This document shows, in pieces, positions 1-64,000 of a stretch of 64,000 nt of DNA. The translations under genes and the position numbers were made by a program. The notes beneath the pieces were generated by a model. The model saw only the letters and a list, made by a program, of their open reading frames with translations, did not search any database and was not told the DNA's origin. Position 1 is the stretch's first letter. Every line of letters starts with the position of its first letter. Source of the stretch: a virus; IMG/VR virus record IMGVR_UViG_3300025102_000018, positions 9,885 through 73,884 of that record. The stretch is one strand, 5' to 3'.

Positions 1-2
1 CC

Positions 3-3000
3 ATAATAATTGATTCAGTTAGTGGTGGAACACCACCCTATGAAATAAGTGTCAGTAAACAAGGTGAATCTTCATTCCAATCAAAAAGCTTTAATCTTTA
101 TAATTTATCTGAAGGTGTTTACGAATTAAGAATACTAGACGCGTTAGGTATGCGAAATACAAATGATATTGAAATTGGGTTATCAGCTTACACACTACCC
201 ACTTATTCTGCAGCTGTAACTAATACTGCATGTACCACAGACTCTAACAAATATTGTGATATAACAATTTATTCTGCGGCTACTAACTGGGAATCTCATG
301 AAGCTATTCTTAAATCAGCTTATTATTATAATTTATATAAAAATGGTAAAGTAGTTAGAAGTATGAGGGTAAATAGTGGGGATACTACTCAGACTTTTAG
401 TGGTCTCACAAATGGTGAATATTATTTACAGGTAGTAGACGCGGTTCCTAACACAGAGTATTATGATAGTGGTCAAAATTTTGCTGACGCATGTTGTTCT
501 GGGGTTAACGCAACTTATTCAGCAAATACTTTTTTCTCTGCGATAACTTCAGCCTATACAATTAACGCTTATTTTTATCCTGGTAGATTTTGGCCTGGAT
601 GGACTTGGTCCCCATTCCCACCAACAACATATTATACAGGGTTATATAAAGATGGTATAACCAACACTAGAGAAGACATGTGGTTTTTTACAGGTAATTC
701 TACCACGGGAATACTTGACCAAGTGGAATACACCAATTCCAACCCGAATAGTGCAAGAACTAACACAGACCGATTATGGTATTTAGGTGTTACTGGACAA
801 ACTATGTTACCAGGTGAAGATAAAGGACCAACCGGTCATACAGACCAAGGTCAAGGAGGTGAAGATTTAAGTGGAGGAACTATTACAGGACAAGATTATA
901 TAGGTACATTTTTTTATAACCCTTATGTTGAAAAATTTATAATGTGGGGTTACAATTCAGGAGCTACTGGATTTGGTTGGATGACTGTAAACCCTACCCA
1001 TAAAAATTATGACATAATACCTTTAGTAGGTTCTAAAAACGCAGCAGGGGTAAGTTTGCCTAACCCAGTGTCAGCCGATAACGTCACTTCAATCGCTACC
1101 GTAAGAGATGCGAGAGTAGGTAGAGGTATGTTTCAGTATTCTGGTGTGGGGAGCCAAGATTTTTATAGTGTAAAAAATTGGGACACTTATGATGTAGCGG
1201 GTTGGAGTGATATTTCAAATGACCTTAACTCACAACATGATACAGGTAATCCAGCGTTACTTTTAGTTAAAAATGATTACAAACAATTTGCTTCTGGAAC
1301 ATCACAATCTATGTTATCCCCATGTGAGTATTTAGATTATACTTGGGAAATAACTTATGGAAGTAGTGGTACAACACATAATACTGGTGGAATTATTTTA
1401 GCAGCTAAAACAGATGATGAAGGTCTTTATGGCGAAAAAGGGGTTACACATCAGTTAAGTTTAGAGTTTTATAGAACTAGTGGTATGACAGTGTATTATA
1501 ATAGAGCACAAAATGGTTACGCTTTCCAAAGACCCTTATACGGTCTTAGTGATGATGGGTGTGACGATTCTTTAACTCACGACTACATAACAAAAGACCC
1601 TACAAAACCAACCACATCTTTAGATGTTGTAAGTGACTTAAATACAGAGTATGTTGGTTTAATAAGGCCCAGACCTACGGTAGTGGGTAAGAAAATAGAC
1701 GAAGTTAGTTACACAACTAATGACACAACAACAGACTCGTGCACTGATAGTGCATATAGAGAATTTGAAGACAAAGTATTAGGTGTAGATGGACCTTATA
1801 ACGTGGGGAACACCATGTCAAGCCAAGGATATATTAGAATAAAAGTTACTAGAAGTGGAAGGTTAGGTGAAGATTTTAAAATAGAAGTAACTAGAACAAT
1901 GGGTAATAAAGGTGGAGCACAAGCTAACGCTAGTAAAGGTCCTGGTGACCCTAACCCCTACTATTTAACCATGGAATTTTCACTAATCGACAGTTCAACC
2001 TGGACTGGTGCAAAATACAGTGCTCCAAGTTGGGTAACTGGAAATGAATTATTAAAATTTTTAGGGGGTGTTAAAATAGGTTATACATGTGATACCTATC
2101 AGTCTACATGGTTTCATCCAGAATTTACTGGAAGTTGTAGTACTATAAGTTTACCTTCAGATGAAGACCCTGGAAGTGGTACAAATCTAGGTTCCCAATC
2201 AGGGGTAACACTAACTAATGCGAGTACAAATCATGTTGTAACAACTAAAGATACGTGTAATTTTGACCCTAAATGCACACCTAAAACACCACAAATAAAA
2301 CCAAGAATGCAAGGATACTTCCAAACATTCAGGAAACCAAATACATTTGTTTCTGGAAGTTCTAAAGATTTAAACTCACTCAAAGATTTAAAAATTTATA
2401 ATTTATCTGGCGATACATCCGCTAAGTTTAACTTTGTTTTTACAGGTGAAACTTCTGATATAACACTAAAAAGACTTTATCCACAATTAAATATACATAG
2501 GTATGAACCACAACAAAAAAGATTTGCTTTAGTGCCTGACTACAAATATCTTATTGATAATTTAGATACTATTAGTGGTGTTACCTATGATGATTTTTAT
2601 GGTATAATAACCTATGGTGCAACGTCAATAGATTATTCTGCAAGTACTTATATTCCTTTTTCCGCTTTATCTACAGGAACTTGTTATGAGTATATTGTTA
2701 AACCTAATTTTATTAGTAAGGATAAAACAACTACAGACCCTGTATGGGTAGAAATTGACCAAAATTTAGACGAAGTTAAATTTACTAGTGAAGACTCTTA
2801 CTTTGTTTTAACCACACCACCACCTAAACCACAATTAAAGATTGATGGGTTAGATTATGGTACTAATGATTCTTGTAGACTGGTACAACAAGGTTATACT
2901 GTTAGAGGAATTCCAGGTTTTGAATCTAATTCTGCTTTCACTTATTCAGCTATAACTTTAAATTTTGAACCTACGTCACGAATATTAGTAACAGCAAATG

Positions 3001-3797
3001 GTGTTCTTTTAAAACAGAGTGACAACAATTTATTCGCACAACTAAGTGGTGATACACAAAGTGGGGATTATATTATACTAAATAATAGAATTTATTTTGC
3101 TCCTAAAAGTGTACAAAATAATGATATAGTTTCTGTGGTTTATCCAGCAACTAAAGGTAAAAGTTACCATAACCAAAACTTTACAGTTGGAGCTGTGGGG
3201 ACTAGTTCTGGAGCCACCCTATATCGAAATAGTCTCTATTATTTTATTAATTTAGAATATGAAGCCGTAGGTGAAGTTGCTATAGCGATTAATGGTACAA
3301 TACTAACTCAAGGTATAGATTATACCAGAGTAGGAGAAAAACTTATACAGTTGATTAAACCTTTATATACGGATACTAATAATCTAAATAGTACTGATGT
3401 GATTAATTTATATTATTTAACACCTTATATGGTAGTGTCTAACGCGTCAGTAAAAACACCACAATTGGTAGTCCAATACGATAAAACACTTAACTATCAA
3501 GAAGAAGTAGAATTAAATGTTAGAGATATGTCGGGTAATACCGTACAAACTTTAACCAAAAAAATGAAATTACAGGATTATGGCACAAAAGCTTTTACAT
3601 TTACTATAGAAGTTCCTCACCCAGGAACTTATACTTATAATGTGATAAGTAAACGTGAATATCCTTTATTAATAGGAAAAACATTTACACAAAATAATAG
3701 TACAAGAAACATTAAATTTGTGATGGATAGTACAGTATTCTATTCACCATATAATTTACCAAGAAGTGCGACGGGAAGTAGTGTCACCTATTATTGA
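3..3797 (+). CDS. Large virion structural/tail-associated protein, 5'-truncated, with an SprB-like repeat at the window edge
   Basis: The frame is open from position 3 (IIIDSVSGGTPPYEI...LSEGVYELRILDALG, SprB-repeat-like) into the 150..3797 ORF. It is T/S/G/Y-rich and beta-like, and its C-terminal repeats (VTANGVLL..GDY, IAINGTILTQGIDY) resemble phage baseplate/tail modules. Confidence 0.6.
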   Translation: MIIDSVSGGTPPYEISVSKQGESSFQSKSFNLYNLSEGVYELRILDALGMRNTNDIEIGLSAYTLPTYSAAVTNTACTTDSNKYCDITIYSAATNWESHEAILKSAYYYNLYKNGKVVRSMRVNSGDTTQTFSGLTNGEYYLQVVDAVPNTEYYDSGQNFADACCSGVNATYSANTFFSAITSAYTINAYFYPGRFWPGWTWSPFPPTTYYTGLYKDGITNTREDMWFFTGNSTTGILDQVEYTNSNPNSARTNTDRLWYLGVTGQTMLPGEDKGPTGHTDQGQGGEDLSGGTITGQDYIGTFFYNPYVEKFIMWGYNSGATGFGWMTVNPTHKNYDIIPLVGSKNAAGVSLPNPVSADNVTSIATVRDARVGRGMFQYSGVGSQDFYSVKNWDTYDVAGWSDISNDLNSQHDTGNPALLLVKNDYKQFASGTSQSMLSPCEYLDYTWEITYGSSGTTHNTGGIILAAKTDDEGLYGEKGVTHQLSLEFYRTSGMTVYYNRAQNGYAFQRPLYGLSDDGCDDSLTHDYITKDPTKPTTSLDVVSDLNTEYVGLIRPRPTVVGKKIDEVSYTTNDTTTDSCTDSAYREFEDKVLGVDGPYNVGNTMSSQGYIRIKVTRSGRLGEDFKIEVTRTMGNKGGAQANASKGPGDPNPYYLTMEFSLIDSSTWTGAKYSAPSWVTGNELLKFLGGVKIGYTCDTYQSTWFHPEFTGSCSTISLPSDEDPGSGTNLGSQSGVTLTNASTNHVVTTKDTCNFDPKCTPKTPQIKPRMQGYFQTFRKPNTFVSGSSKDLNSLKDLKIYNLSGDTSAKFNFVFTGETSDITLKRLYPQLNIHRYEPQQKRFALVPDYKYLIDNLDTISGVTYDDFYGIITYGATSIDYSASTYIPFSALSTGTCYEYIVKPNFISKDKTTTDPVWVEIDQNLDEVKFTSEDSYFVLTTPPPKPQLKIDGLDYGTNDSCRLVQQGYTVRGIPGFESNSAFTYSAITLNFEPTSRILVTANGVLLKQSDNNLFAQLSGDTQSGDYIILNNRIYFAPKSVQNNDIVSVVYPATKGKSYHNQNFTVGAVGTSSGATLYRNSLYYFINLEYEAVGEVAIAINGTILTQGIDYTRVGEKLIQLIKPLYTDTNNLNSTDVINLYYLTPYMVVSNASVKTPQLVVQYDKTLNYQEEVELNVRDMSGNTVQTLTKKMKLQDYGTKAFTFTIEVPHPGTYTYNVISKREYPLLIGKTFTQNNSTRNIKFVMDSTVFYSPYNLPRSATGSSVTYY

Positions 3798-3816
3798 TAA
3801 TAAAACGACAAAAATA

Positions 3817-3824
3817 ATATTTAT
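3817..3824 (+). promoter_or_regulatory. Putative late promoter motif ATATTTAT
   Basis: The motif recurs a short distance upstream of about 15 start codons on both strands, always in the sense orientation. Confidence 0.6.
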
Positions 3825-3842
3825 ATAGTAAAATAGAGGATT

Positions 3843-6461
3843 ATGAGTTATATTTTAAAAGACAGTTCCCAAGGACAAATAGCGGTTAAACTAACGGATG
3901 CCGGTAGAAAAAAATTATCTGAAGGAAGACTAAACATAGAGTTATTTCAACTAGGAGACAGTGAATACTGTTATAATTGTTACGATACTTTACCTAATTT
4001 ATATGCGGGTATTAACATTTTGCAAGCTGAACACAATGCACAAAATTTAAACCCTGTACCAGAATTAAATAAAGGGCATGTTAAATACCCTATACCTATA
4101 AATGCTGACAGTAATTCACAAACTTTTGGTGTAGCACAAGCAAATCATAATGTTGAAGAGGTTTTTAATACCGCAACACAGAGAGGGTTTTTTACTGGAG
4201 CAACTACAGCTTGTACCTGTGATGTAGATACCACCCTTCCATATGAAATTACTAATTGGTCAGCTAACACTACCTCTGCTTATACCTTAAACGCGAACTG
4301 GTGTTTTCCAGCATCTGCGATGAGTGGTACACAACTAGTTACTTTATTATCCTCAAGTACCTATACTGATACCGGCGCGTTTAGAGAAGCGGGTGGATAT
4401 ACACCAGTACAAGGAGACATTCTAGGTATTAGATTTAATTTCTCCAGTGGAGGAACAGGTACCTGTGCTAGTGTTGTGTGTTCTGCAGCTGGACCTACAC
4501 TATTTTACCAAATAACAGATACCGTTGTAACCAATACTGCACAAACCGGAATATGGATAACCGCGACAGTAGATAGAAACGTACCTAATCTGATGCAAGC
4601 CGGGGTTTCCTATGGAGCGACACCTGGCACCTCACAAACAAATTGGAATAATATAGTATCAGGGATTACCGCAGATACGATATCCAATAATGAGGGATTC
4701 CCACGTTACTGTGCATGTGTACAAGTATACCCCGCAGTATCTGGTGGTACCTATAGTGCTAATTCTGAAAATCCATTTTTAACCTGGTATAGTTCAGATA
4801 CCCCCATACCTTATTGGTCCCCTGGGTCATTACAGTTTGAAAATAATTGTGATGTTTCGGTTGCGGATGTAAAAGTATGGAATATGAATGTACCTTGGAC
4901 GGAACAGGTAGCTGGTGTAGACAGCACCAACCAAGGGTATGAATCTTATAACTACTACGGTTCTACAGGTTTTTGTGGTACAAAAGAATATCTAGGATAT
5001 AAAAGTGATACAGGACAAATAGATAGTGGTGATGTAGCTGACTTTTATAACTCAAATCAAATTAGTTCTTCATGGTATTATGATTCTTATAAACATGTAA
5101 GGACGGTTATGCCTTCACAACAAAAAACAATTGCTATTTTTAATTATACAAATCAAACCATATCTAATTTTTATGGTGAAAAATTTGCACTTAAGAAAAA
5201 TGGAACTACTACAACGGGGATAGGAGAAGCTACTAATTTTAAAATATCTTTCCCATGGTTAATGTGGCATAAAAAGAGAGTAACTGGAACAGGTTCTGGT
5301 GATGAAGGTACATTTGGGCAATGTTTTTATGTTGACCCACAAATTAACAGTGTATTCCCAGACGCTCCTAATGTAATGCAATCTAGTGTTAATGACAATA
5401 TGAACGAATTTCCAGGTTTAAGGTATTATTATTTATGGGACGACAATCAAGGACCTATGATGTCATCTACCGGACAAACTACGGTAGGACCAAATCCCGT
5501 AGGAAAGGTTTGGCCTGATTTAAAAATAATAACTATTCATGATGAAGAATTAGTTGCAGCTTTATCCTATAAATCTAATAGAAGTTGGACACTTCCAGCC
5601 CCAACAGTTAAAAAAATAAATGCTGGTACTAACTGTGTGGGTTCAGCATCTACTATAGGTGCTTTCACCAATCCAAATTCGACAATGTACCTAACGTATT
5701 TGATGGAGAGTAATAGTGGACTTACAACAGGGTTACACTGTAATTATTATATTCCAGTAGAAGGTCCAGGTCCTGGATTAACACAAGACTTAGAAATAAG
5801 GTTTGGTCAAGAATTCCCTTATTTACGACCATGGCAAGCTCAACCTACAAATGCTGATATTGGTCAAATAGATAATGATAGTCAGGCAGCGGGGATTAAT
5901 TGGGGAGCATCCTCAGGGGGTACCGGATGGCAAGCTAATAAAGTGTGGTTACTATTCCAAGAAGTAATAGGTAGTGACCAACCTTCACCAAATCTATGGA
6001 AAAAAACAGAAGTTACCCAATTAATTCCAAGTGCATACAACACTTATGGAAATCAAATTCATGGGTCAGCTATGACACAAGCGGATACAGTGTTTTACTT
6101 AACAGCAGCAAATATAGCTACCGCTACCACATATACTTTAAACGATTATATTAAAGTACCATCTGCAACAACAGAAAGTACAGAACTTCAATTTGGTGAC
6201 GAGTACTTTATGTACGGTGCATTAGATACTGATATTATGGCCACAATATACGAAATGAGATATAATGTTAATATAGGTAATAACCAATTTGTAACATCTG
6301 TGAACCCTACTTGGCCTGGGGCTTCAGAAGATATAAAAATAACGGAAATTGGGTTATTTGATAATGAAAATGGCATACCTGATTTAATGGCGATAGCCAA
6401 ATTCCAGTCACCAGTTATCAGAAATTCAGCCCAACAATTTGTATTAAGTTTGGATTTCTAA
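3843..6461 (+). CDS. Putative tail/baseplate structural protein (tail-collar/fibre-attachment-like termini)
   Basis: N-terminal VKLTDAGRKKL...FQLGDSEYCY and C-terminal ITEIGLFD...LMAIAKFQSPVIR motifs resemble the DUF3751/P2 gpH-type tail fibre attachment domain. Confidence 0.6.
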   Translation: MSYILKDSSQGQIAVKLTDAGRKKLSEGRLNIELFQLGDSEYCYNCYDTLPNLYAGINILQAEHNAQNLNPVPELNKGHVKYPIPINADSNSQTFGVAQANHNVEEVFNTATQRGFFTGATTACTCDVDTTLPYEITNWSANTTSAYTLNANWCFPASAMSGTQLVTLLSSSTYTDTGAFREAGGYTPVQGDILGIRFNFSSGGTGTCASVVCSAAGPTLFYQITDTVVTNTAQTGIWITATVDRNVPNLMQAGVSYGATPGTSQTNWNNIVSGITADTISNNEGFPRYCACVQVYPAVSGGTYSANSENPFLTWYSSDTPIPYWSPGSLQFENNCDVSVADVKVWNMNVPWTEQVAGVDSTNQGYESYNYYGSTGFCGTKEYLGYKSDTGQIDSGDVADFYNSNQISSSWYYDSYKHVRTVMPSQQKTIAIFNYTNQTISNFYGEKFALKKNGTTTTGIGEATNFKISFPWLMWHKKRVTGTGSGDEGTFGQCFYVDPQINSVFPDAPNVMQSSVNDNMNEFPGLRYYYLWDDNQGPMMSSTGQTTVGPNPVGKVWPDLKIITIHDEELVAALSYKSNRSWTLPAPTVKKINAGTNCVGSASTIGAFTNPNSTMYLTYLMESNSGLTTGLHCNYYIPVEGPGPGLTQDLEIRFGQEFPYLRPWQAQPTNADIGQIDNDSQAAGINWGASSGGTGWQANKVWLLFQEVIGSDQPSPNLWKKTEVTQLIPSAYNTYGNQIHGSAMTQADTVFYLTAANIATATTYTLNDYIKVPSATTESTELQFGDEYFMYGALDTDIMATIYEMRYNVNIGNNQFVTSVNPTWPGASEDIKITEIGLFDNENGIPDLMAIAKFQSPVIRNSAQQFVLSLDF

Positions 6462-7474
6462 TGGGATTTATAAGTACTGCGACAACGCAAACAATATATT
6501 TAAAATTTACCGACTACGGTAAGTACCTACTAGCTACTAAAGGTTTTAGTCAAATTTTAAAATCTTTTGGGTTATCTGATAATGATGTAGATTATAGAAG
6601 GTTTAATACTGGACATTCCTTCATTCAAACAGATGATACTAGTTTTATTGATTGTGGTGGTCCGACCCATGCTTATCCTTGTTCTGGACAAACAATACAA
6701 ACTGCACCAGGAGGTCACGGTGTAGAAAGACTTTCAGGTTGTTGTTTCCATAATTATCCATTAGAAAGAGGTGCAACATATACTATAGGTACAAACTTAA
6801 ATGCAGGCGTTACAGCTATTGCTGCTGATACAGTCATAAAAGAAACGGTTTGTAATTTAGGGGTTATGAAGGGATGTAGTGTAGATGTCACAAATACTCT
6901 TATATCTGAACATTCTAAATCATGTCCCGATGAAAATTTTTCTACGTTACATTGGAATTACTCAACCCCAACACCTTCTGTATGTTTTGACCCTGGATAT
7001 AATGCAACTACTTTTGGAATTGTTGCGGGCTGTGAATGTTTTGATTATAATAATGATGGTACTTGGGATACCGATATAGATATGACTACTTCCTGGATGT
7101 CCTTCAATATGTGGTCACAAGGAATTAACGGAATGCCTATGGCAACTGGTGGTGTTTTTGGTGATATTAATGGTGATGGACAAATGAATTGTGATGACCT
7201 GGCGTATGCGTTGTGTTGTCATTGTTATAAAAACGGTACACTCCAAAACGGAACTTACCCTAGTAACAATATAAATAATTTCGTAGCGGGGTATTATAAT
7301 CAGGGATGTCCTTCACTAAGTTGTACATCACTTGGATTCCCAAATAACTGTCCACATAATGTACCGATATCAGGGCCTGGTCCTGGACCCACAATACCAC
7401 CTGTAGTTAATACACCAACTGGTGGAAGTGGTGCTGGAGGTATGTCTTCTGGTGGTAGAGGAGGTGGATATTAA
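6461..7474 (+). CDS. Putative structural protein, Cys-rich, with dockerin/EF-hand-like Ca-binding loops
   Basis: Its N-terminus is paralogous to the neighbouring genes (KFTDYGKYLL...FGLSDNDVDYR). It has DYNNDGTWD and GDINGDGQMNCDDL loops. Confidence 0.55.
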   Translation: MGFISTATTQTIYLKFTDYGKYLLATKGFSQILKSFGLSDNDVDYRRFNTGHSFIQTDDTSFIDCGGPTHAYPCSGQTIQTAPGGHGVERLSGCCFHNYPLERGATYTIGTNLNAGVTAIAADTVIKETVCNLGVMKGCSVDVTNTLISEHSKSCPDENFSTLHWNYSTPTPSVCFDPGYNATTFGIVAGCECFDYNNDGTWDTDIDMTTSWMSFNMWSQGINGMPMATGGVFGDINGDGQMNCDDLAYALCCHCYKNGTLQNGTYPSNNINNFVAGYYNQGCPSLSCTSLGFPNNCPHNVPISGPGPGPTIPPVVNTPTGGSGAGGMSSGGRGGGY

Positions 7475-7545
7475 TAAGATGAAGACTAATAATATGTTTA
7501 CAATAAAAAAGAACTTCGTAATAATTATATAAAAAGAATAATAAT

Positions 7546-9717
7546 ATGGGATTTGTACAATCAGCGTCAACGCAATACATACAAACTGTTTTAACTAACT
7601 ATGGTAGAGGATTACTAGTCAGTGGTACAACAACAGGTCTTGGTGGTCTAACTAACTTTGTTAAAAAATTCGGTTTATCAGATATAGACATAGATTACAG
7701 ACAAACAAGTTTGACAGGGCATACAGCTCAATTAGGTTTTATACCAGACGTTACAGGTGATTTATGTGATTGTTGTAATGGATTAAATGATGGGTATTTA
7801 CAATCTTCTTATTTATGCTGGCAAGGATGTAGTACTGTAACACCACAAGCTAAACAAATGTTAGTGGGTATAAAGAAAAATGCTACTACACCTATTAACT
7901 ATTATGATATAGCTGAAGTAGATGTTTATTTACATGATTATTTTGCTTTATTAAAATTGGTTTCTAATTTATACGCTTATGACCAAGAATTATTCTGGAA
8001 AGGTAATTCTTTACCTAGTGCAACAGCATCAGATTTTGAAACTGAAGCTGCACAAAAACTAGGGTTAGGAGCGAGTCCTAATTCTACAACTATAGGGGGA
8101 GCATTAAAATATTTAGGTAAATCGGTAAATGAAGGTGGTTATGGTAGGGGAGTTTTCTTAGATTTTTGGGACGACACCCTAGTTTATGACCCTACTTCAG
8201 GAGCACAAACTAAAGAAAATGTAGAAATAAGTTTTGGTAGTCAGATAGATAACAATAATCACCAAATATTAGCTGGAGGAAGTTACTTATTCTCACAGGG
8301 TCCTGCGTCTACATGGAGTACACCAGGAGCACAAAACAATATGTCCCCTGACTTAGATTTTGCAAATGGAGCATATATGGATATAAGTCAATTAACCCCT
8401 AATGTTTATGGTAATACAACCATTCAAAAAGGTGGTGTATCACCATGGACAATATCTTTTAATCATGCTACTACTTCTGGTCCTGGTCCTGGGGCAGTTT
8501 ATAAAGGAGCGGGTCCTGCAGGAATAGGATTCCCAATTACAGACATTGGGTATATGGCATTACCAACATACGAAACCTACGGTCAACCAGGACCTACTGT
8601 ACCCGGTTCAGCCGGTCAAGCTCAAACATGGGATAATTCTTCGGGTGTTCAATACCCTTACCCATACTGGCCAACTAGTAACCAAGACATTATAGACGCG
8701 GGAGGATTTTGGTCCAATGAAATATATTTTATAGGTTATTCTAACCCCTACCAAATGGAAAATATGTTTGGAATCACACAACCTAATGCAACTGGAAATT
8801 GGGTTACCCCAAATGGTACATCATTACAATTTGAAATTATGGGTGACAGTAATGCCCCTCTATATCGGGCGGTTAATTATTACGTACCAACACTAAGACA
8901 ACATATAATACCAAATTCAAATGATGATACAGCAAACGGTTATTATATACCAAGACCTGAAAGTATAGCAACTCAACTGCATTCAAATAGTACTTATGAT
9001 ATGCCTACAGTGAGTCAAGGGCCACAAATGATTTACACACCAGCTGTAGGACACTCCCCTATGAGTACATTAGGTTATTTTGGTACCACATTAGAATACT
9101 TTCACTTGGAGACAGCGACTCACACTGGAGTAGGCACAGCAGCTCTAGGTGGAACAGTAACAGTACCTAGTACTAGTCATGTTAATTATGGGGGTAATGA
9201 TGCAGCGAGTGTTTATGGTGGTGGAGTTTATTATACTTGGTTTACTAGAAAAATGATAATGAATGATTGGTTGTTGGATGCTGTTGGAAAAAACGGTTCT
9301 ATGGCATTCCCTACTTTCGCATCTGTCTTTTCCGCGAAAAGTAGTAGTAATCTGGTTAATATAGGATTTAACGCAGGGGATGTTGATGAATTTAATATTA
9401 GTATTCCAGTTACTTATAATATCCATTCTGCTGATGACCCTACGGTTTTACCAGCACTAGTTAAAGTTAATTTTATATATAATAAAGTTGCAGCTTTACA
9501 AAGTTTAGGTTATTCAGGTGTTACAGCATCATACGGGAGTAGTCTTGTACCGTATTACCGTTTATTTGATAAAACAGAAGTTAAATTTTATGGTGAAGAT
9601 GGTGATTCTTCTAATATATCTTCTATTACTCCAGCAACTGACGCCTTCCAAGAAGATAACGGTTCAGGTAATAAGATATTTAGAAAAATACACTCTACTT
9701 CTAACCAAGTTATATAA
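7546..9717 (+). CDS. Putative structural (tail/baseplate) protein
   Basis: N-terminus MGFVQSAST..VLTNYGRGLL...FGLSDIDIDYR is paralogous to 6461..7474. G/T/S/P-rich. Confidence 0.55.
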   Translation: MGFVQSASTQYIQTVLTNYGRGLLVSGTTTGLGGLTNFVKKFGLSDIDIDYRQTSLTGHTAQLGFIPDVTGDLCDCCNGLNDGYLQSSYLCWQGCSTVTPQAKQMLVGIKKNATTPINYYDIAEVDVYLHDYFALLKLVSNLYAYDQELFWKGNSLPSATASDFETEAAQKLGLGASPNSTTIGGALKYLGKSVNEGGYGRGVFLDFWDDTLVYDPTSGAQTKENVEISFGSQIDNNNHQILAGGSYLFSQGPASTWSTPGAQNNMSPDLDFANGAYMDISQLTPNVYGNTTIQKGGVSPWTISFNHATTSGPGPGAVYKGAGPAGIGFPITDIGYMALPTYETYGQPGPTVPGSAGQAQTWDNSSGVQYPYPYWPTSNQDIIDAGGFWSNEIYFIGYSNPYQMENMFGITQPNATGNWVTPNGTSLQFEIMGDSNAPLYRAVNYYVPTLRQHIIPNSNDDTANGYYIPRPESIATQLHSNSTYDMPTVSQGPQMIYTPAVGHSPMSTLGYFGTTLEYFHLETATHTGVGTAALGGTVTVPSTSHVNYGGNDAASVYGGGVYYTWFTRKMIMNDWLLDAVGKNGSMAFPTFASVFSAKSSSNLVNIGFNAGDVDEFNISIPVTYNIHSADDPTVLPALVKVNFIYNKVAALQSLGYSGVTASYGSSLVPYYRLFDKTEVKFYGEDGDSSNISSITPATDAFQEDNGSGNKIFRKIHSTSNQVI

Positions 9718-9741
9718 AAATAAAAATTAAAAAAAGAAAAT

Positions 9742-10128
9742 ATGCCAACTAACGATTATTGGGACAATATGTTTAGACCAGAAATGTCACGAACCACTAC
9801 ACAAGGTAACCAGTTTGGTAGTTCACCAAGTGCTACAAAAATAAGTTACGTAGAAAAATGGGCCTACCCAGACGAACAATATCCTAAATTTAAAGATACT
9901 TCAGCTCAATCGACTTATCAATTTGGTCGTTACCTTAACGAATATTATAATGCATATATTCCAGCTAGTTATATGTCATCGGTATCAGCCGGAGACGACC
10001 AACCTAGTAGAGTATTTTTCTTTCAGTTCGTAGATGATACTACATCCATACCTTCTAACTCAGTAGGGTTTCATTTTCCAGGTAGGACCAGTCTAAGCTA
10101 TGACATAACTAATCACAAATACATTTAA
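9742..10128 (+). CDS. Hypothetical protein in the structural cluster
   Basis: 128-aa ORF, co-oriented and tightly packed with its neighbours. Confidence 0.6.
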   Translation: MPTNDYWDNMFRPEMSRTTTQGNQFGSSPSATKISYVEKWAYPDEQYPKFKDTSAQSTYQFGRYLNEYYNAYIPASYMSSVSAGDDQPSRVFFFQFVDDTTSIPSNSVGFHFPGRTSLSYDITNHKYI

Positions 10129-10139
10129 AATAAAAAATT

Positions 10140-11453
10140 ATGCCTAATTTAAAACCATTAAACCCGAGTGATATACAAGTAGTGAATAATATGGTAGCTT
10201 TTAGTGCCAACACCACTTCAAATACAGCTTACTTTAATTCTGACTACTCTGATTTTCAAGCTGTTTCAGGGTATAACATGATAAGTGGGGATACCATGAA
10301 ATTTTATTCAGCACAAAGGGTACCTAATAATGGTAGACCTTTTTCTAATCTATTTCATTCCTTTAAATTTCCACTAACTTCTGCAGATACCACTAGTGGG
10401 TGGGTAAACGCAGGTTATAACGGTTCATATATGAGTGCTATAACAAGTACCCAAGGTACTGGAGAAGAATTTATTGTGATGGAAATACCTAGATGTAATT
10501 ATGGTGAATTAATAGATGGTAGAACCATTAAAATAGTAATACCTACAGGTAATACGGGTACACCAGCACTTACAGCTCCACATCCTATTACAGCGTATAC
10601 TAGTTATTATACAGCACAAGAATGGTCATCAGACAACAGTAGTCAAGCAGCGTTTTTTGGACACCAAGTAAATAATGTTAACACAGCTAATCCTGAATAC
10701 CCATCTACTAATGTAGCATTTTTATTCAGTGATGCAGTAAGACCACCACAAGTAGCTTATGCGTCATCATGGGCAGAAGGGTTCCCAACCACAATCGGAG
10801 CATCAACTAACGGTGGTACAGCTTTCCCACCAATAAGTGCATTACCACCATCTGGTTATCCTAATGGTGACCAAGATTTATATAGTTTTACCAGTTCTGC
10901 AAATAAAAAACCTTATGCAACAGCTGATGATATTCCAGTAGGTGTATGTTATTTAGATAAAGGATTTTGTGTTTTAACACATACAGCTATTACTAGTAAC
11001 TTTATGTCTATGTATGGTAACATTAGTGCAGCAGAATGGTTCTCAGGAGGACCAACAGTGATGGGTAGTGGACAAACAGGTGTCTTCTTCACTGGAAGTA
11101 CTGGAGGTGGGCCTAATGCAAGTTCGGCTTATTGTCAGTACTATACCTTTGAAAAAGAGTGGGTTGTAAATATAGACTGTCATGCAGATGTAGGTGAATT
11201 TGTAGTTACAGAAAATCAAACAGCCTCACCAACAGCAGCCCCTACCTATGGAGCATCTTCAGTAGCAAATTCAGTAGGTGCAGGTGGTTATCCTGACCTC
11301 TATAGTTTAGACATGGCAAATATGTCAGCATGGGTAACAGAGGTAGGGTTATATGATGATGCAGACAATTTAGTAGCTATAGGTAAACCAGATAGACCTA
11401 TAGAAAAACAACCAAACGGTTCTGTAACTTTTAGAATGATATTTAAATTTTAA
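10140..11453 (+). CDS. Putative structural (tail/baseplate) protein
   Basis: C-terminal VTEVGLYDDADNLVAIGKPDRPIEK motif is shared with the C-terminus of 3843..6461. Confidence 0.6.
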   Translation: MPNLKPLNPSDIQVVNNMVAFSANTTSNTAYFNSDYSDFQAVSGYNMISGDTMKFYSAQRVPNNGRPFSNLFHSFKFPLTSADTTSGWVNAGYNGSYMSAITSTQGTGEEFIVMEIPRCNYGELIDGRTIKIVIPTGNTGTPALTAPHPITAYTSYYTAQEWSSDNSSQAAFFGHQVNNVNTANPEYPSTNVAFLFSDAVRPPQVAYASSWAEGFPTTIGASTNGGTAFPPISALPPSGYPNGDQDLYSFTSSANKKPYATADDIPVGVCYLDKGFCVLTHTAITSNFMSMYGNISAAEWFSGGPTVMGSGQTGVFFTGSTGGGPNASSAYCQYYTFEKEWVVNIDCHADVGEFVVTENQTASPTAAPTYGASSVANSVGAGGYPDLYSLDMANMSAWVTEVGLYDDADNLVAIGKPDRPIEKQPNGSVTFRMIFKF

Positions 11454-11494
11454 ATGTGTGTTTACTTTAGTGTAATTAAAGTGATATTTTAGTA

Positions 11495-12091
11495 ATGACA
11501 AAATTAAAAAACACACCGAAAGTCTTAGGACTAGATATATCCACTAAAACAATTGGATGGGCATTATTTGATTTGATGTCCCAAGAACTTCTAGAACTAA
11601 CTCATGTTTCACCAAAAATTAAAGCTTTACCAGATAACAAAATAGAAGAATTGTTATTAAAATCAGAAGTGTTTTCAGATAAAGTAAGTGAATATAAAAA
11701 TATGGGTATAGGAAAGGTCATTATAGAAGAGCCTCTTATTAACTCCAACAATGTCTATACAGTATCCACCCTAATGAGGTATAATGCATTTATCATTAAA
11801 ATAATCCACACCAAACTAGGTGTAATACCTGAAGTAATATCTACATATAACGCAAGAAAATTTGCTTTCCCAAATTTATTCACTCAAAATAAAAATGGAA
11901 AAAAAGTTTTGTTTGGTGGATTTGAAAAAGGTTGTGATAAAAAACATATTATTTGGAAAAATGTGTCCGATAAAGAACCTCATTTAGATTGGACTTATAC
12001 ACGAAACAATACCCTTAAAAAAGAAAATTATGATATGTCCGATGCTTATACATGTGTGTTAGGTCATATGAAAAAAGAATCTCTCTGGTAA
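11495..12091 (+). CDS. RuvC-like Holliday junction resolvase
   Basis: RNase H-fold acidic motifs LGLDISTKTIGW, IIEEP and DMSDAY. Confidence 0.8.
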   Translation: MTKLKNTPKVLGLDISTKTIGWALFDLMSQELLELTHVSPKIKALPDNKIEELLLKSEVFSDKVSEYKNMGIGKVIIEEPLINSNNVYTVSTLMRYNAFIIKIIHTKLGVIPEVISTYNARKFAFPNLFTQNKNGKKVLFGGFEKGCDKKHIIWKNVSDKEPHLDWTYTRNNTLKKENYDMSDAYTCVLGHMKKESLW

Positions 12092-12125
12092 TTGAATATA
12101 GGTCTATTTTTCCTATATTTAAATT

Positions 12126-13040
12126 ATGAATGATAATAGTCTACTTATTAATTTACTTTCCGAAGTATTAGGACCACACAACCAACACTACGAAAATAAA
12201 GGTCAAATTTCTTTTGATTGTCCTGTTTGTTCTTATGATATAAAAGGACTTAATAAAGGTGATGGAAAAGGTAATTTTGAAATTAATTACTTTAAAGGTG
12301 TGTATAAATGTTGGGCATGTTCAGAAACTCACGAAACTCACGGTTCTATTAATAAATTATTTTGGAAGTGGGGTAATAAGAAACATAGACAAAATTGGAA
12401 ATTAATAGCTCCAGAAAAATTTATACCTGAGAATAAAGTCTATAAAAGGATAGAATTACCTGATGATTTTATTTCTTTTGAAAAGGGTAATAAATTAACA
12501 ATATCTTATAAAGAAGCAAGAAATTATTTACTTAACAGGAATATATCTGAAGATAAAATGATTAAATATTCTATGGGGTATACTAACCAAGGACCTTATA
12601 GAGGACGTATTATTATACCATCGTTTGATAAAGATGGGGAAATAAATTATTTTGTTGCACGTTCATACACTAATCATCGAATGAAATATAAAAACCCTGA
12701 ATTCCCTAAAGAAGAAATTATATTTAATGAATCTAGAATAAAATGGGGTGAAGACATTTATCTCGTAGAAGGTGTGTTCGACATGTTATTTTTAGATAAC
12801 GCCATACCAATACTAGGAAAAACAGTTTCTGATAATTTATGGGGTAAATTATATGAAAAGAGTGGAAAAAACATTATAGTATGTTTAGATGGTGATGCTT
12901 GGGAGGACGCAGAACAACTTTATCGTAAATTAGATGGTGGTAGATTAAATAATAGAATTAGAGTTATTAAAATGCCTAAGGATAAAGATGTGGCAGAATT
13001 AGGTGGGGTTAAAAATTTAGAGACGTTAACACTACTTTAG
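12126..13040 (+). CDS. DNA primase (Zn-binding + TOPRIM)
   Basis: CPVC...CWAC zinc finger, GRIIIP, YFVAR, and TOPRIM motifs LVEGVFD and LDGDA. Confidence 0.9.
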   Translation: MNDNSLLINLLSEVLGPHNQHYENKGQISFDCPVCSYDIKGLNKGDGKGNFEINYFKGVYKCWACSETHETHGSINKLFWKWGNKKHRQNWKLIAPEKFIPENKVYKRIELPDDFISFEKGNKLTISYKEARNYLLNRNISEDKMIKYSMGYTNQGPYRGRIIIPSFDKDGEINYFVARSYTNHRMKYKNPEFPKEEIIFNESRIKWGEDIYLVEGVFDMLFLDNAIPILGKTVSDNLWGKLYEKSGKNIIVCLDGDAWEDAEQLYRKLDGGRLNNRIRVIKMPKDKDVAELGGVKNLETLTLL

Positions 13041-13796
13041 TATATTAACAACCTCTTCTTGAAAGTCATGACATTTAAATACTTTATAGTTATCATTTTT
13101 TTCATTTAACCAGACAATGTAAGACTCACCTAACTTAAGGTTAGTATTTTTCTCAATAATATATTTGTAAGTAGAAAGTTGTAATGAATATGTGTTTAGT
13201 TCACAAACATCCAAGTGACTTATAGGGTCCTTAAACTGTTGCCACTTATTTCTTTCTTTAATTTCTTTATTTGTTTTCCAGTCCCATATTTCTAACATCC
13301 CACTTTTCTCGTTCCAGAATAACTGGTCAACCATCCCACACAAACCTAACTCCTCATCACCAACAACTAGTTCTGCTCTTACAGGTACTAATTTTTCAAA
13401 AGAGTCCTCATAGAATTTTTTAAATAATTTTATAATATGATTAAGAGCTTCCCTACATTCTAACATATTTTCTACACTTCCTAAAACAGAAGTCATCTCC
13501 TCCTCAGGAAATGGAAATACTTTATTAAAAAGATAGTTTTCAGCAAAAGCGTGAAATGCAGAACCTTTTTGAGTAGCAAAATCTGCTTTATATTTCCATT
13601 CTTTAAGGATGTCTTCTTTTAGTATACCTCTTTCTTTAGCTTTTTTTTCAGACCAGTAATCGGTGTCAAAAGATTGTTTAAATTTACCTATTAATTGTGT
13701 TACTGATGACATTTTTTTACCATTAAGATAATACTTATGTTCTTTATCGTGAAATTTAATATGGTTAAATTTTGCTAGTTCTCGTGTAATTTCCAT
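13032..13796 (-). CDS. PD-(D/E)XK family exonuclease (RecB/Cas4-like)
   Basis: SVTQLI, KGSAFH, GMVDQL, IWDWKTNK and LQLSTY motifs. Confidence 0.85.
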   Translation of the reverse strand: MEITRELAKFNHIKFHDKEHKYYLNGKKMSSVTQLIGKFKQSFDTDYWSEKKAKERGILKEDILKEWKYKADFATQKGSAFHAFAENYLFNKVFPFPEEEMTSVLGSVENMLECREALNHIIKLFKKFYEDSFEKLVPVRAELVVGDEELGLCGMVDQLFWNEKSGMLEIWDWKTNKEIKERNKWQQFKDPISHLDVCELNTYSLQLSTYKYIIEKNTNLKLGESYIVWLNEKNDNYKVFKCHDFQEEVVNILK

Positions 13797-13834
13797 TTTA
13801 AAAATATAGGTAAAAATTTAGGGAAGGAAAGAGG

Positions 13835-15628
13835 TTAAATAATTCCCATCGCTTTTTTAACATAGTAAGCAGCTAAAGGTTTGTGTCCACCAATACTCCA
13901 ATAATCAATATCTTCGGTAGCTACATCATATTGTTTATAATCGTATATGGTAGCTGTAGTACCATCAGGAAACTCTATAACCCATTCCATTTGTACTTTT
14001 CCATCTGGACTAGGTTCATCATAGACGGGTGGCCCAAATACTTTTTCTATATCGTCTCTATGGTAACCATCTAATTCACCCTGTCTACTAGTACCACCAC
14101 TATTTCTGTAATTTCCTGTTTTAAATGGGAAAGGTGAAGGTATAATTAATTCAGTAAAAGTATGGCTTGGGTCATTAGCCATATTTTGTATAAATAAAGC
14201 ATATACGAAGTCTTTTTCATCATCCTCAAACCCATACAGTCTAAATACTGGTTCTATAATTTCTTCCATCACTTCTCTATTCCATTGGTATTTTGTTTTA
14301 TCATGATGAAGTAACATCGCAGTACTAGATTGAGTAGGTTCAAAGAACTCCAGTTCATAACCTTCATCTACTAACCAAGGAGCTCTTCCTACCATATCTT
14401 TTAACATTGTTCTTATTCTTCTTTCTTCCGCTGTATTTTTAGATAATTCTTCCGCTTGTTGTTCTGTAATTTTAATTTTTAATGTAGATTCTTTCATATT
14501 TGATTTTAATTGTGTGGGAGAAGTAATCGGTGGATTATTAAAACCTATTTTACCATAATAGATACCTCTCATATGTTTTTGTCCTTCATTTTTAAAAACA
14601 ATAAATTTAGGGTTACTTGAATTAGGACTACTTACAAATAAATAATTAACATCTATAGGATATCCTTCTTTAGGTAAAGCCGCAGACTCTACTTCATAAG
14701 GAAATCTTTCTGTTTTATATACTCCTTTTTTTAAAGGTTTAACTTGATAATAATCCATCGAACCATCCTCTCTATAAATTCTCATATCTTGACCACAAGT
14801 TCTATCTAGAGTATCACCAGGACACCCAGATTCAATTTTAACATTACCTAAACCATTATCTTTATACCAAGACCTTAACCATTCTTCACCCATCCGTTCT
14901 CTTCTTTCTCCTATACATTGGGTTTCCCTATTCTCATTTGCAAGAACTTTAACTATATCACCAGGACCAAATAACCTTATTTTATTATCGATAATCCATG
15001 GTAAAAAATCATCTCTATTCCACTCTTCACTTACCTCGTCTTTATAAATCTTTAAAAGTTCTCTTAAAACACGTGTATTACCCTCAAAATAGTTTAATAT
15101 AGACCAGTCATCAGTTCCACATGCAAGTTCAAAATTAATAACTCCTGGGTTTCTACTACTTCCCTCTGGTACATTGCCCATTCCCCAGTTGTCTGTGTTA
15201 CTCCACACATCTTTAATAGCTTGCTTAACTGTTTGACGAAAAGGGCTCCTCGACTCTACTTGAGTATAGAGAAAATTATTATTGTACAATAATTTATTAT
15301 TTATTATAACATTAGATGACGGTCTATCATCCGAAGGTTCACTAATTTTTTCTTTTTTAGAAATACTTAAATTAGGCCAAAAGTTAAAAGATAATAAACT
15401 AGTATTAACAGGAATATCGTCTTCACCATCAGCTCTTAAAATAATTTCTTTATAATTTTTTATTTCTTCTGGGGTTACTCCAGAAACATCATTAAAGAAA
15501 TACCTCCAATTACCCGAAGCTCTATTTTTATAATTGACAACTAAGGGTTCAGTTGATATCATTTCTTCATTATCCGGAGTTTGTTCCTTTAAAGTTTTTA
15601 ACTGATGTTTTGTAACAATAATCTTCAT
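13835..15628 (-). CDS. Multi-module hypothetical protein with an LKEQ leader and a possible PD-(D/E)XK-like central domain
   Basis: Leader MKIIVTKHQLKTLKEQ, a central GE..E...GQDMRI...YYQVKPL pattern, and a second internal leader-like segment MKESTLKIKITEQQ. Confidence 0.55.
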   Translation of the reverse strand: MKIIVTKHQLKTLKEQTPDNEEMISTEPLVVNYKNRASGNWRYFFNDVSGVTPEEIKNYKEIILRADGEDDIPVNTSLLSFNFWPNLSISKKEKISEPSDDRPSSNVIINNKLLYNNNFLYTQVESRSPFRQTVKQAIKDVWSNTDNWGMGNVPEGSSRNPGVINFELACGTDDWSILNYFEGNTRVLRELLKIYKDEVSEEWNRDDFLPWIIDNKIRLFGPGDIVKVLANENRETQCIGERRERMGEEWLRSWYKDNGLGNVKIESGCPGDTLDRTCGQDMRIYREDGSMDYYQVKPLKKGVYKTERFPYEVESAALPKEGYPIDVNYLFVSSPNSSNPKFIVFKNEGQKHMRGIYYGKIGFNNPPITSPTQLKSNMKESTLKIKITEQQAEELSKNTAEERRIRTMLKDMVGRAPWLVDEGYELEFFEPTQSSTAMLLHHDKTKYQWNREVMEEIIEPVFRLYGFEDDEKDFVYALFIQNMANDPSHTFTELIIPSPFPFKTGNYRNSGGTSRQGELDGYHRDDIEKVFGPPVYDEPSPDGKVQMEWVIEFPDGTTATIYDYKQYDVATEDIDYWSIGGHKPLAAYYVKKAMGII

Positions 15629-15632
15629 ACTA

Positions 15633-15640
15633 ATAAATAT
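15633..15640 (-). promoter_or_regulatory. Putative late promoter motif ATATTTAT
   Basis: Reads ATAAATAT on the + strand, 4 nt upstream of the minus-strand ATG at 15628. Confidence 0.6.
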
Positions 15641-15674
15641 TTGAAAGATGAGGCAATTTTATTATAATTATAAC

Positions 15675-16454
15675 ATGATAAAAACAATTGTACATTATTC
15701 AGACCTACATCTTAAACTTTACAAGCACCACCAAAGAGATAAATCAATATTAGAAAGTGCTTTAGAAGAGTGGAAAAAAATTAAACCAGATAGGATTGTG
15801 TTTACTGGTGATTTGGTACATTCTAAAAATCAGATGACACCAGAGTTGGTTAGATTAGTAAGTTGGTGGATGACAGAAACTGCAAAAATATGTCCCACTA
15901 TTTACTTAATCGGTAATCATGATTTTTTAGAAAACAACCAAGACCGCTTAGATGCTATAACACCTATAGTGGAAAATTTAAATAATCCTAACATAACTTA
16001 TTATAAACATAAGGGTGTTTATGAAGATAAAAATATACTTTGGTGTGTATATTCACTAGTGGAAGAAAATGAAAGACCAGATATCCCAGATACAGATAAA
16101 ACCAAAATAGGTTTATTTCACGGTCCTATTATAGGGTTAAAAACAGACATAGGTTTCCAATTCGAAGAAGGGTATGACGCGGAAAGATTTGAAGGGTGTG
16201 ATGTAGTATTAGCAGGTGATATACATAAAAGACAAATATTTGATATACCTAATAATAATAAAGCGTATATGGTTGGTTCTACGATATGTCAAAATTATGG
16301 AGAAAATGTAAAAAATCATGGTTATGGTATTTTTAATCTGGAAGATTTTTCCTATATTTTTAAAGACTTAGAAAATCCACAACCTTTTTTAAGTTTTAAA
16401 ATAAACGATATTTTAGATATTGAAGAACAAAAAGAAATTTTAACAAATGGTTAA
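15675..16454 (+). CDS. SbcD/Mre11/gp47-like metallophosphoesterase nuclease
   Basis: SDLH, TGDLVH, GNHD, FHG and GDIHK motifs; lies close to an SbcC-like gene. Confidence 0.88.
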   Translation: MIKTIVHYSDLHLKLYKHHQRDKSILESALEEWKKIKPDRIVFTGDLVHSKNQMTPELVRLVSWWMTETAKICPTIYLIGNHDFLENNQDRLDAITPIVENLNNPNITYYKHKGVYEDKNILWCVYSLVEENERPDIPDTDKTKIGLFHGPIIGLKTDIGFQFEEGYDAERFEGCDVVLAGDIHKRQIFDIPNNNKAYMVGSTICQNYGENVKNHGYGIFNLEDFSYIFKDLENPQPFLSFKINDILDIEEQKEILTNG

Positions 16455-16893
16455 TTTACCTAAAAATTTAAATAAAAATATTGAAGACTACTGTAAACTC
16501 AATGAAATAGAAGATACGGTAGATTTTATAATTAAATGTACTAAGGATGGACTTACTTTGGACAAATATGGTGTAGCACCATTTTTACCTAAATCCCAGA
16601 TACAAGAAGTTCCCGTAGAAAAAGAAATAGTAAAAGAAGTTATAAAAGAAATACCAGTAGAAAAAGAGGTTATAGTAGAAAAAATTGTAACCAAAGAAGT
16701 TAAAGATACTCAGTTAATTGAAGAACTAGAAAAACTCAAAAAAGAATTACAAAATAAGGATAATTTAATAAAAGAACAACAAGAAAGAATGGAACAAATG
16801 GAAGATGTGCTTGAACACTTCAAAAAAGTAACAGTCAATAGGAGAGCAAAATACCTTAAGACCTCAAACATAAACGATACATATATAGAATAA
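16447..16893 (+). CDS. Hypothetical coiled-coil protein with EVPVEKEIV repeats
   Basis: EVPVEKEIVKEVIKEIPVEKEVIVEKIV low-complexity repeat followed by heptads. Confidence 0.65.
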   Translation: MVNLPKNLNKNIEDYCKLNEIEDTVDFIIKCTKDGLTLDKYGVAPFLPKSQIQEVPVEKEIVKEVIKEIPVEKEVIVEKIVTKEVKDTQLIEELEKLKKELQNKDNLIKEQQERMEQMEDVLEHFKKVTVNRRAKYLKTSNINDTYIE

Positions 16894-16894
16894 C

Positions 16895-17200
16895 ATGGAA
16901 ATATTAATTTGGATTTTAGCAGCTTACGGAATGTCTCAAATACTTGTATTTGGAGGAATATTCGATACACCAAGAGATTGGATAAAAAAACACTCTACAT
17001 TTTTTGGAGACCTAATCTCATGTATGATGTGTACGTCTACCTGGGTCGGATTCTTTTTCTCCTTAGCTTTTTATTCCCCAACACTACCTATGGTAATTAT
17101 ACCTTATACTAACATATTTTTTGACGGTATGTTAGCTAGTGGTTCAGTGTGGGCTCTTAATGCGATGGTAGAATGGTTTGAGGAAAATAGACCTAAATAA
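16895..17200 (+). CDS. DUF1360-like membrane protein
   Basis: Hydrophobic helices and an LISCMMCTSTWVG (CxxC.S.W) motif. Confidence 0.65.
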   Translation: MEILIWILAAYGMSQILVFGGIFDTPRDWIKKHSTFFGDLISCMMCTSTWVGFFFSLAFYSPTLPMVIIPYTNIFFDGMLASGSVWALNAMVEWFEENRPK

Positions 17201-17213
17201 CAATGAAAACGGT

Positions 17214-19544
17214 ATGGAACTAAAAAGAGTAAAAAAGTTAAAAAACCCTTTTGTTAGGGTAGTGTGGGAAGACATACCAGAAAATTTTACCAAAGAAAGA
17301 ATAAGAAGAGTTAAATCTTATTTTAGTAAAAAATATAATTCAAAAAACGTCACTGTCATAAGTAAAGCACAATCAGTTAAAGGTAAAAAACTAGAATTAT
17401 CTTTAGGTGAAGATGTGATGGACAAAAACTATCAAAAAAATCTTTTAAAAGAATTTCTTAAACAAGAAAACATTAACGTAGAATGGGGTGACATATCTCG
17501 ACTTGATGATAAGGTAAACGCCAGTCTAGACAAAACAGGTATACTACAAAAAAGATATAGAAAGTTAGTAGTAAATAAAATTAAATTTTCTAATTTTCTT
17601 TCTTTTGGTGATAATAACGTATTAGACTTTAAACGATTAGACGGTATAACAGTAATAGACTCAAACCCACCAAATTTTGGAGGGAAAACAGTTTTAGCTG
17701 TAGACTTACTCCTATTTTTATTTTTTAACAACACCACTAAAACTAATAAAGCTGAAGAAATATTTAATAAGTTTCGTAATAAAAATGAGGTAATTGTAGA
17801 AGGTGATGTAGAAATTGATGGTGAAGATTATATTATTTTAAGAAAAGTAGTAAGAAAAAAAACAGCTAAAGGAGAGTGGTCTGTTAGAACACATTTAGAG
17901 TTCTTTAAAAAAATGAAAGATGGGAGTTTACAAAATTTTACTGGAGAACAAAGAAGGGAAACAGAAAAATTTATTAAAGAAGCTATAGGAAATGTAGATG
18001 ACTTTTTACTGACGATTTTAACCACCGGGTCCAACCTAGACTCACTTATTGACGCAAAACCCACAGAAAGAGGTAATATTTTTTATAGATTTATTGGGTT
18101 AGAATTATTGAGAGAAAAAGAAAAATTTTGTAAAGAAATGTACTCTACCTGGTCTAAAAAACTTATCTCTAATGTATACGATATAAACACCTTAAAAACT
18201 GAAATAGAAGAATCAGTGGAACTGATAAAAGAAAAAGAAGAATCAATCAAAGTTTCAGATAAAGAAATTAAAGAATATGAAAAAGATATAAAAGATTTTA
18301 GAAATGAAAAAGATAATTTACTAGAGTCTAAATATAATGATATAGATGAAGGTATTAGTAAAATAGATATAAAATCATTAAAAAGTAATTTAGAAGATTA
18401 TACAAAAAAATTAGAAGAAAAAACTAAGGAGATTGAGGAAATAGAGGTCGTCGAACCTGAAACATACTTTAATCCCACAGAATACCAACTAAAAGAAAAT
18501 GAAAAAAATGTGATAAGTAAAGAAGTCACTATTCTAGAGACAGAAGTTAAAAATTTTACAAAAACTATTAAACAATTAGAAACCTCACAATTTTGTCCAA
18601 CATGTGGAAAAAGCTTAGATGATGTAGACCATACGGAGGATATTAAAAATAAAAAGAAAGAGTTGGTAGAAACAAAAGATGGGTTATCTAAAAAAATTGT
18701 TAAGGAAACTAATATTGTAAATGAGTTAGAAAAACTTAATAAATTAAAGTTACAATTAGAAATTTATGATAGAAATAAACTAATCAAAGAAAAGAAAACT
18801 CTAGAATCAGATTCTATAAAAGTAATGTTAGAAAAAAATAAAAATTCTATAGACTCTTATGAATTAAATAAAAAGAAAATTGAATACAACCAAGAAGTAG
18901 AGTCAAAGAGTTTAAAATTACAAAGTAGTATAGATAACTTTACAATTCTTAAAGATAAAACAATTGATACTAAAAATAATCATCAGATAATATTGGAACA
19001 CAATAAAAGAGTCGTAACCGAAAATGAAGATAAAATAAGTAAAATCCAACAAGAAGAAAAAATTGAAAAAATATTTAAAACTTATTTAATGGCTTTTGGT
19101 AAAAATGGAATACCTAAAGTTATACTTAGAAGTTTTGTGCCCGCTTTAAATTTGGAAGTTAATAATTTATTATCGGTAGAAAATCATTTTTACATTGATA
19201 TAAGAATTAATGAAAAACATGAAGTAGAATTTTGGATGGTAGACAAAGATAGTGAATTAGCTAGACCACTTTCTTCTGCTTCAGGATACGAAAAAACTAT
19301 TTCATCATTAGCTTTAAGAGCGGTATTAGGGAAGATATCTTCTCTACCCAAACCAAACGTTACTGTTTTTGATGAGGTATTTGGTAAAGTAAGTAATGAT
19401 AATTTAGAAATGGTTGGGGAGTTTTTTATGAAGTTAAGAGAATACTTTGATAACATTTTACTCATAACACATAATCCTTTAGTTAGAGAGTGGGGTGAAA
19501 ATGTTATCACAGTTAAAAAAGTTGACAACATATCTATAATTTAA
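17214..19544 (+). CDS. SbcC/Rad50/gp46-like SMC ATPase
   Basis: NFLSFG, Walker A-like NFGGKT, long coiled coil with CPTCG zinc hook, signature ASGYEK, Walker B VFDEVFG and LLITH. Confidence 0.92.
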   Translation: MELKRVKKLKNPFVRVVWEDIPENFTKERIRRVKSYFSKKYNSKNVTVISKAQSVKGKKLELSLGEDVMDKNYQKNLLKEFLKQENINVEWGDISRLDDKVNASLDKTGILQKRYRKLVVNKIKFSNFLSFGDNNVLDFKRLDGITVIDSNPPNFGGKTVLAVDLLLFLFFNNTTKTNKAEEIFNKFRNKNEVIVEGDVEIDGEDYIILRKVVRKKTAKGEWSVRTHLEFFKKMKDGSLQNFTGEQRRETEKFIKEAIGNVDDFLLTILTTGSNLDSLIDAKPTERGNIFYRFIGLELLREKEKFCKEMYSTWSKKLISNVYDINTLKTEIEESVELIKEKEESIKVSDKEIKEYEKDIKDFRNEKDNLLESKYNDIDEGISKIDIKSLKSNLEDYTKKLEEKTKEIEEIEVVEPETYFNPTEYQLKENEKNVISKEVTILETEVKNFTKTIKQLETSQFCPTCGKSLDDVDHTEDIKNKKKELVETKDGLSKKIVKETNIVNELEKLNKLKLQLEIYDRNKLIKEKKTLESDSIKVMLEKNKNSIDSYELNKKKIEYNQEVESKSLKLQSSIDNFTILKDKTIDTKNNHQIILEHNKRVVTENEDKISKIQQEEKIEKIFKTYLMAFGKNGIPKVILRSFVPALNLEVNNLLSVENHFYIDIRINEKHEVEFWMVDKDSELARPLSSASGYEKTISSLALRAVLGKISSLPKPNVTVFDEVFGKVSNDNLEMVGEFFMKLREYFDNILLITHNPLVREWGENVITVKKVDNISII

Positions 19545-19564
19545 TATTTATTAAAAAAGAAACT

Positions 19565-20179
19565 ATGAGAACAAGACAGTACCTTTTATTTATGTTTGGG
19601 AATTGGAAAATTCTAGAAAAAGAACGTGAGTTATATACACATATTAGTGATATGTTACATACTATTATTAATACTCCAGAAATTAGTTTTATTACCGGAG
19701 AACATATGATGATAGCTTGCTTATCATCCACGTCAACTTTTGAAGAAATCTCTAGTTTATTAGAAGAATTCTTATCACCAGAAATAAACACTTATTTTTT
19801 AATGCCTAAACCTAGAAAGTTATCATATAGAATGAACCCAATACTGGAGGAACACTTATTTAATAAATTAATTTCACCTAAAAAAAATAAAATTAAATTA
19901 GATGATAAGGAACTAAAAGAATTACAAAAATTATTTAAAGAAGATAAAGATAGAGAAAACATTCTTAGAGACATGGCAAAAATGATGATGCCAATAATAA
20001 TGCATGGAAAATTTCCTATAAATTTAGATAAGGATAAACCTTCTTATGAAGAATGGTTGAAAACACAAAAAATTAACTTAGATTTAGATAGTATACTAGA
20101 TAAAATATCCTCACAAGGTATTGATAGTTTAAATGAAATAGAAAAAGAATTTTTAGATAACCACAAAAAAGATAATTAA
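19565..20179 (+). CDS. Hypothetical protein with a C-terminal DUF6576-like motif
   Basis: C-terminal LDSILDKISSQGIDSLNEIEKEFL. Preceded by ATATTTAT at 19544..19551. Confidence 0.6.
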   Translation: MRTRQYLLFMFGNWKILEKERELYTHISDMLHTIINTPEISFITGEHMMIACLSSTSTFEEISSLLEEFLSPEINTYFLMPKPRKLSYRMNPILEEHLFNKLISPKKNKIKLDDKELKELQKLFKEDKDRENILRDMAKMMMPIIMHGKFPINLDKDKPSYEEWLKTQKINLDLDSILDKISSQGIDSLNEIEKEFLDNHKKDN

Positions 20180-20523
20180 TGGAAATTACACTATACTCAC
20201 AAGACAACTGTGAAACATGTCTTTCACTTAAAGAACAACTAGTAGAAAACGGAATCTACTTTGAAGATAAAAATGTTAATGATACTAGCGAGGACGGTCC
20301 TCTTGAAAAAGGTAAGTTTTTATGGGAACACAAAGATTTAGTAGAAGACTTAAATCTACCACCATGGTTACCTAAATTAATTATAGAACATGATGGGGAA
20401 ACACAATACGTTTGTGTAAGTAACCAAAATGGTATAAAGGGAAATGTTTCTATTTTTGAAAAACCAGAGGACGGTGTAAAAAGGGTAAAAGAAATTATAG
20501 ATAATTATACAAAAAAGAAATAA
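20179..20523 (+). CDS. Glutaredoxin-like protein
   Basis: ITLYSQDNCETC..LK..L...GI.F pattern. Confidence 0.7.
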   Translation: MEITLYSQDNCETCLSLKEQLVENGIYFEDKNVNDTSEDGPLEKGKFLWEHKDLVEDLNLPPWLPKLIIEHDGETQYVCVSNQNGIKGNVSIFEKPEDGVKRVKEIIDNYTKKK

Positions 20524-29150: not shown

Positions 29151-30527
29151 ATGTCAGATATATTAAGTAAAAACCCTCAATTAGAAGATGTTTTAAGAAA
29201 AGCTGTTGAGAGAGTGGGCACTCAAAACCATGCAAAAACACAAGATAACCAAGGTGCAGTCATTAGTAACGAAGGTAAAATAATGAACTATGCAGACTCC
29301 AAAGGTCAACATCCACACAGAATTGCCCAAAAAAGTGAAAAAGCTGGATTTAAAAGTGGGTGGCATAAAGTTCTTGGTGAACAAGAAAACAAAAATGATA
29401 AAACAGCTATAGATTTAGAAGTTGAAAGACAAAAAGAGATAAAAAAAATAAAAACAGAAGTTAACGGTCACCCTAAGTCAGCGGTTAAAAGAATGATAGA
29501 TGCCGTTAACAAGAAATATAAAAAACTAATAGACGCTGCAAAACAAAAAGAAAATTCTGACAATAAAGAAGAAGAAGTAGAGGAAGCTACAGGAAGTGGG
29601 AGTTCTGGTGCGTTTGTTGCACCAATGCAATGGAATGAAAGTGAAGTTGAATCCATAATGAAAAAAGTGGTTAAAGAAGAGGTAGCTAAAAACGTAATAA
29701 AGAACAAAGTAGAAAAAATAGTAGATGAAGAACTTGGAGAAACCGACTTATCGTACTCCAAACGACATATAGAAGGGGAAAAAGACCCATATAATTTTAG
29801 TTCTCAAGGACCTTTCCCTAATGTAGGTGAAGGAAGTGGATATAACTACGAATCAGGAGGGCCCTTACAATTTAACGAAAATGTTAAAGAAAAACTAAAA
29901 AATAGATTAGTAAACAAACTTAAAGAACAATATACAGAAAAACCCCTAAAGACACAGACAGGGTTTAAGGATGTTTCTGGATTTAAAAGTAATACAGCAG
30001 TTAAAACTTTTGATACTGCTCATAAAGAGGCTGGGAAAGAAGGTGCCGACTTTGTAAAATCGGTAAATAAAAAAATGAAAGACTATTTAGATATTGAAAA
30101 TAATAGTCATCCGGAGTTCCCACACCAAAATAATTCTAAAACAGATTATAAATCACCAATGTATAGAAACACACCTGAAGAAGAAGACTTTATTGATGAC
30201 TTTAGGGGTATGGGACTACAAGATGCTAATGGTGTTGAAAGTCTAGATAGGATTAGTGACTACTTAGGTGGAGCTATGGAAACTGGTAACGCTCAAGTAG
30301 ATAAAGATGGTAAAGCCTTGGGTAATGTGGTACCAAATAAGTTAGGAGACCGATTACAAAAAACTATGAAACGTAAAAAAGCTGCAATTGCAAAACAAAA
30401 ATCCAGTATGACTAATCTTAGAGGGTATACCCCGGATGTACAAAAAGTCACCCAGGTTAAAGAAGATGTGAAAAAAGATGTGGACAATATGAAAAAACTA
30501 TGGTCCTATACTGAAAAAACACAATGA
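29151..30527 (+). CDS. Hypothetical charged protein (probable prohead core/scaffold-like)
   Basis: K/E-rich, with EATGSGSSGAF and many [ILV]xE sites. ATATTTAT at 29127..29134. Confidence 0.55.
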   Translation: MSDILSKNPQLEDVLRKAVERVGTQNHAKTQDNQGAVISNEGKIMNYADSKGQHPHRIAQKSEKAGFKSGWHKVLGEQENKNDKTAIDLEVERQKEIKKIKTEVNGHPKSAVKRMIDAVNKKYKKLIDAAKQKENSDNKEEEVEEATGSGSSGAFVAPMQWNESEVESIMKKVVKEEVAKNVIKNKVEKIVDEELGETDLSYSKRHIEGEKDPYNFSSQGPFPNVGEGSGYNYESGGPLQFNENVKEKLKNRLVNKLKEQYTEKPLKTQTGFKDVSGFKSNTAVKTFDTAHKEAGKEGADFVKSVNKKMKDYLDIENNSHPEFPHQNNSKTDYKSPMYRNTPEEEDFIDDFRGMGLQDANGVESLDRISDYLGGAMETGNAQVDKDGKALGNVVPNKLGDRLQKTMKRKKAAIAKQKSSMTNLRGYTPDVQKVTQVKEDVKKDVDNMKKLWSYTEKTQ

Positions 30528-30577
30528 TAAACTTGTAATTTCCTTTACGAATTCTTCTCCATTAATATATTTTTAAT

Positions 30578-31057
30578 ATGGGAAGGAAAAAATTTACACC
30601 AAATCAATTTTTAAAATATGTTACTGAACAAGTAACAATGGAAGAAATGGACCTATGGTTAAGAGCACATAATATTAGTGCAGAAAAATCTGGTTTATTT
30701 TTTGATTTTATATGTTCCCTTTATTTACTTATACAAGACACTTTTTTAGGTGAAGATACTATTATTACCTTAGAAGATAAAAAAGGTCATTTTACATGGT
30801 GTTGGGAAAAAAATATTGATAATTTTTATCAGGAAAATATCCATTTTAAAATGAAAGGTGAACACTATGAATATTTTTGGAATTTTTTTAGTGAGTCTTT
30901 TTATAAAGATAGTGATAAAGAAAGTATAGAAAAAATGGATGTGTACCTAAATAGGTTATTTAAGTTGTTTATAAAAAAAACAAAAAATGAATTAGACGTA
31001 TTAGCAGACATATATAAAATATTAGATAAATCACTTATAGTTGACTCTCAACCATAG
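30578..31057 (+). CDS. Hypothetical protein
   Basis: 159-aa ORF. Confidence 0.65.
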   Translation: MGRKKFTPNQFLKYVTEQVTMEEMDLWLRAHNISAEKSGLFFDFICSLYLLIQDTFLGEDTIITLEDKKGHFTWCWEKNIDNFYQENIHFKMKGEHYEYFWNFFSESFYKDSDKESIEKMDVYLNRLFKLFIKKTKNELDVLADIYKILDKSLIVDSQP

Positions 31058-31089
31058 TTTATCTATAATTAATAAAAACTAGTAAAGGT

Positions 31090-31314
31090 ATGATTAATAG
31101 ATACATTGAAATATTCAAAAATAATGCGATTCTCACTAAACAAAAATTAGAATCAGAATTAGAAATGTTATTGAATGATAACACTATGGATATAGAAAAG
31201 AAAATAAAAAAAACAGAAAAAATAATTATAAAAATAAACGATATATCAAATGTATACACCACATTTGAATCGTACATAAACACAACTAAATTAGAAAAAA
31301 ATGGAAATACTTGA
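31090..31314 (+). CDS. Hypothetical protein
   Basis: 74-aa ORF in an operon-like run. Confidence 0.5.
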   Translation: MINRYIEIFKNNAILTKQKLESELEMLLNDNTMDIEKKIKKTEKIIIKINDISNVYTTFESYINTTKLEKNGNT

Positions 31315-31474
31315 AAAAATTTCAGAAGCTGTAGACTCTTTAAAAATGGATACAAATAAATTCTACACTAACAAAAATAAAAGTGCAGGAGTAAGAGCTA
31401 GAAAAACAGCACAGGCTTTAAAATCTTTAATGCAAGATTTAAGAAAAGATATATTAGAAAAATCTAAAGACTAA
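31301..31474 (+). CDS. Histone H1-like protein Hc1 (Bacteroidota-type small DNA-binding protein)
   Basis: Hand translation gives MEILEKISEAVDSLKMDTNKFYTNKNKSAGVRARKTAQALKSLMQDLRKDILEKSKD*, with the NKSAG.RARK signature. Not in the ORF track. Confidence 0.8.
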   Translation: MEILEKISEAVDSLKMDTNKFYTNKNKSAGVRARKTAQALKSLMQDLRKDILEKSKD

Positions 31475-31478
31475 TAAA

Positions 31479-31658
31479 ATGGAAGGATGGGTATATAATT
31501 TAATTTTTATATTTTGTTCACTAACTATGGTACACTACACTTATAAAGTGTCGGTTGCTATTTTTGCGGCTAACATTAGACCATTCACCCTAAATAATTA
31601 TGAAAAATTATTACTGGGTGTAAGTATGTCGTATTGGTTAACATTTTTAATATCATAA
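31479..31658 (+). CDS. Small two-TM membrane protein
   Basis: Hand translation gives MEGWVYNLIFIFCSL...LLLGVSMSYWLTFLIS*. It fills the gap between its neighbours. Confidence 0.55.
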   Translation: MEGWVYNLIFIFCSLTMVHYTYKVSVAIFAANIRPFTLNNYEKLLLGVSMSYWLTFLIS

Positions 31659-31661
31659 AAT

Positions 31662-32090
31662 ATGGGGTTATCACAAGAAATATCTAAATATGGTGAGTTT
31701 TTTCATAGTATTAGGACTCATGAAGGTACTTTTATGTTAGACTTAAAACTACCCTCTCACTGGGAGGTAGTAAAACTCATACAGTCTCTAGGTAGTGAAG
31801 TACAAACTAAAGTAAATGATAGTAATGAACAATTCCAGTTGATTACCTTTTATGGTGAAAAAAATGAAAATGGGATTATGATGGTAGAAAAAACAGTACA
31901 AGCTATGGTTAAATGGAATAAAGAAAATGAAGAAAAAAGAGATTTATTAGATACTAAAATGTTAGAGCTACAAAAAATATTTGAAGAAAACGAAGTATCT
32001 TCATTACGTTCATTAGCTTTTGATTTTTCCGATACAGATAAAGAACCGATTGAATCAACCGATAAAACTAATTTAAAGTTAGATGAGTAA
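31662..32090 (+). CDS. Hypothetical protein
   Basis: 142-aa ORF. Confidence 0.65.
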   Translation: MGLSQEISKYGEFFHSIRTHEGTFMLDLKLPSHWEVVKLIQSLGSEVQTKVNDSNEQFQLITFYGEKNENGIMMVEKTVQAMVKWNKENEEKRDLLDTKMLELQKIFEENEVSSLRSLAFDFSDTDKEPIESTDKTNLKLDE

Positions 32091-32286
32091 AAAAGGTGAC
32101 TTAGAGAGGTGGTTTGAACGAGAGATAGGGAAAGATAAAAGAGAACTAGTCTCTCACAAAAAACAATTTATAAAAGAAATTCAAAAATTTTCACGAGAAG
32201 AATTATTGGACCAAATTAAAACACCTAAAAAAATAAGTAAATGGCAGAAGATAAAAGACAAAATGAAGAGTTTCTTTCACAACTAG
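32083..32286 (+). CDS. Hypothetical protein
   Basis: 67-aa ORF with overlapping start/stop coupling. Confidence 0.55.
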   Translation: MSKKGDLERWFEREIGKDKRELVSHKKQFIKEIQKFSREELLDQIKTPKKISKWQKIKDKMKSFFHN

Positions 32287-32480
32287 CATCTATATCTCAA
32301 TCCTTTAATTTTATATCTAATAATATAAAAAATATAAGTATAGAGTTAGAGTTAGGTGAAGGGGTTTATTATAATTCTGTTAAAGAGGTCACTAACATCA
32401 CAAAGGTAATCTCTTCTGACTTAGATTCTAGATATATAGTTTATATAGATAATATTAAATTTACCATTATTAAGAGTTAA
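32241..32480 (+). CDS. Hypothetical protein
   Basis: 79-aa ORF. Confidence 0.5.
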   Translation: MAEDKRQNEEFLSQLASISQSFNFISNNIKNISIELELGEGVYYNSVKEVTNITKVISSDLDSRYIVYIDNIKFTIIKS

Positions 32481-33103
32481 TAGGTAAAATGTTTATATAA
32501 CATTTTTTTATCGAACCCCTTACCCACCAATACTTTATAGAGTTCTTTACGTTGAACGGTGCTTGTGTCAGGAACTAATAAACAATCACTTCTTCCATAT
32601 TGATATAAATGTTTTTTAATACAATCTAAAAATCTATGACTATCATCAGTAGTTTTAAGAGAAAATAAAAAATATTTATCGTTTTCTTGTACTACTAATT
32701 TATTGTTAAGTGTGAAAATATGTTTTATGTTTTTACTTTTAGTGTAAGTGGCAATAAAAGATTTAAAAAAAATACGTTTTTTAGTTTGATGGTCATAAAT
32801 TTTTTCTTCCATCCAATAGTCACTGAATTCGTGCAAAAAATAAGGAGAATAGTTTAAAACAACCTCAACATTTCTACCTAATTCATCTTTTTTATAAATT
32901 TTTGATTTACTCTCTACGGTACTTATCACACCTAACTCGAAAGAGGTCTTTTTTCTTTTTGTGTAATTAACAGGGAATATAGGCTTTTTTTCTTTGAGAA
33001 ATTTATTAAACTTAGAATAAATGTTTCTTTTTACGTTAGACGTAGCCAGAACTTTTTTAACATTATTATGCTGAATTAAAACTATTTTATATTTTTTTAC
33101 CAT
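32477..33103 (-). CDS. Hypothetical basic protein
   Basis: 208-aa ORF whose start codon abuts the dnaJ start. Confidence 0.65.
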   Translation of the reverse strand: MVKKYKIVLIQHNNVKKVLATSNVKRNIYSKFNKFLKEKKPIFPVNYTKRKKTSFELGVISTVESKSKIYKKDELGRNVEVVLNYSPYFLHEFSDYWMEEKIYDHQTKKRIFFKSFIATYTKSKNIKHIFTLNNKLVVQENDKYFLFSLKTTDDSHRFLDCIKKHLYQYGRSDCLLVPDTSTVQRKELYKVLVGKGFDKKMLYKHFTY

Positions 33104-34123
33104 ATGAAAGATTATTACAAAATATTAGGTATTAACACTACCGCAAGTCAAGAAGAAATAAAAAAAACTTATCGTAAACTTTCTAAAACCCATCACCCTG
33201 ATATGGGTGGGAATGAAAATAAGTTCAAAGAAATATCTGAAGCTTATGATACTCTGGGAAACGAATCAAAACGTAGAGAATATGATGATAAAAAAACTAA
33301 TCCTTTTAATCAATTTGGTGGGGGTGGCCCAGGTATGGATGATATCTTTAATAGTTTTTTTAATCAAACACAACAACAACAAAGACCTACTCCTAGACAC
33401 GGTAAAGATTTAAATCTAAAAATACATGTAACCTTAGAAGACATATATTTCTCCAAAGAAAAAAAGATAAAATACAGTAGAAAAAAAAGATGTTTTAGTT
33501 GTAATGGTACTGGAGGAGAATGGAATTTGTGTGGTAAATGTAATGGACAAGGTAGGATACAAATGATGACAGGGAATAATTTTTTTAGAAATATACAATC
33601 CGTAACCTGTCCTTCTTGTAATGGTAAAGGTAAAACTCCTAAAAATTTATGTGGGACTTGTGTAGGTCATGGACTTAGAGCGGAGGAACAAATTTTTAAA
33701 TTTAAACTACCACCAGATATTAAACCAGGACAAAGAATGAGTTATCCTGGATATGGGGACGAATCACCCCAAGGTAATCAAGGAAACCTTTTTGTAGAGA
33801 TAAGGTTAAGTCACAACCAAACGTTTGAATTAGAGGGTAAAGATATAATTTATACAGCTAATATTAGTCCACTAGACATGTTATTAGGTACTGAAATTAT
33901 TATACCCCATTTTGATGGGTCAGTAAAAATAGATATTCCCTCATTAGGAGATTCAGATAAGGTTTATCAGTTAAGAGGTAAAGGAATGAAAGAAATGGGT
34001 GAGTGGCCTGGTAACCTATTAGTTAAGTTAAAAATTGTAAACCCTAAAAATATAACCGAGGAACAGATTGAAGTTTTACATAAATTACAACAAGAGGGTA
34101 ATTTTAAAAAAGTGAAAGAATAA
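33104..34123 (+). CDS. dnaJ: Chaperone DnaJ
   Basis: J-domain with HPD, a G/F region, four CxxCxGxG repeats and a C-terminal domain. Confidence 0.95.
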   Translation: MKDYYKILGINTTASQEEIKKTYRKLSKTHHPDMGGNENKFKEISEAYDTLGNESKRREYDDKKTNPFNQFGGGGPGMDDIFNSFFNQTQQQQRPTPRHGKDLNLKIHVTLEDIYFSKEKKIKYSRKKRCFSCNGTGGEWNLCGKCNGQGRIQMMTGNNFFRNIQSVTCPSCNGKGKTPKNLCGTCVGHGLRAEEQIFKFKLPPDIKPGQRMSYPGYGDESPQGNQGNLFVEIRLSHNQTFELEGKDIIYTANISPLDMLLGTEIIIPHFDGSVKIDIPSLGDSDKVYQLRGKGMKEMGEWPGNLLVKLKIVNPKNITEEQIEVLHKLQQEGNFKKVKE

Positions 34124-34271
34124 AATCCTTCACCATATAAAATAATTTTTCTAGTCCCATAACCCATGGGATTAGAATAAAAATCACCCCCAGAGTAACA
34201 AAAATTATTTTACTATTATCACTAGTATTATTCATAACACTTTTTTTGTTTTTACAATTTTTACATCCCAT
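34104..34271 (-). CDS. Small protein with an MGCKNCK N-terminus and a TM helix
   Basis: Hand translation gives MGCKNCKNKKSV...IIFVTLGVIFILIPWVMGL...SLF*. Confidence 0.5.
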   Translation of the reverse strand: MGCKNCKNKKSVMNNTSDNSKIIFVTLGVIFILIPWVMGLEKLFYMVKDFILSLF

Positions 34272-34358
34272 GTTAAAAATATAGTAAAAAAAAATACAAT
34301 ATAAACTGGCTATTTAATTTTTTTTTCGTATAATTGTAGTGTAATTAAAAAAAATAAA

Positions 34359-34571
34359 ATGGGATATAATATTATAAAAAAAATGAAAGATAAGACTGGG
34401 AAAACCGTTCATATCTTAATGACAGATGGATTAAGTCAGATACTAGAACTTAAAAGTGAAAAAAAGGCAAAAAAAATGATAAAAGTCTTTAATGAAAACT
34501 CTGATAGTGGTTGGGTGTATGAATTAAGACACTCACCTTGTCCTAACGAAACTGATTATCCTTTAGAATAA
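34359..34571 (+). CDS. Hypothetical protein
   Basis: 70-aa ORF. Confidence 0.6.
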   Translation: MGYNIIKKMKDKTGKTVHILMTDGLSQILELKSEKKAKKMIKVFNENSDSGWVYELRHSPCPNETDYPLE

Positions 34572-34581
34572 AATAAATAAT

Positions 34582-35112
34582 ATGGAAAAATTACAATATA
34601 AAATAAAAAATGGCCCTAGAGTAGAATCTAGTAACCAATTCATCATGAGAGACGGGACAATAGTAGCTATTTTCCAGGGGTTTAGAGGTGAAAACCCTGA
34701 CCTGGATTTTATAGTAAAATATAAAGAACCTGATAAGAGATTAAGAACTCCTTCACATACTCATTGGATTGTAGACCTAATTGTTAAAGGTGAAGTACAC
34801 CCCTTAGAAACACTGGATTTAGTTAAAGACCTAATTCAAATCTACGATAACGTTAATCCATTTGAAACCAAAAAAGAGAGAGATACTTATGAATTAACGT
34901 ATTCTCTAGATTTAATAGAAAAATATTCTGGTTTAAATAATACCGGCTCTCTATCTATAGAACTTATAGGTACTCTGGTAGAATTGTTTTCTAAGTGTGA
35001 AAAACAAACTAGTGGGGCATTTATGTTTAAAAGTATGTTGACTCTAACACAAGACTATTTTGAAGGTAAAAAAGACTACTACCAAGTAATAGGGACATCA
35101 AAAAGAGTATAA
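34582..35112 (+). CDS. Hypothetical protein
   Basis: 176-aa ORF with an RLRTPSHTHWIVDL motif. Confidence 0.65.
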   Translation: MEKLQYKIKNGPRVESSNQFIMRDGTIVAIFQGFRGENPDLDFIVKYKEPDKRLRTPSHTHWIVDLIVKGEVHPLETLDLVKDLIQIYDNVNPFETKKERDTYELTYSLDLIEKYSGLNNTGSLSIELIGTLVELFSKCEKQTSGAFMFKSMLTLTQDYFEGKKDYYQVIGTSKRV

Positions 35113-35226
35113 AATGGCAGAATTAGTAGGACAAATATTAGGTATTATGTGGGTGGTGATGTGTGTTTCTAGTGCGTTGTATTTCTTTATAAAATATCTT
35201 ATATTAAAATATAAAGACCCTAAAAT

Positions 35227-36393
35227 ATGAATGAACAATTAAACTTATTTAACACGGAAGAAGAATTTAACTTTGAGGAGATGAAACAAAAACTCATCGA
35301 TAATCTTGATATGCTTAAAGAGATGACAGTCCAAGAACAAACTCTTTATAAAAAATGGCAAGAAATGAATAAAGGTGGGAAAATGAGTAAAATAAAAAAG
35401 AAACTCCTATCCTACCAAAAAAATCTATGGAAACCCACGGATATTTATAATGTAGAAGAAACTATACAGGAAATAGAAGACCTAGAACCCTATGTGGAAA
35501 TAGCTACACAGGGTAAAGGAGTTACGGAGTGGGTAAACTATCGTAAACTTATTCATACAATGGAATGGGTTGCAAATCCGGGTAGAAATATGAAATTCTG
35601 GGTTAGGGATAGAAAAACCCAAAAAGTTCTTGGTTTAATCTGTTTGGGTTCTGATGTAACAAGTATTAAAGCCAGAGACGCTTATATAGGTTGGGATAAA
35701 ACCAATAAATTCGACCAACACAAATTAAATAATACAGCGATAGCTACTACTATCTGTTCCACACAACCAGGTGGTTATAATATGTTAATGGGTAAGTTAG
35801 TAGCGGCATTAACTACTTGTAAAACAATTAGGGATGCTTGGGAAGAAAAATATGGTGATAAGTTAATCGCTGTAGGTACTACTTCATTATATGGGATAAA
35901 TTCTATGTATAATGGAATGCCACATTTTAAGACCATGGGTGAGACTACTGGACAAGTAAGATTAAAACCAGATGATAAAGTTTATTTACCTTGGAATACT
36001 TGGTTAAAAAAGAATCACCCTGAAGAACATCATAAAGCAATAAACGCTACAGGACCTAAACAAAATATACTTAATAAAGTTTTTAAACATTGTGGTATAA
36101 AAGCTTCCACTTATGACCATGGATTTAAAAGAGGTGTTTATTTAGCTATGATGTATGATAATGGAAATGAGTTTCTAAGAGGAGAAGTGGAAGAAAGTAA
36201 CTTAAAAATGAAACAAAAATTTATAGATGACGTAGAATATACTTGTCGATGGTGGAAACCAAAAGCGATTCGTAGGTATAAAAATCTTACCACCCAACAA
36301 CGAATCAAGAAAGAACAGTTATTTTATTGGGATGTAATAGACATGTCTTGGCAGTCAACTAAAGAAAATTATATTGGGGAGGTAGGGAGATAA
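35227..36393 (+). CDS. DUF4338 / Druantia DruA-like protein
   Basis: PGRNMKFWVRD...LGLICLGS.V..I.ARD.YIGW, GKLVAAL, TTSLYG..S.Y and G.T.G motifs. Confidence 0.75.
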   Translation: MNEQLNLFNTEEEFNFEEMKQKLIDNLDMLKEMTVQEQTLYKKWQEMNKGGKMSKIKKKLLSYQKNLWKPTDIYNVEETIQEIEDLEPYVEIATQGKGVTEWVNYRKLIHTMEWVANPGRNMKFWVRDRKTQKVLGLICLGSDVTSIKARDAYIGWDKTNKFDQHKLNNTAIATTICSTQPGGYNMLMGKLVAALTTCKTIRDAWEEKYGDKLIAVGTTSLYGINSMYNGMPHFKTMGETTGQVRLKPDDKVYLPWNTWLKKNHPEEHHKAINATGPKQNILNKVFKHCGIKASTYDHGFKRGVYLAMMYDNGNEFLRGEVEESNLKMKQKFIDDVEYTCRWWKPKAIRRYKNLTTQQRIKKEQLFYWDVIDMSWQSTKENYIGEVGR

Positions 36394-36405
36394 AAAATAT
36401 AAAGA

Positions 36406-36615
36406 ATGAAAAAAGATAAATTAATACACACACAACATCTAAGTAATAGTGTTGTGGAAGTGTACATGACAAGAGATAAGGAGAAAGTGTACCAAATAAA
36501 ATGCTTAACCAATAATAGATGTAGAAAATATATTTTTGATGTCAATGGGTATATTGACCACAAAAAAATTGGGTACGAAAAAGTAAAACAAGAACTAGAA
36601 AATTTGGTAAACTAA
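36406..36615 (+). CDS. Hypothetical protein
   Basis: 69-aa ORF. Confidence 0.5.
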   Translation: MKKDKLIHTQHLSNSVVEVYMTRDKEKVYQIKCLTNNRCRKYIFDVNGYIDHKKIGYEKVKQELENLVN

Positions 36616-36634
36616 TATAAATTTCTTATCTTTG
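36603..36634 (+). promoter_or_regulatory. Bacteroidota-type promoter (TTTG-N20-TATCTTTG)
   Basis: Matches the -33/-7 consensus and lies 4 nt before the ATG at 36639. Confidence 0.65.
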
Positions 36635-36638
36635 TAGT

Positions 36639-36860
36639 ATGGAAACACAAGACAATATAGATATAAAAGAATTCAAAAGATGGATTACAAATAACATATA
36701 TCTTATTTTAAACAGTAGGCAAACAATATTGTTTAAAGAAATGAAAATGTCTTTTGAAGATATTAAATTATTTGGAAAAGAGAGTAATGTGAGAGGATAT
36801 TACAAACTACACCAAAACAGGTTTCGAAAGAACCAACTTAACTGGATAACAAATTATTAA
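36639..36860 (+). CDS. Hypothetical protein
   Basis: 73-aa ORF. Confidence 0.5.
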   Translation: METQDNIDIKEFKRWITNNIYLILNSRQTILFKEMKMSFEDIKLFGKESNVRGYYKLHQNRFRKNQLNWITNY

Positions 36861-36881
36861 TCTTAAAAAAAATAGTAAAAA

Positions 36882-37166
36882 ATGGGTGCAAGCACAACAA
36901 TGGAAAAAAGAGGTCATCATATCTGTAAAATGGTGAACTATGAAGTAAGACAAAAAATTACAAAAGAGACATCAAAAAGAATTGGCGGTAAACTAGTTAA
37001 AACCCCAGGAAACAGTGAGGTGATGATTTATAAAAGAAAAAGTAAGATTGAGGGTGGGATGACTGATATAAAATTAGCAGCTCAAAAAGTTTATAATATC
37101 CTTAAAAAAGAAGGAAAAAATCAACTAGTAGATAAAAAATTAATTAGAAGATATAGTTTGGTTTAA
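36882..37166 (+). CDS. Hypothetical basic protein
   Basis: 94-aa ORF followed by a terminator. Confidence 0.6.
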   Translation: MGASTTMEKRGHHICKMVNYEVRQKITKETSKRIGGKLVKTPGNSEVMIYKRKSKIEGGMTDIKLAAQKVYNILKKEGKNQLVDKKLIRRYSLV

Positions 37167-37170
37167 CTTT

Positions 37171-37197
37171 AACCCCGATTAGTCGGGGTTTTATTTT
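37171..37197 (+). terminator. Rho-independent terminator
   Basis: aaccccga-ttag-tcggggtt hairpin followed by a T-rich tail. Confidence 0.8.
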
Positions 37198-37225
37198 ATC
37201 TTTAGAATATTTATAAACAAAAGAA

Positions 37226-38485
37226 ATGGCACTACAGTTTACTGACATATTAACTAACATCATTTTAGAACAATCTAGAGAAGAGGTTCTACTAAAGAAA
37301 TTTACCCAACCTAAAAAGAAGGGTAAAAAACCTTTAATGTCTAAAGACGAGTTTTATATGTTAGTTAAAGCAGACCCTACTACTAGGGTTGATAGTGATG
37401 GTGAAGACGATGAGTCGGAAGTAAAAAAGGTAGGGGCATATGCACAATGGTTAATTAAACAATATATGTCACTACAACAAGAGGCAGACAAACACTATGC
37501 CTACGGTAGTCCAGATTGGGATGGTAAGTTAGCACAACTTAAAGATACATTCCAAGAAGACTTGTATAAAGTAACCGAAGACCTACAAAAATTTCATAGA
37601 TTTAAGTCTAGAGTATCAAAGGATAAAAGAGACATTAATAAAATATCTAGTCCAGATGAATTATATGATTTAACAAAAGGTTTTTCATTAGAACAAGCGA
37701 CTACTACTAAAGCCGAAAGAGTTTTAAAGGATGCGGAATTAGTTTATGATGGGACTAATTGGGAGGTTTTAATTCCTAAATCTAAAGAAGCTTCATGTCA
37801 TTATGGTTCAGGTACTAGATGGTGTACAGCTGGTAGTACTTCTAATTACTATGACCATTATTCTAAACAAGGACCTTTGTATATTATGGTTAGTAAGAAA
37901 GACCCTAGTGACAAATACCAGTTCCATTTTGAATCTAATCAGTATATGGATAAAGAGGATAGACAAGTAAATTTACCTACATTCTTAAATGAGAGACCAG
38001 AACTTAAAGAATTCTTTAAAGAAATGTTTAAAAGATTTTTAAGTAAAGACCAAAAACAAGGTAAAAGAGTACAAGTAAGATATCCTAGTGATTCTGTGTC
38101 AAAATATATTGGGATTTACGGTTTTGATGAATTTATGGAAAGTTTACCCCAAGACCTAGAAAGGTTTGATTTTGAACATGGGGGTGGATATGGAAACCAG
38201 GAAAAATTACCATCAAGACCTTTACCAGAAAGATTCACTAAATTTCCTAATTTAAAAATATTACACATAGAAGGATTACTAAATGAGATTCCTGAAAGTA
38301 TTGGTAATCTTAAGAATCTTAAATTTTTATCTTTAGCTAAAAATCCTGAATTAAAATCACTTCCAGACTCATTAGCAGACCTGGAACAGTTAGAAGTTAT
38401 TAATTTAAAAGATTCACCTAACGTTAAGGTTGGTCCTAGATTACAAGAAAAAGATGATTCCGAAGATTTGATTATTATTAGATAA
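37226..38485 (+). CDS. Modular protein: ASC.YG.GT.WC domain plus C-terminal leucine-rich repeats
   Basis: Leader ...NIILEQ, ASCHYGSGTRWCTA, and LRRs (EIPESIGNLKNLKFLSL, SLPDSLADLEQLEVINL). ATATTTAT at 37207..37214. Confidence 0.75.
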   Translation: MALQFTDILTNIILEQSREEVLLKKFTQPKKKGKKPLMSKDEFYMLVKADPTTRVDSDGEDDESEVKKVGAYAQWLIKQYMSLQQEADKHYAYGSPDWDGKLAQLKDTFQEDLYKVTEDLQKFHRFKSRVSKDKRDINKISSPDELYDLTKGFSLEQATTTKAERVLKDAELVYDGTNWEVLIPKSKEASCHYGSGTRWCTAGSTSNYYDHYSKQGPLYIMVSKKDPSDKYQFHFESNQYMDKEDRQVNLPTFLNERPELKEFFKEMFKRFLSKDQKQGKRVQVRYPSDSVSKYIGIYGFDEFMESLPQDLERFDFEHGGGYGNQEKLPSRPLPERFTKFPNLKILHIEGLLNEIPESIGNLKNLKFLSLAKNPELKSLPDSLADLEQLEVINLKDSPNVKVGPRLQEKDDSEDLIIIR

Positions 38486-38504
38486 TTTTTTGTATATTTG
38501 TTAT

Positions 38505-38813
38505 ATGAATGTAGATGTATTAATATATGTGAATAATCTTAAAGAGTTTTTTAAAAACGATGAACAAGCATTTAAAGATATGTTTGGGACGCTAGATATA
38601 GATAAAGAATTATATTTTAAAAGACTCGAAGAGGTTGCAACCCAAAATTTTGAAGAAAAGGGGGAACCCACACTATCAACTACTCAGATGTTTGGTGTAG
38701 TACAAGAATTAATAACATCCCTTCCCCAAAACTCAGGATTTGAGTTACCCCCCGAGATAAAGGGTATTTTTGTACATGTGAAAGACGGATACCCACCAAT
38801 TTGCCTAAACTAA
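38505..38813 (+). CDS. Hypothetical protein
   Basis: ORF preceded by TATATTTG at 38493..38500. Confidence 0.6.
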   Translation: MNVDVLIYVNNLKEFFKNDEQAFKDMFGTLDIDKELYFKRLEEVATQNFEEKGEPTLSTTQMFGVVQELITSLPQNSGFELPPEIKGIFVHVKDGYPPICLN

Positions 38814-38819
38814 TTACGA

Positions 38820-38838
38820 TTTAGATTGACAATCTAAA
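38820..38838. promoter_or_regulatory. Perfect palindrome TTTAGATTG-A-CAATCTAAA overlapping a TTGACA box
   Basis: 9-bp arms with a 1-nt spacer, at the head of the metabolic gene cluster. Confidence 0.5.
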
Positions 38839-38871
38839 AACACCTTATTATTTTTAAAATAAAAATTTATT

Positions 38872-39210
38872 ATGGCAAAAGATAATTCAGCAACAAAATT
38901 AGCAGCAAACCAACTACTGTTGGAAAAATACGAACCAATTTTGGTTATTAAAATAATGAGAATTCCTCCTGTAGAGGAATTACAAGCTTTTACAAAAAAA
39001 ATTCAGACGGATTTTGGGTATAATACGTTAGTATTACCAGGAGAGTTAGATACCTCTGTAGAAATTTTAAGTGTTTGTGATGTTGAAGTCACAGATTTAG
39101 AAAAACTACAAAAAATGGTTTATGATAATATTAAATTATTAGAAGAGGATGGGGCAGAAGAAGTGACGTTTAAAACAGCAAAAGAAATAAGGGATGAAAA
39201 AAAGGACTAA
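38872..39210 (+). CDS. Hypothetical protein
   Basis: 112-aa ORF. Confidence 0.6.
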   Translation: MAKDNSATKLAANQLLLEKYEPILVIKIMRIPPVEELQAFTKKIQTDFGYNTLVLPGELDTSVEILSVCDVEVTDLEKLQKMVYDNIKLLEEDGAEEVTFKTAKEIRDEKKD

Positions 39211-39943
39211 AGGTGTTATTTTAGCTGGGGGTACGGGTAGTAGATTATATCCTTTAACAAAGGTTACTAATAAACACCTATTACCAGTCTACGATAAACC
39301 TATGATATATTACCCCTTGGAAACCCTTAAAAAAATGGGTTGTAAAGATATATTAATTGTGTCTGGAAGAGAACATTGTGGTGATATATTAAATTTATTA
39401 GGTAGTGGTAGAGAAATGGGTCTTAAATTATCCTATGAAATACAAGACGAGGCGGGTGGAATTGCACATGCTTTAAGTCTCGCTGAAAGATTCGTAGGGG
39501 CATCTAATGTAGTGGTGTGTTTAGGTGATAATATCTTTAATGAAAACTTAACAATAGATGGTTTCGAAGGGGGTGCAAAGATATTTTTAAAATCTGTACA
39601 TGACCCAGAAAGATTTGGTGTCGCTGAACTTAAAAAAGGGGAAGAGTGTAAAGTGTTATCTATAGAAGAAAAACCAAAAAAACCTAAATCTAATTTTGCG
39701 GTAACTGGTCTTTATATGTATGATAACAGAGTTTTTAGTTATATTAAAAATCTTGCCCCTTCTGAACGAGGAGAATTAGAAATTACTGATGTTAATAATT
39801 TTTATGTTAGAGATGGGTTAATGACTTGTCAGGTGTTACAATCTTGGTGGTCTGATGCAGGAACCTTTGAAAGTTTATTAAAAGCTTCATCATTAGTAGC
39901 TAATAAAAAATTATGTGAGTGTTCCCCACACGAATTAGAATAA
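39194..39943 (+). CDS. rmlA: Glucose-1-phosphate thymidylyltransferase (sugar nucleotidyltransferase)
   Basis: GVILAGGTGSRLYPLT..NKHLLPVYDKPMIYYP, LGDNIF, EEKP, RGELEITD and WSDAGT. Confidence 0.9.
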   Translation: MKKRTKGVILAGGTGSRLYPLTKVTNKHLLPVYDKPMIYYPLETLKKMGCKDILIVSGREHCGDILNLLGSGREMGLKLSYEIQDEAGGIAHALSLAERFVGASNVVVCLGDNIFNENLTIDGFEGGAKIFLKSVHDPERFGVAELKKGEECKVLSIEEKPKKPKSNFAVTGLYMYDNRVFSYIKNLAPSERGELEITDVNNFYVRDGLMTCQVLQSWWSDAGTFESLLKASSLVANKKLCECSPHELE

Positions 39944-39964
39944 AAATTATTAATTTGTTAAAAA

Positions 39965-40393
39965 ATGAGAAGAAAAATTTTAAGAAAGTATAAAGATTTA
40001 CATAGTGATAACCCACAAAATATAGGACCAGCACTTACACCCAAAACAAAAAGGAATAAAAATGATTGGGATTCTGATTACTGGTTAAGAGAACAATATA
40101 ATAGAAATAGAGGGTACAAAGACCAAATTCCAACCCAAGAGGATATTATAGAATATAACAGAAAAAAAAATAGAGAAAACGAAATGGTAGAACACCCTAA
40201 TCATTATGGGGGTGAAGAAAATCCATATGAAGCTATTAAGGTAATTGAAGAGTGGAATCTTGGATTTAATTTAGGTAATACTATAAAATACATTTCAAGA
40301 GCAGGTAAAAAAAATAATACCATTGAAGATTTAGAAAAAGCAGAATGGTATATAAAAAGAGAAATAAATAATTTAAAAAAGGTAAAACAATGA
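39965..40393 (+). CDS. DUF3310 (SaV-like) domain protein
   Basis: VEHPNHY...EAIKVI...FNLGNTIKYISRAGKK...EDLEKAEWY. Confidence 0.85.
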   Translation: MRRKILRKYKDLHSDNPQNIGPALTPKTKRNKNDWDSDYWLREQYNRNRGYKDQIPTQEDIIEYNRKKNRENEMVEHPNHYGGEENPYEAIKVIEEWNLGFNLGNTIKYISRAGKKNNTIEDLEKAEWYIKREINNLKKVKQ

Positions 40394-40920
40394 GAACATT
40401 ATTATTAGCAGTATTAGTCGCGCTTGGACTAAACACAATACAAGCACAACAACCGCAACAACCTTATTTTTGCTGCGATTCAATAACATATTGGATAGAC
40501 CAAAGTCAAGGATTTAATATAGGACTTGATACATCAAATATAGTACATAATCCTGACTCTATGACAGTATATTGGGGAGTATGTACTGGATTTGCAACAG
40601 CTGGCATGTGTTATGCAGGACAAGGTATGTATGAGTATTTTCCACAAATTACAACTTCAGATACAATTAAAGTAGCGTATGATGTATACATTTACGAGAA
40701 CGGTTCAGTAGAAGTATGTAGTGTAGAAGATTGGTTAGTATTTGACCAAAACTCTTTTTCATGGGTATTACTCAATATGTTACCAACAAACATAGAAGAA
40801 CTTGCAATTGAAAAAATTAATGAAAATAAAATATATGATTTAATGGGTAAAGAATTAAGAGAAGTACCAGTAGGGGTTATGTATATTAGAAATAATAAAC
40901 TTTATATAAAAACAAATTAA
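40390..40920 (+). CDS. Exported protein with a T9SS-like C-terminal tail
   Basis: Signal peptide and C-terminal TNIEE...KIYDLMGKEL....GVMYIRNNKLYIK. Confidence 0.7.
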   Translation: MRTLLLAVLVALGLNTIQAQQPQQPYFCCDSITYWIDQSQGFNIGLDTSNIVHNPDSMTVYWGVCTGFATAGMCYAGQGMYEYFPQITTSDTIKVAYDVYIYENGSVEVCSVEDWLVFDQNSFSWVLLNMLPTNIEELAIEKINENKIYDLMGKELREVPVGVMYIRNNKLYIKTN

Positions 40921-40921
40921 C

Positions 40922-41350
40922 ATGAAAGGTAAAATTAATACAGATAAAGGGACTATGGTGGTAGAGTTTTATGAAAAAGACGCACCTAATACAGTAGATA
41001 ATTTTGTTAAATTAGCAAAAGATGGTTTTTATAATGGATTAAAATTCCATAGAGTAATTCCAGGATTTGTCGCTCAAGGAGGATGTCCTAATGGTAGGGG
41101 TGATGGTGGACCTGGGTATAAAATAGATTGTGAGTTAAATGGTGGTAATCAGTATCACGACAAAGGTGTTTTATCCATGGCACACGCTGGTAGAAATACT
41201 GGAGGGTCACAATTTTTTATTTGTCACAATAGACCTGGAACACAACATCTAGACAACCAACATACATGTTTTGGAAAAATTGTAGATGGGATAAATATTA
41301 TAGAACAAATCGTACAAGGAGATACATTTTCTGTGGAAATCGAAGATTAA
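40922..41350 (+). CDS. Cyclophilin-type peptidyl-prolyl isomerase
   Basis: APNTVDNF, FYNGLKFHRVIPGFVAQGG, LSMAHAGRNTGGSQFFI and HLD..HT.FG. Confidence 0.95.
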   Translation: MKGKINTDKGTMVVEFYEKDAPNTVDNFVKLAKDGFYNGLKFHRVIPGFVAQGGCPNGRGDGGPGYKIDCELNGGNQYHDKGVLSMAHAGRNTGGSQFFICHNRPGTQHLDNQHTCFGKIVDGINIIEQIVQGDTFSVEIED

Positions 41351-42261
41351 TGAAAACAAGATTATCTGATTACGTTGGTAATACACCTCTTATACCTATT
41401 AAAATAGGTGAATTAACTGTTTGGGGAAAATGTGAATTTATGAATCCAGGTGGTTCAGTAAAGGATAGAATGGCTACCTTTATTTTAAACGATGCAGAAA
41501 AAAGAGGTATACTTAAAAAAGGTGATACTATTTGTGAAGCGACATCAGGTAATTCAGGAATCGCGTTTGCGATGTTAGCGGCAGAAAGAGGTTATAAAAT
41601 AGAAATTTTTATGCCCAGAAACATGTCAGAAGAACGTAAACAAATGCTTCAATTCTATGGGGCAAATTTAAGAGAAGTGGATGAAGGGGACTTTGATGGA
41701 GCTATCCTAAGAAGAGATGTCCTATGTCATACCCATGGATGGTTTAACTGTAACCAATTTAATAATCCTTTGAACATCCAAGCACATTATGAAAATACAG
41801 CTCCTGAAATTTATGAAGAATGGTCATTACCTAAAACTAGAGGTAGTTACCGACGAATAGATAGTCCTGCGGTTTTTATAGCTGGTACAGGGACGGGAGG
41901 AACTTTAATGGGTTGTGGAAAACGATTAAAAGAATATTGGAATAAACTAAAAGTAGTAGCTATTGAACCTGCAGAATCCGCTGTTATGTCAGGGGGTGAT
42001 GAAGGTCTACATGGCATCCAAGGAATAGGAGACGGAAGCAAATTTTTAGTAGATTTGGATTTTGTAGATGAAATTAAAACAGTTAAGACAGACTGTGCTA
42101 AAGAAATGGCAAAACATTTAGCTCTTAAATACGGTCTATTTGTTGGTATTAGTGCAGGGGCAAACGTCAAAGCAGCATTCCAATGGTTAAGAGATAACAA
42201 TGAAAAAGAGGCAATAACAATTCTCTGTGATAGAGGAGAAAGATATTTTAGTTGTTTATGA
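41350..42261 (+). CDS. cysK: Cysteine synthase (PLP-dependent, CysK/CysM family)
   Basis: VGNTPL, NPGGSVKDR (PLP lysine), EATSGNSG, GTGTGGT, HGIQGIG and GISAGAN. Confidence 0.9.
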   Translation: MKTRLSDYVGNTPLIPIKIGELTVWGKCEFMNPGGSVKDRMATFILNDAEKRGILKKGDTICEATSGNSGIAFAMLAAERGYKIEIFMPRNMSEERKQMLQFYGANLREVDEGDFDGAILRRDVLCHTHGWFNCNQFNNPLNIQAHYENTAPEIYEEWSLPKTRGSYRRIDSPAVFIAGTGTGGTLMGCGKRLKEYWNKLKVVAIEPAESAVMSGGDEGLHGIQGIGDGSKFLVDLDFVDEIKTVKTDCAKEMAKHLALKYGLFVGISAGANVKAAFQWLRDNNEKEAITILCDRGERYFSCL

Positions 42262-42956
42262 ATTATTTATTTGACGTAGACGGAACCCTAACCCCGAGTA
42301 GGTTACCAATCGATAAAGATTTTGAAAAATTCTTCCTTGAATGGATGGATGGAAAAAACGTCTATTTGGTTACAGGCTCCGATAAAGATAAGACAATTGA
42401 ACAGGTTGGAGAAAAAATTTGGAATAAATGTACACGTGTATACCAATCATGTGGTAATGCAGTTTATGAGAATGGAGAGTTGATAAGACAATTAGATTTT
42501 CCTTTATCCGTTGATTTGGAAAAATTATTAAATGAATTTTTAATGTGGTCTCAGTGGATGGAAAGATTTACGACCCATATTGAAAAACGTATAGGACTTA
42601 TAAATTTTAGTGTTGTAGGTAGAGATTGCCCACAAGAAGTGAGAGATAGATACCATAAATGGGATTTAAAAGTAAAAGAAAGAGAAACATTCTGTCAAAT
42701 CATTGAAGAAAAATTTCCTCATATAGAAGCCAGTGTGGGGGGTCAGATATCGATAGATATTCATTCTAAAGGAAAGAATAAAGCTCAAGTACTAGATGAA
42801 ATTGATGGTGAAATAGTTTTTTTTGGGGATAAATGTGAACCAGGAGGTAACGACTACCCCATTGTTGAAAGATTATTTCCTTTAATTGATGAACATACTA
42901 TTCATAATGTTAAGGATTGGGGAGAGACTTATAAAATATTAAACCAATACGGTTAA
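42258..42956 (+). CDS. Eukaryotic-type (HAD IIB) phosphomannomutase
   Basis: LFDVDGTLT, VTGSD, IEKR.GLINFS.VGR, GGQISIDI and FFGDK..PGGNDY. Confidence 0.88.
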   Translation: MNYLFDVDGTLTPSRLPIDKDFEKFFLEWMDGKNVYLVTGSDKDKTIEQVGEKIWNKCTRVYQSCGNAVYENGELIRQLDFPLSVDLEKLLNEFLMWSQWMERFTTHIEKRIGLINFSVVGRDCPQEVRDRYHKWDLKVKERETFCQIIEEKFPHIEASVGGQISIDIHSKGKNKAQVLDEIDGEIVFFGDKCEPGGNDYPIVERLFPLIDEHTIHNVKDWGETYKILNQYG

Positions 42957-42960
42957 TGTT

Positions 42961-43110
42961 ATGACACTTAAAGAATTTAAAAAGCATCACGAAACATACA
43001 CTAAAAAGTTTATGTTATATGGTAGAACTTTCGATTTAGATTTTAAAATGTATATGATTATACAAGGATTATCTGAAGAAGAATTTGATAAATTAATACT
43101 AGACATCTAA
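42961..43110 (+). CDS. Small hypothetical protein
   Basis: 49-aa ORF from hand translation. It fills the gap and its stop overlaps the next ATG. Confidence 0.45.
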   Translation: MTLKEFKKHHETYTKKFMLYGRTFDLDFKMYMIIQGLSEEEFDKLILDI

Positions 43111-43454
43111 TGAATTACATAGAAGAAAGACCGTGGGGTAAATTTGAAATACTAGTCGATGGTGATTATTGTAAAGTAAAAAGAATAACCGTAAAGCCGG
43201 GTGGTCGGTTAAGTTACCAATACCACCATCAAAGAAGTGAAGTGTGGACAATTGTCCAAGGTGAAGCTTATATGTTGTTAGATGATGAGTTACAATTGTT
43301 CAATTATGGGGAAACAATACTAATACCCCAAGGAACTAAACATAGAGTAGAGAATAAAGGACAAGAAGATTTAATCTTCATAGAAGTCCAACACGGGTCA
43401 TACTTTGGTGAAGACGATATAGTTAGAATTGAAGATGACTATAATAGAAATTAA
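43110..43454 (+). CDS. Mannose-6-phosphate isomerase type II C-terminal cupin
   Basis: ERPWG, VKRITVKPG.RLSYQYH.QRSEVW and IEVQHGSYFGEDDIVRIEDDY. Confidence 0.9.
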   Translation: MNYIEERPWGKFEILVDGDYCKVKRITVKPGGRLSYQYHHQRSEVWTIVQGEAYMLLDDELQLFNYGETILIPQGTKHRVENKGQEDLIFIEVQHGSYFGEDDIVRIEDDYNRN

Positions 43455-43456
43455 TT

Positions 43457-43789
43457 ATGAAGATAAAGTTAGATAAAAAAAATAGTAATTTAATTAAAGA
43501 AAATACCACCTATACAGTTATAGATAATACAGATTTAGAAAACTTAGTAGTGTCTAAAACTATTTTACACCCCAAAAAAGAAACTACCGGTCACGCACAC
43601 GAAGGACAAGAAGAAGTTTATCACTTTATAAGTGGGAAGGGTACCATGCAAATAGGTGTTATGGAACACGAAGTTAAAAAAGGTGATATATTTTCTATTC
43701 CTGATGGTGCTTTTCATAAAGTTTGGAATCATAGTAATAAAAAAGATTTAATATTTATATGTGTTTTTGACGGTAGAAGAAGTCATTAA
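43457..43789 (+). CDS. Cupin domain protein
   Basis: GHAH..QEEVYHF..G.G and IPDGAFHKV.N. Confidence 0.85.
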   Translation: MKIKLDKKNSNLIKENTTYTVIDNTDLENLVVSKTILHPKKETTGHAHEGQEEVYHFISGKGTMQIGVMEHEVKKGDIFSIPDGAFHKVWNHSNKKDLIFICVFDGRRSH

Positions 43790-43811
43790 GTATTTATAAA
43801 TAAAATATCTT

Positions 43812-44399
43812 ATGCGTATAATCATTAAAGAGTCCCAATTTAAAAGATTATTAGAACAAAAATCTTTTAAATCCAAATTTGTAGATTGGAGAACTAGAAG
43901 TGCAGGACAACCTATTTTTGATTATGTTAGACAATGGGAAGATTTTGTACCCTTTACGTATGATGACTATTATTTCCCCCCAAGAGTGTTTACAGGTTCT
44001 ACAAGTAACGCAAACGGAACCCTAACTATAGGTTATGGTACTACAGACCCTAAGTACGCTTATCCAGGTAATACCATCACTAAAAAAGTAGCAGAACAAA
44101 TTTCCCAACCAGATATTCAAGAAGCTGCAGATTGTATAAAAAGATGGCAAGGCAGAGCTAAACCAGGTGACAAATTTAGTTTTAATAATAGAAAAATAAC
44201 ATCAGGTATGTATTATGTGATGAGTGATATAGTTTACAACATGGGATGCCAAGCTTTTATAAAAACTAAAACTATAGAAAAAATAGAACAAGGGGAGTAT
44301 AAAAAAGCTAAAGACTTTATACAAAATAAATTAGAATGGGGTCACCAAAAAAGAAAAGACCAAGCAGCAATAACTTTTTGTAAAGATGGGGTATGTTAA
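43812..44399 (+). CDS. Phage lysozyme (GH24-like) with an LLEQ leader peptide
   Basis: WE.F....YDD...GTLTIGYG and DIVYNMG. Leader MRIIIKESQFKRLLEQ. GTATTTAT at 43790..43797. Confidence 0.7.
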   Translation: MRIIIKESQFKRLLEQKSFKSKFVDWRTRSAGQPIFDYVRQWEDFVPFTYDDYYFPPRVFTGSTSNANGTLTIGYGTTDPKYAYPGNTITKKVAEQISQPDIQEAADCIKRWQGRAKPGDKFSFNNRKITSGMYYVMSDIVYNMGCQAFIKTKTIEKIEQGEYKKAKDFIQNKLEWGHQKRKDQAAITFCKDGVC

Positions 44400-44411
44400 T
44401 ATTTATATAAT

Positions 44412-45914
44412 ATGAAATCAGTATTAATCACAAAAAAACAATTTAATAACATTTCTGAGTCTTTAATTACAGAAAGTGGTATTCAGGACATTAAAAAACT
44501 AGCGGAAAGATATCCTAAAGCTCAGATATATTTTCATTTAGATTTAGACGGGGTGGTATCAGCGATAGCGATGAGAGAATACCTTAATAAGTACGGGATA
44601 GAAACTATAGGGTTTAAAACCATCCAATACGGAGATAAAGAATTTGCATTAGTTAAACCAGATGCTAATAAAGATGTTATGCCGGTTTTAGTAGATTTCG
44701 CTCATGGTAAACCTGAATTTAAAATACACACGGACCATCACGATACCCAAACAGGTGTAGAAGACGCTGCTACACAATTTAAACCAGCTCGTTCTAATGT
44801 TGAAACAATTTCAGGGATAATTTCACCTACAGATATATTCCCTACTGGTGATATAGACCTTTTTAGAACAGTAGATTCTGCAGATTTTTACCGAAAGGGT
44901 ATTAAACCAGAAGAAGTGATTAACTTTGTATTTAAGTTAGATAAAGAAAAAGATATTGAAAAAAATAGACAAGCTGCTGGATTTGCACTTAATAAATTGA
45001 TTTTAGCTTATAAAAATAAGCCTGGTTTCCTAGAAAAATTAGCAATGTTCTCCAATCCGAGCATTGTTAGTATGTTTATGAAAGGGAAAGAATTAGCCAA
45101 TCAGATGGGTTTTCCAGGGGTAGAAACTCTCCAAACTAATTCAGAAGATTATAGAGAAAGACTAAAAAACTTTGATAAAGTACAACAAAAAGGTAAGATA
45201 CTTGTACAATATGGTATACCTTCAGCTTTTAAACCTGGTTCTTACGATAGATATTCTTCATTAGAAATGTATCCTGATGTGGAGTATTTTCTAATGATTT
45301 GGCCTATGGGATTAATTCAAACCAGTTGTAATCCATTTAAATCAAAATTTGATGAAAATGTTAATTTAGGTGACATGGCAAGTGAGGTACTAGATGAGTT
45401 TAAATCTGAATTAGAATCTATAGATATACCCTTATCACAGATTAAAAGAATTAGTGAAAGAAGTGTAACATCTACTCTACAAAAATTGATTAAACAAAGT
45501 GATGAAGATTTTGGAGACGTAAAATCAGAAAAAGATTTTTTTGGGTTTAGATTTAAGGATTTAATCGCATTATATAAAGATAATATTAAAGGGATAAATC
45601 CTGATAAAAAATCTAGTTTTAATGATTTAATTACTGATATTGCCAATCGACCATATTCTGATTTATCATATAAACAAAAAAAAGTATTAGACTATGTTTC
45701 TGTAAACGCTTATGATATTATTAAAGCAAACAGTGGTGGTCACCCTTGTATAACAAACATTTCAGGAATTAATTATCTTGGAAAACTAGGTGGTGATTTT
45801 CTTAAAAGAATAGCCAAAAGAATTTTAGAAAAGTTAAGTGAGAAAGTTAATAAAGAGGAATCTACATCACTTAAAGAATCTATAAAAAATAAATTAAAAG
45901 AATTCAGAAGATAA
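44412..45914 (+). CDS. DHH-family phosphoesterase with an ITES leader
   Basis: FHLDLDGVVSA, LVDFAH, TDHH, VDSAD and a late SGGH motif. ATATTTAT at 44399..44406. Confidence 0.75.
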   Translation: MKSVLITKKQFNNISESLITESGIQDIKKLAERYPKAQIYFHLDLDGVVSAIAMREYLNKYGIETIGFKTIQYGDKEFALVKPDANKDVMPVLVDFAHGKPEFKIHTDHHDTQTGVEDAATQFKPARSNVETISGIISPTDIFPTGDIDLFRTVDSADFYRKGIKPEEVINFVFKLDKEKDIEKNRQAAGFALNKLILAYKNKPGFLEKLAMFSNPSIVSMFMKGKELANQMGFPGVETLQTNSEDYRERLKNFDKVQQKGKILVQYGIPSAFKPGSYDRYSSLEMYPDVEYFLMIWPMGLIQTSCNPFKSKFDENVNLGDMASEVLDEFKSELESIDIPLSQIKRISERSVTSTLQKLIKQSDEDFGDVKSEKDFFGFRFKDLIALYKDNIKGINPDKKSSFNDLITDIANRPYSDLSYKQKKVLDYVSVNAYDIIKANSGGHPCITNISGINYLGKLGGDFLKRIAKRILEKLSEKVNKEESTSLKESIKNKLKEFRR

Positions 45915-46144
45915 TGTTTAATATTTTTAACAAATTAAAAGAATTTGTAGTACAACTCACTAATTTGGTATTTGTAATATTTTGTTTAGGTGTGATTTTA
46001 CAGTTAATTATGGGAGAACCTATATTAGGTTGGGATGTGGTTGGAAATATAAGTAAAACATTAAATAGTTTGGGACAAAGTACATTTTTAGGGGTACTAT
46101 CAATATTAGTTCTCTATCACTATTTTAGTAATCACTCAAAGTAA
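45914..46144 (+). CDS. Small two-TM membrane protein
   Basis: Two hydrophobic helices flanking WDVVGNI. Confidence 0.6.
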   Translation: MFNIFNKLKEFVVQLTNLVFVIFCLGVILQLIMGEPILGWDVVGNISKTLNSLGQSTFLGVLSILVLYHYFSNHSK

Positions 46145-46473
46145 ACAGAATCTCCACGACTTATCTTGTTTAAGGAACAATATCCTCCGGGCAACTCCAG
46201 AACCTTATCACCAATTCCTATATAACTTTTACAATAATTTTCTTTACAGGGTGGACAATTATGTGAGATATTAGTAATCTTATTTCCAGCTATGAAAACT
46301 ATATCTAAAGGAATTAAACAATTTTTCATCCAGAACGACCTTTCACCTATAGAATCAAAAGGAAATAACATCCCACCGTTTAATTCTTTACGACCCATCA
46401 TCCCTATAGATTTACTATTAGGGCTACTCTTAATTTCTAAGGGGATAAGTTGATTATTGATAAACGCTTTCAT
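46132..46473 (-). CDS. DUF192 family protein
   Basis: GMMGR..L.GGMLF.F...SFWMKNCLIPLDIVFI and VLELPGG. ATATTTAT at 46481..46488 on the minus strand. Confidence 0.9.
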   Translation of the reverse strand: MKAFINNQLIPLEIKSSPNSKSIGMMGRKELNGGMLFPFDSIGERSFWMKNCLIPLDIVFIAGNKITNISHNCPPCKENYCKSYIGIGDKVLELPGGYCSLNKISRGDSVYFE

Positions 46474-46633
46474 ATATTTTATAAATATTAGACTATGGAC
46501 AACAAAGATTTAGATAAAGAAATAGAGAAATTAAAAAAAGTTATAATGGACCTTCCCGCGAAGGACATTATACCTACATCACAAATAAAAGAGTTTCAAG
46601 AAAAATTAAATAAACTAGCTAAAAAATTAAAAG

Positions 46634-47677
46634 ATGAAAATAAAACTTGAGTACATTTGGTTAGATGGGTATAAACCCGAACCACACCTACGTAGTAAAA
46701 CTAAAGTTATTAACTTAGAAATGCAAGACCCGAAGGAAAGAATACTTCCTCAGATAAGACCTGAAGATTGTCCCATTTGGTCATTTGATGGTAGTTCTAC
46801 AAAACAAGCGGAAGGAAATAATTCAGATTGTTTATTAAAACCAGTTAAAACATTAATTGACCCACAAAGACCTAATTCTTATTTGGTGTTATGTGAAGTT
46901 TTAAATTCAGATGAAAGACCCCATTCTACTAATACTAGAAACAAATTAAAAGATGAAAATAAAGACGAGTGGTTTGGTTTCGAACAAGAGTATGTCATTA
47001 TGAAGAACGGTAAACCAATTGGATTCCCTAAAGCTGGTTATCCAGACCCACAAGGTAGGTATTACTGTGGTGTAGGTACCGGTACAGTGGATGGTAGAAA
47101 AATCGCTGAGGAACACCTTGATGTTTGTTTAATGGCGGGATTAGAAATTACAGGTATTAACGCTGAGGTTATGTTAGGACAATGGGAATACCAAGTATTT
47201 GGACAAGGAGCGAAACAAGCTTCTGATGATTTATGGTTATCTAGATTTTTATTAAATAGAATTGGTGAATTTCATGGATATGAAATAAACTACCACCCTA
47301 AACCAGTAGATGGTGATTGGAATGGTTCAGGAATGCATGTTAATTTTTCCACAAAAGACATGAGAGAAAATGGTGGTAAAGAACTAATAGAATCTATTTG
47401 TGATACATTTGGATTTTATCATGAAGAACATATTAATGTTTATGGTTCAGAAAACGAAAAAAGACTTACAGGTTTACATGAAACACAAAACATTCAAAAA
47501 TATAGTTACGGGGTATCAGATAGAGGAGCAAGTATTCGTATCCCTGTGTCTACGGTCAAAAACAATTGGAAGGGATATCTTGAAGACAGAAGACCGGCTT
47601 CAAATGCAGACCCTTATAAATTAACCCGTAGAATATTAAAAACATTAGAATATTCTACACAAAATGAAACAGTATAA
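46634..47677 (+). CDS. glnII: Glutamine synthetase type II
   Basis: LEYIWLDG, LRSKT, WSFDGSST.QA.G..SD, WFGFEQEY, GINAEVM.GQWEYQ, HPKP..GDWNGSGMH, RLTGLHET, RGASIRIP and GYLEDRRPASNADPY. Confidence 0.95.
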   Translation: MKIKLEYIWLDGYKPEPHLRSKTKVINLEMQDPKERILPQIRPEDCPIWSFDGSSTKQAEGNNSDCLLKPVKTLIDPQRPNSYLVLCEVLNSDERPHSTNTRNKLKDENKDEWFGFEQEYVIMKNGKPIGFPKAGYPDPQGRYYCGVGTGTVDGRKIAEEHLDVCLMAGLEITGINAEVMLGQWEYQVFGQGAKQASDDLWLSRFLLNRIGEFHGYEINYHPKPVDGDWNGSGMHVNFSTKDMRENGGKELIESICDTFGFYHEEHINVYGSENEKRLTGLHETQNIQKYSYGVSDRGASIRIPVSTVKNNWKGYLEDRRPASNADPYKLTRRILKTLEYSTQNETV

Positions 47678-47678
47678 T

Positions 47679-47897
47679 ATGGATATTAAATTAGAAGCAT
47701 TAAAAAAAAGATATGAGGCGGATATTCTAGAATCCAAAGCAACTCTAGAGGTTTACTTAAATAACGCAGCTGGTATCGGTGAACACCCTCAAATAATTGA
47801 GGAAATGGATAAATTATTTTGTAAACTTGCTGACGCTGAAGGTAAATTAGAATCTTTAAATGGATTTGAATTAAAAGAAAACCAGGACTATAAGTAA
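47679..47897 (+). CDS. Conserved phage hypothetical protein
   Basis: YL.NAAGIGEHPQIIEE motif. Confidence 0.65.
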   Translation: MDIKLEALKKRYEADILESKATLEVYLNNAAGIGEHPQIIEEMDKLFCKLADAEGKLESLNGFELKENQDYK

Positions 47898-47902
47898 TTT
47901 TT

Positions 47903-48271
47903 ATGAAAACAATAATTTGTGATATAGATGGTACTTTAGTTACTTACAAAAAAGATACTCTAGGGATAGTAAAAACCCCCCATGATGTGTTACCTGGTGT
48001 AATAGAACATATGAATAGATGGGAAAATGAGGGGTGTAAGATAATTCTTATGACTGGAAGAAGAGAAAATCTTAGAAAAATAACCGAAGAAGAAATCACT
48101 AAATTAGGAATCCCTTTCGACCAACTAATTATGGGATGTGCAGACTCAGGTAGGGTTTTAATAAATGATGAAGGAAGTAAAGTAAAAGCACATTCCGTTT
48201 CTTTACCTAGAGATAAAGGATTTAAAGATTATGATTGGAGAGAAGTTGGACTTACAAAATTAAAATTATGA
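47903..48271 (+). CDS. HAD-superfamily phosphatase
   Basis: ICDIDGTL, LMTGR and LIND motifs. Confidence 0.8.
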   Translation: MKTIICDIDGTLVTYKKDTLGIVKTPHDVLPGVIEHMNRWENEGCKIILMTGRRENLRKITEEEITKLGIPFDQLIMGCADSGRVLINDEGSKVKAHSVSLPRDKGFKDYDWREVGLTKLKL

Positions 48272-48477
48272 CAGAAAAAGAATTTGTATATTGGTTAAGA
48301 GGGATAGTGGACTCAACAGAGTTTATGCCTACTAAAAAAACTTGGGATACTATTCAGGATAAGTTAAAAGAAGTGGAATCTAGTGATGAAGGTTCGTATA
48401 GGCAACCACCTTATGTGGTAATAAACCCTTACAAACCATCTGACACACCAGGTACACCACCACAAATCTTGTGTTAA
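48268..48477 (+). CDS. Hypothetical protein
   Basis: MTEKEFVYWLRG N-terminal pattern typical of small phage proteins. Confidence 0.6.
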   Translation: MTEKEFVYWLRGIVDSTEFMPTKKTWDTIQDKLKEVESSDEGSYRQPPYVVINPYKPSDTPGTPPQILC

Positions 48478-48489
48478 ATAAAAAATTTG

Positions 48490-48497
48490 TATATTTG
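48490..48497 (+). promoter_or_regulatory. Bacteroidota-type -7 element TATATTTG driving the tRNA pair
   Basis: Lies 4 nt upstream of the tRNA-Arg 5' end. Confidence 0.6.
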
Positions 48498-48501
48498 TCC
48501 T

Positions 48502-48575
48502 GGACCAGTAGCTCAGCTGGATAGAGCATCAGCCTTCTAAGCTGACGGTCGAAGGTTCGAATCCTTCCTGGTTCA
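48502..48575 (+). tRNA. tRNA-Arg(TCT)
   Basis: Acceptor GGACCAG/CTGGTTC, D-arm GCTC/GAGC, anticodon arm TCAGC-CTTCTAA-GCTGA and T-arm GAAGG-TTCGAAT-CCTTC. No encoded CCA. Confidence 0.95.
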
Positions 48576-48591
48576 CTAAAAATAAAAATAT

Positions 48592-48666
48592 GCGGGTGTA
48601 GCTTAATTAGTTAAAGTGACCTACATTCCAGTAGGTAGACGGTGGTTCGTAATCCACCCACCCGCT
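48592..48666 (+). tRNA. Non-canonical tRNA-Gly(TCC)-like RNA
   Basis: Acceptor GCGGGTG/CACCCGC with U73. Anticodon arm ACCTAC-ATTCCA-GTAGGT (6- or 8-nt loop). T-arm GGTGG-TTCGTAAT-CCACC (8-nt loop). The D-loop lacks GG. Confidence 0.7.
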
Positions 48667-48682
48667 CTAATACTTAAAAATT

Positions 48683-48943
48683 ATGGGAAGAGTAAAAACA
48701 CATGGAAAAGTAGAAAGACAAAAATCTGCTACAGAAAGACAAAAACTATATGATTCATTAACAATTCAGGAAAAACTAGACAAGTTACCTCCAGAAGGAG
48801 CAAAAAAGCAAAGAGTAAAGTTAGAGTACCAGTTAAAGTTTGGAAGAAAAACTAATGAAGCATCAACTCCATCGGCCACAAAAAAACGAAAAGACGCAAA
48901 ACCATCGCGAAAAGAAAGATGGGAGACTCGTCAAAAAAATTAG
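48683..48943 (+). CDS. Hypothetical basic protein
   Basis: 86-aa K/R-rich ORF. Confidence 0.6.
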   Translation: MGRVKTHGKVERQKSATERQKLYDSLTIQEKLDKLPPEGAKKQRVKLEYQLKFGRKTNEASTPSATKKRKDAKPSRKERWETRQKN

Positions 48944-49013
48944 GGATAGGGGCTTGACAGGTGTAGTTTTTTATGTACTATTATATATCGTTTAACATTT
49001 AAAAATATTAATC

Positions 49014-50447
49014 ATGAACTTAATTGACGCTTTACAAATAAAAGATGCTGTGACAGAAAACGGAATGTCAACCAATTCGTCCCCACTGAATCAGTGTGTT
49101 AATCTATTCTTCCAAATCGGAGCGATGAGGGGAGTAGATAAAAAAAGGTTATTTACCAAAGTTTCTAAAGCGTTCAATGAAGACCCTCTCACAACAATAA
49201 AAATTATATTTTGGGCACGTGATGTCCGTGGTGGAGCTGGTGAGAGACAAATCTTCAGAGATTGTTTATCATGGTTATGTGACAACCATAAAGAAGTTCT
49301 ACATAATAATATTCACCTAATTAGTGAATATGGTAGATGGGATGATGTGCTTACGTTGGTAGGTACTCAAAATTGTTGGGATTCCGCGTTAGATATAGTT
49401 AAAACTGCTTTAGATAATAAAGATAGTTTATGTGCTAAATGGATGCCAAGAAAAGGACCAAAAGCGAATATTATTCGTAGGTACCTTAAGTTATCCCCAA
49501 AACAATACCGTAAGTTATTAGTGGGACTTACTAATGTGGTTGAAACCAAGATGTGTGCAAAGGACTGGAAAAGTATCGATTATTCGAAACTTCCATCCTT
49601 GGCCTCGTCGAGGTACCAAAAAACTTTCATGAAAAATGATGAAAGTAGATATGAAACGTACAAACAAGCATTAGTTGATGGTGAAACAAAAATTAATGCA
49701 GCAGCGGTATACCCTTACGATATTATAAAATCTATTAGTCATGGTGGTGAAAAAGTTGTTGCACAGGCACAATGGGACTCACTTCCAAATTATATGGAAG
49801 GAATTAGTCAAAGGGTGTTACCTGTAGTTGATGTATCAGGTTCAATGACCACTCCAGCAGGGAATAACGGTAACGTTACCTGTATGGATGTATCAACATC
49901 ATTGGGCATGTATATCTCAGAGAGAAATGAAGGTGTCTTCAAAAACGCATTCATAACATTCTCTTCTAAACCACAACTACAATTACTTGAAGGTTCTTTA
50001 ACCGATAGGTTAATCCAACTGGAGAGAGCAGACTGGGGAATGAATACTGATTTACAAGCAACGTTTAAGTTAATCTTGGACCAAGCAGTAAAACATAATG
50101 TTCCAGTATCCGAGATGCCAACCAAAGTTCTTATCCTTTCGGATATGGAGTTTGATTCAGCAATCAGTGGAAACTGGGATAGTGTAACAGACTGGAACCC
50201 AACTGCACAAGAAATGATTAAAGGGATGTATGAGGAAGCTGGTTACGAAATGCCAGGGATTGTTTATTGGAATATCCAAAGCAGACAAGACAATGTACCA
50301 ACTCGTTTCGATGAGATGGGAACGGCATTAGTATCCGGGTTCTCACCCTCAATCATGAAAAGTATCTTAAGTTGTCAGGATATGACACCTTATAATATGA
50401 TGATGGAGACTATCGGGTCCGCTCGATATGAACCAATTACGGTCTGA
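49014..50447 (+). CDS. DUF2828 family protein (helical domain + vWA/MIDAS; Ro60/TROVE-like architecture)
   Basis: TENG, FWARDVRGGAGER, EYGRWDD, AKWMPR, VVETKMC, vWA MIDAS VVDVSGSM, WGMNTD, LSDMEFD, YWNI and VSGFSP. Confidence 0.85.
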   Translation: MNLIDALQIKDAVTENGMSTNSSPLNQCVNLFFQIGAMRGVDKKRLFTKVSKAFNEDPLTTIKIIFWARDVRGGAGERQIFRDCLSWLCDNHKEVLHNNIHLISEYGRWDDVLTLVGTQNCWDSALDIVKTALDNKDSLCAKWMPRKGPKANIIRRYLKLSPKQYRKLLVGLTNVVETKMCAKDWKSIDYSKLPSLASSRYQKTFMKNDESRYETYKQALVDGETKINAAAVYPYDIIKSISHGGEKVVAQAQWDSLPNYMEGISQRVLPVVDVSGSMTTPAGNNGNVTCMDVSTSLGMYISERNEGVFKNAFITFSSKPQLQLLEGSLTDRLIQLERADWGMNTDLQATFKLILDQAVKHNVPVSEMPTKVLILSDMEFDSAISGNWDSVTDWNPTAQEMIKGMYEEAGYEMPGIVYWNIQSRQDNVPTRFDEMGTALVSGFSPSIMKSILSCQDMTPYNMMMETIGSARYEPITV

Positions 50448-50448
50448 C

Positions 50449-50598
50449 GGGTAGACCAAAGAATCTCTTCGGCAACTTAAAACAAAACCAAGAGAGAGAG
50501 GTGGATATTGTTCCCCACCTTGTTGAATAAATAAATTAGGGACATTTAGTCTCCGAAATCCTAAATAAAAAAGATTTTACAAATGATTCTGACTACCC
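50449..50598 (+). ncRNA. Candidate structured ncRNA, unit 1
   Basis: Closing helices GGGTAG/CTACCC and AGAATC/GATTCT, CGGCAA after the 5' helix, an AAACAAAACC tract, and internal hairpins AGGTGG/CCACCT and TTAGG/CCTAA. Confidence 0.6.
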
Positions 50599-50640
50599 AT
50601 AAGACTAGACTTTACTTCGCCCACCGGCGATTTACATATG

Positions 50641-50699
50641 AAAGGAAGGCTACAGCAATCTTAATTGTAACCAAAATCAAACAAAAACCCCCTTCCTGA
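50641..50699 (+). ncRNA. Candidate structured ncRNA, unit 2
   Basis: AAAG start, helix AGGAAGG/CCTTCCT, CAGCAA after the 5' helix, an AAACAAAAACC tract, and a CTGA end as in unit 1. Confidence 0.6.
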
Positions 50700-50700
50700 G

Positions 50701-50732
50701 ACCCCCTAACTGAGAAGTTTGGGGGTTTTTTA
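50701..50732 (+). terminator. Rho-independent terminator
   Basis: ACCCCC-TAACT-GAGA-AGTTT-GGGGGT hairpin followed by a T-run. Confidence 0.85.
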
Positions 50733-50808
50733 TTGATAATACTGTTTTTTTATAGTATTTTTGTATAGAAATGAAAAGTAGAAGTATATTTATAATAAAA
50801 TAATTTTT

Positions 50809-51063
50809 ATGGCACGATTAACCAACGAACAGATACATAGTGAGATTAAACTAGTAAAAAAAGATGTAGTTTATCTTAAAGAAGGACAAGTTAAGATGCA
50901 AGAAGACCTTACTATGATTAAAAAAGTATTATTAGACCCTGATAAGGGTGCTATCGCGAGAGTTAATCGTAATACAGATTTTAGAAAAAAAGCAAATGCC
51001 GCATTATGGTCCGTTTGGATAGCTTTAATAGGTGTAATTGCTAAATTAATATTTTGGGATTAA
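50809..51063 (+). CDS. Small coiled-coil protein with a C-terminal TM helix (holin/XhlA-like?)
   Basis: Heptads followed by a hydrophobic C-terminus. ATATTTAT at 50786..50793. Confidence 0.5.
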   Translation: MARLTNEQIHSEIKLVKKDVVYLKEGQVKMQEDLTMIKKVLLDPDKGAIARVNRNTDFRKKANAALWSVWIALIGVIAKLIFWD

Positions 51064-51102
51064 AGTTTAATATGTCGAAAGACAATCAAACACCTTTAAA
51101 TT

Positions 51103-51324
51103 ATGACAACGAAACAAGTAGTTTCTAACTTACAAGGCAAGATTCAAAAAATTAAGAAAGAACTCGAGATAATCCAAGATAATTGTAAACACCCTACTAC
51201 TATTGCTAAGTTTGATAAGAAAAATTCTGTACGTTTATTTTGTGTAGAATGTGATAAAGAAGTCGGAATGCCTTCAGAAACACAACTAAAAGAATTTTTA
51301 AATACTGGAAAAGAAAAAAATTAA
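51103..51324 (+). CDS. Hypothetical protein with a possible Zn-binding motif
   Basis: CKH...CVEC. Confidence 0.6.
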   Translation: MTTKQVVSNLQGKIQKIKKELEIIQDNCKHPTTIAKFDKKNSVRLFCVECDKEVGMPSETQLKEFLNTGKEKN

Positions 51325-51389
51325 ATGGAAAAAATTGTTGATAAACTAAATGAATTATGGGATGATTTCATAGATTGGGTAACAGAGTT

Positions 51390-51677
51390 ATGGGATTAAA
51401 ATATAAAAATAAATATTTTCGAGAAGTTTTAGAGAGGGATTTAAAAGAACAAGGCTTGGGTGTTAATATCCATTGTAAAGAAGATGCCATCTATTTCACG
51501 ATACCTCCCTATCCAGACACCGCCAATAAATTTCCCCGTATTTACCACAACTGGAAAACAAAATCTCTAGTCACAAAAATAAAAAAATTAGTAAATAATT
51601 ATAACATCGATGTAACCCCTAATGAAACTATTTATAAGGATAACAGAAAAATAAAATTAAAAATAAATGAAGAATAA
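51390..51677 (+). CDS. Hypothetical protein
   Basis: ORF of about 95 aa. Confidence 0.5.
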   Translation: MGLKYKNKYFREVLERDLKEQGLGVNIHCKEDAIYFTIPPYPDTANKFPRIYHNWKTKSLVTKIKKLVNNYNIDVTPNETIYKDNRKIKLKINEE

Positions 51678-51879
51678 ATATGATTTATGGATTTATCTTA
51701 GTATATTCTCAATATTCTTTTTAATTTTTATGAGTATAGGTTGGGTCGCATCTTCATTAATGTGGTTAATTACTGGGGACATGATTAGTAGAACAGACTT
51801 TTTTCTACTAACTCTATCAATCAACATTTTATTTTTTTTATTTATCATCGTTAACACTCTACTACAAAAAAAATCCTAA
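51667..51879 (+). CDS. Small membrane protein
   Basis: Two hydrophobic helices. Confidence 0.55.
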   Translation: MKNKYDLWIYLSIFSIFFLIFMSIGWVASSLMWLITGDMISRTDFFLLTLSINILFFLFIIVNTLLQKKS

Positions 51880-51884
51880 AAAAG

Positions 51885-51915
51885 TTTGTAATTCCAATTT
51901 ACTTTATTATATTTG
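51885..51915 (+). promoter_or_regulatory. Bacteroidota-type promoter (TTTG-N19-TATATTTG)
   Basis: Matches the -33/-7 consensus upstream of the DUF932 gene. Confidence 0.7.
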
Positions 51916-51949
51916 TACTATAGAAATTTAATAATTAAAAAAGACAAAC

Positions 51950-52729
51950 ATGAGTACATTAGTAAAACCCCTAACACAAGCAGAATTACAAGAAAAAGCC
52001 CCTTCTATTTACACAACACAACCTTCTTATAAAGTATCGGATAAATACAGTTTTATACCTACTACTACAATTCTAGAAGACCTAGATAAACTAGGTTGGC
52101 AACCATATCAAGCAATGCAAAGAAAATCTAGAGCAGAACAAGATATGTTATTCACTAAACATATGATACGATTAAGAAACAATAGTATAGGACAACTAGG
52201 TGACTCTATCCCAGAAATAATTCTTACTAATTCTCATGATGGAAGAAACTCGTTTAACCTTCACGCAGGACTATTCAGACTTGTATGTTCAAATGGACTA
52301 GTAATAGCAGATACTACATTTGACGAGGTAAAAATTAAACACCAATGGTATAGCATGGATGAGATAGAAAAAGTAATCAACACTATGGTGGGTAATATCC
52401 CTTCTATCGTAACTAATGTCAACAGAATGGACCAAACTGAATTAACAGATTCACAACAAATAGAGTTTGGTAAAAAAGCTATGTTAACTAGATGGGCCAA
52501 GGGTAATGAAGCTTTAGATATTGATGATTTAGTACAAGCAAATAGAGTTGCGGATAGAGGGAATTCGGTATGGAAAGTTTATAATGTAGTACAAGAAAAA
52601 CTAGTTAAAGGTGGTCTAGTCTTTAACAACGACAAAGAAAAAATGCAAAAACTAAGACCTATTGTTAACATCGACCAACAAATTAAGATTAATCAAAATC
52701 TTTGGTCTTTAGCCGAGTCTTACATTTAA
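51950..52729 (+). CDS. DUF932/DUF945 family protein
   Basis: APSI, S.KYSFIPT, KHMIRLR, PEIILTNSHDG..SF...AGLFRLVCSNGL and W..YNVVQE. Confidence 0.9.
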   Translation: MSTLVKPLTQAELQEKAPSIYTTQPSYKVSDKYSFIPTTTILEDLDKLGWQPYQAMQRKSRAEQDMLFTKHMIRLRNNSIGQLGDSIPEIILTNSHDGRNSFNLHAGLFRLVCSNGLVIADTTFDEVKIKHQWYSMDEIEKVINTMVGNIPSIVTNVNRMDQTELTDSQQIEFGKKAMLTRWAKGNEALDIDDLVQANRVADRGNSVWKVYNVVQEKLVKGGLVFNNDKEKMQKLRPIVNIDQQIKINQNLWSLAESYI

Positions 52730-52741
52730 TTAATCATTAAT

Positions 52742-52765
52742 AAAGAGGGGTTATCCCCTCTTTTT
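52742..52765 (+). terminator. Rho-independent terminator
   Basis: AAAGAGGGG-TTAT-CCCCTCTTT hairpin followed by T residues. Confidence 0.8.
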
Positions 52766-52771
52766 ATACCT

Positions 52772-54508
52772 ATGGAAAAAATTATAGCAAAATATAAATT
52801 TGAGTTTTTTGCTGTGGACACTTATAAAAATTATAATAGATGGCCAAGGGAAGAACAAAGAACCATACAAGATTTTTTACCCAAAGAAGGTAGAGAAGAA
52901 ACTTCATGGTTTAATATGTCACCTCGTTGGGAAGAACCAGAAGGAAAGCTTTTTACATTAGACAAAAGACAAGGTTATGTTAGTGAAGAATATTGGAAAA
53001 AACAATCTTTTAATTTACTAGTACACGCCTTGGTGAGGAGAGTGACTATAGTGTTAAGTAAGAATGAAAAAAAGAATCAGATTAAACTATCGGTTTTTGG
53101 TTTTATGAAAGGTAAAAAAACTGGTAAAAAATATTATTGGAAAACATCGGATAATATTCACCTTTCATTTAATACAAAAATTAATGATTTTTTTGTTATA
53201 ACACAAACAAAAAGAGGGGTTAGATGGAATAATAGTATTACAAGAAATAATTTTAAGGGAATAACTAAACAACTACTTACCCTTCCAGGGATTATAGAAG
53301 GACTATTACTAGTTGATGATAGGGAAAAGTTTGAAGAATATAGAGAAGATATAGGAAATGCATGGCAAGACATTCTAATTAAATTACAAGAAGAATTATG
53401 CATCCCTAACGAATGGGTAAAAACCAAGTTTCCAACTAATATCACCAGACATATAGTATTTCCCTGGTTTTTATCAAAAAAACAGATAAAGTTACCTAAT
53501 AACTGGAGAGAGTTAATACAAAACCATTATCCAGGTATAAGAAAACTTAGGAAATACAAAATGAATTTAGGGAAAGCAATATTACACCATAGAGAAGTGT
53601 ATTCTAAGTATAGTAATAAACTTTTGAATACTATGAAAGATTTTAATATATGGACCTATAAAATATTTTTTGATACTTTTGGAAGACATGGCATTAAAAA
53701 ACTTTCTGTATCTTTATTTGAAAAAGAAGAAAGTTACATTAACATGTCCGAAGGTATAATCAACAAACTAACACCATTAGAAAAAGATAATCTTATTAGT
53801 TTGTTTAATAAAACATTAACAGAGGACCTTCAGTTTAATGATATCAATGACCATGTAAATCTTAAAGAAAGACTTTCTCACAAGGGAATAAAAGTAAAAT
53901 TAAATTCTACAAACCAAGAAGAATTTGATAGAGAACATTTAGATTGGTCAACTCAACTGGCGGAAGTACAACGCACTAAAGAGATTACCTATACATATAA
54001 TCCTTTGTTTATTGAAGAAGTAGAAAAACCCATAAAATGTAACGGAAGTATCTATAAACCCTATATTCTAAAAACGGATATAGACTATAATGAAGAAGGG
54101 ACTTATCAGAGACACTGTGTTGGTTCCTATATTGATAGGTATACTTCTGACCTTATTTCAGTGAGGAAAAATAATGGAAAAAGAATTACTCTAGAATATA
54201 AAATTAACCCTTTATCTAAAGAAGCTTTTTGTGTACAGTCACGACTTAAATTTAACGGTCGACCTGATAAAGAATGGAAAGAAGTGATGGGTATTTTACA
54301 TATGATAATAACTAAATTAGTTAAAGAAAGATTATATATTAATCCAGAGATAAAAATTAAAAACCTAAGGACACAAAAAATAAAAATAGTTAACAAAGAT
54401 GACACCCAAGTAAATAATGATTATATTGTAAATAATGAATGGGAATTAGAACCTTTAAGAAACGAGGTAATGGAACCAATGGGTGAATTTGATGATTTAC
54501 CCTTTTAA
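52772..54508 (+). CDS. PcfJ-like domain protein
   Basis: C-terminal EEG..QRHCVGSY...RITLEY...Q.R..FN pattern. Confidence 0.7.
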   Translation: MEKIIAKYKFEFFAVDTYKNYNRWPREEQRTIQDFLPKEGREETSWFNMSPRWEEPEGKLFTLDKRQGYVSEEYWKKQSFNLLVHALVRRVTIVLSKNEKKNQIKLSVFGFMKGKKTGKKYYWKTSDNIHLSFNTKINDFFVITQTKRGVRWNNSITRNNFKGITKQLLTLPGIIEGLLLVDDREKFEEYREDIGNAWQDILIKLQEELCIPNEWVKTKFPTNITRHIVFPWFLSKKQIKLPNNWRELIQNHYPGIRKLRKYKMNLGKAILHHREVYSKYSNKLLNTMKDFNIWTYKIFFDTFGRHGIKKLSVSLFEKEESYINMSEGIINKLTPLEKDNLISLFNKTLTEDLQFNDINDHVNLKERLSHKGIKVKLNSTNQEEFDREHLDWSTQLAEVQRTKEITYTYNPLFIEEVEKPIKCNGSIYKPYILKTDIDYNEEGTYQRHCVGSYIDRYTSDLISVRKNNGKRITLEYKINPLSKEAFCVQSRLKFNGRPDKEWKEVMGILHMIITKLVKERLYINPEIKIKNLRTQKIKIVNKDDTQVNNDYIVNNEWELEPLRNEVMEPMGEFDDLPF

Positions 54509-54518
54509 ATAAATAAAA

Positions 54519-55601
54519 ATGAAGAACATACAAATACAATTTTACGAACCTACCTACGCTGGTAATTTTCCCCTAGCTAATTATTATCTACACCTATTTA
54601 ATAAAATCCCCAACGTATTAGATTTTGGAGACTGTTTTAGTAAAGACATAAAAGAAAAATTAATAAATACAAATAATTTGAAAGTTGTTAATACTTCTCA
54701 GGAATTTTTATTCGATAAATCCTCATCTAAACCCCAAAAAGAAACTATGGTGCTGAGACCTAAACAATTTAGTGGAACCAAACAACCAGAATATCTACTA
54801 TTTCTAGATGAGTATCTAGAAAATAACATTTGTAGAATAATTTTATTATATAATGAAAAAGATGAAATTAAGTATATTATAGACCTTTTAAAAGAAAATG
54901 TAGAAAGTAAAAAACTTAATGAGGTTAGTCTTATAATTAAGGATGAATTTGGTCTAACAACCAAACCTTTTGAAATGACAGTAGATAAAGACTTTAAAGT
55001 GGAACATAATTATAATGATGATTTTAAAGAGATTGATATACAAATAAAAAATACCTTAAAAAAAGATAAAAAAGGTTTAATTCTTTTACATGGAAAACCT
55101 GGGACAGGAAAAACCACTTACATTAAACATCTTGCAGAAACAGTTGATAAGGAGATTATATTTGTGCCTCCTATGATGGCTATGGCGATTGCAGACCCTG
55201 GATTTATACCTTTACTAATGAAACACCCTAATAGTGTGTTGGTTATCGAAGACGCTGAAAATGTGGTAAAGGATAGAAATGTTAGTGGAAATGCTGATAT
55301 TATATCTAATATATTAAACTTAACCGATGGTATCCTTGGAGAGTGTCTTAAGATTCAAATAATAGCAACATTTAACACACAACGCACTCAAATAGATAAG
55401 GCTTTACTAAGGAAAGGAAGGTTGAGTAATGAGTATGAATTTCATGAGTTAGAGGTGAAAAAAACAAATAAACTACTAAAAAAATTAAATAAGAAAACTA
55501 AAGTTGACAAAGCAATGGTTTTAGCTGATATTTATAATTATGATAGTAGTTCTATCAATAATAATAATAAATCCCAGATTGGGTTTTTAAGTAAAAATTA
55601 A
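54519..55601 (+). CDS. AAA+ ATPase
   Basis: GLILLHGKPGTGKT, VLVIEDAE, LNLTDG and ALLRKGRL. Confidence 0.9.
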   Translation: MKNIQIQFYEPTYAGNFPLANYYLHLFNKIPNVLDFGDCFSKDIKEKLINTNNLKVVNTSQEFLFDKSSSKPQKETMVLRPKQFSGTKQPEYLLFLDEYLENNICRIILLYNEKDEIKYIIDLLKENVESKKLNEVSLIIKDEFGLTTKPFEMTVDKDFKVEHNYNDDFKEIDIQIKNTLKKDKKGLILLHGKPGTGKTTYIKHLAETVDKEIIFVPPMMAMAIADPGFIPLLMKHPNSVLVIEDAENVVKDRNVSGNADIISNILNLTDGILGECLKIQIIATFNTQRTQIDKALLRKGRLSNEYEFHELEVKKTNKLLKKLNKKTKVDKAMVLADIYNYDSSSINNNNKSQIGFLSKN

Positions 55602-55751
55602 AAAAATGATAAATTGGATTAATGGTTTTAACGCCGGAAACAAAAAAGAAAAATATAGTTTAACTTTTAGATTAGGTACTTTTACGGTATTAGAAATTAA
55701 AATAGAAAAATCTAAATTTAGATTTATGGTTTTAAATTTGGGATTTGAAGT

Positions 55752-56027
55752 ATGAGTGAAGTATTAATATACTCCCAAGATAGCTGTCCTTACTGTACAG
55801 AATTAAAAGGTCTCTTAGATACTAATGGTATACCTTATAGGGTAAAAGATATAGATAAACATGAAAAAGAATGGGACTCTATATCTAAACATAGTGGGGT
55901 AGATTATGTACCCACTGTTCTCTTACTAGATAAAGGAAATGGTGTGGGTAACGTACTTGCACCTGACAGAGATTTTGATGAATTAGAAGAATGTCTACAA
56001 CTAATTCAGACCCACCTCCAAGAATAA
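55752..56027 (+). CDS. Glutaredoxin
   Basis: CPYC active site and YVPT. Confidence 0.88.
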   Translation: MSEVLIYSQDSCPYCTELKGLLDTNGIPYRVKDIDKHEKEWDSISKHSGVDYVPTVLLLDKGNGVGNVLAPDRDFDELEECLQLIQTHLQE

Positions 56028-56052
56028 GATATTTATAGTTATATATTAAACT

Positions 56053-57684
56053 ATGGAATACCTTATAGAACAAATCGAGAAAAAAAACATTTTCCAAAAA
56101 ACATTAAGTGATTTAGGCATACAACTAAAGTTTGTCGGCACTTTTGGATTTGGTATTACCGGTTTATATGAAACCGTACAAGATTTATTACAAGGAAGAT
56201 ACCCTTCTTTAGACGAACAAGAAATTATTTTAATATTTTTAACGGCGTTAACATATTTCTCCATTGATGTGGTTGAAGATGTAAAAAAAATAAGGGAAGA
56301 AATAAAAAAGAAAGGTTTAAGCAAGTACCTTAATCAAACTATTGAAACTTTAAAGGATATAGAAAATATAGCCATTAAAGTAGGTGAAAAAACTGGTTTT
56401 GTTGTAGGTTCTTTAGGAGAACTTTTAGGGTATATATTTTTATTAGTCCCTATTTTGGATGTTGTAAATAGAGTAATTGAACAGGAAGGTTTAGATATAG
56501 TTACTTTAGGTATATACCTTAAAAGTATTATTGCTTCTGTGGGTATTTTCTATATGAAAAATTTATTCAACAGTTTAGTATTGAGATTGAAAGATAAAAA
56601 AAATCGTAAAGAAGAAAAAGAAAATCTTACAGAAGACAAGTTACGAAAAGATGAATTAAGAAGAGTTTTAAACCACTATGAAGAAGACTGGAGAAGAATT
56701 TCACCAGAAACTATTATAGAATTAGCGATGATGGACCCATCACCTGACTATGAATATTTAGATTGGATGGCGTATCAGGTTCATGCAGGATTTTGGATAG
56801 GGGTAGATATGAAGTACATTAGTGAATTAGTTCAAGATTTTCATTACAACAGAGAAAACTTAACCCCAGAAAGACTATTAATGTCCCTTAACAAAATAAA
56901 AGAAAAATTCCCTAGAGGTCCTTATGTCTGGAACAATGAAGAAATAATCAATCAAATTCTAGAAGACCCAACTAATATAAACAACTATCCTGGTTACGCT
57001 CAACTTGAACAAATTTTATTTTTAGCTAAGTTACCTAATCTTAGAACTGGTGGACCAGACTTCCATATTCCAGGTGGTTCACTCCTAGAACAAACGGGTG
57101 ATTATCTACAAAGAAAAGGAGAAATAGCTACGAGAAGAGTAATCCAAGACATTTTAAAGATTTTAAAACAAGATGGTATGGAGGATGATTTCTTTTTATT
57201 ACCAGATTATTTTTCTGGAATAGATGGTGACCAATATAGTTTTGGAGAACTAGAGTTTAATGTATATCTTAACATAGTAATTCTAGAAACCCAAGAAGAA
57301 CCTTATATTATTGATGCTAGTATAGGTGGGGAATATTATGATGAAATCCAAATTACTATATCACTTAATCCCGAATTTAGTGAAAAAGACTATCAAGGTA
57401 TACAGATGTTTTTAAATGATTATGTACGTCATGAAATAGAACATGCTATAGAATACTTAGAGACAGGTGAAGAAGGTGAAACAGGTAAAGGGTTATCTCC
57501 ATATGAATACTACACCCAAGACCATGAGGTAAGAGCACAAAAGGCAGGATTTAAAAGAAGGTCTAAGTTAGAAAAAAGACCTATTAAAGATATTGTAAAT
57601 GATTATTTAGAATATAGACAATCCGTAGATAAATTAACACCTGAACAAAAAAAATCTTTGGTAAAACAATTAAGTGGAGAATAA
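56053..57684 (+). CDS. Multi-module protein: TM region, DPS..Y..W segment and a C-terminal zincin-like HEIEH domain
   Basis: Hydrophobic helices, MDPSPDYEYLDWM and RHEIEH...Y....HEV.A...G. ATATTTAT at 56029..56036. Confidence 0.6.
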   Translation: MEYLIEQIEKKNIFQKTLSDLGIQLKFVGTFGFGITGLYETVQDLLQGRYPSLDEQEIILIFLTALTYFSIDVVEDVKKIREEIKKKGLSKYLNQTIETLKDIENIAIKVGEKTGFVVGSLGELLGYIFLLVPILDVVNRVIEQEGLDIVTLGIYLKSIIASVGIFYMKNLFNSLVLRLKDKKNRKEEKENLTEDKLRKDELRRVLNHYEEDWRRISPETIIELAMMDPSPDYEYLDWMAYQVHAGFWIGVDMKYISELVQDFHYNRENLTPERLLMSLNKIKEKFPRGPYVWNNEEIINQILEDPTNINNYPGYAQLEQILFLAKLPNLRTGGPDFHIPGGSLLEQTGDYLQRKGEIATRRVIQDILKILKQDGMEDDFFLLPDYFSGIDGDQYSFGELEFNVYLNIVILETQEEPYIIDASIGGEYYDEIQITISLNPEFSEKDYQGIQMFLNDYVRHEIEHAIEYLETGEEGETGKGLSPYEYYTQDHEVRAQKAGFKRRSKLEKRPIKDIVNDYLEYRQSVDKLTPEQKKSLVKQLSGE

Positions 57685-57696
57685 AAAAAATGAGGA

Positions 57697-57888
57697 CTAA
57701 TCCTCATTTTCTCTTCTCCATCTTTCTTTATATATAGCGTTGTGTATTTGTTCTCTACGTTTAGTGGATTTCTTTTTAAAAGCTTTTTGTTCTCTTAAGT
57801 TCTTAACTTGTTTAGTTTTAAAAACCTTATACCTCATTGCTTTTATTGCTTTTTCTATATTATTTTTTCCTACTTTTACTATTAACAT
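57697..57888 (-). CDS. rpsU: Phage-encoded ribosomal protein bS21
   Basis: MLIVKV..NNIEKAIK..R.KV.KTKQVK.LRE...F.KKS.KRREQ...A.Y matches the Bacteroidota bS21 pattern. Confidence 0.85.
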   Translation of the reverse strand: MLIVKVGKNNIEKAIKAMRYKVFKTKQVKNLREQKAFKKKSTKRREQIHNAIYKERWRRENED

Positions 57889-57906
57889 TTTTTATTTTAA
57901 CGATGA

Positions 57907-58575
57907 TTAAACTTCTTTTTTCTTACGAGTTACGATTTCATCTATAATTCCATAATCTAAGGCTTCTTTCGAAGTCAACCAGTTATCTCTTTCAGAATCT
58001 CTTGCTACTTTTTTGGCTGTCTTACCACAATATCTCCCCAATAAATCAAATAATATTTTATTAGTTTTTTCCCATTCTTCCATATTAATTCTAGCGTCTT
58101 GAATATTTCCTACAGCTCCACCACTTGATTGGTGTAACATTGTTTTAGAAAATCTTAAAGAGGCTCTCTTACCTTTAGTTCCAGCACCTAATAAAACCGC
58201 TCCCATTGATGCTGCCATTCCAGTATTAATTGTTGCTACATCACATTTTATATATTCCATAACATCTATAATACTTAGTCCCGATTTAACTGAACCTCCT
58301 GGAGAATCAATATGCATAACTATATCTTCATCACTCAAAGTATCAAGAAACATTAATTGTGCTTGTACTATTGTACTCATTCGGTCATTAACCGGTCCTG
58401 CACACCAAATAATTCTTTCCATCATTAGTCTTGAAAAAATATCTATTTGAGTTGCTCTCATTTCCCTCTCTTCTAAAATATAAGGGGTCATACTATTCTC
58501 TATTTCCCATAATTTATTAGATGGGATGTTGAGATGATTACTCGCGTAATTTTTAAATTCACTTTTTAAATTCAT
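57907..58575 (-). CDS. clpP: ATP-dependent Clp protease proteolytic subunit
   Basis: DIFSRLMMERII, IDSPGGSV, GMAASMGAVLL (catalytic Ser), MLHQ, ERDNWL and YGIIDEI. Confidence 0.95.
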   Translation of the reverse strand: MNLKSEFKNYASNHLNIPSNKLWEIENSMTPYILEEREMRATQIDIFSRLMMERIIWCAGPVNDRMSTIVQAQLMFLDTLSDEDIVMHIDSPGGSVKSGLSIIDVMEYIKCDVATINTGMAASMGAVLLGAGTKGKRASLRFSKTMLHQSSGGAVGNIQDARINMEEWEKTNKILFDLLGRYCGKTAKKVARDSERDNWLTSKEALDYGIIDEIVTRKKKEV

Positions 58576-58658
58576 ATTCTTTAAATTTTAATATAAATGT
58601 ACAAAATATTTTACCATATTCAAAGTTTGAGGGCATATAATTTTTAAACAATAATAAA

Positions 58659-58826
58659 TTATATTTTTGGTGGTGGGTCTTTTAAAATAAGCTTATTACC
58701 CTTTTGCCATAATTCGTTTAATAAATTAAGATATTTGGTAATTTGGTCAGCATCATTTTTATCTTTAGCTTTTTGTAATTTACTTACCAGAACCTCTAAC
58801 TCTTCATAATATTGTATCTCATCCAT
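58659..58826 (-). CDS. Small hypothetical protein
   Basis: 55-aa ORF from hand translation (MDEIQYYEEL...PPPKI*). Confidence 0.45.
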   Translation of the reverse strand: MDEIQYYEELEVLVSKLQKAKDKNDADQITKYLNLLNELWQKGNKLILKDPPPKI

Positions 58827-58827
58827 T

Positions 58828-59028
58828 CTACTCTATAATTGAAAATCCAGAATTATGGAAAACTGTAGATACCTTATGTTTTAAAGCAAGGTCTTCAGCA
58901 ACCTCTACCTTCTCTTTATTATTAAAAGCCATATGACTTTCTAATGGGTGACCACTATGGTCCACCAGATTTACTAGATAACAAATACGCTCTTTAGTGT
59001 ACTGAAATTTGTGTGTTACTATTCTCAT
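58828..59028 (-). CDS. Hypothetical protein
   Basis: 66-aa ORF. Confidence 0.55.
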   Translation of the reverse strand: MRIVTHKFQYTKERICYLVNLVDHSGHPLESHMAFNNKEKVEVAEDLALKHKVSTVFHNSGFSIIE

Positions 59029-59092
59029 AATTTTTATTTTGGTTAAAAACTAAGAAAAAGAAAATAAAGCGTAAAGGGTGTCCTATAAAAAT

Positions 59093-59707
59093 TTAAACAA
59101 TATCCTTAGACTCAATTAAGGTATACGTAAAATTATTACTCCACGTGTCTCTAGCTTTTCTCATAATTTTCATAAATAAAGTCCAATCATCATTCGCAGC
59201 GATTACTTGACAACCAGCTGACCATTTATCTACTTGGGAAGATTTCTTACCAGCATATTTTGTTGCTCTATGAATGTTGATTCCAAACAACCCTGTTTGA
59301 GTATTGTCATCACTTAAATCATAAGTACCGTCTTTATTGGCGTCTCTATAAACAGTTACTGGTCTTTGTTGGCCTAATGCTTCGTATCTTCCTTGATGTT
59401 TCCTGATTTTGTGAGAACCTTTATATTGCCCTTCTTTAAGAACTGCCACACCCTCCTTGCGCATTATGTTCTCCACCCAATGAGTGCCGGGGTCTGTAGT
59501 ACATTCAAAACAGAAAAACTTCCACTCACCCTCTTTTTTGTACGCTACAGTTATACAGTCATCAAATTTATTTGTGACTTTATTTTTAGTTTCAGAATTT
59601 CTGATACCGACGATATTAACATTGTAATCGCCATTCTCGAACCATCTATAGCCTTTTGATTTTACGGCAGATTCGATTTGTTCCCTTGTGTAACAAGTTT
59701 TACTCAT
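59093..59707 (-). CDS. YkuD/L,D-transpeptidase-like cell-wall enzyme (putative endolysin)
   Basis: NIVGIR, TTDPG and a GINIHRA...WSAGCQV His/Cys motif. Confidence 0.65.
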   Translation of the reverse strand: MSKTCYTREQIESAVKSKGYRWFENGDYNVNIVGIRNSETKNKVTNKFDDCITVAYKKEGEWKFFCFECTTDPGTHWVENIMRKEGVAVLKEGQYKGSHKIRKHQGRYEALGQQRPVTVYRDANKDGTYDLSDDNTQTGLFGINIHRATKYAGKKSSQVDKWSAGCQVIAANDDWTLFMKIMRKARDTWSNNFTYTLIESKDIV

Positions 59708-59742
59708 AATTTTTGTTTTTGTTGTGTTCTTATTTTATTTAC

Positions 59743-60834
59743 TTAACTGGCTCTCCAGTTCAGCTCCTCAATAAATATTTCGTTAAAGTAGTTTTGCACT
59801 TCAGTATCGTCTGCCCATTCAGAAACTCTAGGACACAAAAGACCTCCATTATAGTCATTATCTTTCATCGCGGTCACTAAAGTCTGGAACCAACTACCTT
59901 CCTCTAAATAAGGGTCAGCGTAACTTTCCCACTGTTTAATAACATCCCAAAATTTGTCCGTGATATCTATTTTATATTTCCAATTAGGTACTTCCACCCA
60001 TTGTCTTTCTTTATTTCTTCTACGAGTACTCCCAGATTGGACACTTTGTCCTGGAGGTAAAATTTCTCTAACAGCATTAACATATGTGTTATAATACTCC
60101 CCCATCAAAATATCATTATAAGCCATATCAAACGCACCTCGTATAGCTCCTTCCACTTCTTCTAGTTCTTCCGTATTTCCTATTAATACCGACATATTAT
60201 ATCTGTCTTTAGCTATACTCATTATTCTATCTGGTGTAAGAATAAAACCATTCTTTCTATCCCCTAATTTGTCAGCATCAATCCAATGTTCAAACTCTTC
60301 TCTAAAAGAAGAAACTTCCATATTACTAAAGTTTTCTAGTAAAAAATCTACAAGTTTTTGATAGTTTTCTTCACTCATTATGTAGTCTCCGTTAACATCA
60401 CCTAGTATGTCTTCTAACCTCATACCAGTAGAATAATGTTCCCAATCCAAACCCTCTTCAGAAAATATTTGTTCTGCTATATCCCTACAAGGCATATCTC
60501 CTCTATAATACTCATCTGAAAACAACTCGGTCAAATCATTCTCATCATCTAGATATAAAAAGTATTTATCCCCTTCCTGTTTAACGTCACCTATATCTCT
60601 ACTAACTAGGTCAAACGCTAAATCCTCGTAAGGCTTATAACTACTATCAACTAAAGGTGGTATAATTTTTAGATAATTATCTTCGTCAAATAAATCTACC
60701 AGTTCTTCTAACTGGTCGTTTTTTTTATAATAATCAAAAATAGAATATATATCATAACCGAATAGTTTTTCAGCATCCTCAATTGTATCAAGTTGCTCGT
60801 ATACTAAATTTTTTATGACGTTTATTAGTTTCAT
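59743..60834 (-). CDS. Acidic hypothetical protein with a VYEQ leader
   Basis: Leader MKLINVIKNLVYEQ. ATATTTAT at 60840..60847 on the minus strand. Confidence 0.65.
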   Translation of the reverse strand: MKLINVIKNLVYEQLDTIEDAEKLFGYDIYSIFDYYKKNDQLEELVDLFDEDNYLKIIPPLVDSSYKPYEDLAFDLVSRDIGDVKQEGDKYFLYLDDENDLTELFSDEYYRGDMPCRDIAEQIFSEEGLDWEHYSTGMRLEDILGDVNGDYIMSEENYQKLVDFLLENFSNMEVSSFREEFEHWIDADKLGDRKNGFILTPDRIMSIAKDRYNMSVLIGNTEELEEVEGAIRGAFDMAYNDILMGEYYNTYVNAVREILPPGQSVQSGSTRRRNKERQWVEVPNWKYKIDITDKFWDVIKQWESYADPYLEEGSWFQTLVTAMKDNDYNGGLLCPRVSEWADDTEVQNYFNEIFIEELNWRAS

Positions 60835-60862
60835 TATAAATAAATATCTACCTATTTTAAAC

Positions 60863-60895
60863 AAAAAAGTCAGGTTATCTTCCTGACTTTCTTTT
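60863..60895. terminator. Rho-independent (possibly bidirectional) terminator
   Basis: AAAGTCAGG-TTATCTT-CCTGACTTT hairpin flanked by A- and T-runs. Confidence 0.75.
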
Positions 60896-61018
60896 TGTTT
60901 GTGAATCTTTCTTCTTTATTTCCATAAGACGTTTTAAAGCATCTTTCACTTTCTGATTTCTTTCAGATAAATTCTTTTTATCAGGTTTCCCTTTATTTTT
61001 TTTACAACCACATCCCAT
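60875..61018 (-). CDS. Small basic protein with an MGCGCK N-terminus
   Basis: Hand translation gives MGCGCKKNKGKPDKK...KRKSGR* (47 aa). Confidence 0.55.
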   Translation of the reverse strand: MGCGCKKNKGKPDKKNLSERNQKVKDALKRLMEIKKKDSQTKRKSGR

Positions 61019-61020
61019 GT

Positions 61021-61248
61021 TTATTCTTCATTAAGGTAATTATCAAATGTTCCGTGTTTAACTTCTTGGATGAACATATCAAATTGTTCTTTGGTAAAGT
61101 GAGTAAAACCTTCTTCTTTACCACCAATAATAACGGTGTCATTATCTTTATTTATATCTATACTAGGACACTTACATTTTCCACTTCCACAAAAAGTGAT
61201 TTGTAAACTCCTTTTACTTTCATTATGAGGTAAATTTTTATTTAACAT
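61021..61248 (-). CDS. Small DUF397-like protein
   Basis: CGSGKCKCPSIDI...VIIG...FTKEQF..FI..VK.G pattern. ATATTTAT at 61263..61270 on the minus strand. Confidence 0.5.
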   Translation of the reverse strand: MLNKNLPHNESKRSLQITFCGSGKCKCPSIDINKDNDTVIIGGKEEGFTHFTKEQFDMFIQEVKHGTFDNYLNEE

Positions 61249-61342
61249 AACTAATTTTTTTAATAAATATATTTCCAATTTTAAAATCTGTCAATATTAT
61301 GTTTATAAAAATCATTTGTATATTTATTTATAAACGCCTAAG

Positions 61343-63109
61343 ATGAATCTAATAATAGAAAACAGAGTTGATGACGCTTTTAAAAAGTATAGTAGTAATC
61401 CTATACTTTCTAAAGATATTTTTGACGTTATTGTAAATGGAAGTTCAGATATTGCAGGAAATCATAAATACTTAGATTGGATTATAAGTAAGTGGATTAA
61501 ATCTAGAGAAGAAAATCCCGAAATGGTCACATCATCTAAAGAAAGTGCTGAGGAGGTTATAAATGCTGTAGATACATTTAATAGAATTAGAAACACCCTT
61601 GATATTAAAGACCTATACGATTACAAAAGTGTGAGACAATTATTTCAAGTCTTAAGTACAGCACAAAAAAAATCTAGAAGACAAATAAGTAGTAGAGAAG
61701 ATGCTACAAAAGTATTTGAAAATGACCAATTTGTGATTGTGGTTCCAGAAAGTAAGGAGGCTTCCTGTTATTATGGGGCAGGTACAAAATGGTGTGTCGC
61801 ATCCACAGATACTGATTCTCATTACAACAATTATAAACGGTCTGGAGAACTTTACTATATAATTGATAAAACAAAACCAACATCTGACCCAACATACAAA
61901 GTAGCTCTTAATAAAAAACTAACAGGTGAAGAAGATTATTGGAATGCTATTGATAAAATGATAACAGATAAATCAATTATCGATTCTATAGTTAATAACG
62001 AAAATTTGATGGAAACCATAAGAGTACACTTTGAAGGTATTCATGGTGAAAGAGCAGTACAGGCAGAAAGAGAACGAAAACAAAGAGAACAAGAAAGAGC
62101 AGCACAAGAGGCCGACAGAAGACAACGACAAAGAGAAAGAGTAGCACGGTTAAACGCTGAAGCACAGACGAGAAGAGAAAATGGTGATTGGGAAGATTAT
62201 GATTTAGCTCACGCGTTAATGACATATTTAATTGAGACTGGTGATTGGGAAGGAAGTAGTAAAGAAGAAATACAGGACCAAATAGACACTCTAAGAGATG
62301 AAATGGAAAATGACCCAGAAGTTATAAATGACCCAGACGGTCCACGAGCTCAAGAGTACGGTGAAGATTTAAATAATTTAGAAGAAGATTTAGAAAACGC
62401 AGAAGATGTTTATGAGTTATTCCCAGAACCTTATGAGACTGAGGACTATGCAGGATTTGAATATGGTGGAGCTGAATGGTTAGTTGCGACAGATGAGGGT
62501 GCGGATGAATATGCATATGAAAGAGTAGAAAGTTTAATAGACGATATAGGATATGAAGGATTCAATGAAGGATTTGTAGACAATCATATAGATGGTGATA
62601 GAATGGCAGATTATTATGAGGATTGGTTTAGAGAGGACGTAGACAATGAACCAGAAAGTTATTTAGATGAGGATATCTATGGTGATGATATGGAGTTAAC
62701 AAGTGAAGCGAAAGAAGAGATTGAAAAAATAAAAGAAACAATAGGTGAGTTTAATGACGAACTAGAAGAAACCGATGACCCAATCATGAGGGAGGAAATA
62801 GAAGATAAAATACAGGATTTAAAAAGTGAGATAGAAGAACTTACAGACGATGAAGATTCTTATGAATTTACAGAGGAGGCAAAGGAAAGATATGTAGAGG
62901 GTAGAATGGATGATGTAAGATATGACCCAGTTAGTTTCATGAGAGATTATGGGATGGAAAGAGAAATCGAAAACTTTATAGACCAAGAAAGTTTTATTGA
63001 AGATGTAATAAACTCTGATGGTAGAGGGCATACTATTGCGTCCTATGACGGTAGTGAAGAAGAGATAGAGTACGAAGGAGAAACCTATTACATATATAGA
63101 ATGAATTAA
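61343..63109 (+). CDS. Modular protein: ASC.YG.GT.WC domain plus a long acidic C-terminal region
   Basis: Leader MNLIIEN, GNHKYLDW and ASCYYGAGTKWCVA. ATATTTAT at 61320..61327. Confidence 0.75.
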   Translation: MNLIIENRVDDAFKKYSSNPILSKDIFDVIVNGSSDIAGNHKYLDWIISKWIKSREENPEMVTSSKESAEEVINAVDTFNRIRNTLDIKDLYDYKSVRQLFQVLSTAQKKSRRQISSREDATKVFENDQFVIVVPESKEASCYYGAGTKWCVASTDTDSHYNNYKRSGELYYIIDKTKPTSDPTYKVALNKKLTGEEDYWNAIDKMITDKSIIDSIVNNENLMETIRVHFEGIHGERAVQAERERKQREQERAAQEADRRQRQRERVARLNAEAQTRRENGDWEDYDLAHALMTYLIETGDWEGSSKEEIQDQIDTLRDEMENDPEVINDPDGPRAQEYGEDLNNLEEDLENAEDVYELFPEPYETEDYAGFEYGGAEWLVATDEGADEYAYERVESLIDDIGYEGFNEGFVDNHIDGDRMADYYEDWFREDVDNEPESYLDEDIYGDDMELTSEAKEEIEKIKETIGEFNDELEETDDPIMREEIEDKIQDLKSEIEELTDDEDSYEFTEEAKERYVEGRMDDVRYDPVSFMRDYGMEREIENFIDQESFIEDVINSDGRGHTIASYDGSEEEIEYEGETYYIYRMN

Positions 63110-63111
63110 TT

Positions 63112-64000
63112 ATGAATGGATTAGATAAAATATTATTAGAAGGTAGAGTCGAAGATGCTAAGAACTTACTGAACAAAACTTATGACGATATGGATTACGT
63201 CGAAGATATTGTTGGTGACTTTGTAGATGGAGACCCATCAGGTAATAACAAATACCTAATGTGGATGGTAAAAAGATGGATAGAGGAACAAGAAAACACA
63301 GGGGCAATCGTAGACCTGGTCAGAGACTACCATAAACTTTTACCTAAAATCACCAACGCGTTAGCGGTAAAAGTATTCGGTGCAGAGGCAGACTCAAACG
63401 CGATAGTTTCACCCAAAAGTATAGACTCCTACCCAATACTAGATGATTTATATAAAATAGTTGATGCTGCACAACAACTAGAAAGTAGAAAAGAAGTAGA
63501 GGCCCAAGCAAAATCAGGAGCTAATAAAATATATGAAGATGAAAGGTGGTTAGTAGTCAGACCAGACACTAGAGATGCTTCCTGTTATTATGGTGCAGGC
63601 ACAAAATGGTGTACAGCTATGAAAAATGCTGAACATTTTAATAACTACAATAAAAAAGGAAGACTTTATTATTTGATTGATAAAAGTAGAGACCTAGGAA
63701 GATATTATAAAGTAGCTTTATACAAAGAGTTCGGTGCGGGGGGAAGAAATGAGTATTGGAATGTGGGTGAATGGTATGATGAAGTAGATGATAGACTAAG
63801 CAGTGATATGTTAGAGGTGTTGGTAGCTTTACTACCCCAACAACTAGGTTCCAGTATTGCACAAGACTTTAAAAAAGAAGAGGAAGAAAATGTACTCTCC
63901 CAACCAACAGCACAAGAATTTGGTGAGAAATTTATAACATGGGTTGGAAACAAATACCCAAATGGAGACCTAATAACTAGTTTAAGTGGTCCATGGGCAT
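63112..64000 (+). CDS. Modular ASC.YG.GT.WC-domain paralogue, 3'-truncated
   Basis: Hand translation gives MNGLDKILLEGRVED...DPSGNNKYLMWM...ASCYYGAGTKWCTA..., open to the window end. Confidence 0.75.
   Translation, partial: MNGLDKILLEGRVEDAKNLLNKTYDDMDYVEDIVGDFVDGDPSGNNKYLMWMVKRWIEEQENTGAIVDLVRDYHKLLPKITNALAVKVFGAEADSNAIVSPKSIDSYPILDDLYKIVDAAQQLESRKEVEAQAKSGANKIYEDERWLVVRPDTRDASCYYGAGTKWCTAMKNAEHFNNYNKKGRLYYLIDKSRDLGRYYKVALYKEFGAGGRNEYWNVGEWYDEVDDRLSSDMLEVLVALLPQQLGSSIAQDFKKEEEENVLSQPTAQEFGEKFITWVGNKYPNGDLITSLSGPWA

Follow-up and report, generated by a model that had tools for sequence, protein, structure and literature searches.

The DUF2828 gene in a 64,000-nucleotide stretch of DNA from a marine phage (the window; positions 9,885 to 73,884 of IMG/VR record IMGVR_UViG_3300025102_000018) is followed by two structured RNA units, and we hold with moderate confidence that the best explanation of this arrangement is one transcription unit in which handle RNAs and a predicted DUF2828 ring protein give rise to a putative Y-RNA-like ribonucleoprotein. 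One of the units has every feature of an RNA class, here termed the ACAGCAA-handle, which accompanies DUF2828 genes in widely differing phages and in bacterial and archaeal assemblies; the class matches no Rfam family, and our literature search found no paper describing it. Taken with the DUF2828 protein, the handle RNA probably represents an as yet undescribed relative of the Ro60/Y-RNA particle. Such particles constitute a classic yet poorly understood RNA-surveillance system, the bacterial and phage versions of which have, to our knowledge, been studied only for TROVE-annotated proteins. The features of the locus are collected in Table 1.

Table 1. Features of the DUF2828 locus, in window coordinates (R1 and R2 are the covariance models described in the text).
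Feature	Position	Strand	Evidence
tRNA-Arg(TCT)	48502..48576	+	ARAGORN; Rfam tRNA 72 bits; upstream of DUF2828 gene, same strand
Atypical tRNA-like gene	48592..48667	+	ARAGORN 'tRNA-???'; Rfam tRNA 48.5 bits
Sigma-70-like promoter TTGACA-16-TACTAT	48954..48981	+	Consensus scan, 10/12 matches
DUF2828 + DUF7788 (vWA) gene	49014..50447	+	477 aa; Pfam, PHROG 850
Unit 1	50449..50598	+	Fold z -2.1; R1 4.6 bits; R2 no match
Small GC hairpin between units, then U/A-rich tail	50617..50630	+	Fold z -3.1
Unit 2	50643..50698	+	R1 53.2 bits, E 3e-11; R2 29.6 bits, E 4e-5
Intrinsic terminator	50698..50731	+	Fold -18.5 kcal/mol, z -4.4, then UUUUUU

The Pfam scan of the encoded protein, a member of a group present in 711 phage records, returned DUF2828 (4e-37) and DUF7788 (5e-51), in agreement with the initial annotation of this reading frame as a DUF2828 gene. 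At E<=1 the same scan detected no TROVE domain (PF05731), and only weak matches to VWA_2 (0.13) and vWA_Ro60 (0.16) were added, while a profile search against PDB sequences gave nothing significant, with the Ro60 protein of Thermus phage phiLo at E 0.6. Because both the TROVE and the PDB-sequence profile searches fail, the homology of DUF2828 to Ro60 rests on the predicted fold. When the AF2 model (pLDDT 79) was compared with known structures, the 12 best Foldseek hits listed were all Ro60 (E 1e-8 to 5e-5), as were the 10 best VIA-align entries (Z 18.4-14.1, where vWA-only chains reach about 11), among them 9KOP (phiLo Ro60; Z 18.4, 397 residues aligned) and 1YVP (Z 17.7). The Ro60 alignments each span about 400 residues at a TM of about 0.55, and in both programs the full-length structural matches of the model were Ro60 structures only. 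The MIDAS motif (DxSxS ... T ... D) is complete in the vWA domain, and its residues D273, S275, S277, T345 and D377 were invariant in 21/21 homologues. On this model the DUF2828 protein is predicted to share the Ro60 architecture, in which a C-terminal vWA domain closes a ring of helical repeats, and the full-length structural match bears out the initial suggestion of a Ro60-like protein with a vWA MIDAS.

The 253-nt stretch between the DUF2828 stop codon and the terminator (50448-50700) carries both structured units, the first of which starts 1 nt past the stop. No ORF of >=40 aa was found in this stretch; a 38-aa ATG ORF (50583-50699) was rejected, its frame being shifted in the relative L002 and interrupted by an early stop in L004, and an 8-codon micro-ORF at 50638 was discarded as not conserved in relatives. 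Given the lack of an ORF of >=40 aa and the poor conservation of the 38-aa ORF, the stretch is in effect non-coding, as had been assumed for these roughly 250 nt from the beginning. Both units are conserved in relatives with DUF2828 proteins 72-89% identical to that of the window, in which the DNA past the terminator diverges while the units stay conserved.

In the handle signature, the RNA is closed by a 7-bp stem whose base is semi-conserved; after the 5' strand come two nucleotides, ACAGCAA in single-stranded form, a loop or insert that varies, and then the 3' strand with a G that is invariant. Unit 2 exhibits all of these on the gene strand, with the stem AGGAAGG (50643-49) / CCUUCCU (50691-97), the spacer CU, the core ACAGCAA (50652-58), a 32-nt A-rich loop and the trailing G at 50698. 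Two covariance models were built in this analysis, R1 and R2, the latter trained on unrelated contigs only, without any relative of the window. Unit 2 was the only significant R1 match over the 64-kb window and was also detected by R2. It is kept in 6/6 relatives with contigs extending this far (L001, L002, L003, L004, L005 and L009), and a close relative, 93% complete at 298 kb, gave a single genome-wide R1 match, the unit 2 homologue beside the gene. A further R1 match in the window (38891-38947, 14.7 bits) lies within an ORF and was hence treated as chance and rejected as a handle RNA. A looser scan combining a stem with a degenerate core was uninformative, since shuffled sequence yielded more matches (46-52) than the window itself (34), and strict patterns and the covariance models were used instead.

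Unit 1 is considerably longer. Its outer helix (GGGUAG 50449-54 / CUACCC 50593-98) encloses a handle stem, AGAAUC(U) 50460-66 / (U)GAUUCU 50584-90, paired at 6/7 positions, together with the spacer CU, the core UCGGCAA (50469-75), a 108-nt structured insert with at least three hairpins, and the trailing G at 50591. The core departs from the family at columns 1 and 3, which hold A in 71/73 and 72/73 members, respectively; R1 places the unit in the family register at just the score given in Table 1 (E 0.46), and R2 does not detect it. Aligned without gaps, the two units are identical at 19/32 positions. Unit 1 is conserved in L002, L004, L005, L007 and L009, its interior is deleted in the close relative L001, and the same design of outer helix plus handle is also seen in L010. 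Since its helices are invariant among the close relatives, no covariation was found within them there, in an alignment that is short at the 3' end. Unit 1, weakly recognised by the models, may be a divergent, extended copy that belongs to or derives from the handle family. The common layout initially described for the two units thus applies to their ends, which are alike, and not to their interiors: in unit 1 the A-rich tract directly follows the core, and a segment of about 90 nt that forms three hairpins separates it from the 3' strand. The insert gave no tRNA or other Rfam match. One of its hairpins, GGUGG/CCACC, shares its stem with the T arm of the odd tRNA at 48592-48667, possibly by coincidence.

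Searches beyond the window revealed a strong linkage between the handle RNA and DUF2828 genes. R1 was run over the complete genomes of a Listeria, a Salmonella, a Mycobacterium, a Campylobacter and a Bacillus phage (580 kb in total), and each of its matches at E<=0.1 (9/9) was located on the gene strand at most 700 nt from the DUF2828 gene. Five further viral contigs (1.28 Mb) had 6/8 R1 matches beside the gene, the exceptions being a pair about 20 kb away from it in a 363-kb phage and a marginal match (E 0.07) on the opposite strand. Among 80 bacterial/archaeal assembly loci, 73/73 matches were on the strand of the DUF2828 gene, all but two of them within about 820 nt upstream of its start, and these units exhibit a nearly invariant core and the trailing G in 73/73. 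In the 71 distinct units from these cellular contigs, 100% of the alignment cells pair (32-52% when the partners are slid) and compensatory changes occur in 7/7 stem pairs, with the reservation that our seed alignment was picked for pairing and the larger one was fitted by the model, so that both lean towards structure. As to the question raised at the outset, the motif does recur near other DUF2828 homologues; it nearly always shares the strand of the gene and in most cases lies less than 1 kb away. The covariation of the closing helix at 7/7 positions likewise upholds the original argument that helices differing in sequence with pairing retained indicate an RNA family.

Regarding transcription, the sigma-70-like promoter is, by its match to the consensus, the likely start of a transcript comprising the gene and both RNAs. 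A candidate internal promoter at 50372-50401 was rejected, as relatives do not retain its -35 element; because this promoter-like site, the only one upstream of the units, is unconserved and the units begin directly after the stop codon, they must be co-transcribed with the DUF2828 gene. The terminator, whose hairpin is kept in relatives though its stem sequence differs, ends the gene-RNA transcription unit, and the strong terminator initially noted after the units is borne out by its fold and its six U. The small hairpin between the units has a CGCC/GGCG stem, which is replaced by an equally paired GCGG/CCGC stem in L004 and L005; it is possibly a weak terminator or a processing/stability element. 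Contigs from four marine RNA runs match parts of the DUF2828 coding region or the genes of relatives; they span none of 50500-50750, and contigs of this kind cannot show absence of RNA expression.

With the window RNAs in a 3' UTR and devoid of a promoter of their own, a cis-acting role fits too. The units would then be elements of the DUF2828 mRNA, with binding of the UTR by the DUF2828 protein or some other factor feeding back on translation of the protein or on mRNA stability and no ribonucleoprotein acting in trans, and the cellular-contig matches, nearly all of which sit where a 5' leader would be, agree with such a role. We nevertheless regard it as unlikely. Handle units occur in one to five copies per DUF2828 locus and vary between upstream and downstream positions, the 363-kb phage carries its pair far from the gene, and in Listeria phage AG20 an array of three canonical units directly upstream of the DUF2828 gene has its own near-consensus promoter; moreover, some units bear structured inserts of 100-250 nt that an operator site would not need.

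Besides tRNA-Arg, the region just upstream of the DUF2828 gene in the window contains a PNKP-type phosphatase gene and an atypical tRNA-like gene; the latter has an anticodon loop and a T loop of 8 nt each, an anticodon that is not assignable, and a cloverleaf fold (z -5.1). tRNA arrays flank the DUF2828 gene in 5/7 reference phages, and RNA-ligase genes follow it in the Listeria reference phage; neither RtcB nor the RNA-ligase family PF09414 turned up in the 74-kb fragment available here (about 23% of the genome). This setting invites the reading that the handles are small RNAs in their own right, or processing/stability elements of the tRNA region, which share an 'RNA module' with the DUF2828 protein and are not bound by it. 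Their A/U-rich loops could base-pair with targets, and the 7-bp stem plus two nucleotides recalls, in a comparison by eye, the tRNA acceptor stem with positions 8-9. Such independence appears improbable, given that genome-wide matches track the DUF2828 gene and not the tRNA arrays, both in the five complete phages and, for 6/8 matches, in the 1.28 Mb of viral contigs, that the close relative has its single match next to the gene, and that a near-invariant single-stranded ACAGCAA and G suggest recognition by a protein over variable base-pairing. In the window, both units are found in the 3' UTR of the DUF2828 gene rather than in the tRNA cluster. That the units reflect chance resemblance or a DNA-level repeat without RNA function, as their mere two copies in the window, the poor score of unit 1 and the modest z-scores (-1.4 for unit 2, -2.1 for unit 1) might suggest, is hardly credible in view of strand-specific, gene-linked matches and stem covariation across hundreds of kb of unrelated phages and contigs and of the conservation of the units where the DNA after the terminator diverges, and for unit 2 it is already contradicted by the R1 score, the gene linkage and the covariation.

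The preferred reading, a Ro60-type particle, was further compared with the known systems. With Ro60/Rsr and its metazoan Y RNA (RF00019) or YrlA (RF02553) partners the locus shares the ring and vWA MIDAS predicted for the protein, stem-closed small RNAs on the strand of the gene at distances of up to about 1 kb, and the frequent proximity of tRNA and RNA-repair genes. It differs in that the protein belongs to the DUF2828/DUF7788 sequence family, without a TROVE match, and in that the handle RNA has neither the bulged Ro-binding helix and GNCGAA motif of Y RNAs nor the tRNA-like domain of YrlA. An Rfam search at E<=10 over 48000-52000 gave nothing in 50448-50700 except weak matches around the terminator, and the only YrlA match in the searched region (19.5 bits, E 1.3) was rejected as it overlaps true tRNAs; scans of four other loci at the Rfam gathering threshold returned tRNAs only. 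The initial proposal of Y-like RNAs next to a Ro60-like protein is consequently sustained as to adjacency, whereas neither Rfam nor sequence features identify the units as Y RNAs. The earlier survey of bacterial and mycobacteriophage YrlA by Chen et al. 2014 searched TROVE-annotated genomes only (PMC4201824).

The closest structural counterpart is phiLo Ro60 (9KOP, 9L5Y), which binds the adjacent Yrl1/Yrl2 RNAs and the host PNPase (PMC12135203). It is a phage-encoded ring protein with two adjacent small RNAs, as the window protein is predicted to be; the phiLo protein, however, is recognisably TROVE, unlike the window protein, with which it shares 15-17% sequence identity, and its Yrl RNAs, marked by a CGAA bulge motif, are encoded on the upstream side of the gene, whereas the window units lie 3' of theirs and bear the handle signature. 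In the Listeria phage CKA15, described as P100-like, the protein CKA15_055 has an HHpred match to Rsr and was detected in virions, and its gene is less than 2 kb from very abundant non-coding transcripts; the authors speculate on a Y RNA/Rsr pair, with no RNA motif, structure or binding defined (PMC12282133). In AG20 (genus Pecentumvirus, P100 group), the DUF2828 gene is situated 622 bp downstream of a tRNA cluster and is followed by an HTH regulator, and by this gene context CKA15_055 very probably belongs to the same family as the DUF2828 protein. Of three abundant regions, the one that the paper locates (26,236-26,727) is an unannotated stretch other than the handle units, provided that CKA15 and AG20 coordinates correspond.

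The locus would act as a single transcription unit, running from a promoter near 48954 through a Ro60-fold gene and two small RNAs to the terminator. Ro60 binds a conserved stem of Y RNAs, and by analogy the ring protein would bind the handle through the stem base, ACAGCAA and G, forming a Y-RNA-like ribonucleoprotein in which the variable loop or insert is left free for a second partner or gates access to the ring. Given their genomic linkage, such a candidate complex between the DUF2828 protein and these handle RNAs is likely. During infection, the particle might act on RNA/tRNA integrity or turnover, either by modulating a host exoribonuclease, as in the case of phiLo Ro60-Yrl and PNPase, or in tRNA repair/protection; a role centred on tRNA/RNA repair or decay, drawn from analogy and the neighbouring genes, is put forward tentatively, as is the initially suggested part in repair or as a decoy, to which the neighbouring genes point.

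More broadly, DUF2828 and the ACAGCAA-handle might conceivably represent another branch of the Ro60-type ribonucleoproteins, divergent in sequence and far commoner in phages than TROVE Ro60 (711 records), with an RNA recognition code of its own, deployed in the contest with the host over tRNA/RNA integrity and in some phages maybe delivered ready-made in the virion; we offer this as a speculative view. If the DUF2828-handle particle is real, a large and so far unnoticed set of phages, including the Listeria P100 group (Pecentumvirus), Felix O1-like phages, T4-like vibriophages, mycobacteriophages and Campylobacter phages, would carry a Ro60-type ribonucleoprotein with a simple RNA signature, which for biochemistry amounts to an RNA of about 55 nt with a 7-nt invariant core. 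A function would thereby be assigned to a widespread DUF, and the roles of Ro60-like rings in RNA decay and in tRNA repair/protection would become testable in tractable phage-host pairs.

The initial annotation had described a DUF2828 gene followed by two structured RNA units and a strong terminator, and this arrangement was confirmed in the window, where the 253 nt between the stop codon and the terminator hold no conserved reading frame. The window covers 64 kb of a 73.9-kb viral contig whose completeness was judged to be about 23%, and marine metagenomes contain its DNA. The DUF2828 gene is preceded by two tRNA genes, located 350-510 nt 5' of it. The atypical tRNA listed in the table is assigned no anticodon by ARAGORN, scores 48.5 bits as an Rfam tRNA, and could be a frameshift-type, decoy, or degenerate tRNA. 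Contigs from four marine metatranscriptome runs match coding parts of DUF2828 (window 49156-50481) with 90-99% identity, which places the gene or close relatives in marine RNA libraries (DNA carry-over is possible).

Features of the DUF2828 locus and its surroundings (window coordinates)
Feature	Position	Strand	Description
PNKP-type (polynucleotide kinase-phosphatase) small HAD phosphatase and glutamine-synthetase-like gene	46634-48271	+	Gln-synt_N and Gln-synt_C in the latter; both shortly before the tRNAs and DUF2828
Atypical tRNA	48592-48667	+	8-nt anticodon loop (CAUUCCAG), 8-nt T loop; beside tRNA-Arg(TCT)
Promoter-like site	48954-48981	+	TTGACA-16-TACTAT, consensus match
DUF2828 + DUF7788 gene	49014-50447	+	477 aa; stop codon 50445-50447
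Unit 1	50449-50598	+	Ends as unit 2: AGAAUC(U), CU, UCGGCAA ... (U)GAUUCU, G
Small GC hairpin	50617-50630		Between the units
Unit 2	50643-50698	+	7-bp stem AGGAAGG/CCUUCCU; CU; ACAGCAA; 32-nt A-rich loop; 3' strand, then G
Intrinsic terminator	50698-50731	+	Strong; 3' of the units
DUF932 protein, then PcfJ-like protein (578 aa)	51950-54508	+	Downstream of the locus, past several small ORFs

In the flanks of 31 viral-contig homologues of the protein (25-89% identity), we found the signature of a handle RNA, comprising a 7-bp closing stem, a 2-nt spacer, an ACAGCAA core, a loop, the 3' strand and a trailing G, with quite different stem sequences. A strict pattern scan returned 35 candidates on the gene strand versus 6 on the opposite strand. 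The covariance model R1 was built from ten units selected for pairing, which renders covariation counts within the seed circular and leaves the weight to sequences outside it; in the viral loci, R1 detected further non-seed units, every one on the gene strand. Together with the strict pattern, it located full-signature units beside DUF2828, on the gene strand, in seven annotated reference phages (Listeria AG20, Salmonella Si3 (Felix O1-like), Mycobacterium Kingsolomon, Cronobacter S13, Vibrio nt-1, Campylobacter F374, and Bacillus Skywalker). When five of these genomes were searched whole (580 kb, both strands), all nine R1 hits at E<=0.1 fell <700 nt from DUF2828 on the same strand. Of eight hits in another five viral contigs (1.28 Mb), six adjoined the gene; exceptions were one marginal hit and, in a 363-kb phage, a pair located about 20 kb from the gene. 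Scanning one genome per prokaryotic species gave 310 protein relatives, and the best 80 of the 310 loci (537 kb) yielded 73 R1 hits, distributed over 47 of them; every hit is on the strand of the gene, and with two exceptions they fall <=820 nt upstream of it. The expected occurrence of the motif beside other DUF2828 homologues was thus borne out in the seven reference phages and in 47 of the best 80 cellular loci. The gene and the handle RNA are linked tightly and strand-specifically across unrelated phages.

Several of these loci deserve mention in their own right. The nearest cellular-assembly relative of the protein (61% identity) lies on contig QCKH01000004.1 of the Prochlorococcus sp. 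AG-409-L21 single-cell assembly; this contig could stem from a phage that was infecting the cell or was sorted along with it, a hint that the phage group of the window has picocyanobacterial hosts. Two MAG contigs binned as archaeal, which may be viral (L056, Pacearchaeota; L083, Promethearchaeota), carry DUF2828 homologues with R1 hits directly upstream. Directly 3' of DUF2828 in Cronobacter phage S13 (L037 5857-6249), an over-long annotated tRNA-Ser (121 nt) and a 'tRNA-OTHER' (113 nt) precede a handle unit whose insert is 112 nt long; the over-long tRNAs may represent tRNA-like RNAs that are interrupted or fused.

The handle RNA family covaries, as had been proposed from stems that differ in sequence and still pair. 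Across the 71 distinct units from the prokaryotic-assembly loci, 497/497 stem cells are standard pairs with compensatory change at all seven positions, and sliding the partners by 1-3 columns lowers pairing to 32-52%. The alignment was model-fitted and leans to pairing, but neither the size of this contrast nor the strand and position bias depends on the fit. The single-stranded core is nearly invariant: among 73 hits its successive positions are A (71), C (73), A (72), G (73), C (72), A (73), and A or G (58 and 13), and the trailing G is present in all 73, with loops of 24-88 nt (median about 31). Rfam 15 contains no family for these RNAs.

Unit 2 is a member of this family, since it was detected both by R1, as the sole significant match in the window (53.2 bits, E 3e-11), and by R2 (29.6 bits, E 4e-5), a model built from prokaryotic-assembly units alone and trained without relatives of the window. 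It is present in all six relatives whose contig extends that far, and its homologue is the single R1 hit in a 93%-complete close relative. The initial annotation had assigned both units the same layout, which holds for their matching ends and fails for the remainder of unit 1. There, the stem has a U-U mismatch at its innermost position, two positions of the core deviate from ACAGCAA, the core and the 3' strand are separated by 108 nt that form at least three hairpins, and an additional 6-bp outer helix (GGGUAG/CUACCC) encloses the handle across a 5-nt/2-nt internal loop. With R1, unit 1 aligns in the family register but scores only 4.6 bits, and R2 did not detect it in the window. Unit 1 appears to be a divergent paralogue and a possible member of the family; the shared ends speak for membership, as does the same succession of outer helix, internal loop and handle directly 3' of the gene in locus L010. 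Both units are kept in relatives with 72-89% protein identity, while the DNA past the terminator is not; in the relative L001 the inner part of unit 1 is missing and unit 2 is retained. The hairpin between the units maintains its pairing via compensatory change. Comparison with relatives revealed no conserved promoter 5' of the units, so that the DUF2828 transcript most likely includes them at its 3' end.

The protein matches DUF2828 (N-terminal, 4e-37) and DUF7788 (vWA, C-terminal, 5e-51) in Pfam, where TROVE was not matched and VWA_2 and vWA_Ro60 were faint only; it is assigned to PHROG 850, "RNA-binding protein". A sequence search against solved structures gave nothing significant. The suggested Ro60-like fold was upheld by AlphaFold2 modelling (mean pLDDT 79, pTM 0.70) based on an alignment of 21 sequences, among which the metal-site (MIDAS) residues are invariant. 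All 12 best Foldseek matches listed from the PDB were Ro60 (Thermus phage phiLo, Deinococcus Rsr, Xenopus, human; E 1e-8 to 5e-5, TM up to 0.57, >480 columns aligned), and in VIA-align ten Ro60 entries scored Z 18.4 (9KOP, 397 residues) to 14.1, versus about 11 for vWA-only chains. The predicted architecture is that of a Ro60-like protein, but the sequence is not recognisable as a TROVE member.

Our literature search found no paper on DUF2828/DUF7788 in phages or on the motif. Chen et al. 2014 (PMC4201824) searched TROVE-annotated genomes alone and found YrlA RNAs with a GNCGAA motif and a tRNA-like domain, and Iyer et al. 2021 mentioned TROVE proteins in certain jumbo phages. The canonical Ro60 of phage phiLo was shown to bind the PNPase of the host as well as two Yrl RNAs encoded next to it (PMC12135203). 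For Listeria phage CKA15, HHpred is reported to match CKA15_055 best to Rsr, and the protein was found in virions; very abundant non-coding transcripts lie less than 2 kb upstream of its gene, and the authors speculate that they could be Y RNAs (PMC12282133). By gene context, CKA15_055 is the counterpart of the DUF2828 gene in Listeria phage AG20, where three canonical units stand directly upstream of DUF2828 behind a TTGACA-17-TATCAT promoter. AG20 also carries an unannotated region of ~650 nt between tRNA-Pro and the next CDS (L034 3368-4025, record about 26141-26798), with a TTGACA-17-TATAGT promoter and without the handle signature; if coordinates match, this is the most transcribed non-coding region reported for CKA15 (26,236-26,727).

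The main rival explanation, a cis-regulatory role of the units in the DUF2828 gene's own mRNA, agrees with their 3'-UTR position in the window but fits poorly with other loci, which show arrays with their own promoter, variable unit positions, large inserts, and one case of units 20 kb off the gene. The results support the reading of the initial annotation, and we consider it probable that handle and protein bind each other in a particle resembling those of Y RNAs, in which the variable loop or insert would engage another partner. Given the tRNA and RNA-repair neighbours and the behaviour of Ro60 elsewhere, such a particle might, more tentatively, act on RNA/tRNA turnover or repair in infection. 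With only two units, which both lie in the 3' UTR and of which one is extended and divergent, the window is a somewhat atypical example of a Ro60-like protein/RNA pair that is apparently undescribed.
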